Shown here: piece after piece, positions 1-64,000 of the stretch
How the letters are laid out: each line of letters begins with the position of its first letter
Numbering within the stretch: the stretch's first letter is position 1
Assembly (NCBI GenBank): GCA_965153455.1
Contig: OZ234494.1
Span: 744,001-808,000 of the forward strand
Origin: Sphagnum compactum
Taxonomy: Eukaryota
Length of the DNA stretch: 64,000 nucleotides
Direction: 5' to 3'
The notes under the pieces: model-generated
What the model saw: the letters and a program-made list of their open reading frames with translations, nothing else
Told to the model about the DNA's origin: nothing
Database searches by the model: none
Translations under genes and position numbers: made by a program

Positions 1-196
1 TTATTGTGCTAATATCTGATGAAGGCTCATATAACTACGGTTCTCACATCTGAATAATATATGGTAACTACCTATTGTATATCCACAGGTAGCCACCATG
101 CTCACATCTGATAAAACCTTAGATGCTCACTTTCTCTGATGCCCAGGTCATGTAGAGCAGAGAAATGAGCACTAGTGTGTTGTATTCACGGGCAGG

Positions 197-2551
197 ATTG
201 TTTTCACTAATATGGATGTGCACTTCCTTTGCAGATTCCTGGCAGCTTGGACCACAATGGAGGCAAATTGTCTATGGGTTTGGAGCACACTATTGGATTC
301 GGGAAGAGAGGTGTGCATTGGGCGTGGTGAATATTATGGCTGGACTCTTTCAACAAGATGCTCGATATTGTCAAGGAATTGTCCAAGAATGGTTACCTGC
401 TTGCAATGCAGCCAAGGATGGAAGATTAACACAAAACGAGCTTGCACTACATTGCCATATTGTTGTCTGTATGGACTGCTTCCTATCATATCCTTTGCTT
501 TCTGTTGGTTCCTACTCCTTTTTTGTTATCTCTGTTATGTGATGAAGCTATCTTTTCTTTTCTCTGTGGCTAGACAGTGCAAAACCAGTCATCTGTGGGG
601 TTAATGATTTCAGTACATGGTGGACATCCATTTGTCTACTGTTGAGTTTGTTGGGTGTCTCTGAGATTTGACCCATTGGTCATCTTTTTTATGTTAGTTA
701 GTCACATTGGCCACAATCAATCTGAGCTCTAAACTGTATGAGAGTGCTTATTTTGTTATCCAATTAAAAAGTCACAAAGTAGACCAAACTCAGTATGCTC
801 ATCCATTGTAAACTGGCTAATGCAGACCCTAATCATAATCTGTATCCTCATGAGTCAGCCCTTGAACAGAGGCACTTATGTAGCTGAAAGTTTGACAAAT
901 GGTTTTGTGACGGACTGTTGTATTGACTGAGTCTGGATTTCTCCCAACTGGTCAGTGAAACTTCAGGTTCTTGTCAGGGCAACTTGAGTCGTAGTATAGT
1001 GTCCACATAAACTTGTGGCATACTCTCATTGTTACAGTAATGGGCTGGAGAATGAATCGTTGGTCCTATTCTTGTTGCTGGGGTAGCTCTGATGAAGCCT
1101 GCAATCAACTCCATGGAAAATTTCCATTCGGTTTTCCAAGGAGAGGAGGCAGCAGGAGTCCTTCCAAGATTGATAGAGCTTTTGGGTCTCATCCTCCGCT
1201 GGGATCCAGACCCATCTGAACTCATTGTTCCACTGAGGGCCTGGATTCAGGTGAGTTTCTCATTTGTAAGTAGGTAGGGATTATGTTGTCCATTCAACCT
1301 TGCAAGCCAAAACTGATGGTGATGGGGATTTCACATTCAACTAATGCTATCTCTGTTCTGCTACTGATTATTTTCTGCTTTGGATTCAGTTTTGTCACTG
1401 CAAGAAGCATATGAATATGAACTCAGAAGTTTCTATCATTATCACTCATTCAGATTCTTGGTTTTATTTGGGGATTTGTTGAGTAAGCCAGAATGGCTGT
1501 GAAAGCCGGTTAAACAATCAAGTACTTGGAGAAACTGATGGAGATGGGATGAGAGAGATGAGTGCACAGTCACTCATCCAGGGAGTGCAAATGATTCGCA
1601 CTGACCTAATTGAGTATAGGACAACATTCAAGGGTTCTTTTCCAAATAACTTTGATCTTCATCAAGTCGCAGCTTCAATGTACTATCAGCTGGTAAGCCA
1701 CCGAGAAACTGAAAATTCTTGTCATCTTACATATGATGGTCACAGAATAACATTGGTGTGAATATGTAGGCCACACAGACGTAAATGCTACTCATAAGTA
1801 TTACTGGAAAAATTGGAGAGGGTGTCCCTAGCAGTAGTCTTCATAATTCTAGACCAGAATTTTGTCAGAAAATCTCAACAACAAAATCAATGCAACAGTG
1901 TTTGTGTGTGCTAAGTATCAAATGATGGTTGTTTCTACAGATCTCTCATTATCTTGTCACATTTGTTGGAAATGCTTCAGTCAATATTTCTACAAAAGAA
2001 TCTGAGGTACAGGCATCTCTTCTTTTGTAGATTTTGGCCACACTGTTTTCATCATTGCAGATTCAGATTAGGGGAAAATTTCAAACCTGACCATCTGCAG
2101 TAGGCAGTTGCACATGCTCAAAATGTTCATTTGCATGGCACAGCTTTCTACACCACAGTTGTTACATGCAGCAATTAAAAACTGGGTTTGACAAGGGAAT
2201 GAATGTAATGGAAGTGAAGAAATTACTGCAACTACAGGCCCCTGGTAGTTACACAACAGGAATTTGGGTTTGAAAAATCAAACAAAGCACAAACATACCC
2301 TGGGAATGGAGGAATGCAGTTCCAGCTTTCTTATGGCAGTAGGTTTTGAATTTTCACAAAGAAGACTAAAAATCACATGTTCTTTTGCCCAATCTTTGCA
2401 GGATTTGATTGCTGAGTTGTCTTTGCTGCATGAAGACCTTGTAAATTCTGGAGCCCAGATTAAGCTTCTTGATCTGAAGAGCTTTCTTGATCACTGTGAT
2501 AGCTCAACTCAAAATACTGGCAAGCAAGCACAGGTTCTTCAGAGCATTTGA
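197..2551 (+). CDS. 3' portion of a multi-exon helical protein, distant relative of the plant At4g24610/At5g48310 (MUN/CATCHR-like) family; 5' end lies upstream of the window
   Basis: Phase-compatible GT-AG exons 197-468, 1087-1250, 1492-1692, 1941-2006, 2402-2551 give LGPQWRQIVYGFGAHYWIRE...LTQNE...SMENFHSV...FDLHQVAASMYYQLISHYLVTFV...DLIAELSLLHEDL. Motif order resembles recalled family segments (W..L..F..YYG, LSHQEN, FENY, IDLPNLSASIYS). The exon chain is seen; the family call is inference. Confidence 0.55.
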
Positions 2552-3453
2552 GTTACTTTATTGATGGACTCAGGACAGTTTTTCCCCACAAATGGCTCCC
2601 TTCATTAGCACCATATTTCTTGCTTGGGAATTTGGCTATACAAGTGGAATAATTTGTGAAAACCAATAAAAACCGACATGTGTGGGAAAGGTTTGTCACT
2701 ATTATGATACCAGGAGGTGACAAGAGTGTTCTTTCTGCGGTTGCAGCGTACTCTGAGAACTCTGGTGTCTTAAAGACTACAGAGTTTTGGAGCAAACCAT
2801 TGCAGGCAGCTACAACACAAAGTAAACATTCTTCTGCTGTCCACTTGATTTCATTGTGAAATTATTTCATTGTCATTGCAACTGATGAAAGGCATGCCAC
2901 TTGCAAAACCCAAGCTCCAGAATTTACAACTGAACAAAAAAAATTCTCCCTGCATTTGCGGACACTGTAAGTTCAATATACTAAAAATTGAGATCAGAAC
3001 AGAAGACAAAAACTAATCCCTCAAAAAAGTACATACCTCAGATTGTTTTCTTTGATCACTGTAACCGATTCATGTCATTAAGTTTTTTCATCAAGTCTTT
3101 TGGTGCCATTTGTCATGTTGTGCAAAATGGATAGGAGTGTCATTTCTGAACCTGTAAATTTTACCCTAAAATACCCAAGTGGGTCCAATCAGTCAGTCAT
3201 TTGTTCAGTAAGTGAGCTGCGAAGTTGCTCTTAGATATGGGGAGGATATTATTTCTTCAACAGAATTTATAGACCTGGCTGCTGTGGTTGCGAGAAAGAA
3301 AGAAAGCAAGCCTCTTTTATCTCAGTATTGTCTATGGTGCAAATGAAGAGAGAGAGAGAGAGCTATGCTAATTTAGCAGTTTGTTCAATGCAATAGGTAG
3401 TAATAATTACAAAGCAGGAGGAGGAGCAAAAGGAGGTGCTACTATAGAAGTAA

Positions 3454-3484
<31 letters not shown>

Positions 3485-4185
3485 GAAAGTTTGTTGCTTG
3501 AATGGAGAATAATTTATGGAATTGTCCAAACTCACTTGTACAATTCAGAGGAAGCTCTTTTCTTCCAAGTCAAAACTCCAGCAGATTTGCTGAATAGTCT
3601 GTTTGCGAAACCTTCCTCTGTAGTAGTGGTGGTGGTAGCAGCAGCCTGGTACCAAGCTGAACCAATCAAACTACTTGCAGGAACATTTGTGTTGTATTTC
3701 AATGATCCACAACACAACCTGATCCTGGCCCTGTTTACGTGTGGGTTGTGCGTCTGTGATTAAACTGAACACAAAAAATCAAAAATGACTTTTCAATTCC
3801 TTCAAGGGCAGCTTCTTCTTCTTCTTCCTCTTCTTTGAAACCCCATCATATAGATGTCATAGTAGTGTAAAATGGCAGCAGAAGTAGCAGCAGACGAGAA
3901 CCATCATTGAGTCAGCTTGGAAAGCTGAGGATCTTCCAAGACTTGATCATCTCTAATAATATGTGATTTCAAGGGGACATGATGGAATTATTTCCATTCA
4001 AGGGGACAATGGAACTTCAAGTCTTGTCTGTCAAGCAAACAATCAAACCATGGTGATCCCCTGTGGTGCTCCACCATCATCATCACCATGCTTTTGCTTT
4101 TCAATGAGGGAGGAAAGCAAAAGCAAAAGAATGTGTGGGACTGGAAACACAGAGACAGAGACAGTCATTTCCAAAACAGTTCTTG

Positions 4186-4219
<34 letters not shown>

Positions 4220-4769
4220 TCCAAAACAGTTCTTGGAGACTGTGAGTATAGTGACAAACAGATGCAGGAGTAAGTATATCAGCTCTCTCTCTCCTCTTGG
4301 TCAACAACAACAAAATGCAACCAAAACAATTCAAGCAGGAGTTGTGATGATGATGATGATGTCTGAGTGGTAAGTGGAGGAGCCATTCTTCAACTTTGCT
4401 CCAACAACAGCAGCAGCAGCAGGTGAAGCACTGCTGCTGCTGCTGCTTTGTGTTGCCCCAGCAATTGCAAGGGAGCTGGAGGAAACCGGTGGGTTTGCTG
4501 TTGCCCCAGCAGGAGCTTGCTGGAGCTGCTGCATTTGATGCAGGCCGACAACAATACCTTCCTCCTCTTCCTCCTTCTCATGGCACAACAGGCAATTCAC
4601 AAGCCCTTGCACACAGGAGAAACAAAGATGTGTGCTTGCATGTCTACAATACAAGTATTTTGTGTATATGCAGAAGTAGTAGTAGGCATATGTTGGTGAA
4701 TGCCAGATTCAGAATCCACACTACTGCTGCTGATTCTGCTTCTCAATGAACATACATACTCGCCAATCT

Positions 4770-5070
4770 TTTCTCAATTGTTAAATTTCGCCAAAAAAAG
4801 AAAAACACAGAAGTGAAGTGATTTTGCAAGGTTTCAATTGCCAAAAACTGAGAACGCAGTAAAAAAAACGAAAAAAAAACGAAAAAAAAAAAAAAAACAA
4901 AGAGAAAAAATTGTCAGATTTCTATATATGGTTTTCAGTGTGTAGCCAGAAAATATAGAAGGTTGATTAAATATTGTACAAGTGGTATCTGATTTTATAG
5001 CCAGATTTGGCTAAATCTTCTTAGGGATGATCGCCATTTTTCCGACATCTTCCTTTGGACGATCACCACT
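4770..5070. repeat. Dispersed repeat family, copy 1
   Basis: Motifs tagccagaaaatatagaagg (~4943) and gccagatttggctaaatc (~5000) recur at ~11.2, 12.1 and 61.9 kb. Confidence 0.65.
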
Positions 5071-5349
5071 TAGGTGGCCAGGGCGAACCAGCACTCACAT
5101 TGGTGGTACCTTCGCCTTTTGGAGTGAGGCCACTTAGTGGCCACATTAAACCCAAGTAATGTTAGATTTGAACTCAGGGACCCTAATTTAGTCTTAGGAT
5201 GGGGATATTTGTAATATTTAGAAATAATTTTAATGAATTTTGTGATGAAGTTTACCATGGTACCAACTACCAAGGGGTGCTGGTTAGGCCCACTTAGGCC
5301 CACTTAGGCCACATACAAAAAGTAGTTCCTAAAAAAACACCGATTATTA

Positions 5350-5625
5350 TTACTCACAGAATATTCCACAGTGAATGAGCCTCCTCGCAGAATCTTGGAG
5401 TGTGAATTGAGTGTACTCGCGGAATCTTCCAAAGTGAATGCGCGTAGTCGCAGAATCTTGGAGAGCAAACGAACGTAACTCGCAGAATATTCCAGAGTGA
5501 AAACGCGTATTCGCAGAATCTTGGATAGTAAACGAGAGCGTTAACTGGCAGAATCTTTCAGAGTGAATTCGCGTATTCGCAGAATCTTGGAGGAGAGTGG
5601 ATTGAACGAACTCGCAGAATCTTCC
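5350..5625. repeat. Degenerate tandem repeat immediately upstream of DCP2
   Basis: About 9 recurrences of cgcagaat(c/a)tt(gga/cca) with alternating ~29/31-bp spacing (~60-bp dimer). Confidence 0.8.
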
Positions 5626-5768
5626 ATTTGGGTTTTGGAGGCGGAATAACGAACGTAAAACTGGCTCTTTGGGTCTTCGGTCGGACAACAGGAGGAGGAG
5701 CGAGGCGGCTTGTGAAGATCCGGAGACGAGACGAACCTTTTGCTTTCTTTCAAATAATACAGGTGCAA

Positions 5769-8700
5769 ATGGCGGGAGTGAATCGGGGAGGAAGTGGTGC
5801 CGGAGGACCGGGGAGTTCCACTCTCCCACCCCAGGAGCTTCTGGAAGATCTTTGCAGGTAAGTTTTTACCATCTTCCAGCTCTATCTCTCGTCCACAGTT
5901 ATGGGATTGTTCGTTTTGTTTTTTTTGGGTGGGGTGTGAGGGAGGGGCATTTCCTTCTGGTTTTCGGTTTCCACTCTTTTCTTTCGTTGCTGATCTGTTG
6001 TCAGATCTCTCAAGTTTCTATTGTTGTCATTCTTTTCTTCATCAATTTTTTTTGAGGGGAAAAAAAAGAATGTAAGTTGTTGTTTGGTTGTTTTTTTTCC
6101 TTACTGAGCTTGCCTACTCATCTTCCTACTTCCTTGCTTTGATCATTGGAAAAATGGTCTTCATCTCATCACAAGTTTGTGAGTTGTTGGGGAAACTGAC
6201 ACATTAGGGTTACAGAAATGTGTATTTTCATGAGAAACTCACACATTAGGGTTACAGAAAGTTGTATTTTCATGAGAAACTCTCACATTAGGGTTACAGA
6301 AATTTTGTATTTTCATGAGAAACTCTCACATTAGGGTTACAGAAATTTTGTATTTTCATGAGAAACTCTCACATCAGGGTTACAGAAATTTTGTATTTTC
6401 TTGCATTGAACTGTAATTAATTTGAGATTGGAGTTGTTTGCTGAGAAAAAAGAAAAAATAGCTTTTGTTGTTGCTGCAACCAACTAAGTGTGTGGACAGA
6501 TTTCAGACAAATATCCATGTTTCCTTGGTGTATGGTTTCACAGGTAGTTGCATAATATTAATAAATTGCACATATCCTGGGGTGTGCAGCCGATTTGTGT
6601 TGAATGCGCCAGAGGAGGAGCTACGGTCTTTTGAGAGAATTTTGTTCTACGTGGAGCAAGCTCATTGGTTTTACGAAGACTACACAATGGAGCAAAATCA
6701 ATATCTGAAATCCTTGACTCTGCGTGAATTCACCTCTTTAAGTATCCTCTGAAGTGATCGGTGTGGTGTGCAATGCATATACGATAGATGTACATGTATG
6801 TTCCCCTGATCCCAATCAAATGGTTTGGTATTTTTTCCATTCTCTTTAGCATTTCAATCAAGCAAAATTTGTTTAGGAGACATTCAATATGCTCCTGGGG
6901 ATCAGTTACATACTTTTGTCACATATGTAATACTTTTGTAGCCCTTTACTTATACAGAGTAGGGTCTGTACGCATGTCGTTGTGTGGTTTTGTGTATAAT
7001 TTTATGTATGCAACAGTTTAATAACAATTTTTACATGTGGTTGGTATGGACACTCATACTTGATTGTGATAGATCAGTGTTTTCTTCTGTGGAACTGTTT
7101 CCAAATCTGTCAGCTTTCACAGAGGGTTAATCAATGTGTTTGTTCATGTTTTCTATGTGGGGATGGAACATTTTCCTTAACTTTGTGGGTTTCACAAGTG
7201 TTTCATAGCTGTTCAGCTCTGAGGCCATATATAACACACTTTGATGACATTTATAAGGACTTCACAACATACAAGACCAGTGTGCCTGTCACAGGTGCTA
7301 TCATTCTTGATGAATCATATCAACGGGTATGTGCTGTGTTTTTGTTTTTGTTTTTTTTTTTTGTAGCCCCTGCCTCTGCCCAATTTTTGCTTCAAATTCT
7401 GACATGTTTTAGGTCCTTGACTTCTGAGTTATTGCACTCAGAGCATGTCATAGCAAAGCATTGAGAATATGGTCAACAATTTCATGGAGGATTCTCTTGG
7501 ATTATGTGGAGTTGATCATGTGAGTGGAGCTGAGCTGTATTTTTTCAGTGCTACAGTGCCTGCTAGTGAAGGGGTGGAAAGCAGGCGCAAGCTGGAGCTT
7601 CCCACGAGGCAAGAAAAACAAAGATGAAGAGGATTGTGATTGTGCAGTCCGTGAGGTGTGTTTTCTGAGATGTGGTTACAGAGGCATAAAATCCTTTGTT
7701 TCCACTATTCACCTTTTTATTTCCCATCTTTCAAGTAGCAGGTGATGCAAAACCTGACCTATATATCAGCTTCAGAAATTTTAGGTCAACCTTTTTCAGG
7801 ACCCATAAAGCCAAGTCTGAGCTCCAAGTTTCTCAGGAGTGTCAAATAAGATCACCAGAACGTCTCAGGGACTTGTGAAGCTACATGTGGTTGGTGCAAT
7901 TGAATTTCTAGCAAAGAATCAATTGAGTCTCATGCCTTAAGGCTATGGCTAGACCAAGTTCACACTTCAGGCTTAAAAGTCAGGTTCAAGAAACAAAAGT
8001 AACTGAAAGTCTAATGCCCCCCCAAGGTTGTCCTTTGGTGTTGGCAGTACCTCAACTTGGATGCTATGAGTCTGCTTGGTTATTAAACTGAGCTTATCAC
8101 ACAACGGTGCAGGTATGGGAGGAGACAGGATATGATGTATCAGAAAAATTGAAAATAGAGGACCATCTGGAAGTTGTAATGGGGGTGCAACGTATGCGTC
8201 TTTATATTATTGCAGGTGTCAATGAGAGTATCCCTTTTGCTCCCCAGACCAAAAAAGAAATCAGTGTATGTTTTCTCACTCACCTATGCTGCAGAGTTCT
8301 TCTGCCTCATTTTGAGCAGGCACCAACATTGCATTCAAAGCTTCTATAAAATGTTAGAGGGCTTTTTTTTTCTTGGTAGCAAATTGCTTGTGGCTTAATT
8401 GTGCACTTCTAAGTTAGGAACTTGCAGAATAGAGGTATTGTGGGGAACAGGGCATGGTCCAAAGAATGTTGGGTGCTTGGCATTTTTGGAAGTAGTTATA
8501 CCCAACCCACCCTTTTGCCTTCTGTTGGTGTTCAGGAAATAGCCTGGCATCGTGTGGATGAGTTACCAGTGGCAAGCAATGAGGCCCCATCTCATCACAG
8601 GGGTCCAACAGGGCTCAAATACTTCATGGTCTTTCCATTTGTGACGTATGTTCACTTCACCTAGCACAGCTCGTATAGTTCTCTTATGTCTTTTCTTCTG

Positions 8701-9305
8701 CTGAGGGTTATTCATAATTGAGCATTGTAAATGTTGTGGCAATGGCTCATTCTTCAGTTTCAACCAATATGCTGACTTCATTTGACACCAAGTTGTGGCT
8801 CATTGTGTACAGGCCACTCAAGAAGTGGATAGAGGAACACTGTCCTCCTGGGCTCCAAAGGCCAGGAAGCCCGCTTCAAGGTACCCTTCCATCCATCTCA
8901 AAGTGTGCAAAAGATTTTTTATTTCTAGTATAAATGCAAATGTAAGAGCAAGAAGAGTTTACCCATGAAAGATATAGCTATCAGCAATTTTCACTTGATA
9001 AGAACCTGATGATGATTGTCCTAGCTTCATTTTGAATCTTTTTTTCTTGTAAACTAGGTGTGACAGTTTGGAAGGTGAAAAACATGGCATCAGGTGCATC
9101 AGGAGTTTCTATCCCACCCAGCCAAGCCACACCTTTTTTACCAGCAAGTACACTTAGGCCTAGTACACCTAGTACACCTATTTCCAGTACACTTACGTCA
9201 GAACAACTCACACAAACTCCTGTCACAAGTCCACCAGAAGAGCCTCCAGGAAAGGCTTTCCGCAACTTCCGGTTTGATTTTGCTCTAATCCTTGAGCAGC
9301 TCTAA
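5769..9305 (+). CDS. DCP2: mRNA decapping enzyme subunit 2 (Box A plus Nudix domain), 8 exons
   Basis: Exons 5769-5857, 6590-6741, 7199-7326, 7557-7655, 8113-8265, 8536-8645, 8813-8880, 9058-9305. Box [21 protein letters not shown]...EQAHWFYED; Nudix box [28 protein letters not shown]-terminal [11 protein letters not shown]. Confidence 0.97.
6197..6400. repeat. ~42-bp minisatellite, 5 copies, in DCP2 intron 1
   Basis: Near-perfect repeats of cacattagggttacagaaattttgtattttcatgagaaactct. Confidence 0.95.
6742..7198 (+). other. U12-type (minor spliceosome) GT-AG intron in DCP2
   Basis: 5' splice site GTATCCTCT; branch point TTTTCCTTAAC at 7171-7181, 17 nt before the intron end; splicing restores FTSL-M-FHSC in frame. 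Confidence 0.9.
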
Positions 9306-11074
9306 TGCATTTCCATTTAACAATTTTTGTAGATCTTCACCTTCATATGACACTCGTTCTTGCCATGTTAACTTTTGGTTTTGCTGGAACTGACAGAATG
9401 AGTTACCTTCACTTTGCTGTTGTTGAGTTTTCTCTGCACTTTGGTAGATATGTTTTTCTAGTTGCTTTAGTGGGTGTTCTGCATCCAAGTGGTCACTGGG
9501 TGGTGCGATTAGAGGATATGTTCAGGGTGCAGGGTGCCCCAACCATTACCCTCTACAGAGGCCTCACTTCACCTCAGACTTTCTTGTACAGGGACAAGCT
9601 AAAATGAAAATGAAGCTTTAACGTCACCAGCTTGTTGCAGCTTGAATGAGGATACTACTGGCTTTGTGTACATACTAGCAGATTTCTTTTGAATGGTAGC
9701 CAACATCTTGACTGGGTCTTCCCAATATTTCTGCAAATGTGACACAAACTTAGGATTCAGATGTTTGTATAATGGCTTGCCCAAAATTTGGATGGATCAT
9801 TGTGTACTTAATTTGTACTTATTTGTATATGCGCTGTGGGGTGCAGCTGGTGAAGTCATAGCTTGTCACTGCTATTGACATTGGCAACAGAAGTTGATGA
9901 TGGTTGGTGCGTATTGCTAGCATGGTTATCACTGTACTCATTCTTGTTGTGTTTCTACTTTTGGCTTCCCTGGAACTAACAGAGTTGTTCCACTCTTAAG
10001 GAGTAGGCCTGTAAGATCCTGTCAGGTGGTAGGTAACAAACAAGTTCTGTCGGGGCCTGTTCTAGAGTGTAAACAGTATTATTCCTCACCAATTGATTCC
10101 TGTCAAAAGAGTGTTTCCCACTTGTGATGTAAGCCACGGCCATGGACCCAATCAATATATCTGACCGATCAAGAGCACGTGTTAAACTGTGCTGTGGCTT
10201 TTGCATCTTCAGCAGCAAAAATGCGGAGCCACAGCCATCTTACTAGGCTATTGAGACGAAATATATAACCTGATTTTTACAAATCTTCAATCCAAAACAT
10301 GTTCTGCAATGTGGATACACAAAGATAAAGTGAAATAAAGAAGAAGAGAGTTTCAAGTTGCTTATGATGATGGCCAAGGGGGTGACATTGGGTTAGATCC
10401 TTGGTGCTTTAGTTATTAGGTACCTAGTCTTCACCTTCCAGCTTCTACTACTTTTAGAACACACATTTCATGCTCAAAATTGTATGTAGTCACTTAAATT
10501 TTATTTTATTTTATTTATTTATTTGTTTATTTTTATTTGTTTATTTTATTTTTCTGTTTGGGGGGGGGGGAGATTTTCACATTGTTTCAACATAAAAAAA
10601 TATGATTTTGACACATACAAACTTCAAAGGATTTATGTGAAGAAAAAAACCCTACAACCAAGTCTCATAAAAGGTATCACTCAACATGATACCTTAAGAT
10701 ATTCAAAATTGAGAACTGGCTTGAAACCTTGGCCAATTCTCACATATTTTCTGATACCCACCCAACACTAGTCATAACACCGACTTAGGGTAGGGTTAGC
10801 ATCATGAGTGAATGGTACCTAAGGCTATGTTGAGGAAGAAATGACATTTAGTTCCATCCTTCTTCTTGAGTCCTTTGCCCAAAAATCCAATTCAAATTCT
10901 AGAGAATGGGAAATGAACCTTCAAAAATTTACAACTCTAGTTTACTACAATAGGTGACAAGTGACAACCAAAACGTTCAACCCTTTGATCAAAAAGTTTT
11001 CCAAGTTGGTTGGTTCTTAGCTGGTAGACAAAATATTTTTACCCGAAGCCAATTTTTTTTTTTTTTTTTATTGC

Positions 11075-11320
11075 AATTTTTCTCCAGTTGGTGACAATAT
11101 TTTCAGAAATTGAAAAAAAAAGGTTTTATTTGGGGTTTTTGATTGCCAAATTTCAGTTTTAAAAAAATATGCCAAAAAAATTCTGCATCCGGTTCTAATA
11201 GGTCACCAACAACATAGAATGATGCTTAAATGTTTTTGTTTTATCCTTTTTAAAGTCAAATGTGGCTAAATCAGGTTACAAATGATTGCATTTCATTCTA
11301 CATCACAGATTTAAAATTAA
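11075..11320. repeat. Dispersed repeat family, copy 2
   Basis: tcaccaacaacatagaatg ... gtcaaatgtggctaaatc ... tacatcacagattt. Confidence 0.55.
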
Positions 11321-11599
11321 TTTATTAAAAATTAAATTATTTATTAAATTAAATTTAAAATTATTTTTAAAAAAAAAAACTGGCCAAACCAGTTACCAGG
11401 CTTTTAAGGTCTATTTTAATTGCTAGGTTCACCCTCACCATTTACCTAAGAGAACCAGGTTGTAGAAGAAGGCCCATTCTTGAGTACCAAGTGGTGATAG
11501 AAAGACCCACCCAAATGGAATATGTACAAACTAGGTCCCACACAGGCCACCACTAACATGGGCATCATCATCTATATTGGTCCCTATGTGAGTGAGGCA

Positions 11600-11880
11600 C
11601 TTTCTACAGAACTTACACAACAACACAAGAGTTAGTTTCCTCTTTGACCCAATTTTCTATGGAACTCAGAGAGAGCACAAGAAGAGTTTCCTCTAATGAT
11701 AGGATGCTTTTTCTTTGGAACTTACACAAAACATGAGTTTCTTCTGCTATGACCCAATTTTGTATGGAACTTACACAGAACACAAGAGTTTCCATTATGA
11801 TGGCATTTTCTTTGGAACTTACACAAAAACATGTGTTTCTTCTTCTATGACCCAATTTTATATGGAACTTACCAAAAGCA
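11600..11880. repeat. Degenerate ~50-bp tandem repeat
   Basis: Recurring tggaacttacaca(a/g)aaca...gagtttc...tgacccaatttt, about 5-6 units. Confidence 0.8.
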
Positions 11881-11914
11881 AAGAACAGAAAAGGGCAACA
11901 TGAGTTACTTGTGT

Positions 11915-12165
11915 AGTGGCGGCCCAGTGATTTTTTTATTGTGTTGAACTTTTGCCATTTGACGGAAAACAAAATTTGAATTTTTTTGAATTCTGTCATA
12001 AATTTTCTGTATAAAATAATTACCAAAAAACGAAAAAAATCATTAAAAAAATTGCCACAAACTGCCTACAACATGAAAGGGTGCTTAAGATTGATTTTTC
12101 TACTTTCATATGTTGAATATTGCCAAATTTGGCTAAATATATTCTTGAGCACCATCTCTAGAAAT
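11915..12165. repeat. Dispersed repeat family, copy 3
   Basis: tgcctacaacatgaaaggg ... ttgccaaatttggctaaata. Confidence 0.6.
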
Positions 12166-14391
12166 ACTAAACAACAAACACACAATTTTTGGTTCAATGA
12201 ACAATGAACCAAATGACCCAACTGGGGGCAACAACAGCACGTGTGCATGCACCCGAGGACTCAAGAAGGGATAACATGCGGGGTTTCCTAACATGCAAGT
12301 TGATTCCCAACTTATTCTCAACGGCATCACACTTTATTTCATATCCTTTGCCCAAAGTTGTACTCTTGTAATCTACCTAGGCCAAAGGAAAAGTGTACAA
12401 CTTTTTTTCTTTAATTAATTTTTTTTTTCCCTAATTGTGAAAATTAATTTATTGATGATGGGTCAATCATTAAAAGGTGCAATTAAACTTTGAGTGTAAT
12501 AAGTATGAATCACACAAATTATTATCGACTTTTGGCACAAATTATATTATTTTTGAAAATATCAAAAATTCCAAAGAGAAAATTCACAAAAAGAAATTAT
12601 TAGTTTTTGAATAAAATGAAGAATCTTTTGAAATATTATGGTGTTTAAAACTGGAATCTTCGAAATTGATTAAATATTGGGCAAATATGTGTAGTAGGCA
12701 CCAAGGTACTACAATATGCATCCAAACACCTTATAGACAATGGGTAAATAATACCTATTTTTGGCAACTTCAGGTTGGGTACATATGAGTACACAAAAAT
12801 TCCATGTTTTAGGTGCTCAAAAGTGATACTAATAATGAATGACTTTATGATAATAATTTATGGTACAAATGTATGTATGGGTTAATAATAATAATAGGTT
12901 TTTTATTTTCATATTTTGTTTAAGGTCAAAATTTGCCAAAATTTATCTTATTCATGATCACCACTTGAGCTACATGACAAATTTGAAAGAAAAAAACAAA
13001 AGCCCAAAAACACACACATATTATATATGAGCATATATAATATATTATTTTATTTTATTGTTTTTAAAAAAAAGGTATCTTGAAAATGAATGAATTATTC
13101 AGCAGATGTGTCCTGAAACTGCCCCTATAATAATAATAAAAAAAGGGGGAAAAAAAAGAGAAAAAAAGGCTGTATCCACTCTCACTACCAACTAAAGGGC
13201 GGTTTGTAAGTACCAGCACAATAGTATCATTGTTGTGAGGGGCTTTCCTAAGTACTTGTGTGTTTTGCCTCTCTTGCGTGGTTGCTTGGTTGCTTCCTCC
13301 TGCTCTTCTTCTTCTTCTTCTTCTCTTTTGAACTGCAATTTGCACCAATTTTGCATCAATTTTGTTTTGCTCATTTTTATTTTTTTTCCTGAGGTTGGTA
13401 AGGAGGAGAAGGAGGAAGAAAGATGATGATGATGATGAGGAGCACAAGGAGAAGATGACTAGTTGGTGTTCATTGCTGGTAAGCTTTAAGCAAATTTGTG
13501 AAAGATTTGTTTTGTTTTTTTTTTGGGTGGGTGGGGAAGACGTTGGAGGCTTCTTCTTCTTCTTCTTCCATCTTCTCTTCTTTGGATCCTCTTTGTAGTT
13601 CTGGGTTGTTTGTTTCAGTATTTGGAATTGGAGCTGCTATGTTCTCCCCCAAAAAAGGGAGAAAAAAAGAAAAGTATTGTTTTGAATTCTTTGGAGTTTG
13701 GGGCAGAAGAAAGCAGTGATTTGGGGGGGGGGGGGGGCGAGGGGGAGGGGGGGAGAAGAGGAGAGCTTGTGAATCTCCTGTGTTTTATTATTTTTCCTCT
13801 TTTGTTGATCACCCTTTTGTGTTTTAATGTCTGGAATTGTGTCAATTTTGTGCAGCTGCTTCTTTTGAGTGCTTTGGATTTTGCAGTTGCCAGCTTAAAG
13901 ATCATGTTGTAATCTTTGCTTATCTCAGTGGTACCCAATACTTCCATGAGTTTTTCAAGTTCCTGGATTCTCTGCCTTAGACCCATCTCTCTCTCTCTCT
14001 CTCTCTCAGTTGCAGTGCCTTTTTGATCTTTCTCAAAGTGCCTGAGACTTCAAAATCTGGAGGAGTAATAAGAATTCTTAGTTAAAAAGTGCCTGAGAAA
14101 TCAAGCTTCAGTTTCTTTTGGGGTTCTTTGTTGTTGACAGGTTGTCAGGTCAGAGATGAGAATGCTGATGACGAGATTCATCAATTGCAGCAGCAGCAGC
14201 AGCAGATGGGCAGCATTTGAATTCTTTGCAGTGGATCAGAGACTTGGGAAAAGGGATGATGATGTTGTTGTTATTCAATTATGTCAAATACTGTAGTAGT
14301 AGTGCAGGGTAGCCAGTGTGCTGCAACTCTCCTCCTGGTCAAGGAGGTTGAGCTGCTGCTGCTGAGTAGCCAGCATAGCTAATTTTGTGAG

Positions 14392-16464
14392 ATGATTTTT
14401 AGAAAGACCCACTACTCCTCTTCTTCTCTGCATCATTCTTCTTCTTCTTTCTCAGTAAGAGACTTAGGGTGTAACTCTGGAGGCGGTGGTCCAGCATATT
14501 TGTTGCCCTTGATGATGATGATGATCCGGTCTTCTTCTTCTTCTTCTTCTTCTTCTTCTTCGGTGTTGGTGCTAGTTCTGGAGGTTTTAGTATTATGGAC
14601 ATCTGTAATCAGAGCAGCTCAAGCTCGATCTACAGTGATGAGAGCAGCACAAGCTCCAAGTAGCAGTAGCCAAGGGAATTGCCCTCTTGATTTCACAGTT
14701 TTGAGCAACTTCCCTTACATAGTTCAACAGGCGCGTCTTCCAGTCATGCACTTGCAATGTATAGTTCTACTCAATGCACTGCAACTAGTGCTTTCAGTGT
14801 ACTTGAAACAGACAGGTTTCTTTCTCATCCCTACAAATACAGAGGCAGATTGCTTAGCGGCTTTCAATTCTGAGCTTCAGTCAATGGGGGCTGTAAACAG
14901 TGACATCGGGGCATTGTGCGGTTTCAATTTCTCACAGACGGCTCGAGGGCAAGATAATTGCCAGGGAATCCAACAGGTTTCAGATCTCAAGCGGCTTGCT
15001 GACCCTGCTAAACTGGTTTCTCTGAACCAATCTTGTGAGGGGGTGCTTGGGAATGCAAATGGTGACAATGTGCTTTGTGGTGGTTGCATCCGTGCAGTCG
15101 GGGTGCTGACCATGGATTTAGAATTGGCTGGAAATGGGTCCCAATCGGGATGCCAGAATTATTCTAGCATGTTTGCTGCAGCGATTGTGAATTTGGCAGG
15201 TCCTAGTGACACATACACTGCGGACTGCCTTTTCGATATATATACAATTCAAAACAATCACCGAAGCCTCACCATTCTCTATATTGTGATTGGAGTAGTA
15301 GGTGTGGGAGTTGTAACTCTGGGTGTTTCATTGTTCTTCTATTTCCGGCTGCGGAAGAGGAGACACAAGGAGCAGAAGGATTTCATCAAGCATACTACAG
15401 AGCTTCTGCAAGGTCCAATGAATTCTACTGGGGGTCTAGTTTGGTTCGCAATGGATGAAATCAAAACCGCAACGCATAATTTTTCCCGGGAGGCAATTAT
15501 TGGGTCTGGTGGATTTGGGAATGTGTACAAAGGGATGCTGACATCAGGGTCTGAAATTGCTGTGAAGCGCTTCAAGAATTGTACACCAGCAGGTGATGCA
15601 GAGTTTGTTCATGAGGTTGAGATGATTTCAAGTGTCCGGCATAGAAACCTAGTTGTTTTGAGGGGTTGTTGCGTGGCTCCAAGTGGTGGAGGGATTGAAG
15701 GTCATCAGAGAATTATTGTGTTTGATTACATGCGCAATGGGAGTCTCAAAGACTACATTTGCAATACCAATAAGCCGAGCTTAGATTGGCCAGCCCGACA
15801 CAACATTGCAGTTGGCATGGCACGAGGAATTGCCTATCTCCATTATGGAGCCCAGCCTGCCATAATCCACCGTGACATCAAAGGAAGTAATATCCTCCTT
15901 GATGAAAATTTTGATGCTCATGTGGCAGATTTTGGACTTGCAAGGTTCACACCTGACGGCAAGACTCATATTTCGACAAGGGTAGCTGGAACTTTTGGGT
16001 ATGTAGCCCCCGAGTATGCCTTGTATGGGCAAGTTACAGAGAAGAGTGATGTCTACAGTTTTGGCGTAGTCCTATTGGAGCTTATTAGTGCACGGAAGGC
16101 AGTTAGTTCTGAAACCAGTTTTTCTCTCATTACAGATTGGGCATGGACATTAATGAAGTCAGGGAACTGGACCCAAATCCTGGATGAGCGCATGGATACT
16201 AAAGGTTGTGGAGATGACATAAAGCAATTTATCTTATTGGCACTGTTGTGCGCTCATCCACAAGTTAACTATCGGCCAACTATGAGTGCGGCACTAACCA
16301 TCTTAGAGGGTCACCAACCATTGACCGAGATTCCAGATCGCCCATTGCCCTTAACATCAGAGAGAGATGAGATTGAGAGTGCTGTTAGGTCATCACAGCA
16401 GCTTTCTAGTGATGGAGGTTTTCAACCCTCTACATCTGGCTCTTCTGAAGGGAACACTGCTTAG
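14392..16464 (+). CDS. Intronless receptor-like Ser/Thr kinase with Cys-rich SPARK-type ectodomain (RKF3-like)
   Basis: 690-aa ORF: hydrophobic leader, CPLDF...CLAAF...C ectodomain, TM (ILYIVIGVVGVGVVTLGVSLFFYF) then RLRKRR, kinase motifs GSGGFGNVYKG, AVKRFKN, HRDIKGSN, DFG, GTFGYVAPEY; EGHQRIIV and LITDWAW are typical of RKF3-like kinases. True start may be the Met run near 14512. Confidence 0.93.
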   Translation: MIFRKTHYSSSSLHHSSSSFSVRDLGCNSGGGGPAYLLPLMMMMIRSSSSSSSSSSSVLVLVLEVLVLWTSVIRAAQARSTVMRAAQAPSSSSQGNCPLDFTVLSNFPYIVQQARLPVMHLQCIVLLNALQLVLSVYLKQTGFFLIPTNTEADCLAAFNSELQSMGAVNSDIGALCGFNFSQTARGQDNCQGIQQVSDLKRLADPAKLVSLNQSCEGVLGNANGDNVLCGGCIRAVGVLTMDLELAGNGSQSGCQNYSSMFAAAIVNLAGPSDTYTADCLFDIYTIQNNHRSLTILYIVIGVVGVGVVTLGVSLFFYFRLRKRRHKEQKDFIKHTTELLQGPMNSTGGLVWFAMDEIKTATHNFSREAIIGSGGFGNVYKGMLTSGSEIAVKRFKNCTPAGDAEFVHEVEMISSVRHRNLVVLRGCCVAPSGGGIEGHQRIIVFDYMRNGSLKDYICNTNKPSLDWPARHNIAVGMARGIAYLHYGAQPAIIHRDIKGSNILLDENFDAHVADFGLARFTPDGKTHISTRVAGTFGYVAPEYALYGQVTEKSDVYSFGVVLLELISARKAVSSETSFSLITDWAWTLMKSGNWTQILDERMDTKGCGDDIKQFILLALLCAHPQVNYRPTMSAALTILEGHQPLTEIPDRPLPLTSERDEIESAVRSSQQLSSDGGFQPSTSGSSEGNTA

Positions 16465-18729
16465 TAGCAAAAGCAAATTTCTCAACAGTCCAAGCTTTTA
16501 GATTATCAACTTATGTTATGAAGAAGCAGAACCTAGACACCCATTCAACAGATTCTCTTCTCAACAAATTCTGCTAGATTCTGGTATTCATCAAAGTCCT
16601 TGTACATTAATTTTACACAATTCTTCATTAGTTGGAATGTCCAATTTTATAGCTCACTTTTTTCCTGATAATCAAACCCTGCCTGTCACTGCTGCTATGT
16701 AGGAGGTACTATTCAGTTCTCATTTCATTTCAAAAAGTTTTGTAGCTCAAATTCCAAGTAACGAACTACTTTGACGTCGTCAAAGTATATAAATTGCATA
16801 CTTTGAGTATGTAAATTTTAGTGATTTTTAAATCAAAGAAATAATAATCAAATTATCTAACTTTGATCTGCATTTTTGAGATTCTATTGTCTCTTATAGA
16901 AATGGATTTTGATTTGAATTCAATAACTCACTCTACCTGTTGTTCTCCTTTGTTCCTTTTGTTTTTGATAACTTTTTCTGTTGTGGTTGCTTGCATGCAT
17001 GCTTTTTAAATTTGTGTGACATAATACAATCACTCACCATTTTACATGAGAGGCACTTACTTCCTCATGAAATCCAACTTTCTTCCAAATAGAATGAAAT
17101 GTTGTGGAAGGAATCACTTTGGATCAGGAATCCATCAAACTATGTGACAAAGGCAATAGCATGATAAATAAATATAGATCTAAATTCTACAAAACCCAAT
17201 TGAACATTGTGCTTAAAATTGCCTTGTAATTGCTTATCTTGTGCTTTCTTTTTTTTGTTTTATACTTGTAGTGTATTAATAATAGGATCAATATATTGCT
17301 ATTGCAAATTATGTATGCTCTACGTTATGTCACACCGTTTAGCTCAAATTTTTTGAAAACAATCATGTTTTGATTCATAGTTCATGTCTCCGATTAAGTG
17401 TTAGACTAGGTTTTTGTGATAGGAGAAATATACAAGTAGTACAAGACGTTAAGCACCTTGGCAAATCAAAGATCTTTATTTATGAAGATTGTCATTTGGG
17501 CATGCTAGAAAAAGCTATCAATTATCCAAAATGACTCCGCATGTCTTTATAATTAATATTTTTTTGCTTACGATTCCTTTCTGGGTTTACACAAGCTTTG
17601 GATAATTGTTACTAATTTTCTTTAGTTGGTTCGTTGTTTGACAATCTTTATAAACATGGATCTTTAATTTTTTTGACATGTCAAATATACCTTGAAATAC
17701 ATTTGACACACCATATCAAAAGTCAAGATACCTTTTCTAACATGTTTGAAGATGATATTGGGTTCTTATAGTTAGTTATGTCTCGAAAAAAAGTGACATT
17801 TAGATGTAATCCCCACTGAGAGGCATAGAATATATTATAAGGAGAGGAGTGATACTTCCTTCTCCAAAAATCCTTTTGTGATGGTGTTCATTGATCTTCA
17901 TATTTGAATTTTTTTTTAGATTTGTCATACACACATAAAAACTCATTGTTTAATCTTTTCAGCGATTATTGTGGTATTCTTCAACTAACGTTAACCACTT
18001 CTCTCAAGTGTGTATGTTTAAAAAAATTTAGATTTGTCTATTTTCACGTTCTCAACTATTAGCTTTGTTCCTAGGAATCATTGAATGAATTATTACCATT
18101 TTGATTGAATCCAAGAATGATCCTCTCCCAATTAGAGTCCTAAACCAACCTTTGAAACATGCTTGAATTTTGTGAGTCCCAAATGGGTTGTTGGACTTCT
18201 CCATCCTAGGTTAAGGTTTTTGTGTTGCTCACTTCAGAGCTTGAGTACTCTTTTACTTATATTTTTTAATGAGAATTTTCATTTTACTTTTGATTAATTG
18301 CTCATTTATTTTTCATTTTTTCTTTCCTATTTTCAAGATGTAGTATTAATTTTGCACATTAAAAAATTTGTTTAAAAAAATAGCAAGCTTAATTTTCATC
18401 GTATGTTTTGGGGGGGGGGGGGGGGGGGGGGGAATTTAGTGATAGCTAAAGCGGGAAAAATGAAAGAAAAATACCAATCTTCATCCTGACCATTCCTTTA
18501 ATAATGATCTTTTTCATCTATGGTTGACAAGTGTAAAAGAAATTTACCGTCTCTTCTTTATGTATGTCATGTAAAAGCCCTCAAATGAGGCCCCCGATGA
18601 TGGCCTCATCCAAAGGGCTTTACTCTACATGTAAAAACACCGAGTGGATTTTTTTAGTGTAGTTAGAGGCCACCTTATTACACACAAAAAAATTCGGCCA
18701 CTCAAGGGAGGCATTTCACATTACATTAT

Positions 18730-19615
18730 AGCCCTTTTCTTCAAAGGAATGTGTTGGCATAGTTAACATAAGTTTTTGCAAAATTGACGTAGCCTATATC
18801 TTCAAAAGAATGTGTTCTCATAGTCAACATAGGTTTTTACATAATGGGTATAGCCTTTTCTTCAAAAGAATGAGTTCGCATACTTAAAACATCGATTTTG
18901 GCAAAATTGACGTAGACTATTCTTCAAAAGAATGTGTTCTCGTAATCAACATAGGTTTGTTTTTACACAATTGTTATAGCCTTTTTCTTCAAAGGAATGC
19001 GTTGGCATAGTTAACATAGGTTTTTGCAAAAATGGACATAACCTATTCTTCATAAGAATGTGTTCTTGTAGTCAACATAAGTTTTTGCAAAGTTGCTATA
19101 GCCTTTTCTTCAAAGGAATGAATGAGTTCACATAGTTAACGTCGGTTTTTGTAAAATTGACATAGCCTATTCTTCAATAGAATGTGTTCTCATAATCAAC
19201 ATAGGTTTTTTTCAAAAATTGCGTTAGCCTTTTTCTTCAAAGGAATGCATTGGCATAGTTAACATAGGTTTTCGCAAAAAATTGACATAACCCATTCTTC
19301 AAAAGAACGTGTTCTTGTAATCAACATAGGTTTTTGCAAAATTGCTATTAGCCCTTTTCTTCAAAGGAATGTGTTCACATAGTTAACATAGGCTTTTGCA
19401 AAATTGACATAACTTATTCTTCAAAAGAATGTGTTCTCATAATCAACATAAGTTTTTACAAAATTGTTGTTATAGCCTTTTCTTCAAAGGAATGTGTTCA
19501 CATACTTAACATAGGCTTTTGCAAAATTGATGTAGCCTATTCTTCAAAAGAATGTGTTCTCATAATCGACATTCGTTTTTGGCAAAATTGTTATAGCCTT
19601 TTTCTTCAAAGGAAA
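18730..19615. repeat. Tandem array of ~58-bp units with alternating A/B subunits (~15 units)
   Basis: Alternation of agccttttcttcaaaggaatgtgtt..catagttaacat and agcctattcttcaaaagaatgtgttctcataatcaacat. Confidence 0.93.
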
Positions 19616-20071
19616 ATATCTTTGTAGCAAACATCAAATGGATACAAATCTTTGTTTATTAAATTCTGCATGAGGAGGCGATGGCACATCTTGGTGGTCA
19701 TGACTAAGGGGGGGGGGAAGGGAGGGAGGGGGATTTCAACATCTTATTGTACATACAGTTTTGATGGGGACTTTGTGATTGTGCAACAATGGGTAGCAAT
19801 GTTTTTGGCTTGGAGCTAGAGATCATGTCAACTTAGAGACCGAGATTTGGAATGGTCTTATGAGATTAGATGGGTGGTGGTCATGACATGGTGGTGACAA
19901 ATTCTGTTGGGGGCTGGCTATGAAACTCAAGAATGAATATAAGCAATGAATGCCTAGGTTTGTGGCTCCACTGGAAAAGAGAAGATTTTGTACATCATGG
20001 CTCTCTGGTGAAGATCTTGTAGAATTCTTCACTCCATTGGCTCTTTTGATTTGCCTGCAGCAGTAACCACC

Positions 20072-23000
20072 ATGGAGGATTTATATAATTTGGGTGAAAG
20101 ATTGCTCAAGTCAGTCCCCTTTACAAGAAGAATAAGCATGGCAGGATCATCAGCACATCCTGAGGTATGAACTACAAAACACACCCTTTACACTGCAAAC
20201 GCATCAAGAGCAGTAGTGAGATTGCCAGATCCCAAATGGGTTCACCCCATCTTTGGATTAGGGTTAGATGTTTTTTGTACATATTACTTTGTACCCCATT
20301 ACTGATGAACTCCATATGGATCTCAGATTCTGTGGCATGGGTTAGTCATCACATGGTGGAGCTACTACATTCATAGTGGCGTTTTTGTCTTTGAAGGTTT
20401 GACATTAGGTTTGGATCATCAGGTGCCGGCTCGTGCTGTTGCAGCAGCAGCAGTTGCTAAGAAGATTGCAGATCTTTTACCTGATGAGTTTTCAGCTCTG
20501 ACTCGGAGATCAAGCTACAGCTATGCAAGCAGGTCTCAGCGGTCAGGGGATGACCTGATAGAGGAGCTTGAGCAAGATTATCATGAGGAGGTGGGCATGT
20601 TTTTTTCTCCAAAGAATCAATTTTTGTGTCCTAATCTGGGGCTACTGGACTTTGAAGTTCCTGCTTGATGCATGTCAGATGAGTGATTGGGGGGAAAAAA
20701 CAGGGATTTGATCCGGTGAGACATATGCTGCAACACCTCCCCAAAGAAGGAATCAATCAGAGCGTGTTTGATAGCAAGGTATCCCCTGCCCGGCTATTGC
20801 GTATTTGTCTCATTTGATGTTTTGGGTCCACAATTTTCCACTAGTCATTTGTTGGTTTTCAATAAATCTGCATGTCTCGAGGCACCTGGTGAACTAAAAA
20901 TATGTACACAATTTTATTATTTCTAGCAGAGTTTATGGAAGAACGGTTCTATCTCTTAGATGATCTTGCTTTCTTCTCTTCTTGCTACAGGTGGCCCAAA
21001 AAATACAGCAGCTTGATGTAATCACACAAAAACTATCTAAACAGGTCATGGAACATCACGAGGAGATGGGTACTTATTCTTCTTCCCTTCTTATGGAATC
21101 TGAATTTTTTGGTGATTAGGTCACCTTGTTTATGTTGCACTTTTGAAGGTTAATTATGTTAGGTGATTGAGTGTTGACTTGGATCAACTTTGTCTTTGGA
21201 CAGTAAAGGGAATGCAGCTTGTAACAGAACTTGAAAGAGATTTGCAGGTTGCAACTATTATAGTCAAGGTAAATTATGCTTCTTCTTCTTCTTCTTCGTC
21301 TTCTCAAGCACCTCAAGTTTGTCAAAATGTTTGTGTCTCTCATGATAATTGGGTATGTATGATGATCCGGGTCTCTGATTTTTTTTTGTCCTTGGATTAA
21401 TTTCTCCAGAATGGACGCAGACACTTGTCAAAGGCCATCTTTGAGATTTCGCAGGACCTTGTCGTGGCAGCAAACGTCAGGAAAAAGCAGGTTTTGCTGG
21501 TATGTCTTCCTATTAGTCTGTTACAACAGACCAGTTGTGTTTGCGTAGTATGGGATTCCGAAGGAATTTACATTGATGGGCTCCTCTTTTTCTAGCTGCA
21601 AGTCAGTGTGTCTCTCTCTAGGGATCGCAGCAGCTGATCCTCTCTGTGGTGATTTGCAAACCAAATCTAGGTCTCAATACAATGATGATGATACCTGAAC
21701 ACTTAGAATGTTCTTGTGGACTTAATTGGCTCTTAGACTTGACACCAAATTTTTTTAGCTTCCCACTTGCAGGATATGGTTCCGGTTCTGGAGCGAGTAC
21801 ATAATGCAATGGATATAAAGTCTCGACTCGAGAGCATTGTTCAGGATGGAAAATATGCCAAAGTGAGTTCTACATCTTCAGCTTTTTATGTCAGCTAACT
21901 GAACGTTTTTGAGTCAGACAAATAGACTTTTTTGGGTACTTCCTGTAAAACTTTCATTTTTTGCTTCAAGCTTCCATAACTACCCAGCAAACTTGTGTTT
22001 TAGTTGTTTGAAGCTGCCTCTAATGTTGTACATATGCCTCCAAATCTTTGCAAAGGAATTTTCTCCGTCCTTAAATGATAAAGCCAGCACAGCTCAGTGA
22101 GATTGCTCGACGCACTTGCTTTTGAAACCCCCTTTTAGGGAGCTAATTTCATGCCAGGGGGGGAGGTGGGTGACAGGCACTTGAAATGTGTTCAGAATGT
22201 ATGCTGCTGCTGGAGGAGTGCCCAGAGTTATCAGCAATACGGGAGATGCATCAGAGCATGGAGGCAAGAAATTATATATTTTTTCTCCAGTTACATTGTT
22301 ACTTCACAACATTCTGTTGTTGGGGTACATGCTAGACATGATGACAATAGATGACTTTTTTCTCCGGATGTTTTTTGAGGCAGTAATGCATCATAAAATT
22401 ATGAACTTTATAATTTTCAATGAAAACGTCAATCATGCACTCAGCATCTAACACTTTCTGTACCTTTTTTTCCCTCTCAGGAGTGGCTGGAAAATATATC
22501 CAGCAAAGTAGATGCATTCCTTCTGGAGATCTGTCTGAAATTTGACTTTGACAAGTACATTATTGTAAGTGTGAGAAACACTTCATTTCCCATCTTTGTT
22601 AGAAAAAAGACAATGTCCATCTGACATGAGGAGTAGGACTGCACTAGCTACAGAAGAACTTCATGGATAACGAGAAGCAAGCAGCAAACTTGTGCAAATT
22701 CTCCAATTGGGTTGTCGACTGCAGACAGTTTTGCAATTTGTGCAAATTCTCCAGTTGGGTTGTCAACTGCAGGGAGTTTTTGTCCAGGCTAGCAGGGCTG
22801 CTGCTGTTGCCCTTTTTCTTGTCTGGATCTCACCAACCCAACTCTCGAATTTTCAATAATTTTTCCAATGTTCATTGCAGGTGATTAGAGCCTACAATCT
22901 GCTGGATGAACTTACCAGTTTTGCCGACAAGGTGCACCATGGCTTTGCTCAACTTCTTGTCTCTGAGACCTACAATACTCTCTGGGATGTGCTCTACCAG

Positions 23001-26000
23001 GTACCCAAGTTCACTCGTTTATGCAAAACCTTTAATAATAAATGCTGCCACACAACCCACCCTTATGAGAATTATTGCCTCACTGCTGGTCCGTAATGAC
23101 ATCACTAAACCTTTTACGATTCTCTCAGGGTCTGGTTGACTACCTGACAGTTGGTGAAACTGATACTATAGACAGAAAATTGTATGGGCAAAAGTTGCAC
23201 AGTTGATATGGATCTTGGTGCATGCAGGAAGAGGATGCACAGAATGTTCAGAAGAAGATCAGGTGATGGCCTATTCTTTTCATCCTGATATTGAAGCATC
23301 AGATGTGCAGGACAGGCTGTTGGTGATGAAGAGGATCTCTAGCTTATCAAGTGCTGATCATGCTGATCATGTGTGCTGGTCTGCAGACTTTCATACAAAG
23401 AGCTATGTTGTCAGGTTCCAGAGGCCAAGTCCCAGCAATGTTTATTCAAGACCTTGGAGGTGCTCTTTGATCTGATGTGCTCATACTACACCATGATGAC
23501 ATGCCACCAACATCCAGAAGTAAAAACTCTCTCTCTTAACTGTTTCACCCTTTTCTGCAAAGACCATCAATAGGAATTCACAAATTGGATTACAGTAGTG
23601 GTGCAGGTCTAGTAGTAGCTAGAAAGAGCTTCTGAGGATGCTGAGCTTGACAATCAAGTATTTATTTAGTACTAAAAAAGCTGAGGATTTTTGTGGGTTG
23701 TGTGTTGCACCCAGTTTATTGAGAGGTTTTCTCCTTCTGGGGATCATGCTCAATTGGGCTTCCAATCCAACAACATAAAGCATCAACACCGCCGCACAGT
23801 TAGCCAGGGAGATTTGAGTTCGAATATGAAGAAAGAACAACAACAGCAGTCAAAGCATTTTCACACAAGCTCCATGTCTTCTGACTCCTTGTTGACAAGA
23901 CTTTCTGTCACATCTCTGCGTGCAACCACCACCAGGCTGCTCACTGGAAGTGTATCCCAAAATGAACTCACTACTTCTAACAGCAGCAGCAGCAGCACAG
24001 CAGTTGATGTGGAAGCTGAGAATAGAATATCATCATCATCACCTGCTGGAGAATTTCATGTGCAGCAGCAGGGTCATTTGTCTGGTGAGGATACACCGCC
24101 AGGGGGGGAAGAAGAAGAAGACAACAAAGCTGATTCTCCTCTATCCAAGGGTGAGGGAATAGTGATACTGATTGTGTCAAAGGCACTTGACAATGGGCGC
24201 AAGACGTTTTGGGAGCTTGTTAGCTGGCGTGTATCAGCATTGCTTTCGACTATGACCAGCAGCTGCTGCTACACAGCTACTAGTAATTCCAACTACCAGT
24301 TTCTGCAGAGCCTTGAGTGGGCAAACAAGTTCATACTTGCAGGAGAGGCATTTTGTGGTGCTGAGGCTGTATCACTACGGAGCAATCTTGCAAAACAGAC
24401 TGAGGAAGTCTTTGGCACTTTCCATTGCCATAACATTGAAGTGAGGTTCTCATGATCTCAAACTCATGTATCCCAAGGATCCCAAGGATGTTGTACATGT
24501 ATCTAGAGCTTTTGAAACTGGACTTGATGATGCAAGGAAAACTAAATAAAAATTCCTTGTAGCTAGAAGCTGTCCATGACAAATTTTTTCTGGGTGGGTG
24601 GGTTTTGGACATAGATATTGCGAATGGTGACAAAAAAGGAGTTGTGGAAGCCATTGTCATCAGTGGTTTTGAAGTCAGTGAATGTATTGGATCCGACAGG
24701 CAGTATAAGATTGTCATTGCTGCTGCCGCCATCATCAGCTGTCACAAGTGGTGGTGGTATTAGTAGCGTTGGGAGTAGTTTGAGGGCAGCAGAATTTGCA
24801 GCTTGGTTCAAAGGCGGGAATCCCTTTGCTGCAGAAAGACTGCCTGGGTCAATGGATCCCACAGTTAATATACGTGAAGAAGAAGAAGATCATCAGACTC
24901 TCAACACAAAAGGTTTGGGTGGAACAGGCACAAGTGACAATTGGGTTGTCCAGGTTGAAGGTGACAAAGATGACAAGAAGAATGAGGATCTGCTACTAGC
25001 TACTGACTCCATTGAGGAGGATAGTCAGCTGCAAGGGCATCTGCATACTCCCTGGAGAAGTACTACATCCACCACAGTACTAGGGATCAAGGATCATAGC
25101 CAAGTTTCAGCTGCAGACAATGAGAAGACTTTAATTGTTACAAACTCTTCTGTCTGCATCTTTAGGTCACTCCACTGCTGTGAACTCATATCAGCAGATT
25201 CTTCTTCAATGCAAGACATTTTACAGTGGAAAGTGCAAGACTTCTTTTAAAGCTTTTGGAGGCTGCAGTTAAAGCAGATTTCTCTCTAACATGGCTTTGA
25301 AGCAGTTTTCAATTAGGCTGAAAACTGGGGATTTGGGTGCGCTGGCAGATACATGGAAAAATATGCAAGATTAATGCAAATATTTCAGCCAATTGCTTCA
25401 GAGGTCTTCAAGGTACAACATTATAGTCATGAATCTGCCTCCTTATTCTTCTTCTTCTTCCTGCATCTCTGTTTGATTTGAATACCCTGCCAGATCCTGG
25501 CAGATGGTGCATGTATGCCACCCACGGGCATCCTGTTGTCTGTTCAGACATGAATTTTCTTCTTGCTTGAAGAGCAATCCTTTTGCAAGCGACTTGGCTT
25601 CTAAATATAAAACTGGTGGATGTCTCAAATGGGTGCCATCTTTTTTTTGCAGGGATTGTGTCAGTTGTTTGATTTGTATTTCTTCTCCATTTATAAGATG
25701 TTTGGGCAGCGTGAGGCATTCAGTGGTAGTCAGGGTCAGTCCAACTCATACTGTAAGTTTGTTGACCTTAACTACTTGTCCCCATTCTTCAATCTCATTC
25801 TAGAGATTTTGTTGAGGGTTTAGGAAGGTAAATTCCCTTTCCATTTGAAAATTTTGTGCTATCTTTTGTCACGATGGTATTATTTGAGCTGTGTTGGAAC
25901 ACTGGAATGTATTGTCAGACATGTGTGGTGGCATCATGGCATTATGTACCATGTCGCACACAGCTTCATTCATTCCAACAGTCCCCAAAGTACATCTGAG

Positions 26001-28680
26001 AAGGTTTTCCACCTTTCATGTAAGTGGCTTTGTTGTGTGTCATGTGGGAATTCCGAGAAGTGCTGAGCCCCCAGCTTCGAGCGACCTTGCTAAGGATATC
26101 ACAAGGCCTTGAGGAGCAACTGGTGAAATACCTGGCAATCTCCAACACCCAAACAGTACCAGAATCAAGTCTGGGTGGTCCTACCACAGAAGAAAGCCCC
26201 AGTGTGTCTAGCTATACTAGCAAGACATCAGAGGTGACAGCAGAAACAGACCCTGCCAGGGATGGAGATGCAACAATAGTGATGACCTTCAGTAATCTGT
26301 ATGCTCTCAAGGTACCCTAAACCCTAAACATACTTGCAAATTGCTTTCTCAGCAGATCAATGCCACTTTCCTTGGCTTGCCAGTATCCAGATTGCACTTG
26401 GTGTAAGTGATTTCAATCACTTTGTCCAAGACCCATGATGTTTCCTGCACCTATCTCCATCAGGAAGAAACAGAATGTATATGGGATTTCCTTCTCTGCT
26501 GCACATGTGAATTTTCTAAACACCAATAAAGTAAACTGGGGTTCTGTGGTTTTGGTGCAGGAGCGCATGGTAGCAGTAGAATCACTGGGCTGGATCTCTC
26601 AGATGTTGAAAGCATCACACCATTCACTGCAAGCAATGCTACCTCAGGATTCTTTGAATTCAGTGGAGTTTTTCTATGCATGTACGGTATGTACATTTTG
26701 GATGTGCTTCCAGAGTTGCTCTTTTTTTTCCGTTTGTGATTTGGATCTATCCCCTTGCTTTAAGCATGATCTATCCTTCAGTTGCTGACAATTGTTACAT
26801 CACATAGTCGCATGGCAAGTGGGTTTCATTACCACAAACCCGGCATGCAGCACAGAAGTGTGACAGTTGTTGGAAGTCTGACATGACCTGCAGTGTTTGA
26901 TGATGTGCCCCTGCACAGGTAAATGCAGTCCCTGATTTAGCAGAACATGTCTACAAGGCAGTTGCAAGAATGCTCCTCAACATTGGAGGGTAAGGTGGGG
27001 CTCATAACCTGTTTCTGTAAGAAATGAGATCTGCAGTTTTATGCTGGAACATACCTATATATCATGAAGACTAAACTGCATGGCAGACACAATTGCCAGA
27101 CATCAGATGGGTCACCTGGATAAGTCAACGGAAACATTTGGATCCACATTATCACAACCAACCTATATCAAGAGTTGCAAAGGATAAGTTCTTCTCCATG
27201 TTCTGCATGGATTCAATACATGAGCATGTGATTGTTGTGTAGGTACATTGATCTCATTGCAAACGTGAGATGGGAGCTCAATGATCTGGGAATAGAACAT
27301 AATGGGTAATTGTACTATTCTCAGGATTCATCTGTCTTGCACCAATGTTAAGATAAAGTGTGTCTACCTCTGTGACTTGACCCGCAATTTGGAGATGATG
27401 GATGTGGGTTGCCATTGTCAACCATAAAATGTCTTGTAGTGTACTTGGATCACCGACATGCTCAAAAGAAAGTTGGCTATGATGCCACTAACATCAACTT
27501 CCACATGTGGAGCACAATGACAGGGTAGTATATGGGCTACAAGGCTGGATAAGCCCAACAGTCCATGATTGTTCAATCTGCACTATATGGGTACCTGGAA
27601 TCATTTGTGTTATGGATTGGCAGGTACATTGATCAACTCCTGTTGGAGTATAAACAGTACTCAAGCAAGTTGGTGCTGCAAGGTAGTCTTCAGAAGGAGG
27701 TATATGTCACAAGAAGACCATGATTCCGCAACCTTTTGTTTCCTTTCGCATAGCAGGATGGACTTCCAGTAATGGGGATGTTGCTAGAGAGGATGAGATA
27801 CTATACAAAGGGAAAACCACTGTTGCTTCAAACTTCACATATGTGGTGGGGTTAAAGGAGTTTCTAGTCATGTCAGAGTGCAGCAAAAAAATGTGATCTG
27901 CATTATACATATATACATGTGGGTCATATGTGTTGTATTTGTTGTTTGCAGATGTCAGAGCTTTTATTGGAGTATGGAGTGGATATTCTTGCTGAGACAA
28001 TTGTTGAAGGTCTCTCACAAGTTAGAAGATGCAACAATGAGGGACGAGCTTTGATGTCGCTTGATCTCCAGGTGTGAATGAGCCACAGTTGGATCATCTC
28101 AATAGGATACCTAGTTGTTGCAGGTGTGTGTGCTTACAAGCATATATAATTGCTATGTTTTCTCAGAGCTTACACCCCTTGTGGAGAGTATCTACAGGTG
28201 CTTATAAATGGTGTGCAGCAGGTGGCACTGCCACGGCTACGGTCCAACTTACAGATTGTGGAAACTTACATTAAGGTACATAGTAGTACATCAAACCCAT
28301 TGCTGCATATATTGATGATGTGTCTGGATTGATGTTCCATGAATGCTGGAAGTTCTAATGCAGTGCCTTTTTGTTTGCATCAGGCCTTCTATCTACCCGA
28401 CATAGAGTTCCTACCTTGGGTTCAGACACATCCTGTGAGTGTGTGTCAATCAATCTCTTAGGAAGAACCTTGTGTAGGCAGATAGATACTGAAGATACCA
28501 ATGGGTCTCGTTTTCTGAAAATCCGTGGCTCAACTGACTCATGTAATCTGGGTTTTGTTTTAACAGGAGTATACAAGGTCACAAGTCGTTAGACTCTTCA
28601 ACCTTGCATCAACAGCCAACAACTGGACAAAGAAAAGAAGGGAGGATATTTCAGACAGGATTGAAGCTGGTGATTTTTGA
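20072..28680 (+). CDS. VPS50: Syndetin / VPS50 (EARP tethering complex subunit), roughly 25 exons
   Basis: Spliced segments VPARAVAAAAVA, EELEQDYHEEGFDPVRH, VMEHHEEMVKGMQLVTELERDLQVA, NGRRHL, WANKFILAGEAFCG, WELNDLGIEHNGY, CNNEGRALMSLDLQVLING, VETYIKAFYL, EYTRSQV; stop TGA at 28678-28680. Confidence 0.93.
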
Positions 28681-30624
28681 TAATGTCATGTGTCATGTTT
28701 GCAGAGATTTTTGGGCATTGCTAGAAACGTGGATAATCATGCATTTGAAAATGCTTGAACAAGCCATTACAACTAACCACCCAATTCAACTTTGGGTGGT
28801 CTTCACATGACACAAACTACTCACGATTTTGTTGAATGGGCAGATCTCATCAAAAACTCACCAAAATGGTCATGCAATAGGAGGCAATGGTGGTTTAAGA
28901 ATTTTTTTGCTCAAAAATGCCTTTTGACATGGTTGAAAATTTTACACTCCACATTTTCAAACCATTTTGGTGGTTTTTTTTTAATGGTCATTTTAAGCAT
29001 TGTGCACAAGGTTAACCACCTTCCAAATTAGGTAGGTACCCATGATGTAATATAAATGTCACATGGCCTAGCTTGGGTGGCTACTGTCTAAATACCACAT
29101 GTTTGTACTTAAGTTTGTAGCCACTAGGTTAGTACATAAAAATGAATACTAAGTAAGTATAAGTAGAAATCTATCTAGATTAAGCTAAATGTACCTAGAA
29201 TAAGGTAATTAATCTATACTTAGGCTAGGTAGAATAAGATACGTACCTAAGATATGTTTATTGTAAGCTATAGTTAAGCTAATTATATTGTAATATATAC
29301 ATAGGCTAAATTACATATCATAGCCTATATATTGAGGCTAGGTATTAGTATACAATTTCTTATGTACCTATTTAAGTATATCATTTTTATATTTATGTTA
29401 AGAGGTAAAAAATCCCTAGACTACTAGTTAATGTCATAGGCATTTTTAGACTTGTCATCCTTTACCAGAGGGGTGAAGCTAATGAGATTAATTAATTTGT
29501 GTTGATGAGTGGTGGGTTGTAATCCACCTAATCACCTAGGAGATTTCTAAAAAAAATTAGGATAAAAACCTATTTTCATGGGGTCAATGTAAACCTTGTG
29601 TGATTTTGTGGGAAGAGAGGATGAAAATAAGACTTAAGGGGATTCTATTCCATTTGATGATGTTGTAGTTTAAAGTTTGGGTTATGATAGCCCTCTTTTG
29701 GAGAGGTGTTATATGTGTAAAACTAAAGAGGGGAGAGGAGTATGGAATTGTATTGTACTTGTGTTATTTCAATGGAAAAGGGTTGACATAACAACTTAGT
29801 GTTTCGTTGGAGTTCTTTTTATCTTTGAATGTATTACAATACAAGGAAAGATAATATATTCTAAGTTTGCATAATGTTTTGTTACATTTTATATAATAAT
29901 TCTCCATTTCTTCTACAAAAGTAATAAGAATGTATGTGTTGTTTTCCTTCTCACATTATTGGAGTGGCCTATAGTTAGGACAATAAGGATTTGTCCTTAC
30001 ATGATAACCCCCATCTTCTTCTTTTTCTCTTTGCATAAACTTTTTACTATTGCTTGAATAATTTTAGTAAAATTAGTAAGAGATAGTAGTTTTTTTCTTG
30101 GAAGTAGGAAGAAGTTGAACTTGATCCTTTGACATTGCCTTCATTTGGACGGTAATGTTTGAGAATCACATTTTCACCCCATTACATCTTACATTAAAGT
30201 AGGCTAAGCCTACCTAATTGCATGTAGGCTAGCCTAAATATAGCCTATTTTATATGTACTTGGTTTGTACATACTTAGGTTATACATAGTTAATTTATTT
30301 GTACATAGCCTTTACATACATAATTTATACATATTTAGCTTTACATATAAGCTACACTACCTAAATATATTGCGCTGCCCTACCTTAATTTACTTATACT
30401 ATACCTTAAATACCTTTAATTAAATACCATATGTATACCTTACCCTACCTTACATACCTTACACATACCTTATGTTAACCTAAATATCATATCTATATAC
30501 CTACCCTACTTTTCATTTGTAAGCTAAAGTGAATACATGTTAAATACTTAAACACCCTACCTATCCCTATGTTAATTAATACCCTACCCTACATACATAG
30601 GTTAAATGATTTAATTTTGAATAT

Positions 30625-30895
30625 ATGTATGGTATTGTAATTTATAACTCACCTTTCAATTCTTTTCCACGTTTTAGAAAAATGCAAAAATGTTTTGAAG
30701 GAATCGTGACACACAATATTCTAGATTGTTTGGTAATAATAAATGCAAATAAAAATTCCATGGCTATACTTGAAGCTAATCAATTACAAATATCTATTGT
30801 ATCTTTGGTGGATTCTAGTATTCTAAACAGATTACAAAAATCAATAACTTATCTTATTCCATTAAATGATGATTCTATACAGTTTGTATATTTAT
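30625..30895 (+). pseudogene. rps2: Nuclear insertion of the mitochondrial rps2 3' region (NUMT)
   Basis: QKCFEGIVTHNILDCLVIINANKNSMAILEANQLQISIVSLVDS...ITYLIPLNDDSIQFVYL matches the S2 C-terminal signature (PD.L.I....N..AI.EA..L.IP....VD.N....I.YPIP.NDDS) in its bryophyte mitochondrial form; AT-rich, truncated at both ends. Confidence 0.88.
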
Positions 30896-31269
30896 ACTCC
30901 CATTCCCTAGGTATAATTAATTAACAACACCTATGTTAAGTTAGATACCGACAATCATACTTACAATAAATTTTTAGTTTTAAAACTAATTAATTACCTA
31001 AAATACATTAATTATTGTGTAATTAAATATTAAATATTAATTATTACAAATACATTGTTATAATATAAAATGAATTATGTCAAAACTTAGTTACAATATG
31101 CTTTGTAATTATTAATCAACAATATAATTCATTATGAACTATATTGTGGAACATTGGATTGAATTAGTTACAAAGCCCAGTTAGTGGTTAGAGGAAATGA
31201 ACAAAAAGAAGGTTTGGACTTTTAGGAAACTTTTGCACCATTAATTAAATGGAGCACAATTAGAAATAT

Positions 31270-31725
31270 TGTGAGTCGGAAAATATGGTAGATGGACATC
31301 AAAACAACAGTTTTAAACAATGATATCAAAAAAGAAGTTTACATGAAGCAACATGAAAAGATTTGTCAAACTTGGAAGTGAACACTTGGTCTGTTGACTA
31401 AATAAAACATTATATGGACTTTGTCAGGCTCCTTGAGCATGGTATGAAAAGATTCGACAAATTTTTCAAAAGTTTATGAATGACTAAATGTGGAATAGAC
31501 TCCAACCTCTACTTCTGGCAAAATGAAGATGAAATCCTAATAATCATGTTGTAGATGGATAGTCTTGTCCTCACAAGGAACACTGATGAAAAGATTGCAT
31601 GGTTGAAGAGGTGGTTTGAAGGAGAGTTCAAGATGATGGACTTGACGCAATTAGGACATTATTTGGGCATTAATTTTACCTTCACAAAGGAATGAATATT
31701 CTTGTCTCAAAAACCATACTTACCA
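31270..31725 (+). mobile_element. Degenerate Ty1/Copia reverse transcriptase fragment
   Basis: MDIKTTVLN.DIKKEVYMKQ, LNKTLYGLCQAP*AWYEKI, DSNLY, FKMMDL..LGHYLGI, IFLSQKPY, with stops and frameshifts. Confidence 0.88.
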
Positions 31726-31729
31726 TACC

Positions 31730-32095
31730 ATCGGTTCACCAAGCATGGTATTGGATGAACACAAATTACACTATGATAGTCAAGTAGGATTTGGATAAAG
31801 TTGTTGGTTTCAAGTTCATTGAACTAATGGAGCATATGACCTAGTTGTCTTTGATTGTGGTGGTGTTGAAAAAGAACAGCAAGCTCTGCATATGAATTGA
31901 TTTTTGTTGCCTAAATGTCGCCATTAAAAAAAATTCATACCCATTGCCTTTTATAAATGAAGTGTTGGACAAGATAGTTGGGCATGAAATATATATATTT
32001 TTGAATGGTTTTTTAGGTTGTCATTGTATTTGCATTGCTCTATTAGACTATTTCAAAATGACATTCATAATTGATTGGAGAGCTTTTGTTGCATG
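31730..32095 (+). mobile_element. Degenerate Ty3/Gypsy reverse transcriptase fragment
   Basis: IVVVLKKNSKLCI*IDFCCLNVAIKKNSYPLPFINEVLDKIVGHEIYIFLNGFLG...KMTFIIDW matches the Gypsy RT pattern (V.KK..KLR.C.D.R.LN.....YPLP.I..LD). Confidence 0.88.
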
Positions 32096-32744
32096 CTATG
32101 ATTAATATGAATGATATTTGCATATAATCAATATTTTAAATATTCAAATGAATGAAATATTATTTTTTAATGAAATACATGAATGTTCATGTTTAATACA
32201 CAAAAATCGCATAATTTTATGTACAAATATATAATAATAATTACACGAATTTAATTAAAATGTAAATTATATATATGTATATCACAAGTTTAAAAAACAT
32301 CATTTATATAAAAATGATATATAAATTTTTTGTGTCATTTTTAGATTTTGAAATCTATGGATTTTGCATAAACAAATCGTTTTACGATTTTCACACAGAT
32401 TCTATTAAAATTTTGGAATGAAGGTAATAATGAAAAAATTTGAAAAAAAAAAACATTTATGAGTTTGGAGGCGTATTTTCATAGATGAAAGAATTTTGCT
32501 CTTGTTACATTCTTTCATTACACCTTTTGTCATTGGAGTTTTTTTGTACTTTTTGTCGTGCTTGACACCATTGCAACTTGTTTAATTCAAGCATTGAAGA
32601 TTAAATCTATCAAGACACAAAACAAAAATCTCATTCTATTACATATAAACCCTTAAAATTCGAAATCAATGACAATGTCAAACCTTGCTCCTAAGCTTTC
32701 ATTAATGTCAACAATGAGAATCACATTTAAAAAGTGGAGTGACG

Positions 32745-33372
32745 ATGAAAACTCATTGCAAATCATATTTCTAAACCATTTGACAAAAGGGGGTTGGATA
32801 GTGTGAGGGAGTGTGTGTGTGTGATGAAAACTCATTGCAAATCCTATTTCTAAACCATTTGACAAAAGAGGTTGGATAGTGTGAGGGGGGGGGGTGTGTG
32901 TGATGAAAACTTGTTGCAAATCATATTTCTAAACCATTTGACAAAAGAGGTTGGATAGTGTGGGGGGGGGGGGTTGTGTGTGATGAAAACTCGTTGCAAA
33001 TCATATTCCTAAACCATTTGACAAAAGGGGGTTGGATAGTGTGAGGGGGTGTGTATGTGATGAAAACTCATGGACAAATGTCCATCAAAATGGCCATTTA
33101 GTCAAATTGGCCATATTGAATGGATAGGGTCTAGTCAAATAGACCATCCTGCGAATCATATTTCTAAACCATTTGACAAAAGGGGGTTGGATAGTGTGAG
33201 GGGATGTGTGTGTGATGAAAACTTGTGGACAAATGTTCATCAAAATGGCCATTTAGTCAAATTGGTCATATTGAATGGATAGGGTTTAGTCAAATTGACC
33301 ATCCTTGCAAATCATATTTCTAAACCATTTGACAAAAGGGGGTTGGATAGTGTGAGGGGGTATGTGTGTGAT
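32745..33372. repeat. ~78-bp G-rich tandem array; last units carry an ~80-bp insertion
   Basis: Six copies of tttctaaaccatttgacaaaagggggttggatagtgtgagggg..gtgtgtgatgaaaact; the last two intervals add ggacaaatg..catcaaaatggccatttagtcaaattgg. Confidence 0.93.
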
Positions 33373-33924
33373 TGTGAGTTAAGAGGATGAGTCCTTCACC
33401 CATCGGTGTTGCTGTTGCATTTATGGTGATTTTTTCAAGTCTTATGACTCAAAATCCTTAATGCAAGGCCATTTTGCCAAACATTGTTTTTTTTTTTTGG
33501 GTTGCCATGTGACAAAAAAAAATTCACCACCAGAAAAAAAACATTGCTCTAAATATGGCTAATTTAGTAATTTTCATTCCAAAAAATGGCGAAAACATCT
33601 TTAAAAAAAATCCACAATTTTTATTTTTATTTTTATTTTTTTGGGTTTTTTTGGGTGGGGTTGTTGGGGGGTCCCTTTTGGTTTGTTTTGTTTTGTCGGT
33701 GCGTCGAGGAGCACACAAGCGCCGGAAAATCACATGCGCCAGAGCCCTCAGCAGCACTAGCGATGGCGATGACGGGGGCCTAGCGATGCAGCAGCCACTC
33801 TTTGCGATCAGTCTTCGGGGAGCTTTGAATGGAGCGGCGGTGCAGATGGCGCGATTCGGGGATCCTTTTGTAGCGTATCGGAGCGGGATAAAACGGAGAC
33901 TGGAAGTGTAGCATAATAATAGGA

Positions 33925-34353
33925 ATGGAACATGGCTCCGGAAAGATTGGTGCGCCTTTCGTGATTCTCCTCGTGCTGGTTCTGTTTTATTGTTGTTGTT
34001 GTTGTTGCTGTTGTGCCGATACGACTACTCTTGTCTCTGCTGGTGCTGCTGCGGAGCTGAAGGCGGAAAGGGAAGGAGAAGAACAAGAACAAGGGGCGTC
34101 TTCGTTCCGTATAGTAGGAGGTGGAAGAAGGCTTCTTGTTGGCAGTGATGATGGTGAGGGAAGAGGAGATTTGTTTGCTGAGTTGAATGTTTTAGCCAAG
34201 GAGATAGGAAAGGAGATCCTGGCTGTGCGTAATGCGGAGGAGGGGATTACGGAAAAAGAAACTGCGGGAGATGGAGAACTGAACCAGCGGATCATGCGTT
34301 TCGGCTTGAGAGAAGAAGAAAACAGCGCCGCGCCTGCTGTATGTTACCCCACC

Positions 34354-34393
<40 letters not shown>

Positions 34394-36337
34394 CCGCCCT
34401 CTTTGCTTCATTGTGTTGTCGCTTTGATTATTTTTCTTTTTCCGGCTTGGTCCTCGTTTGTTCTAGAGGTGGAAGTAGTTCCATTTTGTTTCCTTTAACA
34501 ATAGCTAAGCTTTTTGCCCTTCCCCGCTTCACTTCACCAGGTGTCGCCTTTTTTCCAAAAGCATCTAACCGGTTCGTGAAGCATCTAGCCAGTTCTCAGA
34601 GTACTCCTATAACAAGAATGAACAGATTGATCTTTCTCGGCATGCTGATAGATAGATGATTTTGGGGTAAAAGAATGATGCAGATCAACAGAAAGAAGGT
34701 CATAATAAGTCACCACAAGATAACCAGAAGACAAACCAGACCACAGAAACTTCACAAGATGCTGGAACTCTTCCAGATGGAGGCGAGGATGATGTAGCAG
34801 GGGCCACTACTAAAGAGGAAAATCCAGCATCACAAGAAAGAGATTGTGGGGGCGATCCTCTCCTTGCAAAACTGAAGACAGCTGGTGAGGGTGAGTTTCG
34901 ATGAATAGAATTTGATTATTTCTATTCACTGTCACATGATTCATGATATTGGTTTTCACATGGAATGTCATGTTGTTGCATGTTTTTACAAAGTCTAGAG
35001 TTGTTTTAAGATTAGCATTTGAGACAAATCCTGTTCTTGATGATCGATGCAGGCAACCATGATTGGACACTGACAGTGACAAACACTGGTAAGGATGAAC
35101 TGAAAGTCAAAGTGGTAGCAGAATCACTCAAAGCAAATCCAGCTGAGCTCTCACTCAAGACTGGAGAAGAATATAAGGTAGGTTCAAGCAGAACTCAGAT
35201 TATCAGGTCTTCCAGCAGATCTTCCAGTTCAGGTCTTTTGTGTTGGAATTATGAGGCAAACCAAAACCTATTGTGTGTTTGCATGACAATGCGACTTATT
35301 CTCTTTTTGTGCTCTTATGCTTTCCCCGTCTTTGACACTATGTTGGAAGGATTGGGTGGCTTTTTTGTGACTTAATTCTCTTTTTGTGCTCTTGTGCAGT
35401 CCCTGTCTTTGATACTATTTTTGAAGGATTGGGTGGATGAAGGAATGAGATCAGTAACATACTTAGATGATAGCACAAGAGGAGGCTGTCCTAGATCAGC
35501 AAGCAAGCAAGAGAGTATGCTCTTGAGATTCAAGATTCTTCTTTTGTGTCATGACTGTGATACTACATCATCTTCTTTTGCAGGTTGCTATTACTGTGGT
35601 CGATAATGGGATAAAAATTGCAGACAAAATCAACATAACTTGGGGTGCAGGTTATTGCCAGATCAATGTGCCTGAAAATAGTTTTGCATCGTCCCAACTG
35701 CAGAGCTCCGCATACTTGAATTTTATTCCTGTAACAAGGACTGGCTTCATACTGTTTGGAAGCACCATTCTGTTTGTGGCAATCCTAGGTATGAAATGTT
35801 CTAATGGTGGGTTGTTCCTTTTTTTTTCACAAGGTGTAGGTTCATCTCTTTACAAAAGGATGTTTTTGGTGACCTGTGTTGTATGTCTACATGTTCATGA
35901 CAGTAGTGTATATTCACAAGCACTGAGCCGTTTTCTGTCCAGCCATTGTTCTGTCTCCTGGGATTAGTCTAGTCCTTTCAATCCTGATTTGGTTTGAGGT
36001 CTTTCAATGGTTACACCCTTTTTGTCTGTTTGATGGTTTGGTAGGCGTTGCGGGTATATGGGGATGTGTCTCACGGCGTGCACGAGCACGGTGGCCTGGT
36101 GCGGGTAGTGTCAAGTACCAAGAGCTGGAAATGAGCATACCAACTATTGATTCCTCAAAGAAGGATACTGAGGATGGCCCTCTATCAGCTGAAGGATGGG
36201 ATGAAATCTGGGAAGATGATGAGTGGGAGGACACTGAAGCGGTCAGGTCCTCATCTAGTCTGCAGACCTTGTCTTCACAGGGGCTTAATGTTCGACGTGC
36301 AAACAAGGATGGATGGGACAGTGCATGGGATGGTTAG
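33925..36337 (+). CDS. Uncharacterised plant single-pass membrane protein (At1g64385-like), 5 exons
   Basis: Exons 33925-34338, 34674-34890, 35053-35177, 35584-35788, 36045-36337: signal peptide, acidic linker, beta-rich domain (WTLTVTNTG...ITWGAGYC), TM, then KYQELEMSIP, EGWDEIWEDDEWED, LSSQGLNVRRANKDGW. Confidence 0.85.
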
Positions 36338-39300
36338 CCAGAGTTGTGGCCTTTCTGGTCTCTGTAACTAGGTTAAACACTCAGGTGTGGATTGAAACTA
36401 TTGGAGTTGGACAGATGAAGAGGGATTAGGAAATTGTATCCAGATGCTGTTCCTTGCCAAAGCTTTGTGGCCTTTTGCCCTATGTCAAGTCTTGAAGGAG
36501 ACTGCAGAGTAAGAGATCAACCACAGATCAGTTTCTATGGGCTTGTAGCCATAGTCCCCCTGTATGGAGCTAGCAAATAGAGGATATAAAATTAGAGAGA
36601 TAGGTATAGGATTACATGTTTATCAAAGATACTGCATGCTTATTGACCTTTCACATCCAGAAGTAATCATTAAGCTTGGAAGCATTTTCTCAGTTGCAGG
36701 CAGCTTGTCATCTCTCAAAACGTTCTCTTCAATTGTCAGCCTCTGACATGGTAGTTTTTATGACCATGTGAAGGTATGCCACTATATGCTTGTTTGTTGG
36801 AGTGTCTACAGTATAGGAACAGGCCATGTGTACCTGCACACATTTGCCTAGTCCTTCATTTGTGTGGTACAATGAAAGAAATGGATGTGAGGATTTCTCT
36901 TCTGTCAATTTCAAGTACTGCATGTGTGCGAGAGTACGACATGGACACATGGATAAGTCTGCAGAAGAGAAAGGGAGAGAATTCCTTGGTGTCAATATTT
37001 TTATTCTGGTGTGATGGCGACAGGAGACTCCCCAGTGATGAGGAAGGAGTGGATACCATGGAGTGTACCCTAGTTCATTTGAACATAGAAGGTTCCTTAG
37101 GTCTGTTAATGTGACTTCTTTTCTGCAGTCTTGGGTTTGCCAAATTCGACTGTGGTGTTTCCTGGAACAGTGCAGGTAGTTTGGTGTGCTCCAAGTTTTG
37201 GTGCTCATGCAGGTGTTGTGACAATCAGGGCAAGCCAGGGAATTGGTAAATACTTTGCACCTATTTGTTTGTAAGTCTTGCAACTGCTGTACAAGTGACA
37301 GCTGTTATTGTGTTGTTCTCACTTATCAATTAGTTTTGAGGGCAGGTGATGCTTGGGTACTTAGGACACACATAGTTGATGCTAGTGGATCTACTTGTTG
37401 GACTCCATGCAGTATCAAACTGTGTGTCATTGGACTGATTGCTACGTATAGGGGGAAGCACTTGCACAGGGGTATGTGTGTCTGGAAGTGAAGCTCATTG
37501 TCAGCGTGAAGTGAAAGCAAGTTGGAATCCATCAGAGCAGAATTAGCATGTAGCTGGGTGGTTGCACAATTTTGTTTCAGTCCAGGAAAGATCCAGGTGA
37601 CATAATCAATGCTGTGGATCCCAATTGGTCATCCTCTAATTTTTCTACTGGACTCATCAGAATGTTTTATGTTCCCTCTTGTTTTAACTTTTTGAACCAC
37701 GTGATTGTTGGCACTGCTTGGCTGCTTTGTGGGTGAATTTCAAAGTGTGTCCATGGGCTTGATGATATTCTTCAGTAAGCAATGCTTGGAGCAACTTGGA
37801 ATGTATTTCTGGTGCATGTGGTCAATTGGTTCTAATTTTTTGATGAGGGAAAGCTGGGGCAGTGAATTTGTATTTTAGGGCTTGGGGCAGATTAACAGGC
37901 TTAAAGACACCCCACATTGAGAGCTGATGAAGTCAGTGGGGGAGTCATGGCAGCTTGTTACTGCTATTTATGATGAAGGTGATTGTCTCACACTTTGTGA
38001 TTGACATTCATAAGGTAATGACCACACCCATTCTTGTTGTGTTGGTTTTGGTTTTGCTGGAATTTTCTCTGCAATCTCATAGACATACTTTTATATCTGA
38101 AAGGTTCCAGATAGCTCAAAGTTTTTTGTAATCACGTGGACAGAGGCTGATGAGGTTTCTGTCTTTCCCAACTTGCACAGAATGTCTTGAACCAAGCAAT
38201 TTAGTTATTTCAATCACCAATTTGGCACTTGCATGATTTGAACCTGGACTGACATGCAGGTTCACCTCAAGCATGTGAGAGTGTACGAGGGTGGCTCAGG
38301 TAAGACCTGTTGTTTGAAAAGAGTGCTCGAAGACGGAAACAGTGAATGGCCGTGCAACAATGGTCTTGCTTGAGCTGGCCTTTGGCTATAGCCTTATTGC
38401 CTGTCTTATGTCAAGGATTTGGTAGTCCCTAGGTTTACCTGCAGATACACACAAATACTTCTAGACATCTTTCTTCTGTTGGTCCTTATGCTTATGCCCT
38501 AGACAAATTGCAGTGTCTACAACACCAGTCACTGTTCTCATCTGAGTAGTCTACCTCATAGTTGGTGGTGCCTACATTGTCAAGAAGTTCTTGAACAAGC
38601 CTCCAGTGTGTTAGTATATCCTCTGATATAGGATCTACTGACAAAACTCATTTAGTTTGATGTGGTTGTGGACCAGTGCTGGCAGTTCAAATTGCAATCA
38701 AAGGCAGTGCTAATGGGGAAAGGTATTCAGGAGTGTTAAGTAATCAAAGGTTAGCAAGAAATGGCAGAAAAGTATAAAAAGCATGTCACGAGATATGAAG
38801 GGGCAATAGGAAACATATGGACAGTAGATAGTTTGCATTCTTCTGCTTCACACTTGTATGGGAACCTCTTTTGGACTAAATTTAAGGTGGGGTGTCTTTG
38901 AGCCCATGTTACTTCTTTTAATCTACTTGTTCCAGAGTACGTTTGGAGTTGTACAGCTTTTGTTCCAGATTCATTATCACCAGCTGACTGTGGGAATTGG
39001 GAATTGTTGTTTCCAAGTTCCTCCAACTATTTCACAATGATGATGGATATGGTTTGATAGGCTTGACTAAGGTTATGGCAAGATGGGGATCTAGGACAGC
39101 AAGTATATTAGAATGAACAAATATAATGAGACAAACTTCAAAAGGTGCTTCTTGGCAAGAAATCACAAACATAGGCCAGAGCAATGCAGGTTGTGCTCAG
39201 TTTATGAGATCTCAAAGTTGACAGGATTTAATGTGAGAGCAAGTCATTTCATTTGGGAATACTGCATTTGATAAAGGCTTGATGTTGGTGGATTCATTCA

Positions 39301-39427
39301 CTTGCTGTTGTAATTTGCAGGGTAATTGTCTTGGTCAACAATTGTGAACAAAACCGCCTCATGTAAAATACCATACAGGGGTAGAAATTTTGTCCTGAAA
39401 ACATAAGGATATTACCATTAGCACAAC

Positions 39428-41788
39428 ATGCCAGAAACTGAAGTTGATGCTGTCCCAGCTGAGGTGCAAGCGCCTGCTAAAAGTCCAATTGCAGAGGTAC
39501 AAGCTCCTGCTCAAAGCGCAATTGTGGAGGAGCATGAGGAAGCTGCACCAGTTCGCAAATTTCCTATAGATGCTGGATTGCAAAAGAAACTCCGACAAAA
39601 CTTCCCTTGGTTTGTTAAGAAAGGAGCCAAAAAGAAAACCGAGCTCCAAGAGAAGTTTGTGATTACAACCCATCAGCCTCTTTGAAACCTTGAGACCCAC
39701 ACCACCCATTTTTATCAAAAATTTCTTTGCAACACCCTCCCTGCTGACAATTTTTTTCTAGCTTGATAGTTTATGCTGCAAGTCAGGTTGAAAGCCATGT
39801 ATGCACTCAACCCATGTTGGATGAACCTGCTGAAAACTGTGTACGATCAGAGTCTCAATTCAGGATTTCTAACTTTTGTTCCATGAATCCTAATTCAGGA
39901 TTTCGAACTTTTGTTCCATGAATCCTAATTCAGGATTTCTAACTTTTTTCTCACAAATCTTGAACCTCAAAAGTGTATAGATGATGCAGGGATGTGGGAC
40001 CACTCTTAAGAACAGCGGGCCTAAATCCTTCAGAGGAGCAAATTGCAGAGATCACCCAGAATGTATGTATTCTGACTTTCATCATCTACTTATGTGGGTT
40101 GTTATTGAACCTTTTTTTTTGGGTTGATTGATGCTTATCATTGGCATGGGAAGGAAATTAGACTGTGTTGCTCCAAGTTTGGTAAAACCAGAAGTTGGAC
40201 AGCACTGATGATATCACTCCCAGTTCACAAATTCATATGAGTAAACCTCCTCCCACATAACAACCAAATTGTGTTGTTGCTGAATCATATTTTAATGATT
40301 TTCCTTGTAAGTGGATGTTTTGATTAAATTCTGAAAAACCATTATAGGCAAAAATTGATTTATCAGAGTGGCCACTGGTCTGCAGGCAAGGTCCAAGGAA
40401 CGGCCAACAGCAACAAAAGGATTTTTTGACTACGAGAATTTTGAACAAAAGGTTGCTGAGTACCTGATTTTGAACCCGGATGGGTTTGCTCGCCACCCAG
40501 TGGAGAAAATAATGGAAGCAATGAATGTGAGTTTTTCCACCACCTTTTTAATACATGTGACTGAAGAACCCATTTTGTTATTCTTTGTACAAAGTCTACC
40601 TCCATAGCATAATGCTACTAGCAATAGGAAAATTCCTGAGGGGGCTGGCATTCTAAATGAACCTTTTGAGTTGGGCATTTCAGACCAGTACTATGTGCAT
40701 GATAACATTACAACTACACATGGAGCCTAAGCTTTAAATTGTCTATGACACAAAATAGCAACAGTTTTGCACTAACCTTCAACCTGGAACTTGAGTGCTC
40801 ATCTGATATTGAACTCTGCAATTGAATGGTTTCATGTTTTTTTCTGGTTGGTTCATGTGAGCTGAAGTTTAGAGCTCCACAGACAAATGGACCCAATATC
40901 TTCCAAAAACTAGCATTCAAATCGCAATGTGAATGAAATAAGAAAACCCTATTTTTATCTCCTTCCAGAAGGCAGAAGGGGATCTCCGTTAGTAGATTCT
41001 CTTTACCCTCCAAAAACACACAGTTTTTCTCTAATCTGTTACATTGTGAAGGACACCCAAAGTCATTCATAGTAGCCTATAACCAATTTCATGTAGACAC
41101 TTACAATATTTCTGTGGGTCAATTTTGGAGTGCTTCCAGATATGTCTTGAAGGGAAGACTGAGGTTGATGCTGCAATATTCAAGGTACCCTTCCCAAATC
41201 CTCGTAGATGGGTTAGCAAGAATGCAATCTCCACAATCGTTTGGAGTGAATTGATTTCCAAAACAAGAAAGAAAAACCTCTGGAAAGCCAAATTAGGAAA
41301 GGATCTGATTTCCAAAAGGAGAAACTTTGCTTTCAGCAGCATGCTTTCTCAGAACACTGCAATATCAGCAATGCTAATTGGATACACTTTTCATTCCTGC
41401 TCTTCATTAAACTGTAAGATCTGTTTTATTTCTTGTCAATAGAGAATCAATTGAACATCACTTTGTGAGACTTTGCAAATTCAGCTATTCAAAAGTCTTT
41501 ATTTTAAGTTGACAGCCACAATTGTTTCACACCTGTAAAGAAAATTGGAATCAATGGAAAATGAGTGTGGTTAGTTTGTGTGGTTGGGTGTGACCTTGAG
41601 CTCAGAAAATGATGATGACAAAGGGCAATGCACCATTTACAGAGGCAGAAAGCACCAAAATGATGCAGGTTGCCAGAGACTTTGACACTGGGATGGTCTA
41701 CTGCAAGGAGTATGCTGCACTTCTGGCTCAAGATGGCATTCCCCTTCCACCTGATCCTTTAGAACCTTCTGATGAAAAATACCGCTGA
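39428..41788 (+). CDS. DRC8: Calmodulin-like EF-hand protein, dynein regulatory complex subunit 8 / EFCAB2-like
   Basis: Exons 39428-39654, 39990-40062, 40386-40526, 41140-41184, 41606-41788 join in frame: LQKKLRQNF...KDVGPLLRTAGLNPSEEQIAEI...TKGFFDYENFEQKV...VEKIMEAMN...MMTKGNAPFTEAESTKMMQVARDFDTGMVYCKEYAALLA. Calmodulin-like architecture is clear; DRC8 orthology is from recalled similarity. Confidence 0.75.
39856..39950. repeat. ~35-36-bp tandem repeat (about 2.6 copies) in intron 1 of the DRC8-like gene
   Basis: aattcaggatttc(t/g)aacttttgttccatgaatcct repeated. Confidence 0.85.
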
Positions 41789-42749
41789 TCATGTTCTTAG
41801 AACTCTGTAAGCAGCAAATCTAAGCAAACTCTGTATGAGTTCGCTTAGATTTTCAATCACCCCACCCATCTCAATTTCAAGTTTCTCTTGAGATCCTTTT
41901 GAGACCTGTTAAAACACAATTCTTGGGCAGGTCAAGGTGAGAGCACTGCAAGAGTTAAGGTTTGTGAGGTTTGTGCACAAACTTCCCATAAGATTGAATA
42001 TAAACTTTTGGTAGAGGACTTGCGCAAAGAGGTTCTCAATTACATCATCTTTTATGTCTTATTTGCTTCTAGAAATTTCTTTGTTTTCCTTGTCAATGAT
42101 TTACCATTCTTGTACGCCTTTTAGGCACATCTTGGTGTCATCACATGTGGATTGATTTTGAAGGACAATTTTGACAGCAGCAAAGCTTGTGGCAGGACAT
42201 GAGAAATTGTGTTAAGGGGAGCTTGGTTTTTGAAATGCAACAAGATTGTGCAAGAGATGGTAACTTTGAAGGGTAGTAAGCAACAAGGTGAATTTGAAAT
42301 GCAACAAAGTTGTGGGACACTAAGAATTTTGAGGAGCAAACATGAAGAGGAAGGAGTGGCAAATAATGATAGCTGGTTGTCAAAGCACTTAAAAAGAGCT
42401 CTTAGCTTGTAGGACAAGGTGAAGAATGAAAGGGGGGCACCCATGTGTCCTCAACATCTCCTAGCTTGTGTAACACTTGCCTTTGAGGGTCAATGTGAGG
42501 CATCACTGAATAATAAAAAGGGGGTATCCTACCTATTCTATATGTCTATTTATATGTCACATACCCTTTGCTTTCCATGCTCTCACCAGGTCATTTGGAG
42601 TCACCACAATCAATCATTCCTTAGGCTGGTCAACCCATGTCCTCAAATGTGTAAGCCTCTATGTTGAGTTATCACAAATGGCTTGTTGAATCGCACTGAT
42701 CTTCTTCAGGAGCACTGATCTTCTTGAGGGGCCTCGTTGGAGGAAACCA

Positions 42750-43579
42750 GTCAACGAAATTTGAAAGTGCATAGAAGGACCTCATCCTTGCAAAACTCAT
42801 CAATGTACTGCATAACAAAAGACCTGCCCTTGGAGCCATCCAACTGCTGCAGCACTTCGACATACTGCCATGTCTGCTGACTGCAATTTTTGATCATCCA
42901 ATCATGGAGATTTTTGCTTGTGTTGCAGTCCAAGGACATGCTGTAGCATTTTTAGAGTTTTCACAGTACTGGAGTGTGAACAATTTGTCCTCTCCTCTGC
43001 CTAGAATTCAATGTGAAGGAGCCCAACATCCCCATGACTAGCAAAACCCAGTGGTTTCTTGATAAACAAGGCACAAGGACAGTTCCATTGCTGTGGCCCC
43101 TTGGAAAATACATAGCTGCAGTCTTCTGCCAGTTGATTCTAGAACTGCATGGCAAGAAAATCATGTGCTGGATGATACATACTACAGCACGTGATTTTCT
43201 TTCCATGCATTTAGATCTGGCATCAACTGCATGGAAGCTCCAGCTCCAATAGTGAAATCCAGACCACACACAATATAGGGAAGAGTCTTTGGTTTAGTGC
43301 ATGACCATGTTTTGCAAGGACCACCTTGCAAATTTGTGTCTCCTTCTGGGTCTGGATACAGTGCCCCTGGCTGCAGGATGTGCCACTCCAGTATCTGAAT
43401 ATGCTTCTCTGTACTTGGCATAACAGGGCTGTGCATAGGTACCTCAACAGGTGGTCTTGCATGTCCTTCCTCATGAAGTGGGACAGTCTGAGAGTCCTTG
43501 AACATGTCCATAAAGTTCCCAACAGGAGTCAAGGACCACTCTGGCAGGATAGAAAATACACCTAGAACCATTTCTTGTG
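42750..43579 (-). pseudogene. Decayed Ulp1/C48-like cysteine protease domain downstream of the zinc-finger gene
   Basis: VLVPCLSRNHWVLLV...FTLNS...**...VEVLQQLDGSKGRSFVMQYI versus the Ulp1 pattern P....HW.L.V...DS...PQQ.DG.DCG.FV..Y; in-frame stops at 42961-42963 and 42952-42954. Confidence 0.65.
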
Positions 43580-46500
43580 TCACACTTGCGATATTACATT
43601 TGTGACATCAGTAACAGCAGCAGGAACAGCACCTCCTTCTATAGAGTCTGCTGCCTCGCATACTGCAGATGTAGGAGGAGGCTGAGTGGCCAGAACTGAG
43701 CGTGCAAAGTCAGCAGTAGCAGTATGGAACCCCCGGAGGGCTTCTATTAGCTTGACCTTGAGGTCCTTGTTATAATCTGCAAAGAAATTTTGTCAATGTG
43801 AGAATTCACTACAATGTACTGCAGAACAAGTACAGAAGGTGTTGGTGGTATGGAAAAGGATCTTACCTGCGGATTGGGGGAATATCCAGCCCATGTCCAA
43901 GCTCTCCCTCATCCGCAGTACATCATAGAACACAGCAGTAGCCTCTTGCTTGCGCCCAACTTCATTTGGTCCCTCTACAGGTCTGAACCAAAGTAGTTCC
44001 AGCTCAATCCTCCGTCCCATCTTCACCATATCAACAACACCACGACAGAATGATCTCACCAGCCAACTCCATGTTAGATCTATGATATTTTCTTGAGATG
44101 ATAACTGATATCCCAGCAAGCCCAGAAGATCTTTCCTGATGCCATCAGCAATGTCATCATTCATGTCCATGTGGGGGAAGTAAAGGAAGCCCATGTCTAT
44201 GAGGTTTTCTACTGCTATTGTAAAGCGAACTGACTCACTCTGGTTCAGCAGTACATGAACAATTTTTTGTTTTGATAGGCCTCTAAAAGGGCAGCACAGT
44301 GGTACCAAATGTCCTACTCTACCAAATTGAAAGAGCTTCAGTGCTCTGACCAAGGGAGGACAAGGGATATCTTCAGATGCAGTGACATCACAAGACTCAA
44401 CTAAGGCCAGCAGCTCTTCAGATGTGTGCTGCCAAGGTGCACTTGGAGTCCACTTAAGACTGGGCCCTGAAGTAATGCGATTCATCTTGAGGAATTGAAA
44501 CAGTGGCGACCAACCCCAATCGTTACTCTCCTTCTTCATGCATTCAGCCTTATCCCACTTCTCCAATTCCTTTTGGACAAAATCGTCCTGCTTGATGAGA
44601 ATGAGACGGTTTTTAGCTTCAATAGCAGCCCAATGCTCTCGCTGTTTGCCGAGAGCAGTTAAGTAAAGTTGAAATGCTTTGATCTCTTCTCCACGAGCCA
44701 TGGGATCTGCCTCCCCATTCTTCTTCTGAAATGCCTTGACTGTCTTTACAATGTATTGGTCATTATCAGTGCTTCCAGGGGCCTGCCAGAGAGACCATTA
44801 CATCATTGTATATCACACAAACCCTAATTTGTCATGCAAGACTGGAGGAAATATAGCAAATGAAATATGAAAACATGTTGAAAGCTTACCCCAACATCAG
44901 TGCGAAAGAGATACTGCCCATATGCCTTGAAAATACGTTCTGCAAGGATCTCCTGGCTTTGCAGACTAAGCATTGCCTCCATAGCTGCTTGAGGGTCCTT
45001 TAGAAGTTCAGAGTTTATGATCTCAGTGGTGTGTTCTGCAAGAAGGTAGAGTCCACTAGGAGGACAGTCCACTGAGGGAGACAAATCAGCACCATTACCC
45101 ACATTCAATGCCAACGGGAACTTCTTCTGGGCTGCTCTCCTGGCATTTGCCTCCAATTCCTCCCTAGTCTTGGGCAAGGAAAGCTCCATTTCTGGCAGAG
45201 CTCTATGAGGCTTCAGAGATGGGACAGTGGCTACAGGGTACGCTCCCTTACGGTCAGGTACTGCATGTGGAGGAAGTAATTTTGTCTTAGGGTGGTGAAT
45301 GGCACTCCTTTGCTGGGAAGGTCCTGCCAGAGAGGTCACTGCCTGTGGTTCTGCACACTGCATCTGTGTCATGTAAAGTTGAATAGAATTCTGCTCCTTT
45401 TCTCTTCGGGGTTTTTTCTGGTGTCCTGGAGTATCATCAAAGTCAATGTCCGTCTCACTATCCACCAATGGAGACAATACCACAGTACCCTTGGCCTCCA
45501 TGTCATCCTTCCTCCTGCTCTTCACCTCCTTCTTTATCCGCTCCTTCTGCTTCTCTGATTTCCCTTTGTTTATGTGGAGGACCTTGAAGTCCTGTCCCTG
45601 TGTTGCTGCACCATTATCATCCTCAGGTGGTGGTGGAGGCAACACAGGGTAGGTCAACTTGTGTTTCTCAAACACAGCTTTGATCTCCTTCTTGTCACAG
45701 AATGGGTACATTTTGAGGTACTGTCCACTTCCAGGAGGTCGTTTTGGGCACTCGTTCTTAATCCTATGGTAGGAGAGTGTGGCCTTGTCCTTAAAATCTT
45801 CCTCGCAGTACATGCAAAAGAAGGGGATCCTAGAGGTCCATCCAAGCTGACTCCTTCTACAGAACTGGTGCACCTCTATAATCAGATACTCAAATTCTGA
45901 CTCAGTAAAATATCCCTCAAAAGGGCCTTGCCTGCATTGTTTGAATGTGCATTTCCGAACTCGCTCTCTGCCATCCTTGCCTGCCAGTACCTGTTGCATA
46001 GTACTCTAAACCTTAAGGTGGGATATTGGTTTTAGTGCTAAACCATAATACCCTAAACCCCAGCAGCTGTAAATCATGGCAGTCTTGCCTCTCTTTACTG
46101 AAACAGGACCACATGTGCAACCTCAAGCTTGAAAATTATGTTGTACCCTAGACCCCAATGCATTAACCCCAGCAAGCAGTTGTAATCATCCTGTGTCCTG
46201 TGTGTTTCCCGCAAAACCTGGACATCTGCAACTTCTACGATGCTGAAATGTAGACCAAGTCTGTTCGTGCTATAACCAGGACGTCTGCAACTTCTACCAT
46301 GATGAAACCTAGACCAAGTACCTTGAAAAGTAAACCCTAAAATCTCCAAAACCTTGATACCACCCTACCCAGAACACCAATTTTGCAGAGGAAATGAGAG
46401 AAAAGGCAGGGTATTGAGAACTCGCCCCTTCAACCCAGCCTGGTGGTGAAGTCTTCATCAGTAGAAGTTGCTGTGACGTCAAAGCCCTAGTGTCCAGAAT

Positions 46501-46677
46501 GAAGGCATTCTGCCGGAGCTTCCCCAGAAATTCATTTCGCATAGGATGGCTGGAGGAGACCTGTGTCATCTCCTTCATCATCTTTGACATCTTCACGACC
46601 TCCATGTCCTGACTACCTTCGTGTTCTCCCTCCTCCCTGATCAAGCTTTCTGAAGTACCTTCGCTCCTGCTATCCAT
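43580..46677 (-). CDS. Unassigned ~840-aa protein with C2HC-type zinc-finger motifs; possibly transposon-derived
   Basis: Exons 46677-46369, 45990-44890, 44782-43867, 43776-43580 total 2523 nt, open and phase-compatible with GT-AG ends. Motifs CTFKQC-x21-HQFC and CMYC-x12-H-x5-C; basic/acidic NLS-like stretch. Start codon uncertain; further upstream exons possible to ~48.6 kb. Confidence 0.7.
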
Positions 46678-48547
46678 TGATAGTACTTCCTGGTTTGTCC
46701 TAATCTGTATCCCATCAACCTCATTCCCCTCATCAACACTTTCACACACCAAAGATTTACATATACCTGCAAGATCTCTGGCACAAAGAATGAACCAGAA
46801 CCAGAAACAGGAAGTATGCTAGTGTGGAAAAACTATATATTCCAGTGTGGAAAACGATTCCATCAAAATCATACTGTGCTCAACAGGAGGACTGAGAAAG
46901 CACCTTATTCATTCTGCTACAAGATCAAGGGACTAAATCACCCGTTGCTTCTTCTGAGATGAGGGTGCTCAATGCTGTCCAACAATTGCCTTATCAGAGG
47001 GCAGCTGAATGAGACCTTCCTTCTCACCAGACAGCAGCTCCCTGTGGCAAAGAACATTTTCCTTGTCAAAGCCATAGCCAGTGAGAGACAAAAAAATTAA
47101 GAGAATTACCTCCCAAGTCAGGCAAAAACTCATACAAGGATCAATGGATATTGACTCAGGTTTCTGCTACAAGTCCCCAAAAATGTCATCACAGAACATA
47201 TGAGCTGAATGCTCACTCTGAGATCCATGCATGGTAAGTATTGCAACAGATCAGAAGTAAACTGGTAACATCTGTGAGAGTTTAACAATGAGCAGCAACT
47301 GCATCAACAGAAAATGGGTATGGCCAAGCAAGATTCTACCAACTGATATTCAACCATCAACCACCCACACAGTTCTCAAACCACACTTTCACTGACCTGG
47401 TAATACCATAAGAACCAAACTGTAGCTTGATGCATACAAGAGAAGTCCCTTTGATAAGAACCTGGAATACCCATATTAACCAACAACATCAGGCACTGGA
47501 AAACTTTAACATTAAGACCTTACTCTATGCAGGCATAGAATGGAACCAGGTAGAAGCTGCTAACTTTTTGAGCTCACCTTTGGGATCCTTCACCCAATCC
47601 TGGTTTTGGCAGTGCTTATACTGCTGCATTTCCATTTTGCAGTGCTGATGCTCATTGTCCAAACTTACCACATCATCATTTGTCTGCTTCACAAGATTTG
47701 CCACACCAGTGGCAGCAACAAATTGTCCTTTTTCTTCTGGTTGCTTGCTGGCATCATTAGCACTCAACCCTGCAAAGGCCCAGACCCAGAGCATCACATT
47801 ACAACTTCTCTCTCTCCAACTTGATATGTATTTGCAGCTGTTTGGAAACATGAGACCTGGCATACATTCTGACCAGATGTTCTTCATGCACAATATTGTC
47901 GTGATGTTGCTGCAGATGCTCTAAAGCATACAATACCATCTAGTGTGCACCACCAAATTATGGATCAACCAAATTCATCATCATCAGATTCTGAACAAAG
48001 CCTTTCTTAATATTTTGTTCCATCACTGACTCCAGTGAACTTTGGGAAGAAAACATGAACTCTTCGTGTGCTCTTTGCATGACCCCCCTTTTTTTGCAAA
48101 TATCAAGTGCAGTGTCAGCTCAAAAGTTGCTGCTGTTGGGAAGTGGGACGGGGCATTATTTTCTTTTCATTACTGGACATAACTTCAAGAGATAAACAAA
48201 ACTGGGACATGGCAAACAAACCCACCATAACTGGAGGAAAAAAAAGATGCAAAAAGCCCAAAAAAAAAAACCCAATAAAGTTCCGAGTAGGATTCAAGAC
48301 TTACATGAGCATTGGTTGGTGGATAACGCAGCAGCAGAAGAACTCCAACTGCTGTCACACTTGCGCGAAAATTGCAGTTGGAGGCCACCCACGGATCCTA
48401 AGGGGCACATCAAGGAAGCTTTAATTTTTAAACCCTAGAACTATAAAACCCTAAACGGCCATTTGCATGTAAGGTGCGAGACAACGTCGTACTGCACATA
48501 CATGTGCAATGCAAGTGGTAGGACATTTGTTGCAAGTCCGATAATGA

Positions 48548-48588
<41 letters not shown>

Positions 48589-50184
48589 AGAGATCCACAG
48601 ACACAGACAGACAGACAGACAGGGAGCAGGACGGCAAAGGGAAGGAAAACTGCGATGGGGGAGGGACTGCATGGATTAGGGCCGGGTTTGTGGAAACCGG
48701 GTCCCGGAGAAACGCCCTGTTCACGCCCTGTCCACGGACACGTGTAGGGTTTAAGGCGCCTGGGTACATAGTAGGTATGTTTTTATATGAGGATTTATGA
48801 AAGATGATATTTTGGCTTGTGTTCAAACTTGAGATTAGTTTTTATAGAGTTCCGAGAGCTTGGAAGCTTGTATTTTGGTTTCTTTCAGAGGATTACAAGC
48901 TTCAGGTTTTTTGAAGATTATATACTTTGGCGTGGTGAAATATTTGAATTTCCATTATTCCTTTTTTTGCCTTCCGACACTTTTTTAATGTAAATGGCAA
49001 GGCCAGAGTGTGACACAACAACCCTTGTTAAAAAGTAAGGGTATGAAATGCTGAGACTCTTTTGGGATTCAATGCACAAGGCTCGTGATCAATTTATACC
49101 TACAGTACACATAGCAGCAGCAACAGTACACAGAGCAGCAGCAACGACTAGTTGAAGGCGTTCAGGACAAAAAAAGGAGCGGGGCAAACTCAGTTTTAAC
49201 ATGTAGCAAAGCTTATAATGATAAAGTTATCGGTGAAGTCAGGAAAAGAGGAAAAGGCGGCACCAGAACCCCCTGTTTGGTCACACTAAGGGGATGAGAT
49301 TTCAAAAAACAGGGGGAAAAGGTGAACACCGGGTTTCAACGGGGCATGAAACTCAGTTTTAGCAGCAAAATTGAAGCTGATGATGGAATCTCACCTTGTG
49401 TCAATCTTAAAAACTCTTGGACTTAAAGAGATGCCCCTGAGCAAGACATGATTTCAAGTGGCAAAGAGCACATGTTAATCCCTACCAACAAGCTACCCAG
49501 ACCTCTAAAGCTTGTGCCATTCTCTGGAGCAGATGTTGAATACTCTTGGACTATGACCTAATTGAGGAATTTTGCTAGACATTTGCTGAAAATAACCAAA
49601 AGCCCATTCTAATGGTACATCTCAAGCACCAAATTTTAGAGGGATTTCAAACTTCACAGTCACAGAATATAAACACATTGGAGGTGCACCTGATGATATA
49701 CTTCTTGCTGTGGTCATCAGAAGGAATTTTATTGATCTTCTTCCCATTGCCATGTAAGATCACGACAGAGATGGTATTTGTCACAATTTGAATTGAGACA
49801 ATGTACTGCAAAACCTGTGTCATCAATGAGTGTCAACATCTAACCCAAATAGAAAACTTGTTCACCTGAGAATGAACCTGTTACAGTTGCTGGAAGGAGT
49901 TGGGGGCTAGGGGCATGTGGCCAAAGCTGTCAAGAACAGTTCAATTTGTCCAACAAGAGAAGTTTTGCAAGGATTGCACCAAACAGGACAAACAAATAGT
50001 TCAAACCTTTGCTACTGTTGGAACTACTTAGTACTATAGAATGGGATTACAGAACAAATGAGGTTGTTTGGGATCAACACCACCCAAACTTACACGAGCA
50101 ACAATTTTTTATCAGCAAATAAAGTTCCTGTAACATAAAAGCCATAACTTGTGAGATCAGTAAACAAGCACCTATCATCTACTG

Positions 50185-53100
50185 TTAATGTACGCAGTTT
50201 CTGTGATTTGATAGTGGTTCAAGAGGCAGGTTATCCTGTAGCCCAGGTCCCTGTTCCTTCACCATTGTCCAGAAAGAAGCAAAATAGCGATTCTGCAATG
50301 ACAAAAAGCATGTGTCATTTTGGGTTTGTCTGTTCCAAAGCATGCAAAGAAAGATTAGAAAGCTCCCTGTATTAATCCCTCATAAAAGGGCATCCAAAGA
50401 AATATATATATTTGTGCAGAGATAACAGAGGATAGTCATACCTGCATCATTGATTTGCAATTGGCAGTGTACGTTGTCTCTATCATGCTCTCCTTCTGTC
50501 ACAAAATGGTCATGCCAAGGTTGTAATGTAAGTGGAGCTGGAAATAACTCATGTGAAACGCTGAAGTACAAAGTCCATTCATCAATCTTAGACATGGTTT
50601 TCCTCACAGCCACTCCATGAAGAATTCACAACTTCAGACAAGATAGAAGTATTTAAACTTTACTCCGAACCTCACAAGATCTCAAGTTCACACTGCAGTA
50701 TACCTTAAGGAGAAGGCCATAGTGAGATGCCACCATTTTTACATCTTCCAGACTAAGCTCAATTGACATCTCCTGTAGATCTCATTCAACCATTTGTCAT
50801 TGTCAAAAGCCACTGCATTGTTGCTTACTCATCTCTCTCTCGCAGTCCACCAAAGAACAGGGACATACAACTCACACTTACAATAAAACGCTTTCCCTCA
50901 TTTTATTTTTCTTCACCTTTTTATGATGTTCAAGGAGGAAAGTAAGCAGGTACATTTACTTTCTGACATGCCATGCATAGCAGTTCCTTTCTTTCCAATT
51001 AGTGAATCCAAAGCTCTCGAGTTGTACTAAGTTTGACAGCTTGGCACCAAAACAGCGCAAAATGGAGGCACTACAAATAGTTGGGTACATTCGTACATTT
51101 AAGATGCATACAATTTGCTGGCCAAGTGACTGCACTCACCTCTTCTTGTGAATAACTGTGAGCATCTGCAAAATGATAAAGTAGTGGGCCCAAATTTATC
51201 CACACCTGCCAATTCTCCCATCCCAAACTTTGGTTCAAACACTTGCAATACCCTGGAAACAGAGGAACTTCATGTTCTAATGCTGCTCATTCTGTGCCTC
51301 CAATATGAGCATCAGATAGCAAGTATCAATGAGCAGAGGCATACCCCTCCAGGCTTGAGAGCCTTTGCAATTACTTCAAGGTATTCCACTATATTGTGGG
51401 CTGTGTCAATAAAGAAGCAAGATACAACAGCATCCCAGGCCTCTGCAACAGACATACATAATCAAGACATGCACAGAACGTGATTTTCCTCATAACCCCT
51501 AAATATCCCATAGCTACTAGCTAATAACCCACATTCTCAAGTAGATACAGTAACAACTCCAGAGTTCCAGCAAACCAATTACGTACATTTGTACATCTGG
51601 GAGAGATGTTCCATCATGCTCATTTTAGCATAATCTAAATGGGACTGCAAACCTTGGTGAAACCCCTAGTAAACAATTTAATGCATACACCAAAAATCAA
51701 CTCAAATACTGAAAAACGTCTGCTTATTCATCACAAATCATAAGCATAGGCTGTTGAAGGGCTTCAACCAACTCTCATACACCTCAAAAAGTTGACAGCC
51801 CTTTGAAATAATAACAAAATTCAGCAGTTAACAGATTAGTCATTTACCTGCCTGACTAGGGTGACTGTAAACCTCAACAAAATCACCCGCGCACATTGAA
51901 AAGCCCTCTGTTATTCCTGCACTGCTACAAAACATCACTGGTGTCAAACATATGTTTTCATATGAATCCTCAGAAGATTAGCCTCCCATTTCATATGACA
52001 TGCATGACTTGAGAATGGTAACGACCAATGGAAGTCAGTAAATGCTCCTGATCCACATTAAGATTTGCAGATTCTTCAGAAGGTTGCCCCATCTTCATCT
52101 GGTTCTTCTTTAAGCATATCAGTGAACATGGTAGTTGACTCTCTGTCAGAATTTTGGCTGATGATACTGACCTCCCTGGATGAAGATCTGGGAACTGAAC
52201 CGCACGTAGTTGATCTTCATCTGTCAGGGAGTTGCAATTGCTATGAATCCAAGGATGCAAAGTCCATTCCAATGGTGCCTGTGTTCTGCTTATCAAATAC
52301 CCATATTTCATAGTGAAAAAAAATATGGCTCTTCAGCATCACTTCAATACATATGCTGCAAAATGGGAAGACCTGAATGCAGCATACAACAAAAGGTCAA
52401 AGGTTACAAAACCAAGAGGCAACCCAAAAAGATCAACAACGAGCAGGCAGGGATGGACTCACTGGTTCAAAATGAAGCTGGAGCACATAAGCATGTAGTA
52501 TGAGAACTCATTGCCCTGAGTAATGAAACCTGTGTCCATGGAAGAGGGAAGTTGGAGAACAGAGGAATTGCATACACAAAACCTTATGCTAGGACAACTC
52601 CACCATTCCTTTGACGATTGACCACTGCCAGTGCCTCATGATGCTTAAATCAATCTTGTGCACAAAGAACTAGTAGAGAAAGATGAACATACCAAGTCGT
52701 GAGATTTCACAAGCAAGACGACCAAGTCCTGCACCTGGAACCAAACAGCTTGGTGGGCTGAAACACTCACAACAAACCCCACACCGCAAAAACAGGATGG
52801 CATCATCATTTCTTAATTCAAAAATTAGGGTCCTGCCTGGAATCCTCACAAAAGATGCCATCCCAGATCAACTGGTCCTGAGCCAAGCTTCATTTGCATT
52901 GGCAACAATTTGTCTTGCAGACAATTACCAGAACTCATCATAAAAAAACACTGTAGTTAGAATGCATAGCACACATAGGAATGTTCCAGAAGACTAGGAA
53001 AGGCCATCAGGGAAAAACTCCTTGCCTTTCTGCTCACTCACCTCTCTTGGCTCCTATGTGGAAAACAGCGTTGGAGCTCCTGCAATATTGGGGCATAGCA

Positions 53101-55635
53101 TTGTGCCCGCTCTGTCATGCCCTGCCACCACAAAGACCAATGTCAAAACCCATATGGAATGCAGTCAATAACCATGTGGAAGTATGCCAATGTTGTGGGC
53201 TAGACCACGCATCTAGTTGCCAATAGGAATGGTATAGCAGCATTACGTATATGCTTGCTCCACATCTATGAAAATGCTGAAACAGCTCCAAAAGAAAAGG
53301 CAACTGTAGTGTAATTCTGGCCAAACCAAACAAAGCACATCAAGAATGAGTGTGGTCATAACCTTGTGAGGGTCTCTCACAAAGGCTTGTTCCAGTTTAA
53401 ATATTGGAGGTCACATCATTCAGATGCAGACTCTCCATAAACAAAGCCACACTTCCACATGGGTATTCTTGCCAAAACTGCAGAAATTGTAGGAGAGGAG
53501 AAACAACCTCTTCACCCCAATCGCGAACAATGTTGCGGATAATACATCGCACCTGCAATTTCAATCAGGAGAACTGAGTGGTCCATTAAAGTTTCCAAAA
53601 TTGTCCATCGAGACCTTAAAGTTTGCAACACATCCACATAAATAGGATCATAAACTAATCGACCCTCCCAATGTGCAGCACATCTGTGTACTCTAACCTT
53701 CAAACTAAACCAGACCAGGACCCTCCAACTGAAACACCCACCATAGGCCAATACCCATACATCTCAGGTTCCCCAGAAATGCAGCAGCAAAGAGGGGAAA
53801 GCAAAAAGAAACTTGATGTCCTTGCAATCGGTTCACAAACCATGACAGGCTGGAACAGGTTTGATGTCTCAATCAAGAGAGGAAGAGCTAGCATTGAGGG
53901 TACCAAGATTACCTTGTCAACATCTGCAGAGGGAACATGGAGCTGGTAAGATGGATGATCCAAATCAAGCCCATTGTATGCCTGCACACATGCAACATAT
54001 TGACAAACAATCACCATAAGTCTTGAGAGAGAAAAGGAGACTGTTCATTGTCTCCTGCCTGCACAAAGCCTTGGTATGAGCACTAAATTAGTGAACAACG
54101 GTAGATTGCTGAAGTAAGCTCACATCTAGTTTCAAGCTGAAATGTTTCACATCTGCCCCCATTGCTTCGCCATTGCCAACACTTTCTCTAGTTGAGTCCT
54201 TAGGCATATTGTCCTCAATTTTCCTACCCAAAGCTTCACCTTGCTCCTTAGCTCGAGCTTGCGCAAGTGTGGCAGACCATTCATCGCATGAACGTATGGT
54301 CCCTGTTGATGATGACTTCACAGGTTCCAAGATTTCAGATTTTGGCACTTTTCCTTGCATGTTGGATTCAATGGCTTGCCGCTTGTTGCAGTTGGCAGAT
54401 GGAATATTCGAATCCCTTTCAGGATTCTGATAGATCGATTCTGCAATTCCAGCATCTCTGCATGCACCAGCTTGAAGAACAGAAGAGTAACTCAAATTCT
54501 TTTCCAAAAGATTAGGCACAGATTTGCAGGCTAATCCTGTTATCCAATTCAAACCTCAAACTTAACTGGAGCCTTAACATGTTGGATGGTAAGTTCTCAA
54601 ATCACCTTGCCAACTAATGGCTGACCTGGCAGAGGGTTCAGTGAGATTCTTTGCAATGAAGCACTGTGATGAAACCTAAACTGGAGTTGGCCACCATGGG
54701 GAAGATTCACAACGTTCTCAAACTTCAAACAGTACTTTATCTTCCTAGAGATGTAAAAAGGAGCTATAAACTCTGCAATGCAATTAAACAAGGTACCTCT
54801 CAGAGCCCACATTTGGTACATCCTGCCCATTTTCAGTAGTCCATTCAGAGCAAACTTGGTCTTGTGTGTCAAGCCCTCCTCCACCATCTCCCATGTCAAA
54901 TGGAGGATCAAATGCCTACCCACACGACATAGAAATCTGAAAAGAGTTGCTTGCAATGTCTTCTGTTGCAGGACATTGATTACAAGAGGACATGCTGCAA
55001 AAGGGAGAGTCACTCCAAGAGGAAGGACAATTTCCTAACTTCTCTGAGAGAAATGAAAGAGTGCAGATACTAAAGAAGCTTTGGTAGCAGGAAGGGAACA
55101 CAGGGAGAGAGAGAGAGATAGCACAGTGAGGCAGACTTCAGCAACAAACAAAAATATGCAGAAGTTGTGCAAGAAAGGGCCAAAAGGACTTAAACACACT
55201 AAGTAGTACCAAAGGCAGCTGTGAAAACCAAGTGGCAAGGGGGGGGGGGGGGGGGGGAGGGGAGGCAGCTGAAGAACCTGAAGCATGTTGATGATGAAGA
55301 AGGAATTGACTCTCACACACCTGCACTGGCCACAGTATTTCACCGTACAAAACCAATTGCAAATCACATACTCAGACCTTGAGGAGCTAACCCTAAACCC
55401 TAAACAGAACAGACAGTGAAGAGGGAAGAAGATCACAAGACAGAGGAAAAAAGGGGTGGCAGCTGGCTAGCCAGCTGAATCCACACACACACCTCCTTAA
55501 CTCCTCGTGCTTTTTAGGTAAGTGATGCAGCAGTGCCTGGGAGGGGGTCAAGCAAGTAGAAATGTGAGAGAATTATTATTGCACCGCACTTTCCACAGGA
55601 CATCAGGCGAGGAGTAGCAGTACATCAGGCAATGC

Positions 55636-55682
<47 letters not shown>

Positions 55683-56169
55683 CCTTGTGTGAGGAGCTAA
55701 GCTTTGTAAATGAACGCTCCCAGCGCTTTATGTCTTCATCTGCTGCTGCTGTATAGCTGTGTGTAGGTTATCATCAGATACACAAGATGGTCCAGCTCTC
55801 AGAAAACAATTCAAACAAATTCACCAGCCCCAAAGAAAAAAGCTTGATGATGATACGGTTGCGAAGCTTGCATCGAGTGGATTTTGAAAAGACAAATCCA
55901 GAAGAGAGAGAGACAGAGAAAAAACTTTTTGTCTAGTCTTCTTGCTAGTCTGCAGCGAAGGGCACTCAATTAGCACGGATGCAACAATAACAACAACAAC
56001 ATCATCAACACATTCGGTGACACTCTTCGAATGCCTAAATTAATTTTTGTATAAAAACAAAGCAAAGGAGGAAGAAAACAGAAAACATTTACTTCAAGTA
56101 TGCGCTGATGACGCGACGCAACGCCTTAATCTCCAGCACTTCGTCTATTTTGCTCATCCCTGACTCCAT
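50185..56169 (-). CDS. CARNMT1: Carnosine N-methyltransferase (N2227-like SAM-dependent methyltransferase), multi-exon
   Basis: MESGMSKIDEVLEIKALRRVISAYLNY..., RCVRVNSFFIINMLQAFDPP, DVDKVRCIIRNIVRDWGEEG, CLVPGAGLGRLACEISRLG, SQGNEFSYYML, FSMCAGDFVEVY, WDAVVSCFFIDTAHNIVEY, INLGPLLYHFAD, IELSLED, SMMQNRYFASFWTM. Confidence 0.95.
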
Positions 56170-56472
56170 TTTGATGCACAGATTTCTCAAAGACACTCGC
56201 AAGCCCTTCCTTCGGGAAAAAAAAAAAAAACCCTAAAATTATTGTTTTTTTATTTTATAAACTGCGAAAAGAGAATTTATATCAGAAGTTCTCAATAATG
56301 CGTAACATAAGAGGAGGAATGGATTGCAACAGCAACAGCAAGCTCCACAGAGAAACCCGCAGCACACACGCCCACAAGACACAAACACAGAGTGCGAGAG
56401 ACGAGGAAGAAGCACCAAGCTTAGAAGAGAACAGGCAGAAAGGGACGGACGGATGGACGGACAGACGGACGG

Positions 56473-56556
56473 TTTCGTTCATCGCTAAATTCTCGTTCGT
56501 TGAGGCAATGAACTTGTTTTCGTTCATCGCTAAATTCTCGTTCGTTGAGGCAATGA
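56473..56556. repeat. Exact ~38-bp direct duplication in the divergent promoter region
   Basis: tttcgttcatcgctaaattctcgttcgttgaggcaatga occurs twice with a short spacer. Confidence 0.9.
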
Positions 56557-56577
56557 GGAAGCCTAGCAGCTTGGTCA

Positions 56578-56596
56578 GTTTAGGGTTTAGGGTTTA
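56578..56596. promoter_or_regulatory. Telo-box-like repeats (TTTAGGG)2
   Basis: gtttagggtttagggttt between the CARNMT1 start and the VPE relic; function not demonstrated. Confidence 0.4.
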
Positions 56597-56761
56597 TTGT
56601 AATTGGGATCTCTCTTTGTCTCTTAGAGCTTCAGATTCCCCTGTAGCTGTGGGAGGCTGCACCCTCCCTCAGATTTCTGGTTGTGTTTGCATGGGATTGA
56701 ATTGGGAGCAATGACAGGGGGATTTGCACAAAGAAGATTGGACCTAAGGAGGGAGGGATGG

Positions 56762-57050
56762 ATGGATTTGCAGGGAAGTTTGGTGCCAATTTTGTTAGTA
56801 TTACTGTTTGTTGCAGTTGCAGCAACCAGGAAAGTGGCATGGGATAGAAAAATCCTGATGCCTGAAGTGAGTTCGATGGGCCATGCTTTTTGCAGGATCA
56901 GCTGGTTACAAAAACTACCACAATCAAGCTGATGTGTGCCATGCAAACCAGATGCTGAAGAAAGGAGGCTTGAAGGATGATAACACTATTGTGTTCATGT
57001 ATGATGATATTGCACATAATTTGGAGAATTCAAATCCAGGCACCATCATG
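56762..57050 (+). pseudogene. Truncated vacuolar processing enzyme / legumain (C13) relic
   Basis: Signal peptide MDLQGSLVPILLVLLFVAVAA, a frame change, then [56 protein letters not shown]; conserved NYRHQ and AYQ are altered and no catalytic His/Cys exons are visible downstream. Confidence 0.85.
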
Positions 57051-58629
57051 ATGCTGATCTACTTCACCTGTGGCACAAGTAGCGAAAGGCTACAGAAGGA
57101 TCAATCAACAAGGAAAGCAAAAAGCAAGGGCAGAGTTGGTGAACACAATGGCCTAGATTGCATGCACCTTCACAACAGTGTCCAGCTGATCATTGGCATC
57201 AAGACCAGCATTGCAAACATTTGTTAATGCACATATTTGTTTCATGCTACATTGTGTGAGTGGTCCACAGTTTGGCTCAGATTTGCACACCTGCATCCAA
57301 AATGACAAAATCCTTATGAGCCAAAAACAGCAAATAGGGCCCTGGAATAAAGCTAACCAATTGAGTTACAAGAGACAAAGCTGGAGCAAGAATGATTTGA
57401 TCTCAAATGTTTTAGTCAAATCAAATTTAGACAAACTCCAGCTCCACAAATGTGCAATTGCAAACTCTTCTATGAACTATGCATTTCACAACCTTACCAT
57501 GTTCTTGAGGCAATCCCAATCATCCACTAGAACACGCCCAGTGGGATGTACAGCACTCAGTTTGGAAGGACCAGCCTCACTGCCAAAGGTGAGCATCAAT
57601 GCAAAAACGAATTGTCTTTCCTTGAAGGTCTAGTTTGCAAGACAAGTTGATGTGTGTATGATTATGAAATTACTCCAGCTCACATTCTGTTTCTTTGTGG
57701 TTGCCATTGGGGTTTGATCATTTGTTCATTGTCTTGTTCTGTTCGCAGGCCACTACTATTGCTTATTTATAGGTGTGATTTGTGGCATTTGTAATTCATC
57801 TTCCCACAAATTGTGTGTAGGTGTGTAGGAATGCACAATGAGAGGATTTTGAGTTCTTTGTGATTTTGACATTGACCAGATGTGGACAGATTGCTCAATG
57901 CCAGGATTTTGAACTCTTGCCATTTGACATTTACAGTAAGTGAGTAGAGATGAGACCATTCATTGGGTCCTACATTTATTGGGTGTTTATTTTGATGTGT
58001 AATTGCAATGGATGGACAATACCATATTCAAAGATATATGAACCTCCCAAAAATGGTGAGGGATTGAATACAAAATTAGTCACCATAAACTTTTATGGAA
58101 GGATGCGCAGATACATAGACACCATATGAAGAATATGGCAACCTAACTGACATTGTTTGACTAAAAATTCTGTGCTGTAAAAATGGAGTCATCTCAATGT
58201 TCTCAATTACAAGTAGCAATGTGCCATTGCTCTCTCTCAAATGTGCACACAACTGTTTTGCTTAATTCCCAGTACCTGCTGCAAACCAGAGTTCACAAAA
58301 CCAGTGTTAGTCGAAAAGAGAATTAGTCTCTTTGGACCATACACTACATCACATAACACTTGGTGAACATTTGTCAAAACATGGGACTGAATGAAAAACT
58401 ACATTGTTCCTATGTAGTCTCTCTCGTACAAACAAATGGACAACAATCCTCCCCAACAACCCAAGAAGGATTTTTTGTGGTTAGTTTGATTAATTGAGAA
58501 GGACTGAACTACTGAACTTAGAAACCCATTGAACGTCCAAAACTTTGGTTGGAAAAGAAACAATATTTGTAAATGGGTAGCTGCAGCTTTGATGCATTCA
58601 GTGAGTGGTCAAGCAACAAATCCTGGACT

Positions 58630-58830
58630 GCAAACATTTGGCATGGATCTATCCCCGTTGCTGAGAAATCCCAGTTGGAGAAGAAAGTGCCGCCGGGTAG
58701 ATCTGTCATGGCATTCTTCACTGCTCTCAACACTCCAAGATTATTAGGATGCATATTCGAAGCCAACTACAACATATCCTAAACTTCAAGCAAAGGACTC
58801 TTGAATCAGGATGATCAAGACCACCATGAG
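58630..58830 (-). pseudogene. N-terminal LRRNT cap fragment of a leucine-rich-repeat protein
   Basis: MHPNNLGVLRAVKNAMTDLPGGTFFSNWDFSATGIDPC resembles L.P.D..AL..IK.SL.DLPGS.FF.SWDF...DPC; the upstream leader is interrupted by a stop and no LRRs follow. Confidence 0.75.
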
Positions 58831-61734
58831 TCAAAGACAATGTCATCGATGCTGTTGCAATTCCCATGACCTTGGTTCAACAATAAATAGCAGCAGCTTT
58901 GGTGATCCCCATTTTTCCAATTCTGGAACTAACTTTGCTCCAAGAAATACTTGTTCCAATCTTTGTTTCTGTTTCACCAAGAAGTTTGGGATTGTCTGTT
59001 GATTATGAGGTTTTTTGATCTGCAGAGCTTTTGTCTAAACTATCATCAACAAAGAAAACAAAAGAAACGTGAAAAGGAAATGGAAGATTGGCCCTCAATT
59101 TTGTTGCTGCATTCTTAATTTCCTTTGTTCTTTGTTATTTGCAGCATTGGAACTATGTGGGAGTTGGTATAATGAGGGTTGTTATAGTCTGAATGTGAAT
59201 CAAGATGGGAACAACGAAGTATGCATCAGGAAAACCCTATTGATTTTTCTCCAACTACTCTACATAGTTGCAAAGTTGTATACTTGCAAATGATGTTTAA
59301 TTTTCCTTTAGTAGTTTGCATTTGCCATCTATGAGTTCTTTTTGGTCATATGAATGCAATTTCAGAACAACTTTGTGGTTCTTTGGAGCAAGACAAGAAT
59401 CATTACCAAAGCCTTTGACTATAGCTAAAGAGTTTCTTGTGTGAAGGTTTTATGAATAGAAGATTCAACAAGTTAGTGTAGCTTTTTCCTTCCTTTACAA
59501 ATTTCAAGTTTAATTGGGCTCCCTTGGAAAAAAATTATAGTACCCAAAAGGCATTGTGATTTGGAGCTCAACCCCATCTTTCACTAGTAGGAAAGTGAGT
59601 GTGTTCTCACTATATGCAACATATACTAGTCAAGCCTGGTGTGCTTGACATAATAGCTATAAGCAAATCAGAGGTAGTAATTCTGAAATTTGTGGTTCTC
59701 TGAAATGAATATTGTCTCTAGTGACTGATTACTTGTGTTTCAAGCAACTACCATCCTATACTTCAAGCAATTATAATAGAAGTGGTCTATGATGGAACAT
59801 GACCTTAAACACATAATGTGAGTTTTGCAATGTCCAAGAGATCGCTATCGACTGCAAATATAAATCAAGAAACTATCATGCTATTATATTGTTGACATGT
59901 AATGTAGCTATACATTTGGCCATATATAGAGCTCTTTAGTTATATTGTACTGTTCAATTTGGACGATACCAATAACAAAAAAAACAGGATGGAGAATAAT
60001 GTTGTGGGATGGGGCAGGCTCACATGCAATGAGTACTTGTCATGCAAAGTAGAGGAGTTCCATATTTGCAAAGGAACTAGGCAAGGCCATTCAGCAAGAC
60101 CCCCAAGTTGTGCTAAAAAATGAGATGATTGTTCTCCAAGTGAATGTTTCTATTTTGATATTGTATCTTTTTGTTGTGCCTCTTGTTAGGTGCTAGATGA
60201 CATCATGACTATATCTTTCTATTGCTTCTAGGAATGTGACAAATTCAAGATGCAGATTCTTATATGATTGTTTTCCGTAGGTCTTGAATAGATTTTTATA
60301 TGATTTCTTTCCCAAGGTCTTGAGCAAATCATCATATGCTTATCAACACCCACTAATGGAATGGGATTAAATCAACGAGACCATGATGAAGGCGATGATT
60401 TGATATTCTGTGAATGACATTCACAAGGTTATGACCCACTTATTCTTGTCTTAAATATCTACAAAATGAAAGTGCCAAGATGTTAAAGACCTAGTGAAAT
60501 TAAGCCTAAAGCTAGTGGGAATAGGCAACATATGTCGATGTGTAATATAAGCTATTGGCAAAAGAAAATCTAGCAACCCTCTTTGATTTAGGGTTACATT
60601 TAATATATATTTGAAATAAATTTGGGAAAACTTTTACAATTTTCTTTGCTTGTGCCTTTGTAATTTTCCCCCCTCCTTGAACCATAATGAAATTTGGTGA
60701 TTTTTGGCCTTTAAAAGAAACACTATTGAAGACCTTTGATTATCATATTTGGATCAATTAATGTGCCATTACTAAAGTATTATTGTTCAACTATGTTATA
60801 GCTATAGTGCAATTGCTTATAACTTAATGAGGATACATATTCATATGTAATGTTTTATAAATAATTATTGTTTCAATACTTTGATTATTAAATATTAACT
60901 TTGTTTAACACATTTATTTATTATGGAAATTTTAATATATTAAATAATTGAATATGAATATGAATAAATAAGTTTAATTAACATAATTAATTTTTCATTA
61001 GCTAAAAAAAATTGCTTATCAAATAATACTAATATAAACATTTATCCAAATTGGATATACTTCATAATGAATTAGATCAATTATTTAAGATAATTAATAA
61101 TTCTTAAATATTTACCAAATCATTAATTATCTAATTTTTACCTAATTAATTATTTGGATACATATAATTAATTTAGATGTGAAATTAAATGCAATGTGTA
61201 TAATATATTAAAAATTCAATTCAACATACATATGGATATGTCTATTTATACCTTGATGGTTTAACCCAAATTCATAATTAAAATCTAATATTTGGTAATG
61301 AATTTATTTTCAATAATTTATTACTTATTTGCGCATTGCAGCTATGGTAGAATCTTCGGCAATTGCAATGTACATATAACCAAAGACATATTTCTGTAGT
61401 TTTAAGTTTACAATAATGGGCAATGAATTATAAACAGATTAGAATTTAGTAACTAGTTCTCAAGCTATTATATTATTTTTTAAGACAAGTTAATATATGG
61501 TCCAGAAGTCCTTTATAAACACAAACATTTAACATTTTCAGCAATTGCATTGTTTTCCAACTAATAACTTATAGTATACTTGTTTAATTTTGAATAATAT
61601 AGTAAAATGCCATCTTCAATCATAATTATCTGTACACATTGGCAAGAACATTGCTGTTATTGTTTCCACTTTTAGTCTTGGGAGGTATATCAAGGTCCAA
61701 AATAATATTTACAAATTTTGGCCCAGCCCAAGTT

Positions 61735-61995
61735 TTGAATTGTTTTGGCAAATTTTTCTTCAAAATGGTGAGAATTTAATGGTTTTTGGGGTTTTGTTCT
61801 CCAATTTTCGGAATTTTTTTAAAAAAAAACCATTTCCAAATTCTATCCTAAGTTATAGTTGGTAGCCAAAAATATAGAAGGTTGCTTTCTTTTCTACTTG
61901 CATATTTTTTAATCTTCAAATCTGGCTAAATCATCCCATGTACATCAACCAAAATTCTGCTGACATATAACATCACAAAATTGGAAGGAAAAAAA
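61735..61995. repeat. Dispersed repeat family, copy 4
   Basis: tagccaaaaatatagaagg ... tcaaatctggctaaatc ... acatcacaaaattggaaggaaaaaaac. Confidence 0.65.
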
Positions 61996-62739
61996 CGGTA
62001 CAACAAGCTAGTCATTTATCATGCAAAGGTCTTACTTGTAGGTAATTTGCAAATATTTGAGACTCTCCTAATTTAATGATTATACAATGACTTCAACAAA
62101 CTATATTGAACTTGAAAACCATGTTTAGGTAGGAATTGGGTTTGTTTTTCCTCCAAAATTTACAATGTACACACAAGTTGTCTACAAAAACAACTGCATC
62201 AATTAAGTTGCAGAAAGACTTTTGAGCTGAAAAGGCTTTATCATTTTCAATGGGGTTAATATATACATCAGAATTTGATGGATCCCATAAGATCCCAGGA
62301 GAGTGAAAAATGATTTTTAAAAAAAAGTCTCAAACGCCCAACTTCTCATGATTTCAATTGCATTGATGAGAAAGAAGACATATGCTGTTATGTATATATA
62401 TATAAAGATATATAAAGAGAGACATAGGGAGAAGACGATTGCATTTAAATTGACTCTTTCAAATTCACCTTCATAAAAACAAAAAAAAATGAATGTAAAG
62501 AAAATAAAAAAAACCCATAAGGATAACAACAATGAAATGCAAGTATGTTATATGTGGCATGTGATTGATAAAATTTTCATTACCTAGAATTAAAATAATA
62601 GACTTTGTACAGTGCCATCAATTGAAGTAAAGAAAGTTATGTTTGTGCTGCATGCATACGGTCGATGTGTTTGTCTCTACTACCACAGACGACGTCTTTG
62701 TCCGTCCTTCCTTGGCGTGAACTGCAAACAACAACAGCT

Positions 62740-63092
62740 TCCACCCATCCAACAAAGACTCCGTAAACGGCGCTCTTCATGAGCGCATTCTCGATCTCTT
62801 CCCATCATCATGGGGCCCATAGGATAGCCGTGCTCCACCCATCCACCAAGGACTCCTCAAACGGCGCTCTTCATGATGTGTCTCCCTTCCCATCATGGGG
62901 CCGCATAGTGTACGTACGTACGTAGATGTCCGTCCTTTCTTCGCATGCATGACAACCAGTTGTTCCCATGATCAACCAAGTGCTCCTTAAACCAGGCTCT
63001 TGATCATGATGTGAATTCTCCATTCACATCACGCGGGTGGGCAGTACGTCGCTCTTATCATGATGTGCATTCTCTCTTCACATCACACGGCC
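62740..63092. repeat. Degenerate ~95-bp tandem repeat
   Basis: ccacccatcca.caa.gactcc..aaacggcgctcttcatga at 62741 and 62835, with weaker copies near 62965 and 63050. Confidence 0.65.
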
Positions 63093-64000
63093 GCCCCGTG
63101 CGTCACTCGAAGCTCTTAAACTGCTTCATCGTATTGAAAGGCCATCATCCAGCCCATTTGCAACATCACACTTTCCTCATTTCCTCTTCTTCACCGTCTG
63201 CGTTTTGCATTCCAGTAGCTTGTCTATTCGTTTGTTTGTTTGCTTTCTTTGGCGTTCGTTCGTTCGTTTGCTTGTTTGCTTTAGCGAGCAGCTTGAGTAT
63301 CGAAGTCTATTACTTAGAGTATTTACCTACTTCATGTCTCTGCCGATCCTCTCAGTCATACTCGATCCGCATCTGACCGACTCGCCGGTAAAGGAATGAG
63401 AGGATTATCATCTCTGTTTCGCCTGAGGTCGGGAATAAAATTACGAGCACTATGTTGTGTTCTTGGATTGCTTGTAGTTCCATTCCCTATCTCGCGAGAA
63501 GCAGAGAGGACAATCCTGGTGGTTCATAGCTGCAAGGTTGCCTCTTTGTTCGAGGTCGGGTAGCACGCGGATCAACTCATGTTTCAGGAATTTCGCATCT
63601 TCCTCCATGCTTGATCGATGAGGGCGCTCTAACGTGCATATGGTTTGCAAGGTATTACATATACTTTCTTTTAACTTCCCGTGAACCAGAATGTCTTAAG
63701 CTTGTTGCAGCGTGACTGTTGCTAGCTGTGCATGCTGAGGAGCCTCATGCACAGAAATTGCCTTGTTACTTTTTATAAGACTATATATCGCTGGTTGAGA
63801 AAGGATCTGCTATAAGACAATGCATTGTGCGGGATCAACTCTGGGGGGCCAGGTCTTTATTTTTGTAATCGTGGATATGTTCTCCTTGCTGTTGAGATCT
63901 TTTTGGTGTCTGTATACTAATGAGGGAAATTTGCAGTTACCTTGTACGTTTCCTGCGTCTTGGAGTTTGGAGTGTTCAATAGTGAAATATGGTATGTGCT

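Follow-up and report, generated by a model that had tools for sequence, protein, structure and literature searches.

What kind of gene encodes the orphan zinc-finger protein on the minus strand between 43580 and 46677 of the 64,000-nucleotide stretch of Sphagnum compactum DNA analysed here (the window, to which all coordinates refer)? An earlier note, made from the letters of the window, had drawn four exons for it and proposed a lineage-specific gene family of mobile origin. The reading we prefer, with a probability of roughly 55%, is that it is a functional Sphagnum host gene from a small, uncharacterized, moss-only family, whose product is predicted to be a nuclear adaptor.

The exons as first drawn (46677..46435, 45990..44890, 44782..43867 and 43776..43580, all on the minus strand, as are the features below) join into 2457 nt, that is, 818 amino acids and a stop codon, and all three introns between them are of the GT-AG type. 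The uninterrupted reading frame is borne out by metatranscriptome contigs from an orthologue (L001) and a paralogue (L005) that lack exactly these introns, and splicing is backed by RNA joints at 43776/43867, 44781/44889 and 45989/46425. The length first given, about 840 amino acids, was approximate: the RNA supports 821 or 833, and two more exons lie upstream. The coding exon 46426..46704 contains the ATG drawn first (46677) and encodes the acidic N-terminal stretch; its donor in RNA is 9 nt further on than the one drawn (...GWVEG/VLAGK), which gives the 821-residue form. The corresponding putative donor is GC in the window (46425-46424; GGG/GCGAGT) and GT in the orthologous locus L003 and the paralogous locus L007 (GGG/GTGAGT), while an alternative in-frame GT is found 9 nt upstream of it in the window. 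The upstream exon 46904..47040 carries the likely start codon (ATG at 46912-46910), reads M-N-K and then reaches a GT donor at 46903; this in-frame ATG would add 12 amino acids and yield the 833-residue form, which equals the size of the open reading frame of L001, beginning with MNKIRTNQEVLSMDSR. A 5' untranslated exon, the first or nearly so, lies at 47577..47769, where positions 2037-2224 of L001 map. Downstream come the large coding exon of 367 amino acids (44890..45990), an exon of 305 amino acids plus 1 nt (43867..44782) and a last coding segment of 64 amino acids plus a split codon (43580..43776), which ends with a TGA stop at 43582-43580. The stop codon is common to the window and the loci L002, L003 and L004, and the C-terminal sequence ...VTDVTNVISQV is common to the window protein, the L001 frame and a deposited Sphagnum protein (P0118). 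The 3' UTR at 42479..43579 extends to at least 42479, because L001 4654-5934 maps to 43780-42479.

That the window gene is a transcribed and spliced peat-moss gene is directly observed. Raw polyA reads of run X22 cross its splice joints 9, 7, 3 and 2 times, and contigs of three metatranscriptomes do so as well. Joint 45989/46425 is covered by seven X22 reads and contigs from three runs, 46704/46904 by three X22 reads and contigs from X1, X2 and X5, and 47040/47577 by two X22 reads and X1 and X5 contigs, while RNA depth in the interior of intron 1 is 0. These X22 reads derive from a relative of the window species, as they are mostly 95-99% alike (169/286). Their depth runs on into the 42842-43112 bin of the 3' UTR, and RNA is on record in 15 of the listed run rows, the rows spanning 12 studies. 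The splicing of the drawn exons, for which RNA junctions had been suggested as a check, is thus confirmed in both polyA reads and metatranscriptome contigs. The "leader-like" (CT)n tract noted on the strand of the gene does exist, as an (AG)20 tract at 48553-48593, but it is not the leader of this gene: it lies outside the main transcript, since polyA depth drops to 0 at 47991-48261. L001 and one X5 contig splice 47769 to sequence near 48300, and L001 fuses the gene to the transcript of an upstream methyltransferase.

A search of 1.84 billion representative proteins with phmmer returned 95 relatives at E≤1e-3, 33 at E≤1e-10 and three at E≤1e-30, and all named relatives are from mosses, namely three species of Sphagnum, Ceratodon and Physcomitrium; a protein search with the A3 profile gave only two close Sphagnum clusters. 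The closest deposited protein, the nearly identical P0118 (CAK9216446.1, UniRef A0ABP0WN06) labelled as "unnamed/uncharacterized", is the orthologue: the part encoded by exon 3 is 98% identical to that of the window protein, and the two C termini agree. Its annotated N terminus uses splice sites absent from the RNA examined here. The other deposited relatives, which share both conserved modules of the protein at 23-32% identity except that P0040 lacks the finger module, are Sphagnum CAK9254546.1 (P0130), Ceratodon KAG0615240.1 (P0019), KAG0575700.1 (P0125) and KAG0625061.1 (P0040), and Physcomitrium P0162-P0164. Every one of these proteins is labelled hypothetical, unnamed or uncharacterized. 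None of the 12 family accessions searched in the literature is named in any paper found, a keyword search of titles and abstract openings gave nothing on this family, and viral relatives were met neither as IMG/VR peptide-pattern matches nor as phage matches by tblastn. The family falls into three deep clades, one of which unites Sphagnum, Ceratodon and Physcomitrium genes; the Ceratodon and Physcomitrium proteins in it are 76% identical, which fits a host gene. The gene is also under selection: dN/dS is 0.30 against the orthologue L001 and 0.38 against the paralogue, values that indicate only moderate constraint. Against L001 the ratio is 0.12 in the zinc module and 0.19 in the C-terminal domain; the ranges are 0.12-0.16 for the zinc module and 0.59-0.64 for the linker. 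Reading frames are intact in the orthologues P0118 and L001 and in the paralogue L005. The absence of transcripts and purifying selection, named in advance as an outcome that would speak against the proposal, was therefore not what was found, and the claim of a lineage-specific, unrecognized family holds. Mosses matter ecologically, Sphagnum most of all, and much of their lineage-specific gene content has yet to be given a function. This family is a clean target of study, being conserved from Sphagnum to Physcomitrium, expressed, under selection and provided with confident models without recognizable relatives. Gene targeting is routine in Physcomitrium patens. This species has clear homologues, and a phenotype there would assign a function to two unnamed domains.

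The order of elements in the protein is an acidic N terminus, a finger module, a K/R-rich stretch, a linker, a PGL-aromatic motif and an all-helical domain of about 300 residues. The two Cys/His clusters originally noticed differ in weight: the second is kept family-wide, but no ligand position of the first is retained in more than 23 of 35 relatives. The ligands of the second, C59-x2-C62-x12-H75-x5-C81, form a C2HC pattern (C-x2-C-x12-H-x5-C) that agrees with the classical C2H2-type spacing, and are retained in 47/47, 45/47, 44/47 and 44/46 relatives, respectively. The AF2 model of the module (m559f17ae1df6, 45990..45616, pLDDT 85.1) predicts a beta-beta-alpha finger, its two strands spanning residues 57-58 and 65-66 and its helix residues 69-77 (block pLDDT 85-93). 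Packed against this finger are a helix and a sheet formed by a beta-hairpin, and the module as a whole measures about 110 residues. Consistent with a finger, the A2 profile matches single C2H2 fingers in the PDB (PRDM9 at E 3.3e-6). The likeness to classical C2H2/C2HC fingers (the zf-C2H2 clan, including PRDM9 and ZFP57) consists of this single beta-beta-alpha unit and its C-x2-C-x12-H spacing. The window protein differs from them in having one finger and no array, a Cys as the last ligand after five residues, and an embedding module of four strands, a helix and an LKMYP motif. In addition, none of the curated finger models exceeds its cut-off on the window module, the best in Pfam being PF24666 with 19.4 bits against a cut-off of 27, and PF00096 matched one of 50 A2 members (E 0.0081). 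The charged, NLS-like region that had been pointed out is indeed present as the K/R-rich stretch after the module, and inspection by eye found basic clusters at the same place in P0125, P0130 and P0017. A poorly conserved, fast-evolving linker, presumably disordered, separates this stretch from a conserved mid motif (...PSGLYLL...), all within the large coding exon.

The C-terminal domain, encoded by exon 43867..44782, is modelled with high confidence (AF2 model mf72a0408ac90, pLDDT 92.2, pTM 0.80) as 11 helices, one of which, 60 residues long, lies against a helical bundle. Its conserved residues include WxWSPL, PWxH..E, CP, RA..DM and W. The region had been described as Trp-rich, but exon 3 encodes no more than 10 W among 305 residues, and the share of W in the whole protein is 1.5%. 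A homodimer prediction from the single sequence, with the alignment unused, scored 0.00 and 0.00 and speaks neither for nor against dimerization. No Pfam family rises above its cut-off in the pieces of the gene, in P0118 or in the scanned relatives (about 100 rows of A1 and A2, some shared). For the C-terminal domain, Foldseek gave nothing in the PDB at E≤1e-3 (best 0.25), and no match was obtained among the viral folds of BFVD (best 0.18). Its best Z in the wide VIA search, 6.2, concerned the long helix only (residues 7-83) against coiled coils, which filled the list, so that the globular part was weakly tested for fold matches; when VIA was applied to the top 969 of Foldseek, the best Z was 4.5, and where the globular part was matched, Z did not exceed 3.5 and rmsd was 6.5-9.6. 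The finger module reached a best E of 0.44 with Foldseek and had only seven chains at Z≥2 in the wide VIA search (best 2.3). In the ESM Atlas, the best score was 0.76, for P0001, and exon 3 had no usable match. Judged from these models, neither module appears to have a convincing match among PDB or viral folds, the globular part of the C-terminal domain having been weakly tested.

This architecture suggests that the window protein is probably a nuclear, nucleic acid-binding adaptor. The finger and the basic stretch might bind nucleic acid or chromatin, the helical domain might recruit partners, and the protein would be expected to act in the nucleus. A single finger is rarely enough for sequence-specific DNA binding, so the ligand of the lone finger could be RNA, a protein or a modifier instead. 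Another possibility is that the protein works mainly through its helical domain, which would catalyse a reaction or bind a small molecule or a metal, and that nucleic acid binding is not its primary role. The polar residues E85, H119, E123, K149, R247 and D251, which are kept family-wide amid structural W, P and G, could form a catalytic or ligand site. No other conserved part of the protein is as long as this domain, for which the dN/dS between orthologues is given above. P0040 (447 residues) and P0109 also seem to possess the C-terminal domain without the finger module. These short relatives, however, may be truncated gene models, and no enzyme family was matched with Pfam, the PDB profile search, Foldseek or VIA; an enzymatic or ligand-binding role as the main function seems unlikely.

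Is the gene, even so, of mobile origin, as first supposed? Zinc-finger/Ulp1 accessory genes occur in Mutator-like, CACTA and Zisupton/KDZ elements. The window gene resembles such accessory genes in its combination of a Cys/His motif with an unknown domain and few introns, and also in its gene-sized duplication and the dispersed, nearly identical relatives in Ceratodon. The family, or the clade of the window gene, might accordingly serve some undescribed DNA element of mosses as an accessory protein, or be recently domesticated from one, with copies spread by the capture or mobilization of gene-sized blocks. The window gene (A) and its paralogue (B) share only 46877..43187 of the window, a 3.7-kb block that contains the introns and is about 86% identical. 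Beyond it, 8-10 kb of flanking sequence was compared on each side with words as short as 7 nt, and nothing could be aligned. The neighbours of the two genes are unrelated: A adjoins a CARME methyltransferase gene, and B is flanked by a formamidase-like gene on one side and an AAA-ATPase fragment on the other. An inverted duplication marks the 3' edge of the block. Ceratodon has four P0040-type relatives that are 97-98% identical and belong to the clade of the window gene (SH-aLRT 92); two are annotated on chromosomes 2 and 11 of one isolate, the other two on chromosomes 3 and V of a second. The abrupt, two-sided end of the homology with B and these dispersed copies would also fit a mobile carrier, but incomplete annotation could explain the Ceratodon pattern, and we regard both as weak hints of mobility.

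Nothing at the window locus itself marks the gene as a transposon. Transposase, integrase, Ulp1 and reverse-transcriptase domains were absent at E≤0.01 to 1 from a Pfam scan of four exon ORFs, seven flanking ORFs, P0118, the L005 frame, and the A1 (51) and A2 (50) members, and five ORFs downstream (41.4-43.6 kb), where a relic of Ulp1 was sought, gave no Peptidase_C48 match at E≤1. In contrast to the Mutator-like, CACTA and Zisupton/KDZ systems, the scanned moss proteins carry no Peptidase_C48, MULE, CACTA or KDZ domain, and neither TIRs nor TSDs were found. Terminal inverted or long direct repeats (TIRs, LTRs) were not detected within 38-54 kb, where the best inverted arms were 20-29 nt long and 76-83% identical; the original observation that transposase motifs and terminal repeats are missing is in agreement with these searches. 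The flanks of the paralogues, proposed as a place to look for TIRs, are unrelated to each other, and the two edges of the A/B block neither mirror each other as inverted copies nor carry terminal repeats. Stable synteny and an apparently low copy number in Sphagnum also set the locus apart from those systems: L003 is collinear with 54940-33676 (21 kb) and L004 with 48342-33801, and the 10 confirmed loci in Sphagnum metagenomes, searched with single proteins as queries, are of two locus types only. Purifying selection acts on both A and B, the two genes are expressed and their transcripts spliced, and the sister clade is conserved across mosses as expected for an ordinary gene. Mobile origin is thus unsupported at this locus, and an accessory or recently domesticated gene of a moss element, though possible, is distinctly less probable than a host gene.

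With a host gene preferred, the split between A and B would represent a gene-sized duplication at the DNA level that carried introns and left the flanks behind, after which A would have recruited novel 5' exons, and an indel would have removed its C-terminal tail. What remains of this tail, about 130 amino acids long and still coding in B, is an out-of-frame relic that makes up the first ~390 nt of the 3' UTR of A (43579..43187). The 948-residue frame of L005 reads through the sequence equivalent to this relic, and the stop in the relic frame comes sooner in L001 than it does in the window. A GT..AG mini-intron at the stop codon, considered as a means of restoring the paralogue-type tail, was rejected because the frame is wrong and no RNA joint lies there. 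The early stop relative to B, the change from a GT to a GC donor in the window only, the borrowed upstream exons and the linkage of the gene to the methyltransferase transcript in L001 might suggest that the window holds a duplicate in decay, a pseudogene in the making. The truncated end, however, is shared by the window, L001, L002-L004 and P0118, the other 821-833 residues remain open, the in-frame GT 9 nt upstream could serve as a fallback for the GC donor, and the transcripts are correctly spliced in several runs. Together with the dN/dS values against the orthologue, which are lowest in the two modules, these facts make decay of the window copy highly improbable.

The locus offers a compact case of a partial gene duplicate with new 5' exons, a lost tail and an inverted relic antisense to the parent-type copy. 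The inverted duplication at the 3' end of the A/B block forms a hairpin in the 3' UTR (43120..43240), exactly where the homology with B ends, with a predicted folding energy of -47.3 kcal/mol and a z of -5.9; none of 200 shuffles was as stable. It is transcribed, being within L001 and the X22-covered part of the 3' UTR, and is conserved in L001, L003 and L004. Its match to a miRNA-precursor model of Rfam reaches 40 bits, short of the gathering score of 69. If all of these features were read jointly, both modules would be new folds in a moss-specific family of nuclear regulators that predates the split of Sphagnum from other mosses, the window clade would still be multiplying by gene-sized DNA copying, and the hairpin would be a nascent MIRNA-like locus, derived from an inverted duplication of the coding tail of the family, through which one paralogue regulates the other post-transcriptionally; such a combination must be judged improbable as a whole. 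The antisense relationship itself is seen at the 3' arm of the hairpin, which matches the last exon of B perfectly over 23 nt in all three orthologous loci and over 14 nt in the window.

The gene encoded on the minus strand by the zinc-finger ORF is real, and what the earlier note had seen in it was essentially right. The four proposed exons (46677..46435, 45990..44890, 44782..43867, and 43776..43580, minus strand) do join into an uninterrupted ORF of 2457 nt, or 818 codons and TGA, and all three introns have GT-AG ends. Splicing is borne out by RNA: two contigs from a metagenome collection, L001 and L005, whose proteins are 98% and 86% identical to that of the window gene, match the exons but lack the introns and therefore are spliced transcripts, of an orthologue and of paralogue B, respectively. 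When joints were scored over the reads and contigs of four RNA runs, those on the minus strand at 43776/43867 (9 polyA reads and 2 contigs), 44781/44889 (contigs only), 45989/46425 (7 reads and 3 contigs), 46704/46904 (3 reads and 3 contigs), and 47040/47577 (2 reads and 2 contigs) were recovered, and RNA depth was 0 within intron 1. The exon-1 donor used in the RNA lies 9 nt downstream of the proposed one (…GWVEG|VLAGK) and is GC in the window, while the orthologous locus L003 and the paralogous locus L007 have GT there. GC-AG introns occur at a low rate in plants, and the GT donor of the four-exon model is an in-frame fallback to the GC site. Most of the RNA reads mapped to the window (169 of 286) are 95-99% alike to it and thus originate from a related species; the window species itself may use either donor. 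The joints also reveal two upstream exons on the minus strand, ~47769..47577 and ~47040..46904; the latter closes with ATG-AAT-AAG|GT, whose ATG shares its frame with that of the four-exon model, so the protein probably consists of 833 aa, as does that of the L001 ORF. Intron 1 contains a 46-nt direct repeat (46215-46319; 87% identical, spacing 59), and a related, rearranged arrangement is seen as overlapping BLAST pieces in intron 1 of the paralogue.

Nei-Gojobori estimates of dN/dS between the window gene and the orthologue transcript are 0.30 overall, 0.12 in the finger module, 0.19 in the C-terminal domain, and 0.59 in the linker, and those between the window gene and the paralogue are 0.38, 0.16, 0.43, and 0.64, respectively, with dS = 0.22. 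Collinearity with the window extends from 54940 to 33676 for locus L003, on another Sphagnum contig, and from 48342 to 33801 for the orthologous locus L004. Together with the RNA evidence, these results show that the gene is in stable synteny, transcribed, correctly spliced, and under moderate purifying selection.

A host gene family is the reading we favor, with a probability of roughly 0.55, and the mobile origin proposed previously found no support. Neither the gene and seven flanking ORFs nor the members of the alignments of C-terminal domain and finger-module relatives contain a transposase, Ulp1, integrase, or reverse-transcriptase domain; searches turned up neither viral relatives nor any inverted or long direct repeats that bracket the gene; and the 10 confirmed Sphagnum loci are of only two types, with identities of 98% (four loci) and 86% (six loci). 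The main rival, a transposon-linked history of the clade containing the window gene, seems unlikely given these findings and the stable synteny, but it draws on the abruptness with which the paralogue's homology is confined to window 46877..43187, introns included. Nothing alignable was found within 8-10 kb on either side of this block, even with 7-nt words, and the paralogue's neighbors, a formamidase-like gene and an AAA-ATPase fragment, are unrelated to those of the window. The rival is also favored by four proteins of the type of the relative P0040 in Ceratodon, 97-98% identical, annotated on chromosomes 2 and 11 of one isolate and 3 and V of the other. Because the shared block runs from within the paralogue's 5' UTR exon to within its last coding exon, one of the two copies arose from the other by partial duplication at the DNA level, and either may be the parent.

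The upstream exons used by the window lineage are absent from the paralogue, and an indel just ahead of the window gene's stop removes a ~130-aa tail still encoded in the paralogue's 948-aa ORF. This stop is common to all orthologues seen. In L001 the relic frame of the tail is interrupted sooner than it is in the window, and the tail has thus lost its coding capacity in the window lineage. The paralogue transcript contig is spliced onward into degenerate AAA-ATPase exons (L005 3111-4374, L007 11935-13963; Pfam AAA, E 3.7e-6; proteasome-Rpt-like by eye), which are either a gene fragment in the paralogue's 3' UTR or a merged neighboring transcript.

The 3' boundary of the shared block coincides exactly with an inverted duplication of the relic coding tail (43120-43240, minus strand), within the transcribed 3' UTR. 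As RNA, it is predicted to fold into a hairpin of -47.3 kcal/mol (z -5.9; 0 of 200 shuffles equally stable), which is conserved in three orthologous sequences. In these three, the distal arm is antisense at 23 of 23 positions to the last coding exon of paralogue B; a 4-nt deletion shortens the match to 14 nt in the window. Young plant MIRNA genes have been proposed to originate by inverted duplication of their targets, and the hairpin, as judged from its sequence and predicted fold, has the same geometry. It scored below the threshold of an Rfam miRNA-precursor model, and by this analogy it may be a nascent MIRNA-like locus.

Two stretches are conserved among the relatives, an N-terminal module (~181-290 of P0118, the deposited Sphagnum orthologue) and a C-terminal domain (~560-845), and in full-length members a short motif, …PGL-aromatic…, precedes the latter. 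Of the two Cys/His clusters noted earlier, the second, C-x2-C-x12-H-x5-C, is the only family-wide zinc site, while the first is not conserved. AlphaFold2 modeled the finger module from alignments (pLDDT 85.1, pTM 0.77) as four strands, a helix, a beta-beta-alpha finger, and a further helix. A search of the PDB with its profile hit single C2H2 fingers (E 3.3e-6). For the entire module, neither Foldseek (best E 0.44) nor a wide VIA search (7 chains at Z>=2, best 2.3) gave a structural neighbor. The model of the C-terminal domain (pLDDT 92.2, pTM 0.80) has 11 helices, one of 63 residues; the domain matched no PDB profile (best E 0.3) and nothing in the PDB or BFVD by Foldseek. VIA aligned only the long helix, with coiled coils (Z up to 6.2), and gave nothing convincing over the globular part (Z <=3.5). 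The domain might thus represent a new fold, the globular part having been searched within the whole-domain model. Most of its conserved positions are W, P, or G, and E85, H119, E123, K149, R247, and D251 are conserved as well. Behind the finger module, the window protein and its relatives P0125, P0130, and P0017 carry strongly basic clusters, which are putative nuclear localization signals.

The window gene is already deposited as an uncharacterized protein, its closest match being P0118, from Sphagnum troendelagicum and S. jensenii. The earlier view of an unrecognized, lineage-specific family holds: no Pfam family reached the cut-off in the exon ORFs, P0118, or the paralogue, and the named relatives are all from mosses. 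When the paralogue protein P0001 was compared by phmmer with 1.84 billion representatives, 95 proteins matched at E<=1e-3, of which 33 reached <=1e-10 and 3 reached <=1e-30; a family present in seed plants would be expected to yield far more. Organism names were looked up for 20 of the 95, so the family may range more widely; the 4 organism-named clusters among the 20 are all moss, and the named species are S. troendelagicum, S. jensenii, S. compactum, and Ceratodon purpureus. Four Physcomitrium patens proteins came from a word-based search that used the Ceratodon protein as query, and 4 of its 9 matches are unnamed. A quick maximum-likelihood tree (30 rows, 487 columns, SH-aLRT support only), in which the long-branch rows P0109, P0072, P0057, and P0031 are unreliable, contains three deep groups: Sphagnum P0130 with Ceratodon P0125 and the Physcomitrium proteins (Ceratodon and Physcomitrium 76% identical); the window gene and paralogue with a clade containing Ceratodon P0040 (support 92); and unnamed sequences around P0017. 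This topology implies that diversification of the family preceded the divergence of Sphagnum from the other mosses. The family and both modules appear to be undescribed, no paper on them having turned up among the listings of a literature search. Nothing in current knowledge is overturned by these findings, and the family lends itself well to functional studies in Physcomitrium.

The ORFs around the zinc-finger gene are plant genes, including a SPARK-domain receptor-like kinase (14383-16464, plus strand; a single 693-aa ORF, apparently without introns) and a legumain-type peptidase C13 at ~56871. Directly upstream lies a gene of the carnosine N-methyltransferase family (CARME; exons ~53123-50017, minus strand; Pfam CARME E 8e-106 on the L001 ORF), whose exons are joined to those of the zinc-finger gene in L001, a metatranscriptome contig; the contig may be a chimera of assembly or a product of transcriptional read-through. 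The (CT)n tract at 48553-48593, previously regarded as leader-like, lies in the stretch that L001 joins to the CARME transcript, and polyA depth is 0 at 47991-48261, so the tract is not the normal leader of the zinc-finger gene. The intergenic or UTR sequence at 48553-48622 between the two genes consists of (AG)20 followed by (ACAG)5, where reads are seemingly cut. At 48804-49074, metatranscriptome contig depth reaches 368 and 427 in runs X1 and X2, compared with 20-70 over the gene, and Rfam gave no match at E<=0.1; with polyA reads on both strands and many loose contig ends at 48982 and 49017, this stretch resembles a short element that is either repeated or highly expressed.
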